The notes under the pieces: generated by a model
Databases searched by the model: none
Told to the model about the DNA's origin: nothing
What the model saw: the letters and a program-made list of their open reading frames with translations, nothing else
Program-made: the position numbers and the translations under genes
Assembly (NCBI GenBank): GCA_026390435.1
Contig: JAPLFY010000031.1
Location: 184,614-248,613 of the forward strand
DNA length: 64,000 bases
Direction: 5' to 3'
Origin: Pseudomonadota bacterium
Lineage (GTDB): Bacteria > Bdellovibrionota_B > Oligoflexia > Oligoflexales > CAIYRB01
Shown here: positions 1-64,000 of the stretch, piece after piece
Layout: each line of letters starts with the position of its first letter
How positions within the stretch are numbered: position 1 is the first letter of the stretch

Positions 1-1257
1 CAGTCCCAATGATAGCAAATAATGCGCCAGAAGCATGGCTGTGAAGGCCTTAGTCGACGCCACGCCTATTTCGGGACCTGCATCCATATGCAAGGTCACG
101 TTTGCCTCGCGAGCGATCGATGACATCTTAACATTACATACGGCCAGCACTTGGCAACCGTGTTCCTTAGCCTGCTTAACTGTCGCTAGGGTATCGGCTG
201 TTTCACCAGACTGTGACACAGCTATGAATAACGTATTTTTGCTAAGCCAAGGCTGGCGATAGCGAAATTCGCTGGCGAGCTCTACGTTGACCGGCAGCTG
301 AACAGCTGGCTCAAGATAGTACTTGCCAAGTAGAGCCGAATAGTACGCCGTACCACAGGCAACCATACATATATTGTCGATCCGGCTAAGGTCCAGCTTA
401 GATAAGCCAAGCTCCTCATCATTCGGAATCCCCGAGTCTAAATCAATCAGGCGCTTAAGCATGCCCGAGAACACGCGGGGCTGCTCATGAATTTCTTTAA
501 GCATGAAGTGCTTGAAGCCAAGCTTTTCGGTACTAGCGCTCGAAATATCTAGCTCGACGAAATGCGGAGCAACGACGTTTCCGGAAAAATCCCAGATCTC
601 CACGCCTTGCTCTGTGATCCGTCCGACCTCTCCGTCATTCAAGAAATGCGCCCTAGTTGTATGACGTACAATCGCCATAGCATCGCTGGCAAAAAAGTTT
701 TCATTGCGACCTGCGCCAATCACCAGCGGCGATCCTTGCTTGACCACGTAAACTGCATCGGGCTCGTTGCCAACTAAAATCCCCAGGGAAAAAGCTCCCT
801 TTAACTGCGGTATCATGGCCATAATGGCTTTGAACGGCGTCTTATGCCGGCCTAATTCCCGGACGAATAAATGCAGTGCGACCTCGGTATCGGTTTCCGA
901 TTGAAACGTCACACCCTCGCCGATCAATTGCTTTTTTAATTCAATATAGTTCTCGATGATTCCATTGTGGACCAAAGCTACGTTGGCATGCGCGTGAGGA
1001 TGGGCATTGGTTGTGTTTGGGGCACCGTGCGTAGCCCAGCGGGTGTGTCCAATACCGCGTGTGGCGCCTGCAGGAAGCTCGCTGAGTAGAGGCTTAAGTT
1101 GGCTCAGCTTGCCTTCGGCCTTAACAACGCCGATTTCGGAACCATCAATCACAGCGATACCCGCTGAATCATAGCCTCGATACTCCAACCGAGACAGACC
1201 GTCAAAAAGGATGTCTACGCACTTTTGTTTACCGATGTAGCCGACAATGCCGCACAT
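1..1257 (-). CDS. glmS: glutamine--fructose-6-phosphate aminotransferase, N-terminal ~419 codons; C-terminus lies beyond the window start
   Basis: Not in the ORF track because it runs off the window. Reverse translation from ATG (rc) at 1257 gives MCGIVGYIGKQKCVDILFDGLSRLEYRGYDSAG (N-terminal Cys amidotransferase). SIS motif SQSGETADT lies near 200-230. AAAGGA SD sits upstream. Confidence 0.9.
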   Translation of the reverse strand, partial: MCGIVGYIGKQKCVDILFDGLSRLEYRGYDSAGIAVIDGSEIGVVKAEGKLSQLKPLLSELPAGATRGIGHTRWATHGAPNTTNAHPHAHANVALVHNGIIENYIELKKQLIGEGVTFQSETDTEVALHLFVRELGRHKTPFKAIMAMIPQLKGAFSLGILVGNEPDAVYVVKQGSPLVIGAGRNENFFASDAMAIVRHTTRAHFLNDGEVGRITEQGVEIWDFSGNVVAPHFVELDISSASTEKLGFKHFMLKEIHEQPRVFSGMLKRLIDLDSGIPNDEELGLSKLDLSRIDNICMVACGTAYYSALLGKYYLEPAVQLPVNVELASEFRYRQPWLSKNTLFIAVSQSGETADTLATVKQAKEHGCQVLAVCNVKMSSIAREANVTLHMDAGPEIGVASTKAFTAMLLAHYLLSLGL

Positions 1258-1271
1258 AGCCTAAATCCTTT

Positions 1272-2327
1272 TTAGCTAATAAGTACCGATAGCGGTGGGA
1301 CCCGTTCGCCAGATGCTACCACCGTGTTTTTAAGAACAGAACCTGCACCAATCACACAGCCAGATCCAACCTTCGTCTTGCCAGACAGATGACAACCTGA
1401 CTCAATAATAGAATCGGCACCGATTACGACGTCTTCTTCGATATATATAGAGTCCGAGAGCCGCAGAGTGACACCGCTTAGCATCAGCTCTCGCCGCTTG
1501 CGCGCCATTAACCACGACTCAGCATCAGCTAGCTGCGCCCGATCGTTCACACCGCCAAACTCCTGCCAGTCGGCAGCCTCATGAGCGCACACGCGAAAGC
1601 CGAGTGTCCCCGCATGCTGAACGCAGTCAGTTAGGTAGTATTCATTCTGCGCATTGTTTGGTGTCAGTAATTGCAGAGCTGCGAACAAAACGTCGGCGCG
1701 AGCAAATATGATGCCCGTATTGCACAAATTAATCGACCGAGTTGCCGCATCGGCATCTTTCTCTTCAACAATTGCTAATAACTCGCTATCGCGCGTCACC
1801 ATGCGGCCATAACCGCGAGGCTTCGGCACTCGCATACCCAACACTGCCAGATCAGCGGAGTGTTCTCGCGCATCTCGAACGAAATCAAGTAATGACTCCG
1901 ACTGTACTGCCGGCACGTCACCCGCCATGATTAAAATATAATCGCAGGTTATCGGAGAGCCCTGGACTTTGTGCCCGGCTGCATATGGTGGGGGCTTAAC
2001 ACCGGCGAATAAAGCTGTCGCTGCCGCAACGGCGTCCCCGGTACCCTGGCGATTTTTCTGCACGGCAACGCAGAGTTCTTTACGCTGATTCAAAAAAGAA
2101 AGTAGATTTGGTTGGTCATCGCTCACCACCACACCCACAGATTTCACCCCGATACGGGCCAGAGTCGTCAGCGTCCAATCAAGCATGGGACGTCCCGCCA
2201 CGGGATGCAGCACCTTAGGCAGCGAGCTTTTCATGCGCGTGCCTTTACCCGCTGCTAACACTAAGCCAGCAACTCCCAATACGCTCAAGTCATCCACGGT
2301 AGGCTTCGTCATTTGGCTCGACGCCAC
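1272..2327 (-). CDS. glmU: GlmU-like GlcNAc-1-phosphate uridyltransferase with a very short C-terminal left-handed beta-helix (acetyltransferase part apparently missing)
   Basis: 351 aa. LAAGKGTRMKSSLPKVLHPVAGRPML matches the GlmU pyrophosphorylase signature. GGGAG SD precedes GTG 2327. Stop lies 14 nt before the glmS start (glmUS arrangement). Confidence 0.75.
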   Translation of the reverse strand: MASSQMTKPTVDDLSVLGVAGLVLAAGKGTRMKSSLPKVLHPVAGRPMLDWTLTTLARIGVKSVGVVVSDDQPNLLSFLNQRKELCVAVQKNRQGTGDAVAAATALFAGVKPPPYAAGHKVQGSPITCDYILIMAGDVPAVQSESLLDFVRDAREHSADLAVLGMRVPKPRGYGRMVTRDSELLAIVEEKDADAATRSINLCNTGIIFARADVLFAALQLLTPNNAQNEYYLTDCVQHAGTLGFRVCAHEAADWQEFGGVNDRAQLADAESWLMARKRRELMLSGVTLRLSDSIYIEEDVVIGADSIIESGCHLSGKTKVGSGCVIGAGSVLKNTVVASGERVPPLSVLIS

Positions 2328-2484
2328 GGATGTACTCCCTCTGTTCCTTATGTTGCTCGAATCCTAGACATAACATAATTGCGACGACCGCGTCATGCTG
2401 TTGCACACTCCTGCCATAGGTATGTCAGCACGAGAAAAACCTATGCAGGACAGAAAGATGAGACTAAAGTAAGCGGGTCTGAGT

Positions 2485-3249
2485 ATGCCAAAAAAGGATG
2501 CAGTCGTGGGTTTATTCGATCGTTTCAAAGATTACCGCAAGCAGCGTGACGACCGCAAAATCAGCAAGTCCCTGAACACTATTAAAAACTCAAAGGCGAT
2601 CAAAGAAGATCGCCAATCGGCGATAGACTACTTCAAAGGCTTAGATGATCCCCATACAGCAGTGCCAGCCTTACTGCAACGCTTCGAATACAGCCTAGAA
2701 CACGGCATCAACGATACCCGCGAGAAAGAATCTTCCATGGCAGGCATCATTGCCTTCGGCCAAGATGCCCTACCGCACGTCCGCGAACATCTCTTAGTGA
2801 CTAATCGGATCGCTTGGCCCATCAAAGTACTGAAGGCCCTTGGCGACGAGGTCCAAGTGATTGAGATTCTTAAAAGCGCCTTGGATTTTGACGATGTGCG
2901 CTTCGACCAAGCCAAAGTTGATAAGAATTACGATATCTTGTGCTACATGATCGATTATAAGCTCCCCGACTTCAGCGACAAGTTAGCGCACTTTTTAGTC
3001 GATCCAGATGAGCGCGTGCGCTTCGCCTCGACAGAAGTTCTCATCGAGCAAGATGATCCGGCAGTACCGGGCTATTTGGAGCATTTTATTGGCGACGAAA
3101 GCCCAGACAATACCCGCATTCGCCGCTCTGTGATCGAAGCCTTCCTGAAACATGGTTGGCAACTTAAACAGGCCGAACGTTTTCCCAACGGACAGGTTGT
3201 CGGCACTCTCTTCGTTAACAAAGATAAGAGGCTCGAAGTTCGGCAATGA
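2485..3249 (+). CDS. HEAT-like helical repeat protein, function unknown
   Basis: 254 aa ORF, all-helical-looking, with repeated DP..VR/AL patterns (DDPHTAVPALL, DPDERVRFAST). No catalytic motif recognised. Confidence 0.55.
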   Translation: MPKKDAVVGLFDRFKDYRKQRDDRKISKSLNTIKNSKAIKEDRQSAIDYFKGLDDPHTAVPALLQRFEYSLEHGINDTREKESSMAGIIAFGQDALPHVREHLLVTNRIAWPIKVLKALGDEVQVIEILKSALDFDDVRFDQAKVDKNYDILCYMIDYKLPDFSDKLAHFLVDPDERVRFASTEVLIEQDDPAVPGYLEHFIGDESPDNTRIRRSVIEAFLKHGWQLKQAERFPNGQVVGTLFVNKDKRLEVRQ

Positions 3250-3623
3250 CAGCCGCGCTCGTTAATCCAACTCGCCTGTGCCAGATTGAAATCCAAGTGA
3301 GTGATCTTGCGCGCGCAGTGAACTTTTATTCAGAAGCACTGGGGTGGCGCCCGGCACCCGCCGAGATGCATGAACTGGTAGTCTTAGAAGTACCGCCAGA
3401 CTGCACCTTTGGAATCAGCCTTCGCCCAGGCCGCAAGTCACTAAAATCCGAAAATAATTTAGTGCCTTATTTTGCGGTCGATGATGCCGAAGCTGTCCTG
3501 CGCCAGGTCGAAGCACACGGCGGCCGCCGGATCATCGGGCCGACCAAGCTCCCGGGCTACGGCACCATCTATCAGTGCGAAGACCCGGACGGCACCCGAA
3601 TCGGCCTATATACGAAGATCTAG
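3246..3623 (+). CDS. VOC (glyoxalase/bleomycin-resistance fold) family protein
   Basis: 125 aa. IEIQVSDLARAVNFYSEALGW is a typical VOC beta-alpha-beta start. ATGA overlap with the upstream stop. Confidence 0.65.
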   Translation: MTAALVNPTRLCQIEIQVSDLARAVNFYSEALGWRPAPAEMHELVVLEVPPDCTFGISLRPGRKSLKSENNLVPYFAVDDAEAVLRQVEAHGGRRIIGPTKLPGYGTIYQCEDPDGTRIGLYTKI

Positions 3624-3633
3624 CCCTGGACTT

Positions 3634-4554
3634 TTAATGCTTGATCACCTCTGACAGCTTGAAGTCCTGCTCCTCAGCGCAGTATTGGCAACGCACCGCC
3701 AGCTTACCCGTCTCTTGCAAAATATCTTTCAGCTGATCTTCCCCTAGGGCCGTCAAAGCCAGCATCATCTTGTCCCTGGAGCACGTGCACTGAAACTTTA
3801 ATGGGCGGGTCATCAGCAAGCCAAAACCGCCGGATTGGCCCTGCAAAAATGCGACGATCTCGTCGGCGGACTGACCTGCTGCAAGGCGATCAGAAAGCCC
3901 AAGGGATTTCTGCATCCGCTCTTCAATGGCGGCCAACTCAGCCTCATCTAGCACGGCGCCGCCCAGTTTTTGTACTAGCACGCCACCGGCAGCCAGCACT
4001 GAGCCATCCGGTGCTAGTTTGACACCCGCCGCTACAGCAGATGGTATTTGTTCAGAATCAGTGAGGTAGCGAGCGATGTCGGCAGCGATCTCGCCATTTT
4101 GCAGGGCGCACATCGCGTTATACGGCCCACCGTGTTCCATAGACAACCCACGGGTGACTGTAAGTATGCCGGTACCGCCAAGAGCCTCGCCTACCGACTC
4201 CGGGACAATGCCCCCTTCATCAAGTACTTCCACTAAGCGAGGCGGCACCGTGTAACCTCGGCAGTGACCGTCCCCGTCACACTCAGCAATGACCTTAGAA
4301 AGCGCCCCGTCCTCACCGGCGAAGGTAGTATGTACATACTCCCTACCAGACTTAAGAGTGGATGCTAGCAAAGCCGTACAGCTTACTGCACGCCCGATAG
4401 CGATAGTAGTCAAGGGGTCTAGCTGATGCCGACGCTGAATTTCCCGCACAATTTCTGTCGTCACTGCAATAGCGCAGCGGGCCCGGTAATCGTACATCTG
4501 GAAATGAGACAAGATGTCCACAAGGACTCCTTTCAAATAACTTCTCGTGACCAA
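3634..4554 (-). CDS. hslO: redox-regulated chaperone Hsp33
   Basis: 306 aa. C-terminal zinc centre CTCSRD...CQYC. The N-terminal region aligns by eye with B. subtilis/E. coli Hsp33. Confidence 0.85.
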   Translation of the reverse strand: MVTRSYLKGVLVDILSHFQMYDYRARCAIAVTTEIVREIQRRHQLDPLTTIAIGRAVSCTALLASTLKSGREYVHTTFAGEDGALSKVIAECDGDGHCRGYTVPPRLVEVLDEGGIVPESVGEALGGTGILTVTRGLSMEHGGPYNAMCALQNGEIAADIARYLTDSEQIPSAVAAGVKLAPDGSVLAAGGVLVQKLGGAVLDEAELAAIEERMQKSLGLSDRLAAGQSADEIVAFLQGQSGGFGLLMTRPLKFQCTCSRDKMMLALTALGEDQLKDILQETGKLAVRCQYCAEEQDFKLSEVIKH

Positions 4555-4560
4555 ATTTGA

Positions 4561-5676
4561 TCAAACCAACTGACGCGGAATATCCGAATGCAGCCTGGTG
4601 AGCAACTCGTAGTGAATCGTGCGCGCCCACCCGGCCAAATCCTGTGCCGAAACCTCGTCATTACCATCAGTGCCGATTAACGTCACCTGATCACCGACCT
4701 CGACTGTCGGCAAATGTGTCGTATCCACCATCATCATATTCATGCAGATACGGCCGACTATGGGACAGCGAGCGCCCCGAATCAGCACATAACTGGCAGC
4801 TTCCCCAGCAATACGCGGATATCCCTCGTAATAACCCACCGGCAGCACGGCCACGCGCATATCGCGAATAGCGCGAAAGGTGCAGCCGTAACCGATAAAT
4901 TGCCCCGCGTCCACAGGCTTGACCGTGGTCACTTCGGTCCGCCAAGAAAGCACCGGCTGCAGGTCCAGCACCTGATTTTGCAGCTGCAAATAGGACACCC
5001 GCGTCAGAGGTGATGGCCAAGACCCATAAAGCGAAATGCCTACGCGCACTAGGTCAAAATAACTTTTTGTCATAATCAACGCGGATGCACTAGACGCGGC
5101 GTGAAGCATGAGTTGAAAACCAGCATCAGCAAAAACCTGAGCGGCCCGCTTAAAGATTTCGAGCTGCTTGGTTGCGTAACCGTGATCGGTGACATCCTCG
5201 ACGTTGGCAAAGTGAGTGCAAAGACCAACGATTTTGGCACGATGAGGATCCAAAAGCTGCGCCACCACTGCGGCCTCGCTCAGGGCAAATCCCTGCCGCG
5301 ACATACCAGTGTCGAATTTAATATGAATGCGCCCCGGAGCGCCGGCCTGAAGCCAAGCATCTAATACCGCCTGATTACCCAAGACCAAATCTAAGTCGAG
5401 GGCACTTGCCAACGGAATCTCGCGCGCTACCGCTGGCCCTACCACTAAAATCCGCCCACTGTAGCCAAAACCGCGTAGCTTTGCCCCCTCCGCAACATAG
5501 TTGACACAAATCCAAGCTGGCGACTCGCTGGCTAAGACTTGATAGACCTCGGCAAGGCCGTGACCATAAGCGTTAGATTTGAGCACAGGGGCTACGCGCT
5601 CTTTGCCGGCAAGGCGGCAAAACAGATGGTAGTTGTGACGTATTGCGGCGCTACTTAATTCAATCGTGCTTAGCAT
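4561..5676 (-). CDS. alr: alanine racemase
   Basis: 371 aa. PLP-lysine motif VLKSNAYGHG. Typical length and a C-terminal beta domain. Confidence 0.9.
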   Translation of the reverse strand: MLSTIELSSAAIRHNYHLFCRLAGKERVAPVLKSNAYGHGLAEVYQVLASESPAWICVNYVAEGAKLRGFGYSGRILVVGPAVAREIPLASALDLDLVLGNQAVLDAWLQAGAPGRIHIKFDTGMSRQGFALSEAAVVAQLLDPHRAKIVGLCTHFANVEDVTDHGYATKQLEIFKRAAQVFADAGFQLMLHAASSASALIMTKSYFDLVRVGISLYGSWPSPLTRVSYLQLQNQVLDLQPVLSWRTEVTTVKPVDAGQFIGYGCTFRAIRDMRVAVLPVGYYEGYPRIAGEAASYVLIRGARCPIVGRICMNMMMVDTTHLPTVEVGDQVTLIGTDGNDEVSAQDLAGWARTIHYELLTRLHSDIPRQLV

Positions 5677-5733
5677 GTCGACTCCATCCTCCGATTTTAC
5701 ACGGATCCACGAAGTCTGACAGATGTTTGGCTC

Positions 5734-6924
5734 TCAAAGTCCCCTAACCCGCAGTGGATAAACCTGATCTGCCTTCACCCCCACCGCTACGAATGGTTGC
5801 ACGATGGACAAAATATTTGGCGACCGTGCGCAAGCTCTGCCGCTCACAGCAGCACTCAACTTCGCCCTATCTCTATCTATGGACAGTACGCCAACGGAGA
5901 GCAAGCCTTGTGCATCGTGCGCGTAAACAGCATATGGCATGCTACAACTATCAATATACTCAATGTGTAAGACCACACGGTCAGCCCGATAAGCCAAGTT
6001 TAAAGAGCTAGGCGCGCTTAGCTGGAGAGCTTCGTTGGCGGCAGGCGCGATCGGTAGCAGAGCTGTTTGACTAGGTAAGTTAAGAGCTGCCTCAGCAGTC
6101 CTCACCCAGACGGGCTTAGCTAGCTCATCAGGACAATGCACATTAGGAAAGCGCGCCACCAACATGCCGACGTGCGCCTCACCGCTAGCCGATGAGCCCA
6201 AGACCACCCCAAGTGGAGCCTCGTTACATTGACGCTGATATTCCAAGCTAAGCGCCGACCCATTCGCGGACAGCGAGCGCACTGGCGCTAATTGAAGAGT
6301 AAACACACGTGCGAGCGACTTAGACCGATCTGGTAACGGCCGCACGCTAAAGTCGCCGTTGTGACCGAGAACCTTTAGATGATGAGGCTTCGGTGCAGCT
6401 ATACAAGAGATGGTCCGCTCGCGACTGGCGACGTCCTCAATCATGGCAACTTCCAATTGGTGACGACCTACGCGGTGGACTAGCGTACCCAGATCACGCC
6501 CACAACGCCGGGTATAGACCGCATACAAGTTACGCTTTACGCCACTTGCGACTAAACGCACTTCCTCGACAGGAACTGTCGACACTCGCATGCCCGCATT
6601 CACAGCCATGGGAGCGATCTTCTTGAAAGACCTAGTAGCTAGGAACTCAACTCCGACTTCTACAGTCTCAGGCATCGAAGTGCACAAGACGGAGGCCTCG
6701 GTGACTGCCGCCGCAACTTCCAGGACACCAGACTTTTTATCTTCAAGGGCCACCAGGCCGTAATACTTGCTACCGCAGGGCAATGTCACCCGCAGCCGCA
6801 GGATCTCGCCTGCGTACCCTTGCGGAATGGCGGGCCTGAGCTGCAACTTCGGCATCGCAGCCTGAGCACTGCTCGCCCAACATCCCAACACCACCACAAA
6901 TCCAGTCAATTTAGGCAGTCGCAT
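5734..6924 (-). CDS. secreted or lipid-anchored protein of unknown function with four Cys-pair modules
   Basis: The ORF track runs to 6999. I prefer ATG at 6924 (AGGTGA SD; signal peptide MRLPKLTGFVVVLGCWASSAQA). Four repeats each carry C-x30-37-C. Confidence 0.7.
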   Translation of the reverse strand: MRLPKLTGFVVVLGCWASSAQAAMPKLQLRPAIPQGYAGEILRLRVTLPCGSKYYGLVALEDKKSGVLEVAAAVTEASVLCTSMPETVEVGVEFLATRSFKKIAPMAVNAGMRVSTVPVEEVRLVASGVKRNLYAVYTRRCGRDLGTLVHRVGRHQLEVAMIEDVASRERTISCIAAPKPHHLKVLGHNGDFSVRPLPDRSKSLARVFTLQLAPVRSLSANGSALSLEYQRQCNEAPLGVVLGSSASGEAHVGMLVARFPNVHCPDELAKPVWVRTAEAALNLPSQTALLPIAPAANEALQLSAPSSLNLAYRADRVVLHIEYIDSCSMPYAVYAHDAQGLLSVGVLSIDRDRAKLSAAVSGRACARSPNILSIVQPFVAVGVKADQVYPLRVRGL

Positions 6925-6961
6925 ACAGTCACCTGCATGGCAAAGAGGGGGGTCATAGCTC

Positions 6962-7053
6962 GAATTTGTGATTATAATGATTTTATAAAATATAATCAAT
7001 TTTTATTAAAAAATTTTAATAAAAAATTAATACTTATATAACATTATGTTATG
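6962..7053. promoter_or_regulatory. extremely AT-rich (~10% GC) divergent intergenic island with TATAAT hexamers and A/T-tract palindromes
   Basis: I counted 9 G/C in 6961-7050. TATAAT at 6973-6978 and 6991-6996. Palindromes TTTTATAAAA and AAAATTTT. Lies between the divergent genes 5734-6924(-) and 7185-8060(+). Confidence 0.6.
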
Positions 7054-7184
7054 ACGCAGCGTGAATATCAGATTTTTATTCGCCAATTAAAGCGGTGCTA
7101 TTTCTCATTAATTAAAGCCACTTACCGATGCTGTTAAAGATTCCCGGGACCGGGACCGATGAGCTAAATACAGGGGGATAGAAC

Positions 7185-8060
7185 ATGTTGCATAAAACTT
7201 GCACAATACTAATGTCCTTAGCTAGTTGCTTTGTTTTGACGGAGGGTTGCGGCCAGACGTCCATTGGTAGCGAACAAAGTTCCGCTACTAAAGTTGACTT
7301 AGGCCCTACTAGCGCTAGGGACCCCGAATCAGACAAAGCCCCACAACCTCAAAGCGTCGCCGGTGCCTATTTGACTTGTGCGGAATACACCAAACTCCCA
7401 ACTGGATCGGAAGACAAGTACGCAGTTGGTTGTAAGGTCATGAACTCAGAAAAGAAAAAGATGCCTCTGAAGTCCTTCCAGGCCCACGAGTGGCGCGTGA
7501 CGGATAATGAAGGAAAAGCACTACCTGCTCAGCCGAGCTATCCTGTTGACGACCCCGATGCGGATGCTGTCCTCGCTATCGAAAAATCGAAGATGCAAAA
7601 CGGGGCTAAAGTTCAGTTTGTGTTCGATAAGAACGTTCAAGGTGTCTCGATTTCTTACACCATCGGATTAAAAAAACCGGTCACCACCGCCCAACTCGAC
7701 CTGTGGCGTGAACAATTTGGGGGTACGTGGAGTGTCACACAGAATAACCAAAGAAGGCCCTTTGGCGATATAACGGTGGAGTTTGCCGAGGGCACAGCCC
7801 AGGCCCTGATTCGGGCAGCCACGCAATTACCTGGATCCGGCTGGTTCTCAGGACCCACTGCCGTGGGCACCGTTATCGCCCGGGGAACTCTACAGAAAAA
7901 TGAAGCCGGCTTATTCACTGACTTAATTTTACAATTCGAGACAGTCACGGTTACCCCAGCCTCTTTCAAGGACAAACAGGTTAAGTTCAGCGTCAGGCAA
8001 CCAGATTTGAACCCAGTGCTAAAAGAAGGCTTAACAACTTGGGTCTTCTGCCGGAAATGA
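7185..8060 (+). CDS. lipoprotein, function unknown (lipocalin-like C-terminal lobe?)
   Basis: 291 aa. Signal peptide plus lipobox LTEGC. GGGGGA SD. C-terminal lobe starts GGTW and ends WVFCRK. Confidence 0.7.
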   Translation: MLHKTCTILMSLASCFVLTEGCGQTSIGSEQSSATKVDLGPTSARDPESDKAPQPQSVAGAYLTCAEYTKLPTGSEDKYAVGCKVMNSEKKKMPLKSFQAHEWRVTDNEGKALPAQPSYPVDDPDADAVLAIEKSKMQNGAKVQFVFDKNVQGVSISYTIGLKKPVTTAQLDLWREQFGGTWSVTQNNQRRPFGDITVEFAEGTAQALIRAATQLPGSGWFSGPTAVGTVIARGTLQKNEAGLFTDLILQFETVTVTPASFKDKQVKFSVRQPDLNPVLKEGLTTWVFCRK

Positions 8061-8176
8061 TAAAATGCTGGTTTTAAATATCAGACAACCAGCAAAATAA
8101 TAGCGACGATTGCTTTCCGCAAAATGGTTTGGTATGGTCCTGCGGCTTACCGAAGCAGATTTGAAGGGACCGTCCG

Positions 8177-8326
8177 ATGAAACGCACATTTCAACCAAGC
8201 AACATCAAACGCCTCCGTACCCATGGCTTTCGCGCCCGGATGGCAACTCCAGGTGGCCGCAACGTCTTAAGACTGCGCCGCTCCAAAGGTCGCAAACGCA
8301 TCGCCGTTAGCGCTTACAGCAAATAA
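8177..8326 (+). CDS. rpmH: 50S ribosomal protein L34
   Basis: Below the ORF-track size cut-off. My translation: [49 protein letters not shown] (49 aa), canonical L34. Sits directly upstream of rnpA. Confidence 0.95.
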
Positions 8327-8343
8327 ATACTGACGTTTTTATA

Positions 8344-8730
8344 GTGAACGCCTTCCCAAAATCCGTTCGCTTGCATCACCAAATCGACTTTCGGCGAACT
8401 TTCGACGACGGCCGTAAGGTGGTAAGCGAGAGCGTTGTCCTCTACCTTAGGCAACGCTCAGAGCCGGAAGCTGCCCCCCTGGACTGTGGGGGCAGGGTTG
8501 GCCTCGTGGTCTCGCGCAAGGTCGGCAATGCAGTCGTCAGGAACCGCGTCAAACGCTACCTGAGAGAGGCTTATCGCCTACTGCGACCAGAGTTGGCGCA
8601 GTTTGCCTCTTTATGGTCGACTGACCTGATCGTTGTAGCCCGTGCCAGCGCCGCACAGGCTTCCAGTGCTGAGATGGCAGATGCCCTACAACTGGGCTTG
8701 CGCCGACTGAAGCGTCAGCTTGAGGCATGA
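8344..8730 (+). CDS. rnpA: ribonuclease P protein component
   Basis: 128 aa. RNR motif VVRNRVKRYLREAYR. Position after rpmH. Confidence 0.9.
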   Translation: MNAFPKSVRLHHQIDFRRTFDDGRKVVSESVVLYLRQRSEPEAAPLDCGGRVGLVVSRKVGNAVVRNRVKRYLREAYRLLRPELAQFASLWSTDLIVVARASAAQASSAEMADALQLGLRRLKRQLEA

Positions 8731-8966
8731 CATTGCCCAAGCAATCGTGGCAACGATCAATCCTCTGGCTGCTAACAGGACTGATTGTGCTATATCAGAA
8801 TACCTTGTCGAAGTTACTCGGACCCCGTTGTCGGTTCTATCCGAGTTGCTCGCAATACGCTAAAGATTGTCTGTCAGCCTATCCGCTGACTGTTGCGCTG
8901 AAGAAGATTGGCGGCCGCTTGTTGCGCTGCCACCCGTTACACCCTGGGGGAATCGACCTACCGTGA
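8727..8966 (+). CDS. yidD: membrane protein insertion efficiency factor YidD
   Basis: 79 aa. CRFYPSCSQYAKDCL...RCHPLHPGGIDLP. ATGA overlap with rnpA. Confidence 0.9.
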   Translation: MTLPKQSWQRSILWLLTGLIVLYQNTLSKLLGPRCRFYPSCSQYAKDCLSAYPLTVALKKIGGRLLRCHPLHPGGIDLP

Positions 8967-10636
8967 ATAAGATCGACCATCGTTCCGTTCTAGCTGCCGT
9001 ACTCTGCATTGCGTTCTACTTGGTCTATACACAGTACCTAAATACTAAATACCCTCACTCCCAACGCACAGCCGCAACGAACCAGCAAAGCCAGACTGCA
9101 GGTCCGAATACCACGACACCGGCAGTGGATGGCGCCGCATCCGGCAGTAAAACAGAGGCCTCGGCCACTGTTGCTGCTAGCTCAACAAATGCATCGGTAG
9201 CCAAGTTAAGCGCAGCTGATTTGACCATCGAGAATGACAAAGTCATCTATCAATTTTCGCAAGAATTGGGCGGCTTTGCCAGCATCAAGCTACGCGACTT
9301 TAAAAGCGATAACCGAGCGGAAGCGGGATTTGCCGACCTGCTCGATAGCCCCATGGCACTCCAAGCGACCATCGAGCCGAAAAACACCGATCCGTCGAAA
9401 GACGTATTTCAGGCTGAGCGCAAAGACCAGGCCATCACATTTTTTCGCGATGCAGGTGGCTTCCGCCTCAGCCAGACATTTACCGTCCCTAAGTCGGGAT
9501 ATGGCCTCGAGCTGAAGGTAAGCTTCACCAACATCGGCACCCAGCCTGCAGAACTGACTAGCGGCCTGCTTTTAACCGAAAGCATCCTGCACAAGAAGTC
9601 GCCAAGCGTACTGGGTATTATCCCTGGCACGGTCAGAGAACGCGACCAGCTAATTTACAACGCAGACGACAGCACCGACTGGCTAGATATCGAAAAATTC
9701 TGCACTGATGACAAAGAAGCACCACGGTTCGACGGCGTACCCGTCCGCTTTGCCGGTATCGACCGCCACTACTTCCTGACCGTATTCCAATCAAAAGCAA
9801 AGACTAGCAGCTTGCGACTTGATCACGGCAAAGGTAGCGCATCTGGATGTACTCTAAGCCTCGTCAACTACGATCGCCAAGGCACGGTAAAACCGGGCGA
9901 GACAGTAAATTTAGACTATACGTTTTACGCCGGCCCTAAAGAGCTTGGCATTCTGCAGGCTCAAGGCGCCGATCTAACCAGTGCCATGCATCTAGGCACA
10001 TTTAGCTTTATCGCTCGCCCCCTTTTAATTGTGATCGAAGGCTTCGAAAAGGTCACCCGCAACTACGGCCTGGCCATTATTCTGCTAACTATCTGCCTCA
10101 AGCTACTCTTCTACCCCTTGGTGCGTGCTTCGACGATATCGATGCACAAGATGAAGAAGCTGAACCCCCAGATGGCAGCTATCAAAGAAAAATTTAAGGA
10201 CGACCGAGCCAGACAGCAACAAGAACTAATGAAGTTCATGGGAGCTAACAAAATCAACCCGATGAAGGGCTGCCTACCAGTTCTGCCGCAGATCCCCGTA
10301 TTCTTTGCCTTCTACCAGGTACTCCAGACATCGATCAGCCTGAGACATGCGTCTTTTGGGCTCTGGATTCAAGATTTGTCAGCGATGGACCCGTACTTTG
10401 TGACCCCATTATTGATGGGAGTTGCCATGTTCGTGCAACAAAAGTTGACCCCGACTTCTGGAATGGATAAAACTCAAGAGAAAATTTTGATGCTTATGCC
10501 AATAATGTTCACAGTCATGATGCTGACTCTACCAGCCGGACTGACACTCTATATGTTGACCAATACCGTAATTGGGATTGCTCAACAAAAGTGGCTGTAC
10601 CACCGGTTGGATAGACTCGAGCCAAACATGCGTTAA
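8963..10636 (+). CDS. yidC: membrane protein insertase YidC
   Basis: The ORF track starts at 8867 inside yidD. In-frame GTG at 8963 (GTGA overlap with the yidD stop) gives MNKIDHRSVLAAVLCIAFYLVY as the TM1 start. C-terminal 60-kDa insertase core (GCLPVLPQIPVFFAFY). Confidence 0.9.
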   Translation: MNKIDHRSVLAAVLCIAFYLVYTQYLNTKYPHSQRTAATNQQSQTAGPNTTTPAVDGAASGSKTEASATVAASSTNASVAKLSAADLTIENDKVIYQFSQELGGFASIKLRDFKSDNRAEAGFADLLDSPMALQATIEPKNTDPSKDVFQAERKDQAITFFRDAGGFRLSQTFTVPKSGYGLELKVSFTNIGTQPAELTSGLLLTESILHKKSPSVLGIIPGTVRERDQLIYNADDSTDWLDIEKFCTDDKEAPRFDGVPVRFAGIDRHYFLTVFQSKAKTSSLRLDHGKGSASGCTLSLVNYDRQGTVKPGETVNLDYTFYAGPKELGILQAQGADLTSAMHLGTFSFIARPLLIVIEGFEKVTRNYGLAIILLTICLKLLFYPLVRASTISMHKMKKLNPQMAAIKEKFKDDRARQQQELMKFMGANKINPMKGCLPVLPQIPVFFAFYQVLQTSISLRHASFGLWIQDLSAMDPYFVTPLLMGVAMFVQQKLTPTSGMDKTQEKILMLMPIMFTVMMLTLPAGLTLYMLTNTVIGIAQQKWLYHRLDRLEPNMR

Positions 10637-10648
10637 AAAGGAGACAGG

Positions 10649-11494
10649 ATGAATAACAATCTGAAATCATCCGTTAATGCCACCGGACCAGTAACCGTCG
10701 AAGCGAAATCACTAGAGCAAGCGCTAGTTAAAGCAGCCGGGACGTTAGGACTGACCCAAGACGAAGTGGAATACAAAGTTGTTAAAGAAGAGACAGCGCG
10801 TGGCCTGCTCTCGTTCTTTAAAAGCCCAGTTGTGGTGATCCAAGCCTGGGCCAAACGAACACCACAGCAGTCTAGGCAAAATTCCCGTCGTAGTGAGCGA
10901 GCTCCAAGCCGCGAGCGGCATGTCGAAAGGGAGCGTTCTTACGATGACGAAGAATCCTTCTCCGGAGCCAAAGCCGAGCCCCTCACCGAGGCACAAGTAG
11001 TCGCCCTAACAGAGGAGTTGCGCGAGTTCTGCGTTGGTATCTGTAGCCGAATCGCTGGCGAACCAGTACAGGTCTCGGCTATCGCCGAGGACGGACGCCT
11101 GATGCTCAACATCGAGCACGAATACATCGCGCAGCAAATCAACAAGAACAGCAAGCTGGCCGAAGCTCTAGAGCATATCCTCCGGAAGAAGCCACGCCAC
11201 CTAAGACAAGAGTTGCCGTTCCGCATTTTTGTTGATGTAAGTGGCCTGCGTCGCAAGCGTGAAGACGAGCTGATTCAGATGGCTCACGATCTCTCGGCGA
11301 AGGTTTTCGAGAACAAACGCCCGATTGTCTTGAACTACAAGAGCTCCTATGATCGCAAGATCATTCACATGGCACTCGACAAAGACGATCGCGTCTACAC
11401 CAAGTCTATTGGTTCAGGACCGAATCGCAAACTGATGATCTTGCCGCACAAAGACGGCCAGTACACAGGCGAACCGGAGATCTACGAAGAGTGA
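10649..11494 (+). CDS. jag: Jag/KhpB-type RNA-binding protein (Jag_N, KH, R3H)
   Basis: 281 aa. C-terminal R3H-like RKIIHMALDKDDRVYTKSIGSGPNRKLMILP. Conserved position between yidC and mnmE. Confidence 0.8.
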   Translation: MNNNLKSSVNATGPVTVEAKSLEQALVKAAGTLGLTQDEVEYKVVKEETARGLLSFFKSPVVVIQAWAKRTPQQSRQNSRRSERAPSRERHVERERSYDDEESFSGAKAEPLTEAQVVALTEELREFCVGICSRIAGEPVQVSAIAEDGRLMLNIEHEYIAQQINKNSKLAEALEHILRKKPRHLRQELPFRIFVDVSGLRRKREDELIQMAHDLSAKVFENKRPIVLNYKSSYDRKIIHMALDKDDRVYTKSIGSGPNRKLMILPHKDGQYTGEPEIYEE

Positions 11495-12864
11495 ATGAAA
11501 GCGTGCTTGCAGCCCAGCCTATCGCCGCGCTGGCGACCGGGCCTGGGGCGTCGGCAGTCGCAATGATTCGCATTTCAGGGGCGGGGTGTCACAAACTCCT
11601 GCGCCCCTGCCTAGCTGCATCAGCTGAGCAAGATTGGCCTCACAGAGAGCTGCGCCTGACTTCAGTCGTTGATCCGGAGTCTAAAGAGCTCATCGATGAC
11701 GCTATGGTTGTGTTCTTTCGGGGACCACGCTCATACACTGGCGAAGACAGTGCCGAGATCCACTGCCACGGTGGGCCATATGTGGTCCGCCGCATTTTAG
11801 AATTGTTATATCGGCACGGGATCCGAGCGGCGGAGCCGGGCGAGTTCACCCGCCGGGCCTTTCTCAACGGCAAGCTTGACCTCACCGAAGCGGAGGGTAT
11901 CAAGGCGCTTGTAGATGCCCAGTCCCATCAACAATGGCTCGCAGCAAGACACCTGACGACAGGACGGTTACGGGCTGCCATCGATGAGCTCCGGACCATC
12001 CTAATTGGGGCACTTGCTTACCTAGCTGCGCAAATAGACTTCCCGGACGAGGGCGACACCGCACACTTAAATCTAGATCCGGTGCGGCAACGAGTGAACC
12101 AAGCCAGCGCAGCGATTAAAACTTTGATCGGCAGCTACGATGACGGACGCGTTGCGAGTCAGGGGCTCACTGTGGCTTTGTTTGGCGCTCCAAATGCCGG
12201 GAAATCCACCCTCATGAATGAATTGCTTGGTCGTGAACGCGCCATCGTCACTGCCATTGCGGGCACAACCCGTGATTATCTCGAGGAAAGTTGCCTGATT
12301 GAGGGGAGACTGCTGCGGCTGATCGATATGGCCGGTATCCGCGAGTCTACCGACCCAATCGAAGCTATGGGAGTGGAGACCGCTCGTCGCCTGGCAAGAG
12401 AAGCCGATTTAGTTTTGTTCCTCGTACCTGCGGATCAGCTCACTGATCCAACGCCCCAAATTGACCAGTGGATTACCGAGTTGAGCCCGCGCTCACATTT
12501 ATGTATTGCGACCAAAGTTGACCTGGCTCAGCCAAGTTGGCCGGATAATTGGCTCGGAATTTCCTCCCATACGGCTGCCGGCATGGCTGAGTTCAAGGCA
12601 GCACTAACTGCCCAAGTGGACAATCACGTGGGCCACCTCACGGGCGAGCAGGCGTTCGTCACCTCGGCTCGGCAAGCCAACGCTTTACGCAATGCATCCG
12701 AAGGTTTAGCAAAATTTAATGCCGCCGACACTGCCGGTGCCTATGAAGAACTGCTCGCCTTCGAACTCCAGCAAGCGGTGTCAGCTCTTAAGGGAATCAT
12801 CGGTGAAGTCGGCACTGAAGACGTACTAGATAAGGTGTTTGGCGACTTTTGCGTCGGCAAGTGA
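11491..12864 (+). CDS. mnmE: tRNA modification GTPase MnmE
   Basis: 457 aa. G1 motif GAPNAGKSTLMN. C-terminal FCVGK. GTGA overlap with jag. Confidence 0.92.
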   Translation: MNESVLAAQPIAALATGPGASAVAMIRISGAGCHKLLRPCLAASAEQDWPHRELRLTSVVDPESKELIDDAMVVFFRGPRSYTGEDSAEIHCHGGPYVVRRILELLYRHGIRAAEPGEFTRRAFLNGKLDLTEAEGIKALVDAQSHQQWLAARHLTTGRLRAAIDELRTILIGALAYLAAQIDFPDEGDTAHLNLDPVRQRVNQASAAIKTLIGSYDDGRVASQGLTVALFGAPNAGKSTLMNELLGRERAIVTAIAGTTRDYLEESCLIEGRLLRLIDMAGIRESTDPIEAMGVETARRLAREADLVLFLVPADQLTDPTPQIDQWITELSPRSHLCIATKVDLAQPSWPDNWLGISSHTAAGMAEFKAALTAQVDNHVGHLTGEQAFVTSARQANALRNASEGLAKFNAADTAGAYEELLAFELQQAVSALKGIIGEVGTEDVLDKVFGDFCVGK

Positions 12865-13051
12865 GCCATCTAGCCAAGGTCGATTGACTGTACTATAGAG
12901 ACTTCTATAGGTAGGATTTAGTTCTGCTTCCCCCCGATGCAAATTTTTTCTCAGTTTATAAGACACCTAACTTCTTGAGACACGCTAACCGTTGTTAGAT
13001 GCACAAACTGGCCTTCAGGCGATCTGACGTGGCACAGCCGGAGTACTGATC

Positions 13052-14653
13052 ATGATGTACCTAAGGAAAGTAAACTTGCTGGTAATGGTGGTTGTGGCAA
13101 GTTTCAGCGCCAATGCCGCCTACTCCGCTAGTCCGTGCCCTCCTAAAGAAGAGCTCGTTACCTTCACTACTTCAGACGGTGTCACTTTGCATGGTGAAGT
13201 GATCTCACCATGTGGCAGCTCACCTTCAGATTCATTTCCGACGGTCTTTTTTTTAAACCCGTTTGGCCAGTCCTTTAAAACTTACAAACCGCAGGCCTTA
13301 GCCTTCGCCGAAGACGGCTATCGCACCTTCTCTTACGACCCACGTGGATGGCAGTCATCTGGCGGCAAAATCAGCCTCGATTACGAACTACTAACAAATG
13401 ATGTTCGGCAGGCCATTGATTGGGTCACTGGCCATTATAAAACAGGCCGAATTGGTGTGACTGGAATCTCTGAAGGCGGTGGTTTATCCATGCTGCTAAG
13501 TGCTATCGAGCCCCGGCTTAGCGCCGTCGCTGCCCTTAGCGGCTGGACTAATATGGTTCACCCTGCACTTGGTCATACTCAGCGCCTAGCGTGGAACATC
13601 GTATTAGGGACACTTATCACTCTCTTTGGTAAACCAAGCGCGATTATTGAAGAAGCCTTCGAGCATTGGCGCGACGGAACTCCACCAGAGCCCAGAGAGC
13701 TGATGGAGAAAACCTCACCGCTATATCACCTAAAAGAGATCAACGAGAGACGACCACCCATTTTCTTGGCAAACGATCTCGACGACACTTTATTTCCAGT
13801 CAACCAAGCCTTTGACTTCTACGGCAAACTGCAAGGTCCTAAACATCTACAAATCAACCGCGGATTTCATGCGGCAGCAGCTATCACGACCACAAAAGAA
13901 CCAAACAAAGAACCATGGGCTAGCGTGCACAAGTGGTTTGACGCCTATGTCAAAAACGGCCAACCCAGTGAACTAGATGGCCTCGTCAGAGTGAACTATA
14001 AGAATCAGCAGGGAATCCTGGAGTTTAGGGATAACGCCCTGCGCGAGCCTAAAATTTCCACGTACTACCTAAAGCAGACAAATGATGGTTACGAGCTCTC
14101 CCAAACCGCTGAAGAGTCACGGCTCGATGCAGACCTAAGTGTCGTCAGTTATCCATGGAACCCATCTGGCATCATCTCGGGCATACCACTCAAAAGCGCC
14201 CTCGAGAATCTTCGCGATCTAAAAACGGTTTCAGTACCTTTACGCCACCTTAAACGTCCCTATGCCATCGCCTTCACCGCGAAGCCTGTCACCACCGATA
14301 CGACTGTATACGGGGTGGCAACCTTGCAACTTTCGCTTAAATCAAAGGCAAAAAAAGGCCTCGTCGTGGCCTACTTGGTCGACGTCGATGCAAATGGTGA
14401 TGGTAAGTTGATGACCCACGGCGTCTACACTTGGTCAGAGAGCGATGCATTGGCAGATGGTCACTTTAGCTTCAAAATCGAGCTCTACCACACGGCTTGG
14501 AAATTAGCCGCCGGGCATAAATTAGCTATAGCCCTGAACAGCTCGGATCCTGAGTACCAACCACCAACTCTGCTTCTTTACGACTACAATCTTGATGACA
14601 CTGAAGGCAGCTTGCGACTCGATGTGCCGTCATTTACAGGGGCTGTAAACTGA
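13052..14653 (+). CDS. secreted alpha/beta hydrolase, CocE/NonD (X-Pro dipeptidyl-peptidase S15)-like
   Basis: 533 aa. Signal peptide. Nucleophile elbow GISEGG. Large C-terminal beta domain. The family call is by eye only. Confidence 0.6.
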
Positions 14654-17219
14654 CTAAACCGAGCGCAACGTTGGCGCTCGACTTTGACAGCGGCAGATCG
14701 ACAACTAGATTGATGATCCAGTCGTTATGCTGGTCAGGATCGGTGATGGTCTGTTCGAGCACCCACTTGTCCGCCTCGACCTTTATTGTGAGGTGACGCG
14801 GATCGCGTGCCTGATGATCCGTCGCGATATAAGCGTGCCCTTCGTAGAAGGCTGCTAATGCAGCACCGAGATCATCCGCAGTCCAGTTCTTGATCTCACC
14901 CGACTCGTCGGGCACTGCCACCGCCAAAGCGGCAAGCGCTCCTTCATAATTCCGGCCACCGATGAGCCGTAGTAGACGGAACACCGCATTACGTACCATC
15001 ACCGTAAACTCGCGCTTGTTGCGCGTAATGTCCGTAGTCTCTGCGCTCTGCACAGGAACTGCCGCTGCCTGCGCGACCGCAGACTTGGGCTTGCGCATCC
15101 GCTCCCACTCCTCAAGCAAACTCGCGTCAATCGCACGAATCATGGCGCCAAAATATTCAATCATGGCGATGATCTCATCGGTCCGTTCGCTCTCTGGTAC
15201 GGTTTGCACTAGAACTTTGTACGTCTCCGAGAGGTAGCGGAGGAGCAAGCCTTCGACTCTCTGCAACTCGAGATCGCGGATGTACTCTTCAAAAGTCATG
15301 AACTGTTCGTAGAGGTCTCGAGCAATTTTCTTAGGACGAATATTTTCCTGTCCTACCCAGGGGTGGGACGCAGCAAAGCGGTTGAAAGTTTCGTAAATGA
15401 ACTCGCGATTTGGCTTCGGATACTCAAGCTTCTCGAGCTCTTCCATCCGTTCCTCATATTCAACACCTGCTAACTTCAACTCATAAAGCTTCTGACCTTT
15501 GAGCCGATCCAGCTGCTTGCGCAGAATCAAGTCGGGATTTTCCAGGATCGATTCAATCAGAGTGAGCAAATCAAGCGCGTAGTCCGGCGACTCCCGATCC
15601 AGCAGCTTTATAGTATCAAGCAGATAGAGCGAGAGAGCGTGATTAAGAGAGAAGTCTTCCTGCAGGTCGACATTGACACGTACCTTGCTACCGTCACGCT
15701 TATGCTTCGGTAAGATTTCGACAATGCCGCGATCTACCAACGACCGAAATAGCTGGAATGCGGTGCGGGTATGCTGCCGCTTAGCCGTAACTGCCTCATG
15801 ACAGCCGCGCACTAACTCCTTCATCGCCCGACATCCGTCCGAAGGTCGGCTTAAAATATTGAGGAGCATGCCGTGCGTAACTTGAAAGCGTGAGACCAAT
15901 GGTTCAGGCGGCGACGTTAGCAACTTATTGAAGGTAGTTACGTCCCAGTGAGCATAGCCTTTTTCCGGTGGCTTCTTTTTGACGATTTTACGCGCCTTTT
16001 TTGCATCGCCACCGGCCTTGGCCTCGAGCATCAGATTTTCAATGACGTGTGGCGGTGCCTGAACAACCACGGTGCCGCGATCGTCAAAGCCTTTACGACC
16101 GGCGCGACCGCTGATCTGCAGAAAATCACGCACACTCAAAATTCCGGTTTTGTCCCCAGAATACTTACAAAGTTTAGTAAAGAGCACCGTGCGAATTGGG
16201 ATATTAACCCCGACACCCAAAGTATCTGTGCCGCAAATCACCTTAAGTAGACTCTGCTGTGCCAAACGCTCCACCAGTAGGCGATATTTGGGCAACAACC
16301 CGGCATGATGCAAACCTATGCCGTGACGAAGGATCTTTTGTACTTCCTTGCCGTAGGGGCTGGAAAACTGCACACCGACGAGAGCCTCGCTGATGAGCCT
16401 TTTTTCTTCTTTCGTGCAGATATCCACCGAAAGTAAGTTTTGTGCCTCTTCTGCACACTCTCTCTGGGTGAAGCTGACTAAGTAAACTGGTGCCTTGCCT
16501 CCAAACACGAGACTCTTAATGGTCTCGTGCAATGGTGTCTCCTGATAAATAAAATCAAGCGGCACTGGTCTTTGCACCGAACGAATCACAATAGTGTCGA
16601 GATCGGTAACTTTCTTTAACCCCTGCTCGAATACCGTAGTATCCCCAAGAGTCGCAGACATGAGCAGAAAGCGGGAATAAGGTAAAGTTAGTAAAGGTAC
16701 CTGCCAAGCAACTCCGCGATCCCGGTCCGCATAGTAATGAAACTCATCCATGATGACATCGTGTGCGGGTGCTGATGCTCCCTCACGGAGGGCCATGTTA
16801 GCGAGGATTTCGGCCGTACAGCACAAAATGGGCGCGTCACGGTTTACGGTGGCATCGCCAGTAGCCATACCTACGACATCGGGCCCGAACTCAGCACAGA
16901 GTGCGAGAAACTTCTCATTCACCAAAGCTTTAATCGGACAGGTGTAAACTGACCTGCGGCCGTGGGCAAGGGAGTGAAAATGCAGAGCCGTAGCCACCAA
17001 CGACTTACCCGAACCGGTCGGGGTGTTCAGGATGACGTTACGACCCTCATAAAGAGCGAGGATCGCCTCCTCCTGCGCAGGATAGAGTTCGAGACCCTTC
17101 TCTTTGACATAAACCAGAAACCTATCAAGCAGATCGCCGCTGTCGACAGCCTCCCCGGTAGCCGGGAGCTGACGCAATAGAGGACGTGACGATGTGGCAA
17201 AAGCTTGCGATTCCAACAT
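14634..17219 (-). CDS. Ski2-like superfamily-2 DEAD/DEAH helicase with long C-terminal domain (DUF3516-like)
   Basis: Motifs [28 protein letters not shown]. The ORF track extends to 17321. Internal ATG at 17219 (MLESQAF...) is my preferred start but is uncertain. Confidence 0.8.
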
Positions 17220-17386
17220 ATGTCGATTAGGTATATGCCGAACTTCCGGTCTTGCCAACCCCCAATGCAACGCCGACATGGCGGTAACATACCGAAGCAA
17301 CATATAAAAAGTCACGCCCACGGCATCTTAACGAACCGCAGCCAACGGCGTTTCATAACGGCAGAATTTGTGAAAAGTGAGTTTAA

Positions 17387-18763
17387 GTGAAGAAGATCGT
17401 TAGCTTTATTAAGAATCTGAACAACCAAAACGGCGACGCTACCCCAGGTCAACACGCGGCCTCCGGACCAGTCAGCACCGAATCATTCCGTGAGCTAGGC
17501 TTAATCGAGCCTTTGCTCAAAGCAGTCGGCGAACTAGGTTATGCTCAGCCAACGCCAATCCAGACGGCCGCCATCCCCTCAGTTTTGCATGGACGCGACC
17601 TACTTGGCTGCGCCCAAACAGGCACAGGCAAAACGGCAGCATTTGCTCTGCCGGTCCTGCAGCGTTTAGCCCTGGGTGAGGGGCGCCGTGGTGTCCGCGC
17701 CTTAATACTGACCCCCACACGTGAGCTCGCGGCCCAGATCGATGAGAGCTTTCGTGACTATGGACGTTACCTACAGTTAAATAGATCCCTGATCTTCGGT
17801 GGCGTTGGCGCTGAGCCGCAAAAGCGTGCCCTCGAACGTCGGCCAGACATTGTGATCGCCACTCCCGGACGTCTTTTGGATCTCATGGGACAAGGCTGCG
17901 TGTCGTTCGACGCCCTCGAGCTCTTCGTGCTCGATGAAGCCGACCGCATGTTGGACATGGGCTTTATCAACGATGTCAAACGAGTCATCGCTAAGTTACC
18001 GAAAGTAAGACAAAATCTGCTGTTCTCGGCCACCATGCCGGCAGAGATTAAAGATCTAGTGGATAAGATTCTGCGCGATCCGGCCCGCGTCTCGGTGACC
18101 CCAACCTCTTCGACCAGCGAACTGATTGACCAGTCTGTTTACTATGTGGACCGCACGAATAAGCGGCATCTGCTCATGCACGTACTCGCCAACCCTGACG
18201 TTAAACGTGCGATCGTCTTCACCCGCACCAAGTCCGTCGCCAACCGAGTAGCGACTTTCGTGTCGGAGGCAGGAATCGTGGCCGAGGCTATTCACGGCAA
18301 CAAGTCGCAAAGCGCACGACTGCGGGCACTCAACAACTTCAAAACCGGGAACACTCGAGTTCTCGTCGCAAGTGATCTAGCTGCGCGCGGAATCGATATC
18401 GAAGAAGTGTCGCATGTCATCAATTACGATGTACCGAATGTCGCTGAAACTTATGTCCACCGCATCGGCCGAACTGGTCGCGCCGCCAATACCGGCATCG
18501 CCGTCTCGTTCTGCGATGTCGATGAGCGCAGCTACATCATCGGCATCGAGCGGTTGATCAAGAAAAGTATTCCCGTAGTCAAAGATCACCCGTTTCCCAT
18601 GCTACAAACTACACCGACCCCCAAGTCGGAACTGCCGCAACGCGGCGGTGGACAGCGGCGCTCCTCAGGTGGCGGCGGTGACCAACGCAGCAGAAGACCC
18701 GGTGGTGGCGACAATCAGCGTCCTGGCCGTAACAGCCCTAGCGGCGGTCGAAATCGCGGATAA
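17387..18763 (+). CDS. rhlE: DEAD-box ATP-dependent RNA helicase (RhlE-like) with RG-rich tail
   Basis: Q motif [43 protein letters not shown]-terminal [22 protein letters not shown]. Confidence 0.85.
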
Positions 18764-18768
18764 TCGAA

Positions 18769-19716
18769 TTACATAGCTGCCGCAGCTGCGGCAGCTTCCG
18801 CACGTCTTTTGAGAATGAGATGCTTAGCGTGCAGTAGCCAGTGCCTGTTTAACGCGCTCTGCAGATAACCAAGAGCCAGAGGCGGCAATATGGCCATCAC
18901 CGCAGCTAATGCCGGCGAGATGTGGCCGTATTTGTTCTGCGACTCCATCTCGCGAACTTTTGCCGCAAGCTTATAAGTAAACCAAATGTTAACGATAGGT
19001 AGCAGCGACATAGCTGCGCCTGTCTTTAGCCATTTCGGAGCAGCAACTGCTCCCTGGGTATGAAATTCGATCTCCCGCTGGGTCGAAGCATACCAAAACG
19101 CCCAGTAAGACCCCAGAGTCAGGGGCATGCTACCAACAGCCGTTGCCCACGGGCTGCGCAACTGACCGAGACGGAGGCGACTACGTGCAAGGTAGTACTC
19201 TTGCACGATAGCTTTCTTCGCGGTTGTTTTTGGTACCGGTGACGCCGGCGCGGCAGACTGTGCTGCAGATTCTGAAACCGCCTTACGCAAGGCGGAGGTC
19301 TCAGACAATCCAGATGCGACTTGAGCCGACGCTGACCGCGGGCCAACGGACTTCGTCCGCACACTAGGCTTCGGCGCGATCATCGTGGCTTTCGCCGCTT
19401 TCGTAGCTTTGGTGGCAGCCTCGAGCTTTTTTTCCATTCCAGCGGTAAGTTGAAAAATCTGCGCCAAGTCGCTTAAAGGATACCACTGGGTGAATCCCTT
19501 GCGACTGACGAGGCGTTGAACGCCACCTTCAGTTTCCGGCGGCAGAGCAAAAGCATCAGAAGCGGTCAGCGGGCCATTTAATTTGCCGTTCTCATATAAG
19601 TACCAACCATCGGGCCACGTGGAGGCTATCTCTCGTGACATTAGCGGATTTGCTAGTGGCACCTGGCTAACTTTTGGCGCCTGGCTAACTTTTGGCGTCG
19701 CCAATGGTTCTATCAC
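18769..19716 (-). CDS. GYF-domain protein with C-terminal multi-TM (DUF4234-like) region
   Basis: 315 aa. WYLYENGKLNGPLTASD...GFTQWYPLSDL resembles a GYF_2 domain. Hydrophobic C-terminal half. AAGGAGAG SD before GTG 19716. Confidence 0.6.
   Translation of the reverse strand: MIEPLATPKVSQAPKVSQVPLANPLMSREIASTWPDGWYLYENGKLNGPLTASDAFALPPETEGGVQRLVSRKGFTQWYPLSDLAQIFQLTAGMEKKLEAATKATKAAKATMIAPKPSVRTKSVGPRSASAQVASGLSETSALRKAVSESAAQSAAPASPVPKTTAKKAIVQEYYLARSRLRLGQLRSPWATAVGSMPLTLGSYWAFWYASTQREIEFHTQGAVAAPKWLKTGAAMSLLPIVNIWFTYKLAAKVREMESQNKYGHISPALAAVMAILPPLALGYLQSALNRHWLLHAKHLILKRRAEAAAAAAAM
19662..19697. repeat. perfect 18-bp tandem duplication (CCTGGCTAACTTTTGGCG x2) inside the GYF gene
   Basis: Read directly. 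Encodes PKVSQA/PKVSQV at the protein N-terminus. Confidence 0.95.
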
Positions 19717-19828
19717 GTTCGCTCTCCTTAATCTGACGCATCCTTCTAGTATAGCAAATGGGCAAGCTAGCGGTATACTTTAGCCAGCGCTCCGTCTTGG
19801 CCCACAGGGCCCAACTAAGGGGAAGAAT

Positions 19829-21385
19829 ATGCTAATGCAAGAGTTCACAAAACAGCTCGAGCAGCGCAATTTTCCACTCATCTGGCCGGGACAATGGGTT
19901 GCTGGTAAATGGTTGCCGGTAGGGCGCGGATCGACTCAAAAATCTTCGTTTAATCCGAATAACGGCCAAAAACTGATGGATGTACTGGTCGACAAGGAAT
20001 CCATCGGACAAGCCATTGAATTTGCCTATGGCGAAAGAACGTCTATCGCCGCTCTAAACATGTCTGAGCGCATGGACATTTTACAAAAGTTCCGCCAGGC
20101 GTTGGTAGATTACCAACAAACTGCGGAGCTAGTTTTAAGGCTAGAAGCCGGCAAGCCCAAGTGGGAAGCTAGCGAGGACATTAGGAGCAGCGCAAATTAT
20201 CTCGATTGGGTGATCAACCACGGCGAGTCCATGCTCGCAAGTTTAACCACACCGCTTGGGGCCGGTCCCCACCGAGGAGTAAAGGCAGAGCTATTGCCAA
20301 TTGGCGTTACTGCAGCATATCTACCCTTTTCCACACCGATGACCAGTTTTGTTTACTATTTCGCCGCCTCGGTATTAGCTGGCTGCCCGCTGATTCTGAA
20401 TTCATCTACGCACGCCTTATTGAGTTCCCTTCTGATTGCACTACTTGCGCAACAACAAAATATTCCAGCTGCCGTGTTGCAAGTCGTGTTTGGCAACTTC
20501 AGCAGCTTTAAACAGTTAATCGGCGATAAACGCATTAGTGCAGTGCTCTACACTGGATCGCGTGAACATTGTGATCTGATCCGGCAGGAAGCACGCGGTC
20601 AAATGACGCGTCAAACAGTGCTACAGTCAGGCGGGAAAAACGCCGTGATCGTGCATTCTTCAGCTAATATCGACCAGGCAGTTCGATGTGTCCTCTACGG
20701 AGCTCTGAAGACGGCCGGTCAACGCTGCACCTCGACTAGTCGAGTTTTTGTTTATAGGTCGCTACTTAATGAATTCTGCGAGGCTGCTACCTCTGCGTTC
20801 AAATCGGTTAAAATCGGCCGTACCGATGTTGATGACGCGGGTAAGAACGACGACCACATCTTTATGGGTCCGCTCTATTCAGAGAAAGCGCTAGAAAAGT
20901 ATCTGCGCTTTCAAACCATGGCAAACCGAGAAGCGGAAAACACCCTGCTTTGGGGACGAGCCATGAATGAAAGCGACGGCGGCTACTTCGTCTCACCAAG
21001 CCTTCACTATCTAAGTCGATTTGACAATAGCACGGCCTATCAGGGGAATTTATTATTCTCACCCGATGTGGCCATCTATGACTACGATGTGCTCGACACC
21101 GCTATAGAGCAGATAAACACCACCGATGCTGCCTTTGCCGTATCGTTTATCGGTGATCCCTCCGTGCTAGAGGCGCGGCGCAGGATGTTCCTCGCGCCGA
21201 ATCTCATGCTCAATACGCCCACGGTCGAAATTGAAGCTACGCTGCCACTCGGAGGCCGCCTGCAGAGTGGGCATCACCGGTTCCACGGGCCAGGCATTGC
21301 CCTTTATCTGTGTTACCCGCAAGTGGTAGCGCACGATCCGAATGCAGATGAGATGATTAGAACTTGGCCTTGGTCGGGAATTTGA
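19829..21385 (+). CDS. aldehyde dehydrogenase family protein (atypical: Gln in place of general-base Glu)
   Basis: 518 aa. YTGS cofactor motif. Catalytic Cys in AGQRCTSTSR. The usual LELGGK motif reads LQSGGKN. Confidence 0.8.
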   Translation: MLMQEFTKQLEQRNFPLIWPGQWVAGKWLPVGRGSTQKSSFNPNNGQKLMDVLVDKESIGQAIEFAYGERTSIAALNMSERMDILQKFRQALVDYQQTAELVLRLEAGKPKWEASEDIRSSANYLDWVINHGESMLASLTTPLGAGPHRGVKAELLPIGVTAAYLPFSTPMTSFVYYFAASVLAGCPLILNSSTHALLSSLLIALLAQQQNIPAAVLQVVFGNFSSFKQLIGDKRISAVLYTGSREHCDLIRQEARGQMTRQTVLQSGGKNAVIVHSSANIDQAVRCVLYGALKTAGQRCTSTSRVFVYRSLLNEFCEAATSAFKSVKIGRTDVDDAGKNDDHIFMGPLYSEKALEKYLRFQTMANREAENTLLWGRAMNESDGGYFVSPSLHYLSRFDNSTAYQGNLLFSPDVAIYDYDVLDTAIEQINTTDAAFAVSFIGDPSVLEARRRMFLAPNLMLNTPTVEIEATLPLGGRLQSGHHRFHGPGIALYLCYPQVVAHDPNADEMIRTWPWSGI

Positions 21386-21425
21386 TTAACTTTTGGCAGT
21401 CTCGTTACAACCTGAGGACTTGCCA

Positions 21426-23210
21426 ATGACTATCGATGCCACGATTCTAGAGCGCGCTAACTACTGGGCCACTGCCGATGTTTTCGATGCATCGACAAGA
21501 TCTGAGGTAGCCGGATTAATCGCTAGTAATCAGCAAAAAGATCTAACCGACCGTTTTTATCGTGACTTGGAGTTCGGCACCGGGGGCATGAGGGGCATCC
21601 TCGGAGCAGGGACTGCCAGGATGAATATCTATAACGTGCGTAAAGCTAGTGCTGCACTAGCGACTCACATGCAGAAGGTATTTCCTGGCGAGAAGCTAAG
21701 GGTCGCTATATCGCATGATTCCCGTCGTTTTTCGCGTGAATTCGCCAAAGCCACGGCTGAAGTCATGGCGGCTTATGGCATAGAGGCTCTGATCACCCGC
21801 GAGCTACGTCCTGTGCCGATGCTGTCTTTCATGACACGGCATTTCGGCTGTCATGCTGGTGTTTGCGTTACCGCTAGCCACAATCCGCCGGACTACAACG
21901 GCTACAAAGTGTACTGGCAGGATGGCGGTCAACTGGTGCCACCGCACGACAAGGCCATTATCGAGCGCTACAGCGCCATCAAGAACTACAGCGATGTAAA
22001 AATACTCCCTTACGACCAGGCTTTGGCTAAAGGCCTCGTCCGAGAAATCGGCGCAGAACTGGACGAAGCCTACTTCACCAAAGTTTTAGCTCTGTCCCTT
22101 CGGCCAGAAGGTCGCGAAGGCTTCAAGATTGTCTATTCACCGCTGCACGGAGCCGGTCGCTACCCCGTCGTCGAAATGCTAAATCGCTATGGGTTTAAGG
22201 ACGTCACCGTAGTCCCCGAACAGGATAAGCCGGACGGAAACTTTCCAACGGTGGCGTCCCCAAATCCCGAGAATCCCGCTGCTATGGACATGGCTCGCGC
22301 CCTCGGGAGGAAACTTGGAGCAGATTTGGTGCTGGCGACGGACCCCGACTGTGACCGTATCGGCATGGAAATCCTGGTCAACGGTGAGTATGTGCGTCCC
22401 AATGGCAATCAGATAGGCGCCCTCCTCAATCACTATGTGCTCAGCTCACAAAAGGAATTGGGGCGTCTACCCGCCCACCCTCTAGTGATAAAAACCGTAG
22501 TCACTACTGACTTACAGGCAGATTTAGCCAAGGAATTCGGCGCTAGTTGTGATGAGACGCTCACAGGATTCAAATGGATCTGCCAACGGATAGAAGAATA
22601 CGAGACTGGCGCTAGGAAGCCGTACCGGAAATTTGTCTGCGGTGGCGAAGAGAGCTACGGCTTTCTGGCTGACTCCTTCGTTCGCGATAAAGACGCCGTA
22701 ATTTCGTGCTGCCTGGCGGCAGAGATGGTGGCCTATTACAAATCCAAGGGCCAAACCGTGCTCGATGCTCTAGATCAAATGTTCCGAAAACATGGGGTCT
22801 ATCATGAGACTCTGGCTGACTTGACCTTACCGGGCAAAGACGGCGCCGATCAGATCGCCGCGATGATGGCCCGACTGCGTGCTGATCCTCCGCGCGTCAT
22901 CGATGGTATAGCCGTCAAGCTGCTACGTGATTTTGATACCTCACAGATTTTAGCGGCATCAGGAAACGGCTTCACAAAGGCTGAGGACTTACCTTTTCCC
23001 AGGTCTAACGTACTGCAGTTTGAACTCATCGATGGCACCAAGGTTAGCGTCCGACCATCGGGCACCGAACCCAAGATCAAGTTCTACGTATCCGTTAAAG
23101 ACCCCGAGGCTAAAGGCCAAAGTGGGCCGAAACTGGAGCACCTTAAAGCTCAGTGTCGCCAAAGAGCCGAACGGATCGAGGCAATCTTTGTCGCAATGGC
23201 CAAGGCCTGA
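21426..23210 (+). CDS. alpha-D-phosphohexomutase (phosphoglucomutase/phosphomannomutase family)
   Basis: Active-site TASHNPPDYNGYK and sugar-binding GGEESYG. The ORF track starts at TTG 21393. ATG 21426 has a GAGGA SD. Confidence 0.85.
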   Translation: MTIDATILERANYWATADVFDASTRSEVAGLIASNQQKDLTDRFYRDLEFGTGGMRGILGAGTARMNIYNVRKASAALATHMQKVFPGEKLRVAISHDSRRFSREFAKATAEVMAAYGIEALITRELRPVPMLSFMTRHFGCHAGVCVTASHNPPDYNGYKVYWQDGGQLVPPHDKAIIERYSAIKNYSDVKILPYDQALAKGLVREIGAELDEAYFTKVLALSLRPEGREGFKIVYSPLHGAGRYPVVEMLNRYGFKDVTVVPEQDKPDGNFPTVASPNPENPAAMDMARALGRKLGADLVLATDPDCDRIGMEILVNGEYVRPNGNQIGALLNHYVLSSQKELGRLPAHPLVIKTVVTTDLQADLAKEFGASCDETLTGFKWICQRIEEYETGARKPYRKFVCGGEESYGFLADSFVRDKDAVISCCLAAEMVAYYKSKGQTVLDALDQMFRKHGVYHETLADLTLPGKDGADQIAAMMARLRADPPRVIDGIAVKLLRDFDTSQILAASGNGFTKAEDLPFPRSNVLQFELIDGTKVSVRPSGTEPKIKFYVSVKDPEAKGQSGPKLEHLKAQCRQRAERIEAIFVAMAKA

Positions 23211-23276
23211 GCTGACGGATCACCGCTGCCCGAGATAACAAAAGTCATTGAATTTATTGGATAAAAAAACCAATAA

Positions 23277-23305
23277 TTGGGCGGTGCACCAAAGGCACCG
23301 CCCAA
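23277..23305 (+). terminator. strong GC-rich hairpin downstream of the phosphohexomutase gene (terminator-like; no U tract on + strand)
   Basis: TTGGGCGGTGC (23277-23287) / GCACCGCCCAA (23295-23305), 11-bp stem, 7-nt loop. An A-tract precedes it. Confidence 0.5.
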
Positions 23306-23354
23306 CTTAAGCGCGTTATAAACCAACCAGTTTTTCCGCTCTAAACACCCAACG

Positions 23355-23363
23355 TGTTATAAT
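23355..23363 (+). promoter_or_regulatory. extended -10 promoter element TGTTATAAT
   Basis: TGn + TATAAT at 23355-23363, about 70 nt upstream of GTG 23433. No good -35. Confidence 0.4.
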
Positions 23364-23432
23364 TTAAAGCGATTGCTAAAACTCCGAGAGGCCTTGCCAA
23401 TCCTGGCCATTCCTTGGGAAAGGAAGCCCTAC

Positions 23433-24308
23433 GTGCGCTTGCACTATCTTACCAACTCCCTTTTTGCACTTGCCAGCCTAGTGCTGGCTCCGATTGGGAG
23501 CCCGACTGCATTTGCCTATGAAAAGGCCGTAGAAGGCTCCGACGTCGTCAAAGACAAGCTCTTTCCAAAAAAGTCTGCCGTCGAGCTCGATGGTAAATTT
23601 GGGACGGTACTAAACGCCTCATACATTCAAACTTTTTTGCTCAATGGTGGCTTGACCTACTATTGGTCGGAAAATTGGGGCTTTAATCTCGAAGGCATTT
23701 TTGCGGTAAATTCCGACAGAGCTGAACGTGCCTGTATCGAGACCTTTTATAACGACCCCAACTTCAAGATTAGTAGCCAATGTGGGAGCTCAGCCAATCT
23801 GTCTCAAGATGACCTGGGCGATGCCAACTTAGGCCCAGCATACGTGCCGATTCGCGAAATTCAGTACATGGGTGTGGGCAATTTCGTTTGGAATCCAATT
23901 TACGGCAAGCAGCTAGTATTTCTATCTTTTACCACTTACTTCGACTTCTTTGTCAGCTTCGGTGGCGGCCTAGCGATATCCAAGTATTACCCTGAACAGA
24001 CCAGTTTCCTAAATGGCACCCGGCAGCGGGGAGGGCTCTTTTGTACTAAGGCTGGGGCAGCACAGCCTAATGGATGTAGTACAGACACTAATCCAGGCAC
24101 AACTGATGAGAGCCTGGTTGGGATAGCCGGCAGACCGCAGCCATTATCCCAAAACAATATCGTGACGCACTTGTCAGTTGGTCAACGCTTCCACTTTATG
24201 AAGCGGTTTGAACTGCTGGCTTCACTGGATAACTACACCCTAATCGGTACGCCGCAGACCTTTGACACCTACCTCACCTTATATGGTGGGTTAGGGGTGC
24301 GTTTCTAA
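23433..24308 (+). CDS. outer-membrane beta-barrel protein, unknown function
   Basis: The ORF track starts at 23373. GTG 23433 (AAGGAAG SD) gives signal peptide MRLHYLTNSLFALASLVLAPIGSPTAFA. Alternating beta pattern. C-terminal GGLGVRF. Confidence 0.65.
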   Translation: MRLHYLTNSLFALASLVLAPIGSPTAFAYEKAVEGSDVVKDKLFPKKSAVELDGKFGTVLNASYIQTFLLNGGLTYYWSENWGFNLEGIFAVNSDRAERACIETFYNDPNFKISSQCGSSANLSQDDLGDANLGPAYVPIREIQYMGVGNFVWNPIYGKQLVFLSFTTYFDFFVSFGGGLAISKYYPEQTSFLNGTRQRGGLFCTKAGAAQPNGCSTDTNPGTTDESLVGIAGRPQPLSQNNIVTHLSVGQRFHFMKRFELLASLDNYTLIGTPQTFDTYLTLYGGLGVRF

Positions 24309-24332
24309 GCTAGGCGGATCCTCATAAGGCCA

Positions 24333-24395
24333 GATCCTCCGGGCGGCGCAAAAGCGCTACCGCCGGAGATCCACCTACGCTGCTAAGAGCAGCGT
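24333..24395. terminator. two hairpins between convergent genes
   Basis: Imperfect GC-rich hairpin 24333-24371 (CTCCGG/CCGGAG, GCGC/GCGC). Perfect ACGCTGCT-AAG-AGCAGCGT at 24377-24395. Confidence 0.5.
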
Positions 24396-24417
24396 ATCTA
24401 CTACTATCAAACTGATA

Positions 24418-24918
24418 TCAAAATGGAATGTCGTCTAGATTCGGCGTTTCGGGTCCGCCCATGCCGCCATGGTCACCTAGACCCATGTCCATGTCGTAGC
24501 CGCCGCCCATACCGCCGCCCACACCGCCGCCCATGCTGGCACCGCCAGCCGAAGGTGCTGCACCGGGACGCTGCTCGGAACGCTGCGCGCCGCCACCGAC
24601 AAATTGCACATTTTGTGCAACAATTTCGGTCGTATACCTTTTCTGCCCCTGCTTGTCTTCCCAAGCGCGAGTGGACAAACGACCTTCGACCATCACACTG
24701 CGGCCCTTGGCCAGATACTTGGAGCAGTTCTCAGCCTGACGGCCCCAAACTACAATCCGATGCCATTCCGTGAATTCCTGCCGCTGCCCCTCGGGGCTAG
24801 TGCGGTAATCCGTGGTTGCCACACGTAGTGTGCAGACGGCCATTTGGTTCTGGGTGTAGCGAATTTCTGGGTCTTGGCCTAGATTTCCGAGGATAACCAC
24901 GCGATTTAACGACGCCAT
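24418..24918 (-). CDS. ssb: single-stranded DNA-binding protein
   Basis: [24 protein letters not shown]-fold start (ATG 24918; the ORF track extends to 24966). Gly/Met-rich linker. Acidic tip DDIPF. Confidence 0.92.
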
Positions 24919-25106
24919 GCGTTTCGTACCTTTCTTAGCTTGCGCTGGGCCTGCGGCAGCAGTCATGCGCTGGGGACTGCAAGTTAATACCGGACCAGAC
25001 TCGACGCTAACAAGGTGTTTTTAGCATTTACCGACGGTGTCCGAACGTGACATTGTAAGCTTCGATTATCATTTGCCTCAACATTCGTAACCTAAGAAAA
25101 CTGACA

Positions 25107-26624
25107 TTGATGACAAGAAGCTCGAACACACTGTTATCTGTCTTGCTGACGGCAAGTATCATCTCTTTGACTGCCTGTCGCCACAAAGAAAACTTCCCAC
25201 CTCTAGGCACAAACCTAGCGAGTCCGGTCGACATTGCGAATAGTGAAGATGGTAAATACTTCTACACGCTAAACGCGGATTTTGATCGCAAGTACAACAC
25301 TGGTTCTATTCTGGTAATGAACGATGCCGGAGAAAAGCTGCGTTCCATCGAAGTCCCACGCATGGGTCGCTCACTAAACGTTGTCGGCACGACCATGATC
25401 GCAACGGTCGATTACGGAGCCGAAGCTGGCAACAGCAAACCCCACGTATTCCTCTTCGACTTAAACGACCCGGCGAATCCTGCCCTCAAGGCTGACTTGA
25501 CGGTCGAATGTAGCCCAATTGCTTCCGCCATGAGGAAGAACTACGCATATTTCTCAATTACCTGCTCTAACGGCACTTTGTACGTTGGCAAATTTGGCAG
25601 CGATCTCAGTCAGTCGCAGTTATATAAGGTAAGGCAATTCACCAGGCCGTTCCGCGCAATCTATATCGACTCGAAACGCAACTTGTTGTTAGGATTTCCC
25701 GATCAACCAGATAAACCAACCATCGGTGATATTGAGTTAGTAGACGCCAGCGCCTACAACAAAATAGGCAATCAAACAGGGTCTGAGCCCAATGAAATAC
25801 CCGATCAGTTCGAGCAAACGCGGCGCGCGTGGGCAGACCTTGGTCAACGCCAATCGTATCAATTTTTTGTCTACGACATTGCGGCAGAGGAAAAGAATGC
25901 GCCAAACTGCTCTGTCTCAGCTACCACGCCAACCTGTGATTTCCCGTTTAGAGAATACAATGATGCTGTGTCTCAGGGTGAGTTGCGCTGGTCCTACTTC
26001 CGCTTAAAGGACTATAGCGGCGCTCCAGATGAGAGTACCTACTTCAACAACCCATCCTACAAGTACTACCGCACTAATTTTTATGCGGCGCGACCTGACC
26101 CTGAAGACGCGGATGTTTTTTATCTTTCTCAACGCGGGGCACCAAATAGTAGCCCAAACGCTAATCAAATACTCCGTGTCAGGATCAATGGCGAGCTGCG
26201 ATCGAAGTTAGACACCTCGACCAACAACTATACGTTCAACCCAACTTCGCAAGAATTTAGCTTTGAACGGGTATACGGGTTCAAGGGGCCGCAGGCAAAT
26301 AAGCTCTCTTATCCCGGCGACTTCCGCGTGGTCATGATCGACAATCAAAAAACTGTAGTCGTTAACAACTTCCGCGACCTCGTCAACTGGGTGCGCAGTG
26401 ACGCCACCGGCTCCTACTGGATCGGTGCTAGTTTAGTAGACGACCCGAACTGGTACTCTCAACTCAGCGGACAGCTATCGCCAGCTAGCGACATTCGCAC
26501 GTATTATCAAGTGGCAGTCAATGAAGCGGGCCGTGGTGCTTCCTGCTCGTTTTACGGCAATCAAATCATTTTCTTCGATGTCGTGCCCGGCGTAGCGATC
26601 AATATTATTAATCAAGTCAGGTAA
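25107..26624 (+). CDS. lipoprotein, function unknown
   Basis: 505 aa. Lipobox SLTAC. Beta-rich. No motif recognised. Confidence 0.7.
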   Translation: MMTRSSNTLLSVLLTASIISLTACRHKENFPPLGTNLASPVDIANSEDGKYFYTLNADFDRKYNTGSILVMNDAGEKLRSIEVPRMGRSLNVVGTTMIATVDYGAEAGNSKPHVFLFDLNDPANPALKADLTVECSPIASAMRKNYAYFSITCSNGTLYVGKFGSDLSQSQLYKVRQFTRPFRAIYIDSKRNLLLGFPDQPDKPTIGDIELVDASAYNKIGNQTGSEPNEIPDQFEQTRRAWADLGQRQSYQFFVYDIAAEEKNAPNCSVSATTPTCDFPFREYNDAVSQGELRWSYFRLKDYSGAPDESTYFNNPSYKYYRTNFYAARPDPEDADVFYLSQRGAPNSSPNANQILRVRINGELRSKLDTSTNNYTFNPTSQEFSFERVYGFKGPQANKLSYPGDFRVVMIDNQKTVVVNNFRDLVNWVRSDATGSYWIGASLVDDPNWYSQLSGQLSPASDIRTYYQVAVNEAGRGASCSFYGNQIIFFDVVPGVAINIINQVR

Positions 26625-26632
26625 GTAAGGCC

Positions 26633-29600
26633 ATGCATTTAAAGAAGATCGTCATCGCGGGATTCAAGTCATTTGCTGATAAAATCACGATTAATTTTGA
26701 TCGGGGTATCACCGGCATCGTTGGTCCCAACGGCTCTGGAAAGAGTAACGTAATCGACGCTGTACGCTGGGTGATGGGGGAGCAGAATGCTAAAAACCTC
26801 CGCGGTGAAAAAGCCACAGACATTATCTTCGCGGGCTCTGAACGCCGCAAATCCCTCGGTATGGCTGAAGTATCGCTAGTATTTGACAATACCGATGACG
26901 ATGCTATTTGCCCGCCTGAATATCGTCACGAACCGGAAATAGTCCTGACGCGCCGACTCTATGCAGACGGTCAGCGCGAGTACATGATCAACCGTAAGTC
27001 CTGCCGTCTGAAAGATATAATTGGCTTTTTCGCTACGACAGGACTCGGTGGCCGCAGTTATTCGATGATTCAGCAAGGTCAAGTTGACCGAATCTTGAAT
27101 GCGAAGCCCGAGGACGTACGCGAAATTCTCGAAGAGGCCGCAGGCACAACAGTCTATAAGAAGCGTAAAGAAGAAGCTGAAAAGAAGCTGGTTCAAACGA
27201 ATCTTAATTTATCGCGCGTCGACGACATCCTCACCGAAGTCCAGAAACATCTAGAGACGCTCGAGACTCAGGTAGAGAAAGCTAAAGAATTCAGTGAACA
27301 GAGCGACAAACTGAAAGAGGAAGAAACCAGCCTCCTTGCTCACAACTTTCACCACTTCAGTGATCAGCAACGTACGATCAAAGAACAGCACGAAACCGAC
27401 ATAGCAAAAGAAGCGGAAACGTTGGGCCAGACCGCCAATCTGGAATCCCGTCATACTGAGCTGCAAGGCTTACTCGACGAAGCTGACCCGGAAGTACAGG
27501 CCCTTCAAGAAAAAATCACTATCTCTCGTGAGCGGATTGCCAGCGGCGAGTCGACACTGAAAAGTGCCGGCGAAAGGATCGAGTACGGCACCAAGCGATT
27601 GAATGCAATTGCCGAAGAACTCGCCGAAGACGACGCCAACCTCAAAGTCCTTGAAGGACAAGTAGAAAAATCCCGTAGCGAAGTGAGCACTGCCGAAAAC
27701 AGCGCCCAAGAACTGAACGAGGCAATCTCAAATTTCGAATACGAAGTGGAAAGCGCCAGCGAAGCGGCTCAAGTTTACCAGAGCCGCATGGATGAACATA
27801 CCGACGAAATCCGTAACGTCGAACGCCTGATTGAAAGCAACAAGTTCCGCAGCGAGCAGCTAGACAAAGACCTGACGCGCCATCAACAAGAAGCCGCCCA
27901 GGAAGAAGAGCGCCTGACGCTGCTCAGCGAAGAAATCAAATCTGTTGAAGTAGATTTGCGTGCGGCCGAGGGACGAGCCGGATCCACTCAGGCTGGCCTT
28001 GATCTAGAGATCCGCGAAAAACATGACCGCGAAGCTCAAGTTGCTCAGCGCTACCTGCAAACTAAGGAAGCGAATCAGCTGCGCGACCAGTTAAAAGAAA
28101 AATACCATACAGCTAAAGCACGCTATACTTCATTAGCGGAGCTCGAGGCAGGCACTACTGATGTCACGGGGACTCTGGCAACCCTTAGGGCAAACGAACC
28201 GACACTCGCCCGGTTAACACCCGGTTTGCTGACGGACTTTATCCGCTTCAACTCAGGCGCTCAAGAGCTGCCACCGAAAGCTGCCTCAGCCCTAGAACGC
28301 TGGGCCGAACGTCTGGTGGTACCCGATTTAGGTAAATTTAACGACTTAGTCCGGATCGCCAATAAGCACAGCATCAGCACCTTGCCGGTATGTGTATTAT
28401 CTCATGCCGAAGAAGTAGATAAGGCGGCAGCAGAGCGGTGGTCAGAGTCCACCGGTGCCGAACCACTGAGTAGGTACCTGAGCCTTGAGGGCAAAGCCGA
28501 GTCACTTGGCGGATTAACTCGGATCCTCGACCGCCTGTATTTACTGCCAGCTTTAGTGGTTGGTGATGAAGAATTAGAAAATCTTCCTAGTGGTGCCATC
28601 GTCTTTACGGCACAGGGTGTATCGTTCTCTGACGCAGACGAATTTGTCATCGGCGGCAAGGGCGCTGCCGGCCTGCTTAGCCGCAAGACGGAACTTGAGG
28701 CACTTGCTGCCAAGCTCAAGGAATACGAGGGCGACCTAGGTCGCGCACAAGCCTCGATCGATCATCTTGAATATCAAATCAACCAAGACCGGCAAATCGT
28801 TGCTGAGATAGACGCCAAGCTGCAGCAGCAAAACCGCGGCGTGCTAGAAGTCATGTCGGCACTTCAGGCAGTGCAACAACTGTACGACCGTAAGCAAGAG
28901 CTTATTCAGGCTAGCAATCAGTCTTTAGTGAAAAACCAGGCACAGATCCAAAAGCTCACCGAGGAAAGAGAGGCTCTAACCACCAGCCGCTTCTCCCTCA
29001 ACCGGGAGTTGTCCAGTGCCAAGACCGAGCTCGATACGATCGAGCAAGATGCCGAGGCACTACTTGAACGCAAAGAGGAAGTGAGGCGTCAGCACGACTC
29101 CAAAAAACTTGAGCTGGCACGTTCTGGCGCGAGAGCCCAAGCTCTGCGCGATGGCTTCCTTAACTCCAAAGCCCAGCTCGAATTGCTCCAAAACAAGCTA
29201 TCGCGTCGCTACGACGAACGTTACCGTCTTGAGCAAGATATCACCGTAGCGCGGCAGGAAGAGGAGCAAGCTAGAGCGGCTATCGAGCAATGCATCCGCG
29301 ACCGCGATCAACTCCAAGAAGAATTTTCTGTTCGTCGCGAAGCGAATGCCGGTCTGATTGAAGAAACGCGTGTGATAGATAACCGCCTGAGAACCCTGCG
29401 CGAAGTACACTCAGGCCTGCAGCGCGGTCTTGCCGAGAGGAACGTTCATCTCGAAAGACTACGCATGGCATTGGCCGGAGTCACTGAGCAGGCTCAGGAA
29501 AAATATCACCTAGATTTATCTACGTTCGAATTCACGATCGATCCCGACTTCAATCATGAGAGTCGCAGCCGCTCTGTCTCCCGACTGCGCTCAAAAATTG

Positions 29601-30319
29601 AGGGTATGGGTGCTGTTAATATGATGGCGCTCAAAGAATTTGCGGAAAAGAGTGAACGCCGCGACTTCATCACGAAGCAACGCGATGAAGTACTATCCAG
29701 CATCGATCTCCTAAAGGAGGCGATCACGGAGATTGAGGAAACCTCGCTGCGCAAATTCCTTGGGATCTTCGCTCGCATCAATACTGAGTTTGGCCAGCTC
29801 TTCCCGATCCTGTTCCCAACAGGCGAGGGCAAGTTAGAGCTGACCAATCCAGAGAACCCGATGATTGGTGGCGTCGAAATCATGTGTCGACTTCCCGGCA
29901 AGAGCCAGAAGTCGATGAACCTATTCTCCGGTGGTGAAAAAGCCCTGACGGCAATGGCACTCATATTTGCCCTGTTGCGGACCAAACCGACGCCATATTG
30001 TTTCCTCGATGAGGTTGATGCACCACTCGATGAAGCGAACGTCGGACGCTATAACCGCGTTCTAGAAGCCCTGTCCGATCAGTTTCAATTCATTGTCATC
30101 ACCCATAACAGAAGGACTATGGAAGTGTTGGATGTCCTTTACGGCATCACTATGCAAGAGCCAGGCGTCTCGAAAGTTGTTGGGGTCGACATGCAAAAAG
30201 ATCTGCCAGGTCACCTACGCAAGGCGTTCAAAGAAGACAAGGCAGGAGCGACCGCCGGCCAACCTATGCTAGCCAGTGTGGCTGCTGATCGGCCGATCTC
30301 CGGTGCTACGTCGATTTGA
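26633..30319 (+). CDS. smc: chromosome segregation protein SMC
   Basis: 1228 aa. Walker A GPNGSGKSN. Long coiled coils. Signature FSGGEKALTAMAL. Walker B CFLDEVDAPLD. Confidence 0.95.
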   Translation: MHLKKIVIAGFKSFADKITINFDRGITGIVGPNGSGKSNVIDAVRWVMGEQNAKNLRGEKATDIIFAGSERRKSLGMAEVSLVFDNTDDDAICPPEYRHEPEIVLTRRLYADGQREYMINRKSCRLKDIIGFFATTGLGGRSYSMIQQGQVDRILNAKPEDVREILEEAAGTTVYKKRKEEAEKKLVQTNLNLSRVDDILTEVQKHLETLETQVEKAKEFSEQSDKLKEEETSLLAHNFHHFSDQQRTIKEQHETDIAKEAETLGQTANLESRHTELQGLLDEADPEVQALQEKITISRERIASGESTLKSAGERIEYGTKRLNAIAEELAEDDANLKVLEGQVEKSRSEVSTAENSAQELNEAISNFEYEVESASEAAQVYQSRMDEHTDEIRNVERLIESNKFRSEQLDKDLTRHQQEAAQEEERLTLLSEEIKSVEVDLRAAEGRAGSTQAGLDLEIREKHDREAQVAQRYLQTKEANQLRDQLKEKYHTAKARYTSLAELEAGTTDVTGTLATLRANEPTLARLTPGLLTDFIRFNSGAQELPPKAASALERWAERLVVPDLGKFNDLVRIANKHSISTLPVCVLSHAEEVDKAAAERWSESTGAEPLSRYLSLEGKAESLGGLTRILDRLYLLPALVVGDEELENLPSGAIVFTAQGVSFSDADEFVIGGKGAAGLLSRKTELEALAAKLKEYEGDLGRAQASIDHLEYQINQDRQIVAEIDAKLQQQNRGVLEVMSALQAVQQLYDRKQELIQASNQSLVKNQAQIQKLTEEREALTTSRFSLNRELSSAKTELDTIEQDAEALLERKEEVRRQHDSKKLELARSGARAQALRDGFLNSKAQLELLQNKLSRRYDERYRLEQDITVARQEEEQARAAIEQCIRDRDQLQEEFSVRREANAGLIEETRVIDNRLRTLREVHSGLQRGLAERNVHLERLRMALAGVTEQAQEKYHLDLSTFEFTIDPDFNHESRSRSVSRLRSKIEGMGAVNMMALKEFAEKSERRDFITKQRDEVLSSIDLLKEAITEIEETSLRKFLGIFARINTEFGQLFPILFPTGEGKLELTNPENPMIGGVEIMCRLPGKSQKSMNLFSGGEKALTAMALIFALLRTKPTPYCFLDEVDAPLDEANVGRYNRVLEALSDQFQFIVITHNRRTMEVLDVLYGITMQEPGVSKVVGVDMQKDLPGHLRKAFKEDKAGATAGQPMLASVAADRPISGATSI

Positions 30320-30356
30320 TACCAAAATGGACGATGGTCGATCCTTTGATACCAAA
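30310..30356. repeat. direct repeat GTCGAT(0-2)TTTGATACCAAA x2, 30-bp period
   Basis: TTTGATACCAAA at 30315-30326 and 30345-30356, each preceded by GTCGAT. The first copy overlaps the smc stop. Confidence 0.9.
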
Positions 30357-30373
30357 TTGAGCTAAAATAAAAG

Positions 30374-30407
30374 CTTAGGGCTCGACCGCGAGCCCAAGGC
30401 AGTTTTT
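30374..30407 (+). terminator. probable intrinsic terminator of smc
   Basis: CTT(A)GGGCTCG / CGAGCCCAAG stem with ACCG loop, followed by GCAGTTTTT. Confidence 0.55.
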
Positions 30408-30426
30408 AGTCTCAGCGGAGTCAAGG

Positions 30427-31290
30427 ATGCGCTTTAATTTGATCACGTCAAAAATACTAGCTCTGAGTCTAATTGCTGTGTGCACTTACCAGTGCAAGGG
30501 GGCCGGTACAAATCCTGATGGCAGCGCTGGCTCCACTGGCTCCGCTAATCCTGCAGCTACCGGCAGCTTCCTAGGGCAATGGACTGGCAAATATGCCAAC
30601 AAAGACAGCTCCGCTAGCCTAAATGAGACACCGGCCCGCGCAACTTTCACTGGTAACGAAGCGAAATCGGGAACCTTCCGAATTGAATTGACGCAAATCA
30701 CCAATGCTTTCATCGGCGGCAACTTCACGATAATCGACCAGACATCGTTGATGCTAGACATTCAACAATCAACCATTTCAACAATCGGCCTTGCCGGAAC
30801 TCAGGCATTGATAAATTACAGGCTGATCGGGAACACTTTCGAGCTGACGAATGATCAGGTGAAACTGAACTTCGCCCCAGATCTACACGCGTCTAGCAAT
30901 GAAGCTAACGCACAGCCAAATAATCAGCCAGCAGCTCCAAACAACAGTAGTGGGCAGGAAAGCGGCCAGACCGGTGGCAAACTGGACCCAATCGTTGGCA
31001 AATGGTTTTGCACAGACAAAGCCAACAACCAATGGCAACTGAACCTACGCACCGACAGTATGTTTTACATTGAAATCACTAATACAAGTTCGGGCCGTAG
31101 CGGGATTTGGTTAGCTGGCAATATGAACATCAGTCACGCGCAAGGCAAACCTGATGCGACCCTCAAAGTGACCACCAGTGCCATTGAAAAATATAATGGT
31201 ATGGATCTCGAAATTTTCTTACGTAGCGACACCGATATGGACATGATCCGAGTCGCCACAGGCGAAGAGATCCCTTGCACGCGCATCTAA
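30427..31290 (+). CDS. lipoprotein with two lipocalin-like lobes, function unknown
   Basis: 287 aa. Signal peptide plus Cys (CTYQC). Two ~100-aa lobes each starting GxW (LGQWTGKY, VGKWFCTD), separated by a low-complexity N/Q/P linker. Confidence 0.7.
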   Translation: MRFNLITSKILALSLIAVCTYQCKGAGTNPDGSAGSTGSANPAATGSFLGQWTGKYANKDSSASLNETPARATFTGNEAKSGTFRIELTQITNAFIGGNFTIIDQTSLMLDIQQSTISTIGLAGTQALINYRLIGNTFELTNDQVKLNFAPDLHASSNEANAQPNNQPAAPNNSSGQESGQTGGKLDPIVGKWFCTDKANNQWQLNLRTDSMFYIEITNTSSGRSGIWLAGNMNISHAQGKPDATLKVTTSAIEKYNGMDLEIFLRSDTDMDMIRVATGEEIPCTRI

Positions 31291-31312
31291 TCTAATGATT
31301 TCATCAAGGACT

Positions 31313-32740
31313 TCATAACGGAGTTAGGGCATCAAAAAACTGATTCAAGCCCAGGGTCACCCCTTGCGTCTGCGGGCCGACCAAACTCCATGCATAATCA
31401 ATACGAAGCATCAGCCTATAAACCTGGGGCACCGAGAACCGCATACCAATGCCCGCAGAAACTCGGCCATTCGTGCCAGCATCCTGCCAGCTTGCGCCGG
31501 CTGCACCCGCGTCAACGAAGGCAGCAGACTGTAACCACAAATATTTTGACTTCAGCTCCATGTGCCGCAGCTCGACATTAGTATATCCCGCATGAGTTCC
31601 GTACAAGACACTATCCGGGATGCCCCGGACTGTATCTAAGCCACCGAGAAAATATTCGCTCTGCAATGAATCGATCGTCGATGCGCCAATCATGGTCCGC
31701 ATCGCCAAATTCCAAGAAGGGCCTATCAACGAGAAATAGTATCCTTCGATTTCAGCAATACTCGCAGTCTTGCCACTCGCCACAACCGGACCAGCCCTTA
31801 CTCTTAGCCGACTACCTTGAAATTGAATTTGATCAACATGAATGTCATTAAATACTACCGTAGGAAGGAGTTTAAACAGGAAACGTGTCCGGTTACGCAC
31901 GAAAATTCCCGGGGGAGCTGCTGTGTCAGCAGAGGTTAAAGTACTCGCCTCGAATGAGCTTGGATTCTCTTTAACCAGCTCTATGTCTCCGCCCACACGC
32001 CAGGGATGGATTTGGGCCCCCGAATTGTTATCAATTGGCAACAAGAGTCGTAGGCGGTTCATCGCCATGTCACTATTAATTTGCCCTAATTGTCTGCCCT
32101 TACGATCAAAAACTTGCCGACGACGAAATTCACGCCAGAATTCTTCGCCAACATAATACCGGTCGGAATTACCACGGGGATCGCGCCCATAAACAACAAA
32201 TCCAGGTGCCGACGCACCGAATTGTCGCGCCTCAGCCCCGAACGTCAAGAGCCGCCCAAGTAGATTTATATCGTAAAAACCTAGCACTCGCATCGGTATG
32301 CCACCGCCGTAGGCGCCGCGCACCACAGGGATAGTGGTCCAACGTTCTTCTGCCTCTACGCGCAGAAAAAATTCATTCGCTGGTCCAGGGCGCGGTTCGA
32401 GACTGACCTTTACCTGGGTGAAAATAGCCGTCGTTGTTAACTTGCGTTCAAGTTCAGCAAGGTCACTTTGGGTAAGATCAGCCGGAAATTGATAGTCGAT
32501 ATAGCTGTTGAGCCAAGCCAGGTTGGTGCGAACTAGTCCGGAGGTGGTCAGTCCGACAACTTTGAACTTCACTTCGCGTGCTTCTTTTTCCTCTTCTTCT
32601 GCTGCTGTTACCTCTGCTTTCACAGGAGATGCCGCGACGACCTCAGCAACTGCCAAAGGTGGCGCCAAAAGCAGCCACAGCGAATTGATGAGAACACCGC
32701 AGTAAAAACTGCCCCAGCGTTTCTTAAAGATAACGGTCAT
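31313..32740 (-). CDS. Omp85-family outer-membrane protein (single POTRA-like domain + beta-barrel)
   Basis: 475 aa. Signal peptide. The N-terminal ~80-aa unit resembles POTRA and the C-terminal part resembles a surface-antigen barrel. Call by eye. Confidence 0.6.
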   Translation of the reverse strand: MTVIFKKRWGSFYCGVLINSLWLLLAPPLAVAEVVAASPVKAEVTAAEEEEKEAREVKFKVVGLTTSGLVRTNLAWLNSYIDYQFPADLTQSDLAELERKLTTTAIFTQVKVSLEPRPGPANEFFLRVEAEERWTTIPVVRGAYGGGIPMRVLGFYDINLLGRLLTFGAEARQFGASAPGFVVYGRDPRGNSDRYYVGEEFWREFRRRQVFDRKGRQLGQINSDMAMNRLRLLLPIDNNSGAQIHPWRVGGDIELVKENPSSFEASTLTSADTAAPPGIFVRNRTRFLFKLLPTVVFNDIHVDQIQFQGSRLRVRAGPVVASGKTASIAEIEGYYFSLIGPSWNLAMRTMIGASTIDSLQSEYFLGGLDTVRGIPDSVLYGTHAGYTNVELRHMELKSKYLWLQSAAFVDAGAAGASWQDAGTNGRVSAGIGMRFSVPQVYRLMLRIDYAWSLVGPQTQGVTLGLNQFFDALTPL

Positions 32741-33710
32741 CGGCGAGCAAATAGTTACGCACGTAATCAGCCACGCCGTCCTCTAAGCTAGTCATCGGCT
32801 CATGGTAGCCAGCTTTTTCTCTTAAACTGGTGAGCTTTGCCTCGGTGTGGTACTGATACTGATGGCGCAGAGCCTCTGGCATGTCAACAAACTCAAGACG
32901 AGGCGCCTTGTGATCTATTGCTGCAAATACTGCCCGCGCTAGGTCAGCAAAACTCCGGGCCTTGCCTGAGCCAATATTGTAAAGTCCGGATTGGGCTTTA
33001 GTTGCATTCTTAAACATATGGGCCATGATTTTTACGCAGTCTTTGACGTAAACGAAATCACGATTTTGCTCACCATCCGCATAACCATCTCGGTAAGATT
33101 TAAACAAACGGATAGTACCCGTTTTTTGAACTTGCGGTACAAACTGAGGGATCACGCTGGACTGACTGCCCTTATGATATTCTTGCGGGCCGTAGACATT
33201 GAAAAATTTTAGACCCGCCCAAAACGGCGGCATCTGTGTTTGCATTGTCACCCAATGATCAAACTTCTGCTTACTAAAACCGTAAGGATTTAGTGGGCGC
33301 AGCTTCGGCACCACCAAACGATCATCATCGAACCCTAAGTCACCCTCGCCGTAGGTCGCGGCAGATGAGGCATAGATAAAAGGGATTTTATTGCGAGTGC
33401 AGTAATTCCACAGCTTAATCGAGTAATTAAGATTGTTACTCATTAAGTAATCGCAGTCTGTCTCGGTGGTCGATGAGCTCGCACCGAGATGGAAAATCCC
33501 TTCGATTAGCGCGCCTTCAGACCCACGTTCCAACCATGCTAAAAAATCGTTCTTATGTATGAACGAATTGAAGGTGCGCTTATTGAGGTTCTGCCATTTG
33601 TTGCCAGTCCCCAGGTGATCTACCACCAACAGATGATTCAGACCCTGCGAATTAAGCTGCCAGAGAAGAGCGCTACCGATGAAGCCAGCACCGCCAGTCA
33701 CGATGATCAT
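32724..33710 (-). CDS. hldD: ADP-L-glycero-D-manno-heptose 6-epimerase
   Basis: MIIVTGGAGFIGS... with high by-eye identity to E. coli HldD/RfaD through IPFIYASSAATYG. Confidence 0.88.
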   Translation of the reverse strand: MIIVTGGAGFIGSALLWQLNSQGLNHLLVVDHLGTGNKWQNLNKRTFNSFIHKNDFLAWLERGSEGALIEGIFHLGASSSTTETDCDYLMSNNLNYSIKLWNYCTRNKIPFIYASSAATYGEGDLGFDDDRLVVPKLRPLNPYGFSKQKFDHWVTMQTQMPPFWAGLKFFNVYGPQEYHKGSQSSVIPQFVPQVQKTGTIRLFKSYRDGYADGEQNRDFVYVKDCVKIMAHMFKNATKAQSGLYNIGSGKARSFADLARAVFAAIDHKAPRLEFVDMPEALRHQYQYHTEAKLTSLREKAGYHEPMTSLEDGVADYVRNYLLADDRYL

Positions 33711-33822
33711 ATATTCTCCTAGGTAGACAGAATTATAAGTTTATTTGCATTATATTGTCAAAGGTCGACGGGCCTACATCGGCTCCGCCGCTTGCTTCCT
33801 TAACCATTACCGCGAGGCCATC

Positions 33823-36474
33823 TTGTCGCAACTCAAACGCCTCTTTGTCATCGACACTATGGCTCTTGCGTTCCGCAGCTTTTATGCTCTCGGTCGCAGC
33901 TCTCTCACTACGAACAGCGGCTTGCCAACCGGCGCCATTTACGGCTCCGCTCTTTTTATGCATAAGTTGCTAAGCGAGCAACAACCAGATTATCTCTTGG
34001 CAGTCACCGATACTCCCGAACCAACATTCCGGCACCAGCGTTACCCTGCGTATAAAGCTAATCGGGGCGAAATGCCCGAAGATCTCTCTCAGCAGATTCC
34101 CTACATTTTTTGTCTTTTGCAGCATCTTCGCTGCCCTTTACTCAAAGTGCCCGGAGTTGAGGCCGATGATGTCATAGGGACTGTTGCTAAGCGTTTCGCT
34201 GGTCCTGACCTCGCAGTCTACATAGTCTCAGGTGACAAAGACTTTATGCAGATTGTCGATGATCGAATTTTGATGTTCGTCCCTAAAAAGAACGAAGACG
34301 CCATCATCGTCGATCCAGCCGCTGTTCGCGAGCGCTTTCACTGTACGCCAGATCAAGTGATCGATGTCCTGGCCCTAATCGGAGATGCCGTAGACAACGT
34401 CCCTGGCGTCCACGGAATAGGAGAAAAAGGGGCAGCTAAGTTAATCGAGACTTACGGCTCCTTGTCCGGCATTTACGAGCGCCTTGATGAGATTAGTGCG
34501 AAGAAGCAGCGCGAAGCCTTAATTGCTGATCGGGAAAATGCCTTTCTGTCACGAGAGCTCGTCACTCTTAAAACAGATTTAGACCTTCCGATCAGCCTCG
34601 ACCAAACAATTTGTCATTGGCAGCAATCGGCCGCAAATCCGGAATTACTTAGCTTTTATCAAGAGCTAGGTTTTAAGTCCCTAAGCCAAAAAGTAAAGTC
34701 GGTGCTCGGAGAGTCCGCCCTGGCCTCTACCCCAGAATCACAGCTGATTCATCATTCAGCACTGTCATTCACCGAAGTGCTAGACGACGATACTGCTCAA
34801 AAACTCTATGATGCGGCGGCATCAGCGCGCGAAATCTTCATCACTGTCGCTACTTCAGGATCTGATGTGGTCGCTGACAAGGCGATAAATCTCGCACTGA
34901 TCACCGATCTGGGAAACGCTTTTCAACTGCCTCTCAGCGAGGCAGGAATATACTATGCACGCCAAATTTTATCTGGGTCAGCAACCAAAGTAGCGCATGG
35001 ATGGAAGCTAGCGATTGAGATGCTGCTCAATATCGGCATTGATGTCAAAGCACCGTACGTTGATTTGGAAATCTGTGACTACTTGATCGACCCAAATCAC
35101 TACGACCATGGCCTAAATTCTTTAGCCCAGCGCTATTTGGATAGGTCGGAACTTCCCAATACTCTAATGGAACAAACAGTCTTACTATCTGAGCTACATA
35201 AAGTTATCGCACCGCGGATCAATGAACTCAGTCTAAATCACGTGCTCTCCGTCATCGAAATGCCCTTAGTGCCAGTACTAGCAGACATGGAACGCACGGG
35301 TGTATTTATCGATGCTGAATACCTAGCAAGCTACTCTGACGAGCTCTCCATCGTGGCTAAGACTCTCGAAGAACAAATCTACGAGTCCGCTGGCGGAGCC
35401 TTTAATATTAACTCCTCGAAACAGCTGCAGGAATTACTCTACACCAGGCTTAAGCTGCACGAGCTTGCAGGCTTGAAACGGCTGAAGAAGACTAAGACCG
35501 GATTTTCCACGGATGAATCTGTGCTTTCCCAACTGGCGCCGTCTCACCCGATTCCAGACCTCATCCTTCAATACCGGACAGTCACCAAACTTAAGAGCAC
35601 GTATGTAGACGCGCTACCACAATTCTTAAATGCCCGCTCTCACCGGATTCATACCCACTTTAATCAAACGGTGGCTGCGACCGGACGACTCAGCTCAGAT
35701 AAACCAAACCTACAAAATATACCGAATCAATCACCCCTTGGTCGCCGCATCAGAAAAGCCTTCAAACCACCCGAGGCTGATGCCGTATTAATCTCTGCCG
35801 ATTATTCACAAGTTGAAATTCGCCTACTTGCGCACTTAGCAGAGGCGACCGATCTAATCGCAGCATTCAAGCTGGGCCTGGACGTGCACCGCGTCACGGC
35901 CGCCAAGATTTTCGGTATTCCGGAGGCAGACGTCAGCTCGGAACTTCGCTCACAAGCCAAAGCCGTCAACTTTGGTATTATTTATGGCATGGGGCCGCAG
36001 CGGCTGGCGGCACAAACGGGAGTCACACTCGCTGCAGCCAAGGACTTTATCAGCCGATACTTTGAAGTATATCCGGGCATCAAAAGCTATACGGCAGAGC
36101 TGGTAAAGAGCGCGCGGGCCACCGGCTACTGCGTCACCATGTTTGGTCGCCGTCGACCTATCCCCGAGCTTCGCGATGGCAACCAAGCCATCCAAAACAG
36201 AGGAGAAAACATCGCCGTTAACGCCCCCATACAGGGCAGTGCTGCCGACCTTATCAAACTAGCCATGATTAAAGTCCATCACGCTCTGAAGGCACATCGG
36301 CTTCAGACCAAAATGCTGTTGCAAGTGCATGACGAACTGGTGTTCAGCGCTCCTGAGTCCGAGGTCGAGGCAGTTGTGCCAATGATCCGTGACTGCATGG
36401 AGAACGCAATCACCACCCGAGTCCCGCTGAAAGTTGATATCAGCTGGGGTCCCGACTGGTTAGCAGCACACTAG
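33823..36474 (+). CDS. polA: DNA polymerase I
   Basis: Motif A ISADYSQVEIRLLAH, motif B RSQAKAVNFGIIYGMG, motif C QVHDELVF, plus an N-terminal 5'-nuclease. The ORF track starts at TTG 33745. TTG 33823 has a GAGG SD and gives MSQLKRLFVID. Confidence 0.95.
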   Translation: MSQLKRLFVIDTMALAFRSFYALGRSSLTTNSGLPTGAIYGSALFMHKLLSEQQPDYLLAVTDTPEPTFRHQRYPAYKANRGEMPEDLSQQIPYIFCLLQHLRCPLLKVPGVEADDVIGTVAKRFAGPDLAVYIVSGDKDFMQIVDDRILMFVPKKNEDAIIVDPAAVRERFHCTPDQVIDVLALIGDAVDNVPGVHGIGEKGAAKLIETYGSLSGIYERLDEISAKKQREALIADRENAFLSRELVTLKTDLDLPISLDQTICHWQQSAANPELLSFYQELGFKSLSQKVKSVLGESALASTPESQLIHHSALSFTEVLDDDTAQKLYDAAASAREIFITVATSGSDVVADKAINLALITDLGNAFQLPLSEAGIYYARQILSGSATKVAHGWKLAIEMLLNIGIDVKAPYVDLEICDYLIDPNHYDHGLNSLAQRYLDRSELPNTLMEQTVLLSELHKVIAPRINELSLNHVLSVIEMPLVPVLADMERTGVFIDAEYLASYSDELSIVAKTLEEQIYESAGGAFNINSSKQLQELLYTRLKLHELAGLKRLKKTKTGFSTDESVLSQLAPSHPIPDLILQYRTVTKLKSTYVDALPQFLNARSHRIHTHFNQTVAATGRLSSDKPNLQNIPNQSPLGRRIRKAFKPPEADAVLISADYSQVEIRLLAHLAEATDLIAAFKLGLDVHRVTAAKIFGIPEADVSSELRSQAKAVNFGIIYGMGPQRLAAQTGVTLAAAKDFISRYFEVYPGIKSYTAELVKSARATGYCVTMFGRRRPIPELRDGNQAIQNRGENIAVNAPIQGSAADLIKLAMIKVHHALKAHRLQTKMLLQVHDELVFSAPESEVEAVVPMIRDCMENAITTRVPLKVDISWGPDWLAAH

Positions 36475-36496
36475 TCTGAGGCTATTGCGCCTGAAA

Positions 36497-37438
36497 CTAA
36501 TTAACCTGATGCAAGAAAGCCAGGTCCAGACCTGCCGATTGCTCAATTGCTGAGAGCGATGTTTTGAAACGCTCCCAATCAGACTCCATGCTTCGCGCGC
36601 TTAGCGATTCAGTAAAACCATGCGAGTCTTCACATGCCTGTTCGTGGTCGGTAATGGGGTCCGTGCCGTTCGATGTCACGTTTGGCATCAGAACCGAGGC
36701 TATCACCTGCGGCCTGCCGTTTTTGTTCATCTTGAAGACGATCTTGAAATTGTGCGACGGCACATCAATGTCATTGTCAGGTCCGATGTGCCCTGGGTCT
36801 TCGGCGAAAACTGGACCGGCTACAATGTAGAGAGTGTCATTCGTACCGCGCACTAAATTGCGCGCATGATGTTCGAGGTGTTGCCAGGAAACCCGATTAA
36901 GGTTGGCCGTCTGCGGCATCATGTTAGACATCAGAAACGTCTGACTATTGTCTGACACGCTCAGTGTCCGGTCAGCTGACGGAATCAAGTGGCCACGATC
37001 GAAACAACTGCCCTGGTACTCTTCAGGCTCGACTGCTCGGCCGACTCCGCGCTGATGCAAGTGCCTTTCCAGTTCAGGATCGACAGCGAAGTTATTTTGC
37101 CTTTGGACATTGCCCATGTCCGCACTGCTAAGTCGCCAAGCGACATAGTTTGGCTGCCGATGCTGATGGTTCCAGGAAATGACATACTGCTTGCGAGAGA
37201 TCAAAACTTCTGGAGAGCTGCTGACCGAAGGAATACCCACCCCGACGTTTGGGTTGCTGTCGAGAGGCAGATCACCGATGAGTTTACTAATGCTGGCGGT
37301 TGAGGTCGGGAAGGCTTTCGGGTCGGCTTTACCGGTCGCTAGGCGACTTACGGAGCCATTTTGACCACATGCGATGCTAAGTCCCAAAATAAAGCTACAA
37401 CAAGCACGCTGTAGGCAACAGAGAACCCGGGCATCCAT
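36497..37438 (-). CDS. secreted/lipoprotein DNA/RNA non-specific endonuclease (beta-beta-alpha-Me, DRGH family)
   Basis: 313 aa. Lipobox LSIAC. Active-site FDRGHLIPSADR. Confidence 0.8.
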   Translation of the reverse strand: MDARVLCCLQRACCSFILGLSIACGQNGSVSRLATGKADPKAFPTSTASISKLIGDLPLDSNPNVGVGIPSVSSSPEVLISRKQYVISWNHQHRQPNYVAWRLSSADMGNVQRQNNFAVDPELERHLHQRGVGRAVEPEEYQGSCFDRGHLIPSADRTLSVSDNSQTFLMSNMMPQTANLNRVSWQHLEHHARNLVRGTNDTLYIVAGPVFAEDPGHIGPDNDIDVPSHNFKIVFKMNKNGRPQVIASVLMPNVTSNGTDPITDHEQACEDSHGFTESLSARSMESDWERFKTSLSAIEQSAGLDLAFLHQVN

Positions 37439-37599
37439 AGCACCTCCGAAAAATTTGGAGTGATGATGTCGTCCGACGACCTATCAAAGGTGTAGCATTT
37501 ATCTTGGCTAACCGTCCAGAGTGCGGCTCCCTAAACCAACAGAATTTTATGTTAAATTTATTTTAATCGGGATTTTGCCGAGGGCGACCAACCCGCAAA

Positions 37600-38370
37600 T
37601 TAAGCCAACTCAAGGACCACAGGTGCGTGATCAGAGGGCTTTTCGCCCTTGCGCTCATCCCGATCGACGTAGCATCGGCCGAACTGCTCGCACACCGGCA
37701 GGCTGGCGAGCAACAGGTCAATCCGCAGGCCGTGGTTCTTTTGGAACCCTAACATACGGTAATCCCACCAAGTAAATGCGGTCTCCTGGGGGTGGAGGTG
37801 ACGGTATGCATCAACCAGACCAAGGTCCATGGTGGCGGCAAGTGCGGCCCGCTCGCGCTCCGAGCACAAGATCTTACCCTCCCACTGAGCTGCGTCATGG
37901 GTATCCATAGGCCGCGGTGCGATATTGAAGTCACCGGCCAGGATCATCCGATCAGTCGGCCGATGGTGCTCCTGGAGGTAGCGCTGCATCCTAGATAACC
38001 AGTTGAGTTTATAGAAGTATTTATCAGACCCTACAGCTTGGCCGTTAGGCACATAGGCCGACATCACGGTTAAATCGCCAAAACGCCCACTAATAAACCT
38101 CGCTTGAGGGTCGTCAACACCGTCACCAAATCCGCGGACGACACCCTCTGCCGGCCTACGGCTAAGTAGTGCGACTCCATTGAAGGCCTTCTGGCCATAG
38201 ACGGCGGCATGATAGCCGGCGGCCTCCACCTCGGCGAAGGGAAAGCTTTCATCCACACACTTTAGCTCCTGCAAGCAAATCACATCAGGTGCCATCCGCT
38301 CAAGAAGGGCAAGCAAGCGAGACAGACGCTGACCAACAGAGTTAACGTTCCAAGTGACGATTTTTTGCAT
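37600..38370 (-). CDS. xthA: exodeoxyribonuclease III
   Basis: 256 aa. MQKIVTWNVNS start, CLQELK, C-terminal SDHAPVVLEL. Confidence 0.9.
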   Translation of the reverse strand: MQKIVTWNVNSVGQRLSRLLALLERMAPDVICLQELKCVDESFPFAEVEAAGYHAAVYGQKAFNGVALLSRRPAEGVVRGFGDGVDDPQARFISGRFGDLTVMSAYVPNGQAVGSDKYFYKLNWLSRMQRYLQEHHRPTDRMILAGDFNIAPRPMDTHDAAQWEGKILCSERERAALAATMDLGLVDAYRHLHPQETAFTWWDYRMLGFQKNHGLRIDLLLASLPVCEQFGRCYVDRDERKGEKPSDHAPVVLELA

Positions 38371-38409
38371 GGGCAGAACCTAAGCGCTACGGGTTAAGCT
38401 ATCGGTACT

Positions 38410-38456
38410 AGTTTCAGTTCAAAGGGTTCGGAGCTGCTCACAGTTTCATAGTTGAA
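38410..38456 (+). repeat. subterminal direct repeats in IS left end (candidate TnpA binding sites)
   Basis: AGTTTCAGTTCAA (38410-38422) and AGTTTCATAGTTGAA (38442-38456), 32 bp apart. Confidence 0.6.
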
Positions 38457-38486
38457 TATTATTATTTATAGTCATATATATCAATA

Positions 38487-39059
38487 ATGAAGCTTTCCGT
38501 TTGGGCAAAATCGAAAGGGATCTCTTATCAGACTGCATGGCGTATGTGGCAGCAAGGCAAGCTACCTTTGCCAGCCACACAGCTGCCAACTGGCACCATT
38601 ATCGTTGAGCAAAATGTCGCCCCAAGCCCTGGAGCGGTAGCGATTTATGCGCGAGTAAGTTCTCATGACCAGAAGACTGATCTTGAGCGCCAAGTCGGTC
38701 GCTTGACTAGTTATGCCGTCGGCAGACAATTGCCGGTTACCGCTGTCATCACGGAAGTTGCCTCGGGTTTAAACGGTAGACGGCCGCGACTGCTGAAATT
38801 GCTAGCTGATCCAACCATCGAGTTTATTATCGTTGAGCATCGCGAGCGGCTCGGCCGCTTCGCCTTCGAGTATATTGAGATGTCACTGGCATCCGCGGGA
38901 CGAAAGCTTATAGTGGTCGACGAACAAGAAATCGACGACGATTTAGTTCAAGACATGGTCGATATCCTGACGAGTTTTTGTGCGCGGTTATACGGGCGTC
39001 GCGGTGCTAAACATCGTGCCCATAAAGCGGCCACTGCCGCAGCGGATGCAGATCCTTGA
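38487..39059 (+). CDS. tnpA: IS607-family serine recombinase/transposase TnpA
   Basis: 190 aa. N-terminal MerR-like HTH (GISYQTAWRMWQQGKLP). Catalytic IYARVSSHDQ. Resolvase-like core. Confidence 0.9.
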   Translation: MKLSVWAKSKGISYQTAWRMWQQGKLPLPATQLPTGTIIVEQNVAPSPGAVAIYARVSSHDQKTDLERQVGRLTSYAVGRQLPVTAVITEVASGLNGRRPRLLKLLADPTIEFIIVEHRERLGRFAFEYIEMSLASAGRKLIVVDEQEIDDDLVQDMVDILTSFCARLYGRRGAKHRAHKAATAAADADP

Positions 39060-40279
39060 TTATTGCTCATAAGATTGCTCTGAAGCTCAACGTGCAGCAG
39101 CGCATCTACTGCGCCCGTGGTGCTGGTACCGCTAGGTTCGCGTGGAACTGGGCGCTGCATGAGTGGAAGCAAAGCTACGAGGCCGGTGAAAAAGTGAGTG
39201 AAGCCGGCCTTCGCAAAAGGCTTAATGCGATTAAGCGCGAGCAATTCCCGTGGATGTTTGAGGTCACTAAGGTGGCACCTCAGCAAGCTATTAAAAATCT
39301 CGGGACGGCATTCACGCGATTTTTTACGGGCAAATCCCAATACCCACAACCCAAGCGCAAAGGCCAGCACGACAGTTTTAGGGCGGACAACGGCCCGGGT
39401 ACCTTCGCCGTGGTCGGACGGCGTCTTAAGTTGCCAGTCGTCGGTGTCATCAAGATGCGCGAGGAGCTGCGCTTTAGCGGTAAACCAATATCCGTTACCA
39501 TTTCACGCGAAGCCGACCGATGGTTTGCCGCCATTGCGGTGGAAGTTGCCATGGACATTGCCATGGAAGTCGAGCACACCACGCAGACCAGTGAAAATCA
39601 AGCTGTCTGCGGTGTCGATCTCGGTATTAGTCGGCTTGCGACCATTAGTGACGGTACCATCTATCAAGCAACCCATGCGTTGAGACGGGAGATTCGGAAA
39701 CTTAGGCGAGGCTCACGGCGCCTGAGCCGCAAGCAAAAGGGGTCCAAAAATCGAGACAAGGCAAAGCACCGGCTGGCAAAGCTGCACGCAAGAATTGTCC
39801 ACGTCAGACGCGACAGCCTGCATAAATTGACTACTGATCTAACGCGACGATTTGCCACCGTCGTCATCGAAGACTTGAACGTTAAGGGGATGATGGCAAA
39901 CCGCAAATTAGCTCGCGCCATCGCTGACGTCGGGATGTATGAGTTTCGCAGGCAGCTCAGTTACAAGGCCGAGATGCGGGGCGTTAGGGTTGTGGTTGCA
40001 GATCGCTTCTTTCCGTCGTCACAGCTGTGTTCGACCCCGGGCTGCGAGGGGCGCGCCGTCGGCTTAGGGCTGGCAGTGCGCAGTTGGACCTGCAACTTCT
40101 GCAACGCCACCCATGACCGTGATCTCAATGCAGCAAAGAATTTGGAACGCTATAGTACGGTGAGTTCCACCGGAATTAACGCCTGCGGAGCTGGGAGTTC
40201 CGTCGCACCTGGGCAACTAGGCAGACGTAGCCCAGCGCTGAAGCAGGAATCTAATGTAGTAATAAATGACTATACTTAG
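39056..40279 (+). CDS. tnpB: TnpB (RuvC-type RNA-guided endonuclease, OMEGA family)
   Basis: 407 aa. RuvC I GVDLGISR, RuvC II VVIEDLN, RuvC III HDRDLNAAKN. Zinc finger CSTPGC...CNFC. TTG start overlaps the tnpA stop (TTGA). Confidence 0.9.
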   Translation: MIIAHKIALKLNVQQRIYCARGAGTARFAWNWALHEWKQSYEAGEKVSEAGLRKRLNAIKREQFPWMFEVTKVAPQQAIKNLGTAFTRFFTGKSQYPQPKRKGQHDSFRADNGPGTFAVVGRRLKLPVVGVIKMREELRFSGKPISVTISREADRWFAAIAVEVAMDIAMEVEHTTQTSENQAVCGVDLGISRLATISDGTIYQATHALRREIRKLRRGSRRLSRKQKGSKNRDKAKHRLAKLHARIVHVRRDSLHKLTTDLTRRFATVVIEDLNVKGMMANRKLARAIADVGMYEFRRQLSYKAEMRGVRVVVADRFFPSSQLCSTPGCEGRAVGLGLAVRSWTCNFCNATHDRDLNAAKNLERYSTVSSTGINACGAGSSVAPGQLGRRSPALKQESNVVINDYT

Positions 40280-40345
40280 AGGAACGGTTTTCCACTACAG
40301 TAAGGACGGCCTAACGTTGTCGCTTAATGGCCGATTAGGGAAGGA
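40120..40345 (+). ncRNA. putative TnpB omega RNA (reRNA) scaffold - predicted, extent uncertain
   Basis: Location inferred from characterised TnpB loci (3' end of tnpB through the right end). Nested stem-loop at 40190-40236 and hairpin at 40307-40333 read from the sequence. Confidence 0.3.
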
Positions 40346-40351
40346 TTTTCT

Positions 40352-40771
40352 ATGTTCGGGGTAGGCTTTTTTGAGCTAGTCATCATCGCTGTGGTAGCGC
40401 TGGTCGTAGTCGGGCCAAAGCGCCTACCGGAAGTCATGCGTCAGGCCGGGCGGATGTTTGTCCACCTGCGCCGTACAGCAAATGACGTGCGCTCGACCTT
40501 CGAACAGGTCATCCGAGACGCCGAGGACGACATGCGGCGCGAAGAGGCCCAGTCAATCCGCGAATCATTGCAGCCTGTTGTAGACGCGCGCAACGATGTC
40601 CATAAACTTCTCACAGACCAACACACTCCATCAGCAAGCAGTGGCGACATGACGCAGCCTGCGACTGAGCAACAACCGTCAGCAGCACCAGCGCCTGAAC
40701 TGCAACCGGATGGCGCAAAACCTTACAATCCGAATAACCCAGGCGAACAGAGCCCCAGTCAAAAAAGTTAA
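40352..40771 (+). CDS. tatB: twin-arginine translocase subunit TatB
   Basis: 139 aa. MFGVGFFELVIIAVVALVVVGPKRLPEV (the GPxRLP signature of TatB), followed by an amphipathic helix and an acidic/Pro tail. Confidence 0.8.
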   Translation: MFGVGFFELVIIAVVALVVVGPKRLPEVMRQAGRMFVHLRRTANDVRSTFEQVIRDAEDDMRREEAQSIRESLQPVVDARNDVHKLLTDQHTPSASSGDMTQPATEQQPSAAPAPELQPDGAKPYNPNNPGEQSPSQKS

Positions 40772-40776
40772 TAGCC

Positions 40777-42033
40777 GTGGATCAATTTCAGCTACGAGAT
40801 GGCAGCTACCACTGTGACTCATTGCCCCTCAATGACCTAGGCCAGTCCGTAGGCACGCCGGCCTACATATACTCGAAGCAGATGTTGGAGGAGCACTGCT
40901 CGGCTCTTCTTGACGCCTTCAAAAACTATCCGACAGATGCCTGCTTTGCCGTGAAGTCGCTAAGTAACCTATCCATACTCAAGACTATTTTTGCAGCTGG
41001 ACTAGGGGCCGATCTAGTGTCAGCAGGCGAGCTTCAAAGGGCTCTCCTAGCAGGCGCTCCGACCAATCGCATCGTCTTCTCCGGTGTCGGCAAGCAAGAG
41101 GATGAGGTGCGCCAAGCTTTAAAAGCTGGAATCCTCATGTTCAATGTCGAGTCCCCTTTTGAGATCGACATGATTGCTGGCTTAGCTGCCGCTGCCAACA
41201 AGACAGCGGCGATCAGCCTGCGGATCAATCCGAATATCGATGCCCAAACCAATGCAAAAATCACGACCGGTCTTTATTCAACCAAATTTGGCCTCACCGA
41301 AACCGACCTACCCGATCTCCTGAACCGAATCCGTAGTCAACCAAGCCTGCAACTGGTCGGCCTAGCCTGCCACATAGGTAGCCAAATACTGGATCTAGCG
41401 CCGCTGAAAGAGGCCGCTCAGCAGATGGCCTCCCTATCTAAACATGTAAGGGAGCTTGGCTTCGACCTCCGCTATCTAAACATGGGAGGGGGCCTAGGAA
41501 TCCGCTACAGCAACGAAGAGCCACCTAGCGTGACGAAGTATGCGGAGGCACTGATTCAAGGTGTGCGTCCAACCGGCCTGCGCCTCATCATTGAACCAGG
41601 ACGGTCACTTGTCGGTAATATTGGCGTATTGTTGACTCGAGTCATCAGCGTCAAAAAGACACCGGAACGACACTTTGTGGTGGTCGATGCCGCCATGAAC
41701 GATCTCATCAGACCCACACTCTATGAGTCTTACCATACGATCAGCGCAGTGAACGCCACGGCACCCAATGCACCAGCAGCGCTCTGCGATATTGTGGGGC
41801 CTATCTGTGAATCAGGGGACTTTCTGGGCAAAGATCGTCAGATGCCGCTTCCGGTGGCTGGCGAGCTGCTGATGGTCCGTGGCTGCGGAGCCTATGGGTC
41901 ATCAATGGCGTCTCAGTATAATAGCCGACCGCGCGCCCCTGAAGTTTTCGTCGACGGCGCCACGTTTCGCATCATTCGTCAGCGCGAGACACTAGAATCA
42001 CTATGGGCTAACGAACTTCCCGGCCTTCGTTGA
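40777..42033 (+). CDS. lysA: diaminopimelate decarboxylase
   Basis: 418 aa. PLP Lys in FAVKSLSN, plus GGGLGIRY, EPGRSLVGN and GPICESGD. Confidence 0.92.
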   Translation: MDQFQLRDGSYHCDSLPLNDLGQSVGTPAYIYSKQMLEEHCSALLDAFKNYPTDACFAVKSLSNLSILKTIFAAGLGADLVSAGELQRALLAGAPTNRIVFSGVGKQEDEVRQALKAGILMFNVESPFEIDMIAGLAAAANKTAAISLRINPNIDAQTNAKITTGLYSTKFGLTETDLPDLLNRIRSQPSLQLVGLACHIGSQILDLAPLKEAAQQMASLSKHVRELGFDLRYLNMGGGLGIRYSNEEPPSVTKYAEALIQGVRPTGLRLIIEPGRSLVGNIGVLLTRVISVKKTPERHFVVVDAAMNDLIRPTLYESYHTISAVNATAPNAPAALCDIVGPICESGDFLGKDRQMPLPVAGELLMVRGCGAYGSSMASQYNSRPRAPEVFVDGATFRIIRQRETLESLWANELPGLR

Positions 42034-42049
42034 GGGCCGTATTCTTCTC

Positions 42050-42085
42050 GGTAAAAAACAAGACGGGAGACTACTGTCTCCCGTC
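42050..42085 (-). terminator. intrinsic terminator of sodB
   Basis: Perfect 10-bp stem GACGGGAGAC/GTCTCCCGTC (42062-42071 / 42076-42085), 4-nt loop. On the minus strand it is followed by TTGTTTTTT. Confidence 0.8.
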
Positions 42086-42119
42086 ACTACTGATGCAAGA
42101 ATATCGGCTAACTCGCAGA

Positions 42120-42695
42120 TTAAAACTGCTTATTCACGAAGTCCCAGTTGACGATGTCCCACCAGCCATTGATGAAACGCGCACGGTCGTTCCGATAATC
42201 GATGTAATAGGCATGCTCCCAAACGTCGAGAGTCAGCAACGGCTTATGACCGCTGGTCAAAGGTGTCTCAGCATCTTTGGTCTTCTCAATTGCCAGGGTG
42301 CCATTTGCTAGCTGAGTCAACCAAACCCAACCTGAGCCGAACAGACCGACTGCAGCTTCAGAAAACTCAGCTTTGAATTTATCAAAGCTGCCCCATTGCT
42401 TGTCGATAGCATCTTTAGCCTTGCCACTGATCTTGGCGCCATGCGGTTTCAGGCTATGGAAGAAGAAAGTGTGATTCCAGACCTGTGCCGCGTTGTTGAA
42501 CGTGCCGCCAGATTTGGACGCCTTGATGATGTCTTCCAGCGACTTGTTCTCAAGATCAGTGCCGGCAACCAACTTGTTAAGGTTGTCGACGTAACGCTGA
42601 TGATGCTTGCCGTAGTGATACTCTAGGGTCTCGCGTGACATCACTGGAGCCAGAGCATCTAAAGCATAAGGTAATTCAGGTAGTTTAAACGTCAT
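42120..42695 (-). CDS. sodB: Fe superoxide dismutase
   Basis: MTFKLPELPYALDALAPVMSRETLEYHYGKHHQRYV and DVWEHAYYIDYRNDR, close to E. coli SodB by eye. Confidence 0.92.
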   Translation of the reverse strand: MTFKLPELPYALDALAPVMSRETLEYHYGKHHQRYVDNLNKLVAGTDLENKSLEDIIKASKSGGTFNNAAQVWNHTFFFHSLKPHGAKISGKAKDAIDKQWGSFDKFKAEFSEAAVGLFGSGWVWLTQLANGTLAIEKTKDAETPLTSGHKPLLTLDVWEHAYYIDYRNDRARFINGWWDIVNWDFVNKQF

Positions 42696-42739
42696 GAGTA
42701 TTCCTTTTTATGAAAGTCAACCGCCTCGGGGTCAGAAGC

Positions 42740-43207
42740 TCACTCTTTACCCCAAACACGGATTTTCTTAACCAAAGCAAGCACTTCTTCGGGACTTAGA
42801 ATCGAACCCCAGGCCGACATCGAGGCGCTCAAACCGACCGATTGTCCACCGTAGGTGATGACTTTCACAATGTGGGCATCATCAACTCTGGCCTGCCAAT
42901 CTTTGTCGTGGAGATTACGCGGCTTAGGATTGAGAGCCAATCCACCAGCTCCGTCGCCATAGCCCTTGGCTCCGTGACAGTTTGCACAGATGGTGGCGTA
43001 GCGCTCATCAGGATCAATAACCTTTGCACCGCCGGTTACCGGGATCTCACCGGTCTCCGTTAAATTCGCTGCCGGCTGCACGGACTGCTTCCATTCCGTG
43101 GCAAATTTCGCATTATTTTTGCTCGGGTCATACTGTTCCAAACATGACGCCAGGAACATCGCCAAACTTGCCGTCAACCACCATCCCAGACTGCGGTTCA
43201 AACGCAT
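42740..43207 (-). CDS. lipoprotein monohaem c-type cytochrome
   Basis: 155 aa. Lipobox FLASC. Single CANCH haem site. Distal Met candidate in SASMSAW. GGAG SD. Confidence 0.75.
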   Translation of the reverse strand: MRLNRSLGWWLTASLAMFLASCLEQYDPSKNNAKFATEWKQSVQPAANLTETGEIPVTGGAKVIDPDERYATICANCHGAKGYGDGAGGLALNPKPRNLHDKDWQARVDDAHIVKVITYGGQSVGLSASMSAWGSILSPEEVLALVKKIRVWGKE

Positions 43208-43265
43208 CTCTACTCCAAATTGTGAAATCTAACCAATGGCCCCCTCATCGTAGCAGAGAGACAGA

Positions 43266-44630
43266 TCACTGCCAACGGTAAGCCAAGCGAGCATTAAACA
43301 GGGAGAAGTCCTTGTCGGCCCGACCGTTGGCTCCAGCAAAATAGAAGTGGGCGTAGTTCTCGTCGTAACTAGCCGTATAGTATTCCAAAGTCAATTGCAG
43401 GTCTGGCGCCAAAGTCGCGCCGACACCTGCTGTCCATGCGGCCTGATTCAACTGATTCTGTCCACCAGCGACATCGCCAAGACACTGGTTATCCACATCA
43501 CTTTCACAGACCTTAAATGTGCCAGAACCATTGGTACTCAGGCGTCGTGTCGTATAATCAGCCGCCAGAAATAGGCCGCTGCTAAAGCGGTACTTAAGAC
43601 TGGCATCAACGATGGTCCGGCGCCAAGAACCCAGCACTCCGGATTGCTGAATAAACGCTAGATCCGGATCTAGCTGGCAACGGCTTTCCTCCAACTGGCT
43701 TACTGTCGGGTCACCAGACATATTGATAGCCAAGTCCTTAGTGGTGGTTCCCTGCCAAGCTAGCCCAACTTTAAACCCGTCCAGTCCAACGATGCCGCCG
43801 TCCGCCACTACACCCGCAGCCAAACGCCGCGTGGAATGCCCATGAGGCGACGACGCATTATTCACTGTCACGTCACAATCAGCTTGAACTCTTTTCCTGG
43901 TATAAATGGACTCCTCGCTCCCGGCATCGTTGCCATTTGCGGAAGCTCCCAGTAGCAAGCTTATATACCTCTCAATGGTCATGCGTGCCTGTAAACCAAA
44001 ATACTGCTGCGGTGTCACAGCGCGCAAAGTCTGCCCCTCACCGTTACCGGCTACTAACGTGACATTTAAGGGCATTGGGACATTTAAAGTGTAGTCTAGA
44101 GTCAGTGCTGTTTGCTTCCAACCGGCGTCCATGAATTGATTGCCAAGTGCAAGATCACTTACAGACTGTGGCAAGGCCGCACCATCGAAGCTTTGGATGG
44201 CAAGATCAAGACTTGGACGAGCCGTCCACACCACTTTAAACTGATCGACGATACCAAGCGCAGTGTCACTAGTGGTCGGCAACTGCGTGCGCAAGGGCGA
44301 CGCTGCCCGCGATGATCGAGGGGTAGAAAATGGATCCAAGCGTAAAGAGGCGCGAAGATTTGGCGCGGCCTGCTCACTTAGTGTCAAACGCAGCCCAGAG
44401 ATGCTAATGCAGTTTTGCGCCGCACCACTACTTGCATTGAAATCATGCATGCAATCAAAACGCATACCCAGTGCCAAAGGCGGCGAGGTCAGGCCCGTTG
44501 ATGCTCCTGATGCAGCCACTGACTCAGATCCTGGGCCGTCTATAAACTTTGAGGGTTCGGCATAGGCGCTAGCGCTAAGTGCAAACCAGTATAGGTTGGG
44601 CAGCAACAAGCACGTCGATTTCCATTTCAT
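43266..44630 (-). CDS. outer-membrane beta-barrel (porin-like) protein, paralogue 1
   Basis: The ORF track extends to 44666. ATG 44630 has a GAGGTGG SD and gives signal peptide MKWKSTCLLLPNLYWFALSASAYA. Ends ARLAYRWQ. Confidence 0.6.
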   Translation of the reverse strand: MKWKSTCLLLPNLYWFALSASAYAEPSKFIDGPGSESVAASGASTGLTSPPLALGMRFDCMHDFNASSGAAQNCISISGLRLTLSEQAAPNLRASLRLDPFSTPRSSRAASPLRTQLPTTSDTALGIVDQFKVVWTARPSLDLAIQSFDGAALPQSVSDLALGNQFMDAGWKQTALTLDYTLNVPMPLNVTLVAGNGEGQTLRAVTPQQYFGLQARMTIERYISLLLGASANGNDAGSEESIYTRKRVQADCDVTVNNASSPHGHSTRRLAAGVVADGGIVGLDGFKVGLAWQGTTTKDLAINMSGDPTVSQLEESRCQLDPDLAFIQQSGVLGSWRRTIVDASLKYRFSSGLFLAADYTTRRLSTNGSGTFKVCESDVDNQCLGDVAGGQNQLNQAAWTAGVGATLAPDLQLTLEYYTASYDENYAHFYFAGANGRADKDFSLFNARLAYRWQ

Positions 44631-44662
44631 AAATCCACCTCTAGAAAATTCATCTCGACACA

Positions 44663-45988
44663 TCACGCATTGCTATTGAAGCGGTAGGCTACTTCAAAGC
44701 CCACACGGTGTATCGTGGACTTTGATCCGTCTGCATCCTGAAAACCACCAACTTTCTGGGTACCTGATCGCAACGTTCGATACTCTCGCGATAGTAAGAA
44801 TTGTAGCGATAGATTACGACCGACATCATGCAGCAATCCGCCCTCAATCTGATGGCCCTGAAGCCAAACTGTGTTGGTCCGCTCGGAACTGTAGACCGCC
44901 CACCGCGAATTATTCCCGAGATTGATGCCAAAAATGGCTGCAAAGTTATCATTAATCGAAGTTGCAGCCTTCAGGGCTCCACTGATCAACCTCTGATTGG
45001 CCACCGGCCGCCGGCCGTGCGTTTGTTCATACCTAGTGTCTAAAGTAATGCTGTTGCGATGACCGGCGACAACAAAAATGGTCTCACCCGTCAGCTGACC
45101 AAATACAGATTCGTAACCACCAGCAGTGTCCGCTGAATCCAAATATCCCGCCATAAGCCCCAGCTTCAACTCCGGCTGCCAACGCCAACTAAGCACCAGG
45201 GCTCCGCCCTGATTCGCATCACGAGCTGTGGGAGCCGTATCGAACGAGCCATGATGTTGATTCTGACCCTCAGCGCGGTCTTGATCGCCAAGAAACGCGT
45301 AAAAACGGACGCCAAAGGCAGCGGGAGAGGCACTTGCTGTCGCATCGACGGCCGTGTCAAGAGCTGCACCAGGAGGTTGCCAATTGACCATAATTCCGGC
45401 GAATTTTGCTGGAAAAATGACATTTAATCCGAACCCAAGTAGCTCCGGATAGGCCGATGAGTGGGCACCAAAGTTCTCCCAGACTCCCGCGCCGACGATT
45501 AGGCCGGTACCAACCCGGTAGGTTAATTGATACGCGTCGAGAAGCCGGATCGTCGGGAGCGGCTTCATGCCGGGATCGCCACTACGGGCGTCGAATTCTC
45601 TCGGTGTCATGAGATCGCCATTCTCCATCTGACGATTCACTGCATCGGGACGCAAAACTACCCTTAAATTTGTACTGGTCGCCGCGTACCAGTCCAGCCC
45701 AATGCGCAAATGACGCAAACCTAGGGTCCGCGGCTGAAACACCCCATCTTGCCCAGTGCTTTGGGTCTCCCCCCCGGAAAGGGGTGGCAGGGCCGCTCGC
45801 ACGGGCAATTGCTGATAGGCATCGATATAAGTCAGTGCAGCATCGACATCATAGTTGAGCTGAACCGCCTCACTGACCAAAGTCGATCTTAGTACAGCAG
45901 CCCCGGCCGAGCGTGATCCGGTGATTAGCATCAACCCAACGAGAGTACTGCTAATACAAAGTTGACCCGATCTTATTCTCATTTCCAT
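44663..45988 (-). CDS. outer-membrane beta-barrel (porin-like) protein, paralogue 2
   Basis: 441 aa. Signal peptide. Shares LR..L...NLR..LR.D and AYR[FW] motifs with the downstream barrel. Confidence 0.6.
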   Translation of the reverse strand: MEMRIRSGQLCISSTLVGLMLITGSRSAGAAVLRSTLVSEAVQLNYDVDAALTYIDAYQQLPVRAALPPLSGGETQSTGQDGVFQPRTLGLRHLRIGLDWYAATSTNLRVVLRPDAVNRQMENGDLMTPREFDARSGDPGMKPLPTIRLLDAYQLTYRVGTGLIVGAGVWENFGAHSSAYPELLGFGLNVIFPAKFAGIMVNWQPPGAALDTAVDATASASPAAFGVRFYAFLGDQDRAEGQNQHHGSFDTAPTARDANQGGALVLSWRWQPELKLGLMAGYLDSADTAGGYESVFGQLTGETIFVVAGHRNSITLDTRYEQTHGRRPVANQRLISGALKAATSINDNFAAIFGINLGNNSRWAVYSSERTNTVWLQGHQIEGGLLHDVGRNLSLQFLLSREYRTLRSGTQKVGGFQDADGSKSTIHRVGFEVAYRFNSNA

Positions 45989-46236
45989 CCCAACCCCATC
46001 CAGTCAGAGCGTCGGTTTTTTGGCGCTAACGCCAGATCTTTGACGTGCCCCAGCCGTCAAAAACATGACGGCACAATTGGTTGTTTAGCCAAAGAGTCTA
46101 CGAAACTTAAGTGAATCCACATAATGCCCAAACCGCGGGTATTTGACACTGTTATTGCATACCCTTTAGACGCTAACCCTTGTTGTACAGCCCTGTGGGA
46201 AGAAAATGCACAGCCAAAGTAAGGGCTGTGAAAGTC

Positions 46237-46251
46237 TGGCACGACTTTTGA
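46237..46251 (+). promoter_or_regulatory. candidate sigma-54 promoter for the fliL operon
   Basis: TGGCAC-GACTT-TTGA versus consensus TGGCAC-N5-TTGC. Lies ~23 nt upstream of the fliL ATG, with an AGAGGA SD in between. Confidence 0.5.
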
Positions 46252-46273
46252 AGTAGAGACGCCAAGAGGACCT

Positions 46274-46999
46274 ATGTCAAAAGCAGAAAAAAAAGACGAA
46301 GGCGCAGCCGCTAAACCGGAATTGACTCCGGAGGAAGAGGCCGCAAAGGCAAAAAAGAAGAAGCTGCTGATCATCATCATCGGCGGCGTTCTCGGCCTAT
46401 TCGGGGTCGGCGGTGGACTGGGATACTTCCTGGCCAGCGGGAGCTCCGCCAAAGCTAACGCTGAAAAAAGTGACGAGCACGGCGAAGAAGAACACGAGAA
46501 ATCAGCCGAGGGCCACGGCGAGAAAAAAGAAGAGCACGGCGAGAAAAAAGAAGAACACGGCGGGAAAAAAGAAGAGCACGGCGGGAAAAAAGAAGAACAC
46601 GGCGAGAAAAAAGAAGAGCACGGAGGCGGCCACGGCGAAGCGCCCAAGGCAGAAGAGAAAAAAGACCCCAAAACCAGCAAACTCGAGGGCGTCGACTTTG
46701 GCTGCACAGTACCAATCCCAGCATTCCACTTGAATTTGGGTAATCCTCTTGAAAATCATTATCTTCGGCTCGAGATCGCAGTCGAATATGACTGTGAAGC
46801 AATCACGCGGGCTGAATTTGATAAACGCCTCCCCCAGCTGCGCGATGCTGCCATTGCTGTCACCAGTCGCAAATCAAGAGAATTTCTGCTGGGGCCGGAT
46901 GGCAAAACGCAGCTACGGAAAGAGATCTTTAACCGCCTCAATCAGTATATGAACCACAAAGTCGACGACATCTACATCACAGATATCCTCATCGAGTGA
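46274..46999 (+). CDS. fliL: flagellar basal-body-associated protein FliL with His-rich repeat insert
   Basis: 241 aa. Lys-rich N-terminus, one TM (LLIIIIGGVLGLFGVGG). C-terminal FliL domain (FHLNLGNP..YLRLEIAVEY...ITDILIE). Precedes fliM. Confidence 0.8.
   Translation: MSKAEKKDEGAAAKPELTPEEEAAKAKKKKLLIIIIGGVLGLFGVGGGLGYFLASGSSAKANAEKSDEHGEEEHEKSAEGHGEKKEEHGEKKEEHGGKKEEHGGKKEEHGEKKEEHGGGHGEAPKAEEKKDPKTSKLEGVDFGCTVPIPAFHLNLGNPLENHYLRLEIAVEYDCEAITRAEFDKRLPQLRDAAIAVTSRKSREFLLGPDGKTQLRKEIFNRLNQYMNHKVDDIYITDILIE
46514..46618 (+). repeat. five tandem 21-bp repeats (CACGGCGRGAAAAAAGAAGAR) encoding HG[EG]KKEE heptads
   Basis: Units at 46514, 46535, 46556, 46577 and 46598. Degenerate copies flank them (about 46472-46640). 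Confidence 0.95.
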
Positions 47000-47022
47000 T
47001 CTAAAACTTCTGCAGGTAATAA

Positions 47023-48000
47023 ATGAATCAAGTACTCTCGCAAAACGAGGTAGATGCGCTCCTATCGGCCGTTTCGGACAACCGGATCGACGCTGAGGAC
47101 AGTAGCAGTAACGATGCGAAGCAAGGTATCGTTCATTACGACCTGGCTAATCAGGACCGCATCATTCGCGGCAGAATGCCAACGCTGGACATTATCCATG
47201 ACCGATTTATTCGTTTATTTCGCGTCACACTATCGAATGCGCTTCGAAAAATAGCCAACCTAAGCGTGAACTCCACGGGGCCGCTAAAGTTCAGCGAATT
47301 CATGAATTCTTTACCGCTGCCATCGTGCCTAAATATTCTGCGGCTAGATCCACTGCGTGGCGCTGCGGTTTTGGTTATTGAATCCAAGCTGCTTTACGCT
47401 TTAGTCGACAGCTTCTTCGGTGGCAGTGACGTACCCTACACCAAAATTGAAGGCAAAGACTTTACCCAAATTGAAATCAAAATTGCACGCCGAATTGTGC
47501 TTGCTGCAATCGATGACTACGAAAAAGCGTGGGAGCCTGTGTATCCGCTAAAAGTCGGCTATAGCCGTACCGAAATCAATCCACAGTTTGTCGCCGTGGT
47601 GCCACCTTCCGACGTCGTTATCGCTACAACATTTGATGTCGAACTAGAGAAGGTTTCGGGAACTATCAAAGTTGTCATCCCTTACGCAACCCTAGAGCCA
47701 ATTAAGTCGAAATTATCTGTCGGCTTCCAAAGTGAACAACTTGAAGTCGACTTCATTTGGATTAACCGCATTAAAGAACAGATCATGGGCACGTCGGCCA
47801 ATATCAACGTCAAACTTGGCGATGCTGAAATAGCGATGCGTGATCTGATGGAGCTTCAGGCTGGAGATATTATCCAACTAAATACTGACGCCACTAGCCC
47901 CCTAGACATTTTAGTCGAAGGGGTACCGAAGTTCCGCGGCATCCCGGGGCTACTGCGGGGCAACCGCGCCCTTCGCATCGTCGAATCTCTCACTGAATAA
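47023..48000 (+). CDS. fliM: flagellar motor switch protein FliM
   Basis: 325 aa. N-terminal CheY-P binding motif LSQNEVDALLS. C-terminal SpoA domain. Confidence 0.9.
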   Translation: MNQVLSQNEVDALLSAVSDNRIDAEDSSSNDAKQGIVHYDLANQDRIIRGRMPTLDIIHDRFIRLFRVTLSNALRKIANLSVNSTGPLKFSEFMNSLPLPSCLNILRLDPLRGAAVLVIESKLLYALVDSFFGGSDVPYTKIEGKDFTQIEIKIARRIVLAAIDDYEKAWEPVYPLKVGYSRTEINPQFVAVVPPSDVVIATTFDVELEKVSGTIKVVIPYATLEPIKSKLSVGFQSEQLEVDFIWINRIKEQIMGTSANINVKLGDAEIAMRDLMELQAGDIIQLNTDATSPLDILVEGVPKFRGIPGLLRGNRALRIVESLTE

Positions 48001-48039
48001 AATTTAAAGCCAAAATAAATTTGCATTTAGGAGTACACC

Positions 48040-48456
48040 ATGGCCAACGATGGCGGCGGGATGAGCGCAGAAGATTTCGGTCTTGGTACTGACTTCGAGG
48101 AAGCACTATCGGAGGCTAGCGGCGACGCTAAAAAGAGTGAAGCAAGTGCTCCCGAAGAGGGGCGCAGCTCCCGCACCGACTTCTCAAAATTGAAAATGAT
48201 CCTCGACATTCCTCTGAAGGTCTCGGTCGAGCTCGGCCGAACAAAAATGCTCGTCAATGACTTACTGCAACTAGGTCAGGGCTCGGTCATTGAGCTCGAC
48301 AAGATTGCAGGTGAGCCAATGGAAATCCTCATCAACGATAAGTTGGTCGCGATGGGCGAAGTTGTCGTAGTGAATGAAAAATTTGGCGTACGTCTCACCG
48401 ATGTTGTCTCGCAATTTGGCTTGGGCGACATTTCGAATCTTGAAAAAGCTGGCTGA
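48040..48456 (+). CDS. fliN: flagellar motor switch protein FliN
   Basis: 138 aa. SpoA domain [33 protein letters not shown]. Confidence 0.9.
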
Positions 48457-48476
48457 AAAACGAGAGGTACTTCACT

Positions 48477-49790
48477 GTGACTATCACGCTTAAGTGGCGA
48501 CAAACGTTTAGCGCTTGCGGTTTAGCAGCATCTTTAACCTTGTCAACAGCGGCACAGGCGGTCGACAAGAAAATAGAAACTGCGGCCCCAAACTCACTAA
48601 CTCTTGGTCATATTGATGGCGAAGTTGACGGAAATCTAACAACCATGACTATTCGGCTCGATAAAGAGCCGACTTGGACCAAACTAAGTGAAATCCAGGA
48701 TCACGGATCGTTTCTGCAGATCATTTTGCCGGGAACATTAGTACCCGAACCGGGAAAATTCTTCGATGGCGGAAACACAATAATACCAAAAATAGCTGCA
48801 TTTCAGCTCACGCCTAGTGATGCTGGAATAAGACTATTCGTTAACAAAAATGCTGCCAAAGTTAAACAGGCAATGATGGCCGAAACTCTAGGCAGCAGAA
48901 TCATACTGACCATCGATAACGCACTTTTGAACGGACTCATGTCGGAAAGCGAATTACGCACAGAAATCGTTGGCCCTCCGGCTCCCCGAGAGCTCACCGC
49001 TGAACAAGTGATAGCCAAAACGGAAGTAAGACATGACGAGCCCGCGCCGAGCGAACGACTGAAAGCGGAGCTAAAATCAAAAGTAGTTGCCTCAGCGGGA
49101 CCCAGTTTCGACTTCCGTGAAAAACTAACGCAAGTAGCTCTTTTCTCTGCTGGAATGCTTATCTTATTATTAGTAAGCCGATTTTTTAAACCATTCCTCA
49201 GACGCCGCGTCGAAGGCGCCGGGGAATTCAACCCTGAGCCTCCGTTAACTATTAAGACACTAGCTTCACTTAATCTAGCTTCGCGGCAAAAGGTCTCTCT
49301 ACTTCAAATTGGTGGTGAAAAGATCTTAATTGGCATTACTCCAGAAAATGTCTCCTTTTTAACAACGATCGGAGTCTCGCAAAACACCGGCCCAAACACT
49401 AAAGCGATCGGTGTCATGCCAACTCGCGCTGCTCAAGCAGCAATCACGGGCGCCACTCAAGATTTCTCCACGGTCCTAGAAAACAGTGAAGACACCATCG
49501 CTATGCAGCCCACACCACAACCTCGCCGGCCAGCTCCAAAGCCCCCGGTTGTAAAGTCACCGGCAGTTGAAATACCGAACACGTCGTTGCGCACGTCACT
49601 GAAACCTAAAGCTCCTACGGCCAACCGAATAAATATCGCTATCGATGAAGATGGCATTAAAAACGTAGCCACACACAGGCCAACGATAAAAACCCCAGTT
49701 TCAACGAACGACAATCCAGCCGGCCAAGCAGCGATTGACGACGTTACACGAATGATCAGAGAAAAACTCAAGACGCTGCGGAGCATCTAA
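48477..49790 (+). CDS. fliO: FliO-like flagellar export protein with large N-terminal periplasmic domain and Pro-rich tail
   Basis: 437 aa. Signal peptide, ~190-aa beta-rich domain, TM (VALFSAGMLILLLVSRFF), then the FliO core LASLNLASRQKVSLLQIGGEKILIGITPENVSFL. Located between fliN and fliP. Confidence 0.7.
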   Translation: MTITLKWRQTFSACGLAASLTLSTAAQAVDKKIETAAPNSLTLGHIDGEVDGNLTTMTIRLDKEPTWTKLSEIQDHGSFLQIILPGTLVPEPGKFFDGGNTIIPKIAAFQLTPSDAGIRLFVNKNAAKVKQAMMAETLGSRIILTIDNALLNGLMSESELRTEIVGPPAPRELTAEQVIAKTEVRHDEPAPSERLKAELKSKVVASAGPSFDFREKLTQVALFSAGMLILLLVSRFFKPFLRRRVEGAGEFNPEPPLTIKTLASLNLASRQKVSLLQIGGEKILIGITPENVSFLTTIGVSQNTGPNTKAIGVMPTRAAQAAITGATQDFSTVLENSEDTIAMQPTPQPRRPAPKPPVVKSPAVEIPNTSLRTSLKPKAPTANRINIAIDEDGIKNVATHRPTIKTPVSTNDNPAGQAAIDDVTRMIREKLKTLRSI

Positions 49791-50563
49791 TGCACCAAAT
49801 CTGGCGCCGCATAGTTATGTTAGTTATGATCGGTGGCCTGCTATGGACTGCCAGCCATAACACCCCTGCTCACGCCGCCGAAACAAAGCTTCCGACAATC
49901 GGAATCGACCTCAAAGAAACCGACGATCCGGGGGATCTGGTGCCCGCCATGAAGATCATGGCGCTCCTCACGATATTGTCGATGGCTCCGGCTATCTTAC
50001 TCATGATGACCTCGTTCACGCGAATCTTGGTTATTTTAAGCTTTGTGCGACAGGCCCTAGGCACTAGCTCGATGCCTCCGAATCAAGTTATCGTCGGCCT
50101 TGCTCTATTTCTCACAGCTTTCACTATGTCGCCAGTTATCGATACGGTTCGCGACAAAGCCTACACACCTTACGTAGAAAAAAAGATCAAACAGGACGAA
50201 GCTCTAGAACAGCTTATCAAGCCAGTACGCAAATTTATGTTAGCGCAAACTCACGAATCTGATCTCGCGATGTTCTTTAACATCACAAAGCAGCCGAAAC
50301 CGCGAAACGCCTCCGACGTCTCTATGACTACACTAATGCCGGCATTTATGGTTAGCGAGTTAAAGACCGCGTTCCAGATTGGTTTCCTAATCTATATACC
50401 CTTCCTAGTCATTGACATGGTGGTATCTTCTATACTTATGGCGATGGGCATGATGATGCTTCCACCGACTGTGGTTTCTTTGCCATTTAAATTGGTCCTT
50501 TTCGTACTCGTTGATGGATGGACACTGATCGTGGAAAATATCGTTAAGAGTTTTAATATCTGA
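49790..50563 (+). CDS. fliP: flagellar type III export protein FliP
   Basis: 257 aa. Signal peptide. Conserved FTRILVILSFVRQALG and MMMLPP regions. Confidence 0.93.
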   Translation: MHQIWRRIVMLVMIGGLLWTASHNTPAHAAETKLPTIGIDLKETDDPGDLVPAMKIMALLTILSMAPAILLMMTSFTRILVILSFVRQALGTSSMPPNQVIVGLALFLTAFTMSPVIDTVRDKAYTPYVEKKIKQDEALEQLIKPVRKFMLAQTHESDLAMFFNITKQPKPRNASDVSMTTLMPAFMVSELKTAFQIGFLIYIPFLVIDMVVSSILMAMGMMMLPPTVVSLPFKLVLFVLVDGWTLIVENIVKSFNI

Positions 50564-50589
50564 AGCTTTAGTCTGAGAGGGCAACCATC

Positions 50590-50859
50590 ATGACCGATCA
50601 AAAAGTAATTGATTTAGGTACTCGGGCTGTGATGGTTGCAATGCAAATATCAGCGCCAGTGTTAATCGCTGCGCTAGTCACAGGGGTGTTGATCTCGATC
50701 GTTCAAGCCGCCACACAGATACAGGAACAAACTCTCTCGTTTGTTCCAAAAATTTTAATGATCACATTAGCCATGATGGTCTGTGGGCCCTGGATACTTC
50801 AGATCATGACAGAATTTACCAAAGAGCTCTTCAACGGCATCCCCGGAGTCACCCACTAA
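50590..50859 (+). CDS. fliQ: flagellar export protein FliQ
   Basis: 89 aa, two-TM. LISIVQAATQIQEQTLSFVPK. Confidence 0.9.
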   Translation: MTDQKVIDLGTRAVMVAMQISAPVLIAALVTGVLISIVQAATQIQEQTLSFVPKILMITLAMMVCGPWILQIMTEFTKELFNGIPGVTH

Positions 50860-50862
50860 AAG

Positions 50863-51660
50863 ATGCAAGCACTGCCAGATCCAACCCACCTAATGATCGG
50901 CGCGCTAGCATTTCTGCGCGTGAGCGCCATCCTATTCGCGCTACCGATGATTGGTGACCCACCAACACCGGTGCGCGTTCGGGTTTTATTAGCTCTAGCA
51001 GTGACTATTGGAATTTTCCCGGTGATACCGCCAAACTGGGCGCCAAACTTAAACACAGACTTACTAACGATCTCATCTTACTTACTGCGAGAAGTGTTAA
51101 TCGGTCTAACAATCGGATTTTTCAGTAGAGTCACTTTTGACGGTTTGATGATGGGAGCCACTGTCGTGTCGTTCCAAATGGGATTTGGTACGGCGAATTT
51201 ATTCATGCCGGACTACAACGAGCGAATGGACAGCTTCTCCGCGCTTCACCGTATGCTAGTGATGCTGATATTTCTCACTCTGAGCTTACACCACATTTTC
51301 TTCACTGCGATCGCCGACACCTTCCAACTGATTCCGGGAGGGGCCGCACACTTCAGCGGACCCTTAACGATATTGTTAATCAAATTAACCAGCGGAATTT
51401 TATCTATCGCCATTGAGTTGGCGGCGCCAATACTCGTGGCTCTCTTGTTTACTATGGCTGCTCTTGGTCTTGTCGCCAGAGCCGTGCCAAATATGAACGC
51501 ATTTGTGATTAGCTTCCCCTTGAGTTTTACGGTCGGCTTGGTCATTTATATGGCGACTCTTCCATTGTTTCCAGGCTGGATGTCCAGTCATTTCAGTGAA
51601 ATGAATATGCAGCTACACGCTGCGATCCGCAGTCTAAATCTCTCGCCGTCGATTCCGTAA
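50863..51660 (+). CDS. fliR: flagellar export protein FliR
   Basis: 265 aa polytopic protein, positioned after fliQ. Confidence 0.9.
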   Translation: MQALPDPTHLMIGALAFLRVSAILFALPMIGDPPTPVRVRVLLALAVTIGIFPVIPPNWAPNLNTDLLTISSYLLREVLIGLTIGFFSRVTFDGLMMGATVVSFQMGFGTANLFMPDYNERMDSFSALHRMLVMLIFLTLSLHHIFFTAIADTFQLIPGGAAHFSGPLTILLIKLTSGILSIAIELAAPILVALLFTMAALGLVARAVPNMNAFVISFPLSFTVGLVIYMATLPLFPGWMSSHFSEMNMQLHAAIRSLNLSPSIP

Positions 51661-51699
51661 TTAAAGATCCCTTCACCCAATTCCTAGGTAGGTCACGCT

Positions 51700-52803
51700 A
51701 TGGCTGATGAAACAGCCAGTTCTGAAGACCGCACAGAAGACGCGACACCCGAGCGACGAGACGAGTTTCGCGGACGCGGTGAAGTGGTCGTATCACGTGA
51801 ATTGACTTCGGTCTTTATATTGGGTTCTTGTGTCGTTGCATTCACCTCAGGGGCGCCAAAGCTACTCAAAAGTCTTCAGAAGCTTCTCATCGCAAGTTTT
51901 GAATCACTCGCAACCCGGCGCATTGATAACGACAATTTTAGCGCATATTTATCTGATATGTGGCTTAACTTGCTGCAGATGATCATCCCTATTTTTATGA
52001 TCACTTCCGTAGCAGCTATCTCCCTTACCTTGCTGCAGACCAAATTGAACTGGTCTTGGGAACGCTTAAGTCCGGACTTATCAAAGCTCGATCCATTTTC
52101 CGGCATTGCGAGAATGTTCACCTTTCAGACCGTTTTAGAGTTATTAAAAAATATCGCCAAATTAATTGCGGTAGCTACTGTTGGTTACTTAATTCTTCGG
52201 AGTGAATGGGTACACGTCCCTGAGCTCATGAACTATCCAATGACTGCAACCTGGTCATACTGGGGGAAGATCACTCGGCAGCTATTCTGGTCCGTTTCTG
52301 GTTTTTTGGTCGTAATTTCTGGGCTCGATTATCTTTGGAATTTCTTTAGCAACGAACGCAAAATGCGAATGACTAAACAAGAGGTAAAAGAGGACTACAA
52401 AAGACGAGAGGTTGACCAAAATGTTAAAGCAAAAATGCGCAGGATGCAGCGCGATTTTGCCGCGCGCAAAACTATAGCCACAACTCGCACGGCGACAGTA
52501 CTAATCACAAACCCGACTCACTACTCAATTGCTTTAAGGTATAACATCGGTGATCGGGCACCAGTTCTGTTAGCAAAAGGCGTCGATTTTCTCGCTCTGA
52601 ACATGAGAGAAGCAGCCAAAGAAGAGCAGATCCCGATCATCGAAAATCGACCTCTTGCACGCGCACTATATGCGACTGTCAACGAGGGAGAAGAAATACC
52701 CGACAAGTTTTACAAGGCTGTCGCGGAGATCATCCGTTACGTTTACCGCCTCAAAGGCCGCGCAATACCAAAGAAGCGAGGTGTAGATGCCAACAGCAAC
52801 TAA
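51700..52803 (+). CDS. flhB: flagellar export switch protein FlhB
   Basis: 367 aa. Autocleavage site NPTH (LITNPTHYSIAL). Confidence 0.93.
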   Translation: MADETASSEDRTEDATPERRDEFRGRGEVVVSRELTSVFILGSCVVAFTSGAPKLLKSLQKLLIASFESLATRRIDNDNFSAYLSDMWLNLLQMIIPIFMITSVAAISLTLLQTKLNWSWERLSPDLSKLDPFSGIARMFTFQTVLELLKNIAKLIAVATVGYLILRSEWVHVPELMNYPMTATWSYWGKITRQLFWSVSGFLVVISGLDYLWNFFSNERKMRMTKQEVKEDYKRREVDQNVKAKMRRMQRDFAARKTIATTRTATVLITNPTHYSIALRYNIGDRAPVLLAKGVDFLALNMREAAKEEQIPIIENRPLARALYATVNEGEEIPDKFYKAVAEIIRYVYRLKGRAIPKKRGVDANSN

Positions 52804-54898
52804 GGCTCCAGCCTCGGAGCAAAAATCCGGCTCTAATGTGCTGATTGAAGCGCTGAGAAGCACTGACGTGCAATTCGCCTTGGGCGTTGTGGCTATCATC
52901 TTAATGATGGTAGTGCCACTGCCACCCTTCATGCTCGATCTTTTGATGTCACTTTCGATCACCATGTCTCTGATGATTCTTCTTATTTCGATTTATATAA
53001 AAGAGCCGCTTGAATTTAGCACCTTCCCGACCGTCTTGCTGTTAACAACCTTATTTCGTCTGTCTCTGAACGTTGCAACCACTCGAAGCGTACTACTCAA
53101 TGGTGCCACCGGGAATGTCAGCGAAGTAGTGCAGTCCTTCGGCGAGTTCGTAGTCGGCGGTAATTACTTTGTTGGTTTTGTTATTTTCATCATATTAGTG
53201 ATCATTAACTTCATCGTTATTACGAAAGGTGCCGGCAGGGTCGCAGAGGTCGGTGCCAGGTTCACCTTGGATGCGATGCCTGGCAAGCAAATGGCAATTG
53301 ATGCCGAGCTCAATGCTGGACTAATCGACCGCGACGAGGCCAAGCGTCGGCGCTCAAAAATCGAGAGAGAAGCTGATTTTTATGGTTCCATGGACGGAGC
53401 GAGCAAATTCGTTCGCGGCGATGCGATCGCTGGATTAATCATCACAGGCATTAATATCATCGTAGGCCTCATACTAGGCGTAATTCAGTACAAACTCTCC
53501 TTTGCCGATGCCGCCCAAAAGTTTACCCTACTTACTGTCGGTGATGGTCTCGTCTCTCAAATTCCGGCCCTCGTGATTTCAACGGCCTCTGGTATCGTGG
53601 TGACTAGAGCCAGTGGCGGGACAGATCTAAGTGAAGAACTCGCCAGTCAGATCTTCGTTCACCCAAAAGCGATGTATGTCTGTTCGGCGCTCCTCGCAGT
53701 GATGGCCTTGATTCCAGGCATGCCGTTTATTCCGTTCTCCCTATTGGCTGTCGGCTTTATCATGCTAGGCCGTTACTCAAGCAAAGAGATCGTTCGCCGC
53801 GAGACGCTCAAACTTGCCGTCGCCGAGGATAAAGTTAAGCCTGAAGGCAAAGGTGACGCTGTCGTAGAACTGCTGCACTTAGACACATTGACACTGGAAG
53901 TTGGTGTCGAATTAGTACCTCTTGTCGACACCCAACAAGATGGCGAAGTTCTAGAACGTATCGTGTCGGCTCGGAAGCAGTTTGCTCAGGACATCGGAAT
54001 CATCGTGCCAATGGTTATGATTAGGGACAATATTCAGCTGCGCCCAGACGAATATCAAATCATGCTGAAGGGTAACGTCATAGGCCAGGGCAAACTTATG
54101 CCACGGCGATTCTTGGCGATGGATCCTGGTGATGTCATTGACCCCATTGATGGCCACCGCACCAAGGAGCCAGCCTACGGCCTTGATGCAATCTGGATCA
54201 CACCGGGACAACGCGATGAAGCGACTTTCCGCGGCTATACCGTGGTTAATAGCGCGACTGTCATCGTTACCCATCTCACCAAGCTGATTCAGGACCATGC
54301 CCATGAACTGATCGGTCGCCAGGAAGTCCATTCATTGGTTGAGCGATTGAAACGAGAAAATGAAAAAGTGGTCGAGGAAGTCATAGCCACAGACCGGATG
54401 ACCCTTGGTGATGTAGTTAAAGTTCTGCAAAATCTCCTTGCAGAGAACGTCAGTGTCCGAGATCTGCTGAGTATATTCGAAACTCTGGCTGACTACTGTA
54501 AGACGGTTCGGAATCCAGATGCTTTGACCCGTCATGTGCGCAAAGCTTTAGGTCGTGGTATCATTAAAAAGTATCTAGCTCCGGATGGCCAATTAGTAGT
54601 CACTACCCTCGATCGCGCCGTTGAAGATTTGCTTGTCGCTGGCCTTCAATATCAAGAAGACGGCACCACAGCCCTCAATGTCGAGCCCGAAATCGCCCAA
54701 CGCTTACTGAATAACACCGCTGAATGCATGCGCAATTTCGAATCCACTGGAACCCAGCCAATTTTACTCTGCGGTGCTCGTATTAGATGGGATCTGCGCA
54801 AGCTTATCCACAGGTTTATCCCCGGCCTGATTATCCTCGCCTTTGATGAAATACCCAGTGACAACCAGACCAAGAATATCGGTACCGTTACTCTGTAA
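52787..54898 (+). CDS. flhA: flagellar export gate protein FlhA
   Basis: 703 aa. FHIPEP-type N-terminal TM region (FTLDAMPGKQMAIDA) and a cytoplasmic C-domain. Confidence 0.95.
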   Translation: MPTATKAPASEQKSGSNVLIEALRSTDVQFALGVVAIILMMVVPLPPFMLDLLMSLSITMSLMILLISIYIKEPLEFSTFPTVLLLTTLFRLSLNVATTRSVLLNGATGNVSEVVQSFGEFVVGGNYFVGFVIFIILVIINFIVITKGAGRVAEVGARFTLDAMPGKQMAIDAELNAGLIDRDEAKRRRSKIEREADFYGSMDGASKFVRGDAIAGLIITGINIIVGLILGVIQYKLSFADAAQKFTLLTVGDGLVSQIPALVISTASGIVVTRASGGTDLSEELASQIFVHPKAMYVCSALLAVMALIPGMPFIPFSLLAVGFIMLGRYSSKEIVRRETLKLAVAEDKVKPEGKGDAVVELLHLDTLTLEVGVELVPLVDTQQDGEVLERIVSARKQFAQDIGIIVPMVMIRDNIQLRPDEYQIMLKGNVIGQGKLMPRRFLAMDPGDVIDPIDGHRTKEPAYGLDAIWITPGQRDEATFRGYTVVNSATVIVTHLTKLIQDHAHELIGRQEVHSLVERLKRENEKVVEEVIATDRMTLGDVVKVLQNLLAENVSVRDLLSIFETLADYCKTVRNPDALTRHVRKALGRGIIKKYLAPDGQLVVTTLDRAVEDLLVAGLQYQEDGTTALNVEPEIAQRLLNNTAECMRNFESTGTQPILLCGARIRWDLRKLIHRFIPGLIILAFDEIPSDNQTKNIGTVTL

Positions 54899-54962
54899 GT
54901 TTCCTCCCAATTAGTCAGCGTGAATTTAGCCCTCCTGCCCGAGTGTGATGCGGAGTTCCAAT

Positions 54963-56114
54963 ATGGATTTTAAAACTTTCGAAGCCTTCTCCATGAAAGA
55001 CGCTGTCAAAGCGGTCAAGAAGGAATTGGGTTCCGAAGCCGTGATTCTCTCAACCAGGGAAAAATCTGCGCCCGGCGGCAAGGGAACGATTTATGAACTA
55101 ACCGCGGCTGCTCCGGGATTCAGAAAAGTCGGTGCCAGCGGTCCTAGGGCACAGGCTACATCGGCAGATTATGAAGCTGGCCTAGATCACATACAGGCAC
55201 GCCTCTCTGCATTAGTAGATGTCGCAGCCACCAGGACGCAGGTTCAAGCGGTCGAGGCGGGGCTGCAAGAGCTCAAGCTGCTAGTAACGGAAGCACTAAG
55301 AAACAAAGAAGGCTCCCTCATCCACGACCTACCTAAGGCCATGTTGCCACTAGAACGGCAATTACGCCTAATGGGCATCAGCGATGTCACCGTCGCTGAG
55401 TTAATTAGGCACTTGCGCGCCTTACCCGCTGCAGGTGACACAGATGGGGAAGGTTACTACCGTGACCAGGCAATCCGCTGGATGATGAAACGCATCAAAA
55501 TTGCACCGCGTTGGTCGGTCATGGCGGGATCCGTTTCCTATCAAGCAATCATTGGTGCCTCCGGTGTCGGCAAAACCTCCATGGCCGCAAAGTTGGCTGC
55601 TCTATATTCCCTGCGCGAAAAAAATCAGGTAGTTGTCGTCTCAATGGATCACCAACGTCTTGCAGCTACAGAGCAAATGCGTATTTTTTGCAAGATCATC
55701 GGGTTGGCTTTTGTGGCGGCTAACAGTGTGGATGATCTTCTAAAAATTCAAGAGTCGCATAAAGGTGTCGAGCTGGTGCTGATCGATACTGCCGGTGTTA
55801 GCTCAAAAAACTCACAAGCTGTCGCAGAACTGGCCACACTTAAAGAGCAAGGGCTACCGGTCGACTTCCATCTTTGTGTATCGGCCACGACTAAAGAGAG
55901 TCAGGTTGAGCAGGAAATCCACAGCTTCCTTAATCTCGGCATTAGCAGTCTGATGTTCAGCAAATTAGATGAAAGCTGGGCGTTCGGCGAGATCTTCAAC
56001 GCCTCTCGCAAGTGGTCAATCCCCCTGAGTTTCTTCTCGATCGGTCAGCAAATACCAGAAGATATAGAGCGTTCGACTCGCGAACGCGTCATTGAGCGTA
56101 TTTTTGGTCTTTAA
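54963..56114 (+). CDS. flhF: flagellar SRP-type GTPase FlhF
   Basis: MDFKTFEAFSMKDAVKAVKKELG start (ATG 54963; the ORF track starts at GTG 54945). GASGVGKTS and DTAG motifs. Confidence 0.88.
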   Translation: MDFKTFEAFSMKDAVKAVKKELGSEAVILSTREKSAPGGKGTIYELTAAAPGFRKVGASGPRAQATSADYEAGLDHIQARLSALVDVAATRTQVQAVEAGLQELKLLVTEALRNKEGSLIHDLPKAMLPLERQLRLMGISDVTVAELIRHLRALPAAGDTDGEGYYRDQAIRWMMKRIKIAPRWSVMAGSVSYQAIIGASGVGKTSMAAKLAALYSLREKNQVVVVSMDHQRLAATEQMRIFCKIIGLAFVAANSVDDLLKIQESHKGVELVLIDTAGVSSKNSQAVAELATLKEQGLPVDFHLCVSATTKESQVEQEIHSFLNLGISSLMFSKLDESWAFGEIFNASRKWSIPLSFFSIGQQIPEDIERSTRERVIERIFGL

Positions 56115-56125
56115 GTGGAGGTCTC

Positions 56126-56983
56126 GTGTCCCTACTTCGTTCTGTAAAAGCCGGTGCGCGCGCTCCACTAGTCATTGCCGTGACTAGCGGCAAGGGGGGC
56201 GTTGGCAAAACACTGACGACCGTCCACTTGGCCGTAGCCGCACAGCGACTGGGTCATTCCGTGTTGATCCTCGACGGCGATATGGGCATGGCGAATGTGG
56301 ATGTTGTTCTAGGGCTGCAAGCTCGCTACAATATCAGAGATGTGCTTGATGGCCACGTTAGCCTGCAGGACATCATCATCTCCGGACCACTCGGTATCGA
56401 TCTCATTCCTTCTGGCTCTGGTATTTCTAGTCTTACTTCCCTAACTTACGTTCAACAGCAGCAAATCATCGATCAGATCAGCACGATCGATAAATCGTAC
56501 GACGTCTTACTGATCGATACGGGAGCTGGTATTTCCAACACCGTAACTCACTTCTGCAAGGCAGCTGACAAGGTTCTGGTCGTCACCACTCCAGAGCCAC
56601 ACGCATTGACTGATGCCTATGCGCTGATCAAAGTACTCGCAGAATCTCACGACATAAAACGCCCATACTTGATGATTAATCAAACTAGGTCTGAGAGCGA
56701 GGGGCTAAAGACTGCGTCGCGAATAGCCGAAGTAGCTAAGCGATTTTTAGATGTACAAGTTTCCCATGCTGGCAATGTTCCCATTGATCCTCAGGTGCCG
56801 AAATCTGTGATGCAGCGGCGTGCAGCCTCAGAGCAGTCGACGTTCACCATTGCTGGCCAAGCCTGGACCCAAGTAGCCCGTAAATTGCTCGGCTCATCCG
56901 AGCCCAGTCAACATGTCGATGCGCAGGACTTTTGGCGTTGCCTGCTATGGCAAGAGCCGGTGCGAGCGGAAGGAGCCAAATGA
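56126..56983 (+). CDS. flhG: MinD/ParA-type flagellar number regulator FlhG (FleN)
   Basis: Deviant Walker A SGKGGVGKT. Position after flhF. Confidence 0.85.
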   Translation: MSLLRSVKAGARAPLVIAVTSGKGGVGKTLTTVHLAVAAQRLGHSVLILDGDMGMANVDVVLGLQARYNIRDVLDGHVSLQDIIISGPLGIDLIPSGSGISSLTSLTYVQQQQIIDQISTIDKSYDVLLIDTGAGISNTVTHFCKAADKVLVVTTPEPHALTDAYALIKVLAESHDIKRPYLMINQTRSESEGLKTASRIAEVAKRFLDVQVSHAGNVPIDPQVPKSVMQRRAASEQSTFTIAGQAWTQVARKLLGSSEPSQHVDAQDFWRCLLWQEPVRAEGAK

Positions 56984-57738
56984 AAGGTCTGGTTAAACGC
57001 TACAAACAGGACACCCAGGGTGTCGATGGTAAGTTGCGCGATCAACTTATCATGGACTATGCACCCTTGATCCGTTTCGTAGCTCAACGAATTGCGGCTC
57101 GCCTGCCTTCAAACATCGACATCGATGACTTGATCAGCGCTGGTGTGATCGGACTAATGGATGCCATCCAAAAGTATGACCCTAGTCGAGATAACAAGTT
57201 CAAGACATACGCGGAATTTCGTATCCGCGGTGCGATACTAGATGAGCTTAGGTCCCAGGACTGGGTTCCACGCAGTGTCCGCGACAAAGCGAAAAAAATT
57301 GAACGCACATATCAAGAGCTGGAGCAACGCTTTGGTCGGGCTGTCAGTGATACAGAGGTATCTGCTCAGCTCGGCATGACTCTCGATGGCTACCATGGCA
57401 TGGTCGCTAAAGTAAAAGCAGTGACCATGCTTTCGATCGATGAGCTAGCAGGTCCCAACCAACATGACCGCAAGAGTTTACTTGAGTGCCTGGAAAACGT
57501 TGGCTCGAAGAACCCCTTCACCCAGCTGAAGAGTAAAGGGGTACGCCAGCTACTAATGAAAAATATTGAAGATCTTCCAGAGAAGCAAAAATTGGTGCTG
57601 TCTCTTTATTACTACGAAGATCTCAACCTTAAGGAAATCGGAAAAATCCTCGAGGTCACTGAATCACGAGTCAGTCAGCTTCATACGCAAGCGGTGACTC
57701 GCCTACGAGCGAAGCTTAAGAATCTTTTGGTGGATTGA
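56980..57738 (+). CDS. fliA: flagellar sigma factor FliA (sigma-28)
   Basis: ATG 56980 (ATGA overlap with the flhG stop, GGAAGGAG SD). Region 2 DLISAGVIGLMDAIQKYDP. Region 4.2 LNLKEIGKILEVTESRVSQLH. Confidence 0.88.
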   Translation: MKGLVKRYKQDTQGVDGKLRDQLIMDYAPLIRFVAQRIAARLPSNIDIDDLISAGVIGLMDAIQKYDPSRDNKFKTYAEFRIRGAILDELRSQDWVPRSVRDKAKKIERTYQELEQRFGRAVSDTEVSAQLGMTLDGYHGMVAKVKAVTMLSIDELAGPNQHDRKSLLECLENVGSKNPFTQLKSKGVRQLLMKNIEDLPEKQKLVLSLYYYEDLNLKEIGKILEVTESRVSQLHTQAVTRLRAKLKNLLVD

Positions 57739-57766
57739 AATCTAGAAAGTTTTGACGGGGGCGGAC

Positions 57767-58180
57767 ATGGCAGTCGGCGAGCGCAATATGAAAATACTTT
57801 TGGTCGATGATATGCAGACCATGCGCCGCATTGTTAAGACGTTATTCAAACAGTTAGGATACGAACATTTCCACGAAGCCGATACCGGAGCAGCGGCGCT
57901 GCAAGTTCTAAAAAGCGTCCCAGGGATTGAATTTATTTGTTCCGATTGGAATATGCCCACCATGACGGGCTTAGACTTTTTGAAGGCAGTCCGAGCCGAT
58001 CCTCAATTTAAGCATTTGCCTTTTTTGATGATCACAGCAGAGGCTGAGCGACAAAACATTGTGGACGCTGTGCAAGCTGGGGTTAGCAATTACGTGGTTA
58101 AACCGTTCACAGGACAAACTCTGCAGGAAAAATTGGCAAAGATTTTTCAAGCTCACAAGGCCAGTAAAAAGGCTAGTTAA
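57767..58180 (+). CDS. cheY: chemotaxis response regulator CheY
   Basis: KILLVDDMQTMRRIV...SDWNMPTMTG...VVKPFT, close to E. coli CheY by eye. Start at 57767 or 57788. Confidence 0.88.
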   Translation: MAVGERNMKILLVDDMQTMRRIVKTLFKQLGYEHFHEADTGAAALQVLKSVPGIEFICSDWNMPTMTGLDFLKAVRADPQFKHLPFLMITAEAERQNIVDAVQAGVSNYVVKPFTGQTLQEKLAKIFQAHKASKKAS

Positions 58181-58195
58181 TCAAGAGGTGATGCA

Positions 58196-58681
58196 ATGAC
58201 CAACTCTAACAATGCGGACACAACTACTCCGTTGGCAACTCCAGCATCGACTGGAGATGTGACTGTAGAAGCTGAAGCAGTCAACACTGGATTCGACGAA
58301 GACTTGATCAAAAAGTATCCAAGGTCTAATCGGAAAGTAGTGGTAGACGTAAGACCTTACGGGCTTAGTGATGACGACGGCGAATCTAAAGCACAAACCC
58401 TGCACATAAGCCCGCACGGTCTGGAATTTCAGGGCACACAAGATTACGCTCAAGGTACATTGCTAAAGATTCATATCGCTTTGCCGGATTATTGGAATCG
58501 AAAGCAGAGATTAGTCGACTATCGTCGCGTCGATACTCCCGGTAAATTTAAAGTTCTAGCTAAAGTAGTTCGTACTGCTGACCTAGGTAAACGCGGCAAA
58601 AAAAAGCTAGTGGTTGCGCAAGTGGTCAACATGGATGAAGTCGACGAGCAAGTACTGAAATCCTATCTTCAGGATGGCTAA
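58196..58681 (+). CDS. PilZ-like beta-barrel protein with degenerate c-di-GMP motifs
   Basis: 161 aa. RSNRK (versus RxxxR) followed ~30 aa later by HISPHG (versus [DN]xSxxG). Confidence 0.5.
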   Translation: MTNSNNADTTTPLATPASTGDVTVEAEAVNTGFDEDLIKKYPRSNRKVVVDVRPYGLSDDDGESKAQTLHISPHGLEFQGTQDYAQGTLLKIHIALPDYWNRKQRLVDYRRVDTPGKFKVLAKVVRTADLGKRGKKKLVVAQVVNMDEVDEQVLKSYLQDG

Positions 58682-59290
58682 ATGACTAACCTCCTTCTCG
58701 CAGCACTCATCTTGATGGACCTTGGCCTGATAGTGGCCGTATACCTGTTAAGCCGCCGTCGCGAGACCCATCTCGAGCTCGTCGAAGAGCTGACTGAGGA
58801 GCGTCGTCTACTGGCCGAGCTTCGCACCGTGGTGCAGGAGGAGCTGGAAGCTGCGCAAGCAAAAGCACGCAGTACTTTAGACAAGGCAGTGCGCCTCGCC
58901 ACCGAGGCAGAGCAAGAGGTCAAGGCGGGTGGTCAGACTATAGCCAAGGAAATGGAACTGGTGGTTGCGGAACTTACGGACCGGTTTTCTGATCCCCTCA
59001 AAGAATTGTCCCGCAAACAGTCATATTTGGAGAATTTGCTGCGTCGCGTGGAAGACGAAAAGACCAGCCTTCAAAAACTGTTAGCCCGCGGTGAGAAAAT
59101 CTGCCGCTTCTTCGACAACAGAGTACCCTACGAAGAAGTGCTCGCAGAGATTGAAGACAAGAAATATGCCGATGCCCGCCTACTGCTGGCCAGAGGGAAA
59201 GCACCAGGCGCCGTGGCAACGGAACTCGGAATGAGTGAAACCGAAGTCAGACTGGTAGCCGGGTTGTCCAGCCAATCACTGTCGCCCTAG
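58682..59290 (+). CDS. membrane-anchored coiled-coil protein with C-terminal HTH-like segment (DUF2802-like)
   Basis: 202 aa. N-terminal TM, long charged helices. C-terminus ARGKAPGAVATELGMSETEVRLVAGL. Confidence 0.45.
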   Translation: MTNLLLAALILMDLGLIVAVYLLSRRRETHLELVEELTEERRLLAELRTVVQEELEAAQAKARSTLDKAVRLATEAEQEVKAGGQTIAKEMELVVAELTDRFSDPLKELSRKQSYLENLLRRVEDEKTSLQKLLARGEKICRFFDNRVPYEEVLAEIEDKKYADARLLLARGKAPGAVATELGMSETEVRLVAGLSSQSLSP

Positions 59291-59306
59291 CCACATTAGC
59301 TGCGCC

Positions 59307-60092
59307 TTAGGCAGCGAAAAAGTCGGCGACAAGCTTGTACAGTTCGCGGGGTCGCTCTGCCAGCAGCAGGTGTCCTGCTCCAGGCAGGAGTGCCAACTGG
59401 GCTCCCTTGATCGCGGCGGCCAGCTCCTCGGCCGAGGGTACCGGGATAATTTTGTCCTCCTCGCCGTGGATCACTAGAGTCGGGACGCTGATCCGGGCTG
59501 TGCTAGCGCTTAAGTCCAAATTTGCCATGGCCTCTCTTTGCATATCGCTCAAACGGGCAAAGTCGCCCTCAGCGACTGACTTCGCGATTTGTTTCGCCAT
59601 ACCACGAATCAATAGGGAGTTCCGCTGGGCGAAGTCGGCAGTAAAGTAAGGCAGGAGTTTGGCCTCTACAGTGAACGGGTCGTTGGTCCATGGCTGGTCA
59701 TCGCGGCGAATGTGCTGTTGATTCATGGCCGTGGACACCAGGACCAAACCGGCCACCCGAGCCGCCTTTTCGACTGCCAATGCCTGGGCAATAAAGCCGC
59801 CCATGGAGATGCCCAAAAGTCGGGTTCTGGCCACTGCCTCGGCCTCCCAGAGGGCTCCAACATCACTAACCATGTCCGCCATGGAGAAGGGTGCCAAGGT
59901 CTTGGTTTGGCCCGCTCCACGGTTATCGAGTACCAGGACCCGCCAACCACGCCCGAGTAGATACCGGCCAAAAAGGCGGAAGTCGCTCAGCGACCGGTTG
60001 TGCCCATTGATTAGGGTCACCCACTGACCGTCTTCGCCCCAAACCTCATAGTTCAATTCGGCTCCTGGTCTGCTCAGCTGCGGCACTTTCAC
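59307..60092 (-). CDS. alpha/beta hydrolase
   Basis: 261 aa. Nucleophile elbow GISMGG. C-terminal GAGHLLL with the catalytic His. Confidence 0.75.
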   Translation of the reverse strand: MKVPQLSRPGAELNYEVWGEDGQWVTLINGHNRSLSDFRLFGRYLLGRGWRVLVLDNRGAGQTKTLAPFSMADMVSDVGALWEAEAVARTRLLGISMGGFIAQALAVEKAARVAGLVLVSTAMNQQHIRRDDQPWTNDPFTVEAKLLPYFTADFAQRNSLLIRGMAKQIAKSVAEGDFARLSDMQREAMANLDLSASTARISVPTLVIHGEEDKIIPVPSAEELAAAIKGAQLALLPGAGHLLLAERPRELYKLVADFFAA

Positions 60093-60281
60093 CCCCGTTG
60101 GCCTTGGTTCCGCTCCTTCTTATCATAGTGATTTGTGTTTGGCGGCACTGTCCTAACATGTGACCGTCACGCTGATTTTCTGCTTGAGAAAAAAACTTTA
60201 TCGGTCATCCCTTGCCCAGTTTCTGAATTCAGCTAGGATCGCGTTCTCGGTGAAGAGCCCAGACCTCATGGGTTCCAAGGA

Positions 60282-60329
60282 ACACCACAGATAGTGGTTG
60301 ACGCTACAATACGGCACTAGATATGCTGC
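60282..60329 (+). promoter_or_regulatory. tandem NrdR-box-like sites upstream of nrdAB
   Basis: ACACCACAGATAGTGG (60282-60297) and GCACTAGATATGCTGC (60314-60329) match acaCwAtATaTwGtgt at about 12/16 and 11/16, offset 32 bp. TTGACG -35-like hexamer at 60298-60303. Confidence 0.45.
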
Positions 60330-60481
60330 TTAGAGAGCAGTCTGCCCTATCTAATCAAAGGCATATACCAGCTTCCCAGGGTCTTTATTGGTCTGGTGGG
60401 GAGCCTGCGTAAGACTTTGCCTTGGATCCCCCTGGACAGACCTTGAACCGACCGACTGCAGTTCCGAATTTGGAGGTCCCG

Positions 60482-62887
60482 ATGAATCAGCAAAATCCAA
60501 TTCCTGCTCCCGCTATGCAGAGTCTCCAGCGCTCAGCTCTGGTCAACAAGGCTGCCCAAGCTGGTGCCGTTGACCCCACTCTTCGTGTTCGCAAGCGCGA
60601 CGGACACCTTGAGACGGTCGATCCGCTACAAATTGTTCTCAAGGTCGCTAGGGCCGCCGAGGGCTTACCTAATATCGATCCCCAGCTGGTGGCCGACAAA
60701 GCTATCCGCGGCATCTACGACGGTGTGTGCACCACAGAACTGGACGCCTTGCTGATTAGCAATGCAGCCATGATGATCGCCGAAGAACCAGAATACTCCA
60801 AGCTGGCAGCCCGCTTACTCGACGTCTATCTCGCCAAAGAGGTGTACATCGTCCGTGGCATAGAATCGTTCTACGAATCGATCATGGCCGGCTACCGTGT
60901 CGGAATCATCGCGCCCTCGACCTACGAGTTCGTTCGTCAACACGCACACGCCCTAAATAAGGCGATCAACCGCAAAAGCTCCAATAATTTTGAGTACTTT
61001 GGATTGCGCACGGTCTACGACCGTTACTTATTGCGGGACCCCAAAAGCCGCGACGTAATCGAAACCGCTCAGTATTTCTTTATGCGGGTGGCTTGCGGCC
61101 TGTCGACCAATGTCGACGAGGCCATTCGCTTTTACAACCTGATCTCGTCATTTGAGTACATGCCGTCGACTCCGACTCTGTTCAACTCCGGCACCGCGCA
61201 CCAGCAAATGAGTTCGTGCTACTTGCTGGATAGCCCGACCGACGATCTCGGTTCGATCTATGACAAATATCGCGATGTGGCGATGCTGTCCAAATTCGCT
61301 GGCGGTATCGGCCTTGCCTACCACCGGGTACGGGCTCGTGGCTCGCTCATCCGCGGCACCAACGGCATGTCTAACGGCATCATCCCGTTCCTCAAGACGC
61401 TGGATTCGTCAGTAGCAGCCGTAAATCAAGGCGGAAAAAGAAAAGGTGCTGCCTGTATCTACCTAGAGACCTGGCATGCAGATGTCATGGATTTCTTGCA
61501 ATTACGTAACAATACTGGTGATGAAGCATCACGTACTCACAATCTAAATCTAGCTAACTGGATCCCGGATCTGTTCATGAAGCGGTTGAAAACGGACGAG
61601 CAGTGGTCCCTCTTCGATCCCCACGACGTACCGCATCTGCCAGACCTCTACGGCGCTGAATTTGAGGCGGCTTATGTCGAAGCCGAAAAGGCGGGCTTAG
61701 CCAAGAAGCAGGTCAAGACTCGTGAGCTATATGCATTAATGATGAAGACCTTAGCCCAGACGGGCAACGGTTGGATCACCTTCAAAGACGCCTCTAACAT
61801 CAAGTCCAATCAGACGGGTGTAGGCGAAAACGTTATCCATCTGTCCAATTTGTGCACCGAAATCCTTGAAGTGACGTCTGATCGCGAAACGGCAGTCTGT
61901 AACTTAGGTTCCCTCAACCTGGCCCGCTATGTCATCGACGGACATTTCGACTACGAGAAGCTCGCGGCCAATGTGAAGCTGGCAGTACGCTATCTGGACC
62001 GCGTCATAGACATCAATTTTTATCCGATCCCACAAGCTAAAGTGTCTAATGACCGCTGGCGTCCAGTCGGACTCGGCATTATGGGGCTACAAGATGTCTT
62101 TTTCCGCCTAAAACTTCCTTTTGATGCGCCAGCAGCGCGAGCGGTCTCGGCCCGCATTCAGGAAGTGATTTACTACAATGCGCTCAAGACAAGCTGCGAC
62201 CTCGCCAAAGAGCTGGGTGCTCACAGCAACTTTAATGAGACTCGCGCGGCTAAAGGCGACCTCCAATTTGATTTATGGGGCGTCAAACCGAGCCTGCCGG
62301 AATGGGAAGCGTTACGCGCAGACATTCGCGCGCATGGTCTCCGCAATTCACTACTGATCGCAGTTGCACCCACCGCCACTATCGCCTCGATAGTCGGTGC
62401 CTATGAATGTATTGAACCGCAAATTTCTAACCAGTTTAAGCGAGAAACGCTATCAGGGGAGTTCTTGCAGATTAACTCCTACCTGGTAGACGACCTGCGC
62501 CGTATTGGCCTGTGGAACAAGTCAATTCGCGCCAAGATCAAGCTGAACGAAGGCTCGATCCAAAATATCGACGAAATCTCGGACGAGATTAAGCAAATTT
62601 ATCGCACCGTTTGGGAAATCCCGATGAGGTCTTTGATTGATATGGCAGCAGAACGCGGCCCTTACATCGACCAAAGTCAGTCGCTAAATTTGTTCATGGA
62701 AAATCCAACGATCGGAAAAGTATCTTCGATGTATGCCTATGCCTGGGAAAAGGGTCTCAAGACCACTTACTACCTACGCTCACGCTCCGCGACGAAGATC
62801 GAAAAGACCACGGTATCAAATTACACCGAAGAAGAAGCGGTTGCTTGCTCTCTCGAAAACCCAGAAGCTTGTGAGGCGTGCCAATGA
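60482..62887 (+). CDS. nrdA: class I ribonucleoside-diphosphate reductase alpha subunit
   Basis: ATG 60482 with a GGAGG SD (the ORF track starts at TTG 60422). ATP-cone-like RKRDGHLETV. Active-site NLCTEI. C-terminal Cys pair CEAC. Confidence 0.93.
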   Translation: MNQQNPIPAPAMQSLQRSALVNKAAQAGAVDPTLRVRKRDGHLETVDPLQIVLKVARAAEGLPNIDPQLVADKAIRGIYDGVCTTELDALLISNAAMMIAEEPEYSKLAARLLDVYLAKEVYIVRGIESFYESIMAGYRVGIIAPSTYEFVRQHAHALNKAINRKSSNNFEYFGLRTVYDRYLLRDPKSRDVIETAQYFFMRVACGLSTNVDEAIRFYNLISSFEYMPSTPTLFNSGTAHQQMSSCYLLDSPTDDLGSIYDKYRDVAMLSKFAGGIGLAYHRVRARGSLIRGTNGMSNGIIPFLKTLDSSVAAVNQGGKRKGAACIYLETWHADVMDFLQLRNNTGDEASRTHNLNLANWIPDLFMKRLKTDEQWSLFDPHDVPHLPDLYGAEFEAAYVEAEKAGLAKKQVKTRELYALMMKTLAQTGNGWITFKDASNIKSNQTGVGENVIHLSNLCTEILEVTSDRETAVCNLGSLNLARYVIDGHFDYEKLAANVKLAVRYLDRVIDINFYPIPQAKVSNDRWRPVGLGIMGLQDVFFRLKLPFDAPAARAVSARIQEVIYYNALKTSCDLAKELGAHSNFNETRAAKGDLQFDLWGVKPSLPEWEALRADIRAHGLRNSLLIAVAPTATIASIVGAYECIEPQISNQFKRETLSGEFLQINSYLVDDLRRIGLWNKSIRAKIKLNEGSIQNIDEISDEIKQIYRTVWEIPMRSLIDMAAERGPYIDQSQSLNLFMENPTIGKVSSMYAYAWEKGLKTTYYLRSRSATKIEKTTVSNYTEEEAVACSLENPEACEACQ

Positions 62888-63882
62888 TGCTACTAGATCC
62901 CGGAATGAATCTCACATTGCGACCTATGCGTTACCCGTTATTTTACGAGATGTATCGCAACGCGATTAAAAACACCTGGACTGTGGACGAGGTAGATTTC
63001 TCGATGGACGTCGGAGACCTGCAGCGCATGCAGCCATCCGAGCGACACCTTATCCATAGGCTAGTGGCTTTCTTCGCCACGGGCGACTCGATCGTCTCCA
63101 ACAATCTAGTGCTGAATCTTTATAAGCACATCAACTCTCCTGAAGCGCGGATGTATCTGTCCCGGCAACTTTATGAAGAGGCGTTGCATGTTCAGTTCTA
63201 TCTGACGCTGCTCGACACCTATCTTGAGGACGAGAAGTCGCGAGCTGAGGCCTTTGCTGCGATCGAAAATATTCCATCAATTCAGCAAAAAGGCGCCTTC
63301 TGCCTGAAGTGGATGGATTCCATCAATAAATTGGACCGGCTCGAGACCAAAGACGACCGCCGCCAATTCTTGTTAAATCTGATCTGCTTTGCCGCCTGTA
63401 TCGAAGGCCTGTTCTTCTTCGCCGCCTTTGCTTACGTGTACTTCCTTCGCTCTAAAGGTCTGTTGCACGGTTTGGCTGGGGGTACTAATTGGGTGTTCCG
63501 TGATGAAAGCTGTCACATGAATTTTGCCTTCAATGTGATCAAGCAAGTCCGGACAGAAGAACCAGATCTATTCGATGCTGATTTGAATCGTAAGATCATC
63601 ACGATGATTGATGAAGCCATCGAGTGCGAGATGGTCTTCGCTGAAGACGTACTATCTCTCGGTGTGGCTGGCCTCTCGACACGTGATATGCGCCAATATC
63701 TGCAATATGTCGCAGACCAGCGGCTATCGGCCTTACTCATCCCACCGGTATACAACGCACGCAATCCGTTCAGCTTCTTGGAGTTGCAGGACGTTCAAGA
63801 GTTAGCCAACTTCTTTGAGCGCCGTGTCTCTTCCTATCAAGTCGGCGTCAGCGGCGACGTTGCCTTCAACGAAGACTTCTAA
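62884..63882 (+). CDS. nrdB: ribonucleoside-diphosphate reductase beta subunit
   Basis: Di-iron ExxH motifs (EEALH, DESCH). ATGA overlap with the nrdA stop. Confidence 0.9.
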   Translation: MMLLDPGMNLTLRPMRYPLFYEMYRNAIKNTWTVDEVDFSMDVGDLQRMQPSERHLIHRLVAFFATGDSIVSNNLVLNLYKHINSPEARMYLSRQLYEEALHVQFYLTLLDTYLEDEKSRAEAFAAIENIPSIQQKGAFCLKWMDSINKLDRLETKDDRRQFLLNLICFAACIEGLFFFAAFAYVYFLRSKGLLHGLAGGTNWVFRDESCHMNFAFNVIKQVRTEEPDLFDADLNRKIITMIDEAIECEMVFAEDVLSLGVAGLSTRDMRQYLQYVADQRLSALLIPPVYNARNPFSFLELQDVQELANFFERRVSSYQVGVSGDVAFNEDF

Positions 63883-63905
63883 GAGAATTCAGCATTTCAA
63901 ATTAA

Positions 63906-63938
63906 AGGCCCCAGACGTTAAGAAAACGGCTGGGGCCT
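63906..63938. terminator. hairpin after nrdB, possibly a bidirectional terminator
   Basis: AGGCCCCAG/CTGGGGCCT with inner CGTT/AACG. The T-rich tract is on the minus-strand side only. Confidence 0.6.
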
Positions 63939-63960
63939 GATTCATTGAGAACTGAAAGAG

Positions 63961-64000
63961 TTAGCAACTCGCCTTGGCCTCAATCTCCGGCAGACTGGCA
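63961..64000 (-). CDS. possible 3' end of a minus-strand gene running in from beyond the window
   Basis: Reverse frame reads ...ASLPEIEAKASC then TAA at 63961-63963, 23 nt from the hairpin. Too short to identify. Confidence 0.25.
   Translation of the reverse strand, partial: ASLPEIEAKASC

Follow-up and report, generated by a model that had tools for sequence, protein, structure and literature searches.

Introduction

The closest described relatives of the locus analysed here are two IS607-family elements with characterised TnpB proteins, ISXfa1 of Xylella fastidiosa (PMC10711439) and CboIStron of Clostridium botulinum (bioRxiv 10.1101/2023.11.20.567912), with published TAMs of GGG and TGGG, respectively (PMC10711439; bioRxiv 10.1101/2023.11.20.567912). 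In ISXfa1, a pseudoknot of the reRNA is functionally required (PMC10711439). A first-pass annotation of the DNA studied here called IS607-linked TnpBs ‘less characterised’, which is partly still the case, although these two systems have been characterised.

Here we describe an insert between xthA and tatB in DNA from a poorly sampled, uncultured lineage. The whole stretch of DNA that was analysed, 64 kb in length, is referred to as the window. The insert is, with high probability, a structurally intact and recently inserted IS607-family insertion sequence (IS) that carries tnpA, tnpB and a guide-RNA scaffold (Table 1).

Table 1. Features of the element and its flanks, in window coordinates.
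Feature	Position	Strand	Basis or remark
xthA	37600-38370	−	Left flanking gene
GGG at left junction	38424-38426	+	Also in empty site, hence target DNA; putative TAM
Left crossover dinucleotide GG	38425-38426	+	
Left end (LE)	38427-38486	+	Non-coding, A/T-rich; independent-copy homology begins at 38424
Promoter-like hexamers	38437-38472		Within LE
9-bp match, left copy	38467-38475		TATAGTCAT
tnpA, IS607-type serine recombinase, 190 aa	38487-39059	+	NCBIfam NF033518, Pfam Resolvase, PDB 6DGB
Catalytic Ser58 codon of tnpA	38658-38660		Motif YARVSSHDQ
tnpA/tnpB overlap	39056-39059		TTGA
tnpB, predicted RNA-guided nuclease, 407 aa	39056-40279	+	TTG start; Pfam, NCBIfam, ISDra2 alignment
Private in-frame insertion, 24 nt = 8 aa (about residues 163-170)	39540-39563	+	In no close relative
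RuvC codon D188	39617-39619		
RuvC codon E272	39869-39871		
RuvC codon D356	40121-40123		
Predicted guide-RNA (omega/reRNA) scaffold, 136 nt	40152-40287	+	Mostly within tnpB 3' end; terminates ...AACGG
Predicted SL1	40158-40172	+	
Predicted pseudoknot	40164-40167 (GUUC) with 40282-40285 (GAAC)	+	Covariation
Predicted SL2	40182-40247	+	
Predicted SL3	40250-40280	+	
9-bp match, inverted right copy	40266-40274		ATGACTATA
Right crossover dinucleotide GG	40286-40287	+	Last bases of element and scaffold; independent-copy homology ends at 40287
Putative guide segment, flank-derived, about 16-20 nt	40288-40307	+	TTTTCCACTACAGTAAGGAC; empty-site comparison, position per published IS607 TnpB systems
tatB	40352-40771	+	Right flanking gene

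Results

The tnpA and tnpB genes

The upstream gene encodes a small serine recombinase organized like other IS607 transposases, with a DNA-binding domain at the N-terminus and the catalytic domain at the C-terminus. TnpA matched the NCBIfam model transpos_IS607 (NF033518) over residues 5-177 (189.9 bits, cut-off 110), Pfam Resolvase spans residues 51-182, and the catalytic domain aligned with that of IS1535 TnpA (PDB 6DGB; E = 5e-47), bearing out the serine-recombinase motif read in the first-pass annotation. The MerR-like HTH proposed there fared less well, as the N-terminal 59 residues had no Pfam match even at E ≤ 5; only the full-length IS607 TnpA profile extends over the N-terminus. An exact-sequence look-up of TnpA returned no record. 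As in other IS607 elements, tnpB lies downstream on the same strand, and the lengths of both reading frames and their TTGA overlap were as first reported. An NTGA start/stop overlap is kept in 15/15 family members inspected, and TTGA itself in four of the five closest copies; tnpA and tnpB are translationally coupled. The TTG start codon of tnpB is a weak one.

The tnpB product aligned over its full length with ISDra2 TnpB (8BF8/8EXA; E = 7e-59) and matched the Pfam families HTH_OrfB_IS605, OrfB_IS605 and Cas12f1-like_TNB. It passed the NCBIfam guided_TnpB model (299.2 bits, cut-off 100) but fell below the cut-offs of both IS607_TnpB (NF038280; 253.8 bits, cut-off 350) and IS200_TnpB (NF038281; 313.4 bits, cut-off 425), and so appears to be a TnpB outside either narrowly defined subgroup. 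The RuvC acidic residues D188, E272 and D356, as first assigned, align with ISDra2 D191, E278 and D361 to give the D-E-D triad, and across 81 homologues each is either invariant or conserved to 90% or more. The four cysteines of the zinc finger (C325/C330...C346/C349) are also conserved. Of the CxxC..CxxC pattern originally given for them, the four cysteines stand, but the first pair (CSTPGC) is Cx4C; the spacing in this clade is Cx4C...CxxC, and ISDra2 C334 aligns with a proline. Judged by its residues, TnpB is catalytically complete. Family models, triad and flanking genes together agree with the original description of an intact IS607-family element with such a TnpB between xthA and tatB.

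The 8-aa insertion in TnpB was absent from all close relatives at both the protein and the DNA level. Its DNA is made up of a 12-nt unit, ATTGC(GG/CA)TGGAA, repeated in two additional, imperfect copies. It follows the final WED strand, ahead of RuvC strand 1, adjoining the sole internal low-confidence segment of the AlphaFold model (residues 167-177; mean pLDDT of the whole model 83.8, with a disordered C-terminal tail), and from this modelled position the insertion may affect TnpB activity. The element could then be a mobile IS607 copy with an impaired or inactive TnpB, owing to the insertion or to the TTG start, in which TnpA still moves the element but RNA-guided retention has been lost. 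The uniqueness of the insertion among close relatives, its place directly before the strand that carries catalytic D188, and the low model confidence at this point all argue for such a loss. However, the insertion preserves the reading frame and falls in a linker of variable length among family members (81 aligned sequences, 582 columns); elsewhere the model exceeds a pLDDT of 90; every catalytic and zinc-binding residue is intact; and the TTGA overlap is common to most of the closest copies. We therefore regard an impaired TnpB as unlikely, and favor an intact element.

Ends, empty sites and recency of insertion

Nine sister-strain contigs, with flanks 99% identical to those in the window and an identical TatB, lack the element, and their divergent xthA-tatB spacer is 120 bp long. 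The empty site reads ...TTCAAA-GGG-TTTTCCACTAC... (joint core TTCAAAGGGTTTTCC, AAAGGGTTTTCC, AAAGGGTTTT, TTCAAAGGGTTTTCCAC). In the window, this spacer is interrupted at 5'-AGGG|TTTT-3' by one copy of the element, a net insert of 1861 bp. The occupied site (AAAG-GG-TTCGG...GGAAC-GG-TTTT) has GG at both junctions, and comparison with the empty site revealed no target duplication, host bases being neither gained nor duplicated. The nine empty sites, with their 99% identical flanks, thus fix the ends, and point to crossover at GG without target duplication and to a recent insertion. A more distant relative keeps the xthA-tatB synteny and also lacks the element.

The exact ends were set by these empty sites together with at least seven independent copies in unrelated flanks; the right flank is different in every copy. 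On this basis the element spans 38424 (or 38427) to 40287, rather than 38400 to 40345 as in the first-pass annotation, which had also held that the guide, TAM and ends could not be read off directly. The comparative data now give those ends, and suggest a guide that starts at 40288 and a TAM of (R)GGG. The first copy of a ‘direct repeat’ reported at the left end (AGTTTCAGTTCAA, 38410-38422) is host spacer DNA outside the element, because it is present in the sister-strain empty sites and in the more distant relative. The 9-bp inverted repeat said to link the two ends does exist and is kept in close relatives, but taken alone is within chance, such repeats being common (31 pairs in the region). 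The sequence-based outcomes that the annotation had named as refuting it did not occur: the RuvC residues align as assigned, sister strains have empty sites, and related copies lie in many genomic contexts. An alternative boundary, LF|GG with R at −1, was rejected, as the empty sites assign GGG to the target. One further contig (L166; XthA 97% identical) stops exactly on the base that precedes GGG and was left out of the evidence. In public data, this lineage is most closely matched by metagenome bins labelled Deltaproteobacteria or Pseudomonadota. The element sits 64 nt upstream of tatB.

As first noted, the window holds a single element. No tRNA was found by a scan of the window, so the element is not a tRNA-targeted island. 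A blastn search of a plasmid collection with the whole element returned only short matches of 60-80% identity within other tnpB or tnpA genes, so it is not a known plasmid-borne IS. Among the contigs of this species that were listed, one in ten has the occupied allele; with one copy in 64 kb, nothing suggests that it has proliferated in this genome. Related copies occupy many different genomic contexts, some with TnpBs 84-93% identical to this one in unrelated flanks. The element thus shows both the presence/absence polymorphism and the variety of contexts expected of a mobile IS607 element.

An ancient, fixed and immobile remnant, in which the ORFs were kept while movement was lost, might also be present as a single copy in the window, with the same base composition as its surroundings (the profile showed no compositional island at the element). 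Yet exactly this site is empty in nine conspecific contigs that have an identical TatB and nearly identical flanks, closely similar TnpBs lie in unrelated flanks, and nothing is missing from either end, either ORF or the RNA scaffold; such a remnant is very improbable. Also very improbable is an assembly artefact in which a multi-copy IS of the community was misjoined into the xthA-tatB spacer. Metagenome assemblies do chimerise family copies (contig L089 joins the left flank of L088 to the right flank of L090), and in the Logan assembly of SRR20698647 the contigs are interrupted within tnpA. This independent assembly nevertheless covers both junctions, with one contig linking xthA, the left end and the 5' part of tnpA, and a second linking the 3' part of tnpA, tnpB, the right end and tatB. 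Moreover, the left and right junctions map to one and the same GG of the empty site, and no host bases are lost or gained, which a chimera would not reproduce.

Guide RNA, guide and TAM

The predicted scaffold is nearly invariant in DNA sequence among copies whose TnpBs are 68-93% identical. A covariance model of it (R1) had 60 matches in related loci. Compensatory changes were found in 27 of its 31 pairs (54 relatives), 92.9% of cells were paired versus at most 45% with slid partners, and the covariation score was reached in 0/500 shuffles. The pseudoknot pairs, too, show compensatory changes. A structured scaffold with a pseudoknot, followed by a flank-derived guide, is the organization of an OMEGA system, in this case with an RNA predicted from sequence. 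An Rfam scan of 37000-42000 at E ≤ 1 found no match to a curated omega-RNA family or to a group I intron.

For the 3' part of the scaffold, RNAalifold on a 200-nt alignment proposed a long-range helix (40117-40133/40270-40287); that alignment held two clades only, in which this helix and SL3 are inseparable. The helix was dropped in favor of the local SL3 because RNAalifold recovered SL3 on the trimmed 136-nt alignment and its five outer pairs covary across 54 relatives. In the inner stem of SL3, a compensatory change from TAGT/ACTA to TGGT/ACCA was seen by eye in the alignment and is unscored.

The putative guide matches the empty site directly 3' of GGG, except for one mismatch, G versus A, at position 18 of the guide (40305), so that 17 of its first 18 positions agree with the empty allele; it has no other match in the window. 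In 31 of 36 independent family insertions the left end comes directly after GGG or a longer stretch of G, and CGG is found inside the right end, as (G/C)A(A/G)CGG, in 54/60 members of the family. Read from insertion sites, which reflect target choice by TnpA as much as the specificity of TnpB, the most probable TAM is (R)GGG. This GGG-versus-CGG logic is as published for ISXfa1 and CboIStron, and is consistent with the predicted scheme of RNA-guided, TAM-dependent cleavage.

Proposed mechanism

The steps proposed below are modelled on what has been published for ISXfa1 and CboIStron, both of the IS607 family. TnpA would excise the element as a double-stranded circle, crossing over at both GG dinucleotides, and would reseal the donor scarlessly (donor joint AAAGGGTTTT). 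The circle, with the predicted junction ...GAGGAACGGTTCGGAGC... / TTAGAGGAACGGTTCGGAGCTGC, would then insert into a GG elsewhere, with GGG as the preferred site. The omega RNA would be processed out of the tnpB transcript, its scaffold ending in ...AACGG and its guide formed by the next 16-20 nt or so of flank (UUUUCCACUACAGUAAGG...). TnpB with this omega RNA would cut the resealed or naive empty site, (A)GGG + TTTTCCACTACAG... (predicted target, GGG-flanked TTTTCCACTACAGTAA; sequence 3' of the TAM, TTTTCCACTACAGTAAGG), and recombinational repair off the occupied copy would restore or spread the element. The occupied site would be spared because its −3 base is C (ACGG), not G.

Discussion

The locus contributes an IS607-TnpB element with sharply defined ends, for which a guide, a probable TAM, a predicted RNA structure and a natural empty site are available, along with a family-wide RNA model of 60 members. 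It reveals no new mechanism, and is ordinary for the IS607 family, but is further evidence that the GGG-versus-CGG self/non-self rule, already published for two IS607 systems, holds more generally. Its practical value lies in one more TnpB of small size (399-407 aa), whose inferred TAM is simple and G-rich, for genome-editing screens, and in a population-level test case for homing. Tentatively, the element could be competent for homing and still segregating naturally, at an early stage of spreading in an uncultured bacterial population, as occupied and empty alleles coexist at 99% flank identity and the guide still agrees with the empty allele at 17 of its first 18 positions, next to GGG; we consider this possible but doubtful. 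If true, existing metagenomes could serve to quantify how far TnpB drives the retention or homing of such an IS in natural populations. Less likely still, TnpB activity or tat expression might be altered, either by the 8-aa insertion or by the location of the element 64 nt upstream of tatB.

Compared with known systems, TnpB shares with that of ISDra2 (Deinococcus radiodurans; 8BF8, 8EXA, 8H1J) its domain order, D/E/D triad and a C-terminal tail overlapping the guide-RNA gene, but ISDra2 belongs to IS200/IS605, has a Y1 tyrosine transposase, single-stranded transposition and the TAM TTGAT, and its zinc finger is CxxC...CxxC rather than Cx4C...CxxC. The likeness to IS1535 of Mycobacterium tuberculosis, for which only the catalytic domain was compared, extends over 135 residues without gaps against 6DGB and includes the YARVSSHD motif. 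As for CboIStron, the element here has no group I intron at its left end (Rfam, E ≤ 1, 37000-42000), which is only about 60 nt long, and is intergenic rather than inside a gene. The two nevertheless share a scarless donor joint, an omega RNA scaffold ending in ...CGG, and apparent discrimination at −3, with TGGG in the target versus TCGG in the right end of CboIStron, and (A/G)GGG versus ACGG here. Finally, ISXfa1 comes from a different host lineage, and its likeness to this element is drawn from the published description. Both pair a serine-recombinase TnpA with TnpB and have GG crossovers at both ends. Both also have a reRNA scaffold that takes in the terminal GG and a GGG TAM (here the TAM and the RNA ends are inferred), and a multi-stem-loop reRNA whose pseudoknot, predicted in the present case, joins the apical loop of a stem-loop to the bases just 5' of the guide.

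Empty sites reveal a recent, polymorphic insertion

We looked up the exact TatB protein, for which ten places were listed. In nine of them the xthA-tatB gap is 120 bp long and lacks the element, with flanks 99% identical to the window, and the tenth, from SRR20698647, is the occupied allele. The first-pass annotation had called for such a comparison in related genomes, and these nine element-free alleles fixed the exact ends. The empty site reads ...AGTTTCAGTTCAAA-GGG-TTTTCCACTACAGTAAGAACGG..., and its comparison with the window gives a net insertion of 1861 bp at a GGG target, with GG at both junctions and host bases neither duplicated nor lost. Scarless insertion with GG junctions is the documented signature of an IS607-type serine recombinase (PMC10711439; bioRxiv 10.1101/2023.11.20.567912). 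The element inserted recently and its presence is polymorphic, eliminating the alternative that it is an ancient fixed remnant. The gene order sodB-lysA-tatB-xthA-nuclease-polA is shared by a distant relative (XthA 72% identical), whose spacer of ~100 bp lacks the element and has GG at the aligned insertion point.

After insertion, the 120-bp divergent spacer survives only as 67 nt upstream of tatB and 53 nt upstream of xthA; the stretch from the element's right end to tatB is window 40288–40351. Because the spacer is shortened and no terminator-like site was found 3' of the right end, tnpB transcription may run on into tatB, or tatB may no longer have its promoter. A contig from ERR11561443 (L166; XthA 97% identical to the window's) stops at the base preceding the GGG target, its positions 1–53 corresponding to window 38371–38423. 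This break coincides with the insertion point; under simple de Bruijn-graph logic, neither a mixture of occupied and empty alleles nor a multi-copy IS accounts for it.

Copies in other flanks define the element's ends

Close relatives of the element (TnpB 84–93% identical) lie on contigs with wholly different flanks, and a second relative clade (TnpB 68% identity) was also found. The blastn homology with these copies runs from 38424 to 40287, each time to within two bases, and every copy begins GGGTT... and finishes ...AACGG. The ends first proposed, 38400 and 40345, were thus too far out by 24 and 58 nt, and the first copy of a supposed left-end direct repeat (38410–38422) is host spacer DNA, since it is also present in the empty sites. 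A 9-bp inverted match joining both ends, noted at the same time, is present and retained in close relatives. It is matched at just 7/9 positions in the 68% clade, and the element region holds 31 inverted pairs of comparable size; the motif may be a TnpA binding site. One related locus (L089) combines the left flank of L088/L113 with the right flank of L090, reflecting either chimeric assembly of two copies from the 68%-identity relative or recombination between two copies. Under either reading, that population holds several copies of the element.

Features of the element and its neighbours
Feature	Coordinates	Strand	Remarks
polA, mechanical ORF	33745–36474		909 aa, TTG start
xthA	37600–38370	minus	flank; passes curated equivalog model
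tnpA	38487–39059	plus	190 aa
tnpB	39056–40279	plus	407 aa, TTG start
tnpB insertion	39540–39563		24 nt, in frame; ~residues 163–170
Guide-RNA scaffold (predicted)	40152–40287		last ~136 nt of element
tatB	40352–40771	plus	flank; passes curated equivalog model
lysA, mechanical ORF	40777–42033		418 aa, GTG start

The polA and lysA ORFs exceed the 883 and 383 aa called on sister contigs, and the longest-ORF rule has probably misplaced their starts.

TnpA and TnpB retain the features of their families

Both transposon ORFs were found as originally described, including the TTGA in which the tnpB start and tnpA stop overlap. An NTGA overlap is kept family-wide, which suggests that tnpA and tnpB are translationally coupled; the tnpB start codon is TTG in the closest clade. 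TnpA scores 189.9 bits with the NCBIfam IS607 transposase model (cut-off 110), and its catalytic domain, YARVSSHD included, aligns without gaps to IS1535 TnpA (PDB 6DGB; E=5e-47). The independent Logan assembly of SRR20698647 splits within tnpA into two contigs (L001 and L002): one stops past codon 82 and the other begins 116 codons ahead of the stop, suggesting that the sample harbours sequence variation or another tnpA-like copy.

TnpB contains all three Pfam domains of its family and scores 299 bits with the generic NCBIfam TnpB model (cut-off 100), and falls under the cut-offs of the narrow models IS607_TnpB and IS200_TnpB. Its D188, E272 and D356, assigned by the first-pass annotation as the RuvC acidic residues, align to D191, E278 and D361 of ISDra2 TnpB (full-length alignment, E=7e-59), and across 81 homologues each of the three is either invariant or conserved to at least 90%. 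All four zinc-finger cysteines are likewise conserved, but the first pair, described as CxxC, is Cx4C (CSTPGC) in this TnpB's clade and CxxC in remoter relatives. In a PDB search, the top solved structure was a non-natural protein, an 'AI-designed RNA-guided nuclease' (9yyg/9yyh, E=7.6e-69), ahead of ISDra2 TnpB.

An AlphaFold model built from 81 input sequences has a mean pLDDT of 83.8, with only residues 167–177 and the C-terminal tail (371–407) poor; the DNA encoding this tail also specifies guide RNA. The in-frame tnpB insertion, two additional imperfect copies of a 12-nt unit, occurs in no relative compared. It falls after the last WED strand and before the D188-bearing RuvC strand, adjoining the model's low-confidence linker.

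A conserved scaffold precedes the putative guide

The scaffold DNA is almost invariant, even between copies with 68% identical proteins, and RNAalifold predicts three stem-loops. When nine copies were used to build a covariance model, it matched 60 times at the tnpB 3' end among related loci and, within the window, only at this element; no Rfam family matches over 37000–42000 (E≤1). Across 54 distinct sequences, 92.9% of cells are paired versus at most 45% with slid partners, compensatory changes occur in 27 of 31 pairs, and none of 500 shuffles reached the observed score. Fitting the alignment to the model somewhat favours the structure, but the margin is large. The GUUC loop of the first stem-loop (40164–67) is complementary to GAAC (40282–85), immediately 5' of the terminal GG, and in relatives both partners are substituted at two of the four pairs, UA becoming CG and CG becoming GC.

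In ISXfa1 and CboIStron, the scaffold finishes in the terminal ...CGG, and the adjoining flank serves as the guide (PMC10711439; bioRxiv 10.1101/2023.11.20.567912). By analogy, the guide here would begin at 40288 (TTTTCCACTACAGTAAGG...), with no further matches in the window. The TAM is GGG for ISXfa1 (PMC10711439) and TGGG for CboTnpB (bioRxiv 10.1101/2023.11.20.567912), and both elements spare the occupied site because CGG stands at the corresponding position of the right end (PMC10711439; bioRxiv 10.1101/2023.11.20.567912). In our alleles, AGGG lies directly 5' of the guide-matching sequence in the empty site, versus ACGG in the right end. GGG or a longer G run precedes the left end in 31 of 36 independent family insertions, and 54 of 60 family members have right ends finishing (G/C)A(A/G)CGG. 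The sole occupied/empty difference in the first 20 nt past the right end is window 40305 (guide position 18), where the occupied allele carries G and the nine empty alleles all carry A.

Comparison with known IS607 systems

The element's anatomy, GG junctions, scarless polymorphism and conserved RNA structure are direct observations. From established IS607/TnpB biology, TnpA would excise the element as a double-stranded circle and reseal the donor, TnpB loaded with RNA from its own transcript would cut the GGG-flanked empty site, and homologous repair off an occupied chromosome would restore the element. By the features tested, it is an IS607-family member whose TnpB is canonical and close to the ISDra2 type; the natural pair of occupied and empty alleles and the family-wide RNA model are useful additions. 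In its working it would resemble ISXfa1, in which the pseudoknot corresponding to the GUUC/GAAC pairing was shown to be required (PMC10711439), and the CboIStron IS607 element, minus the intron.
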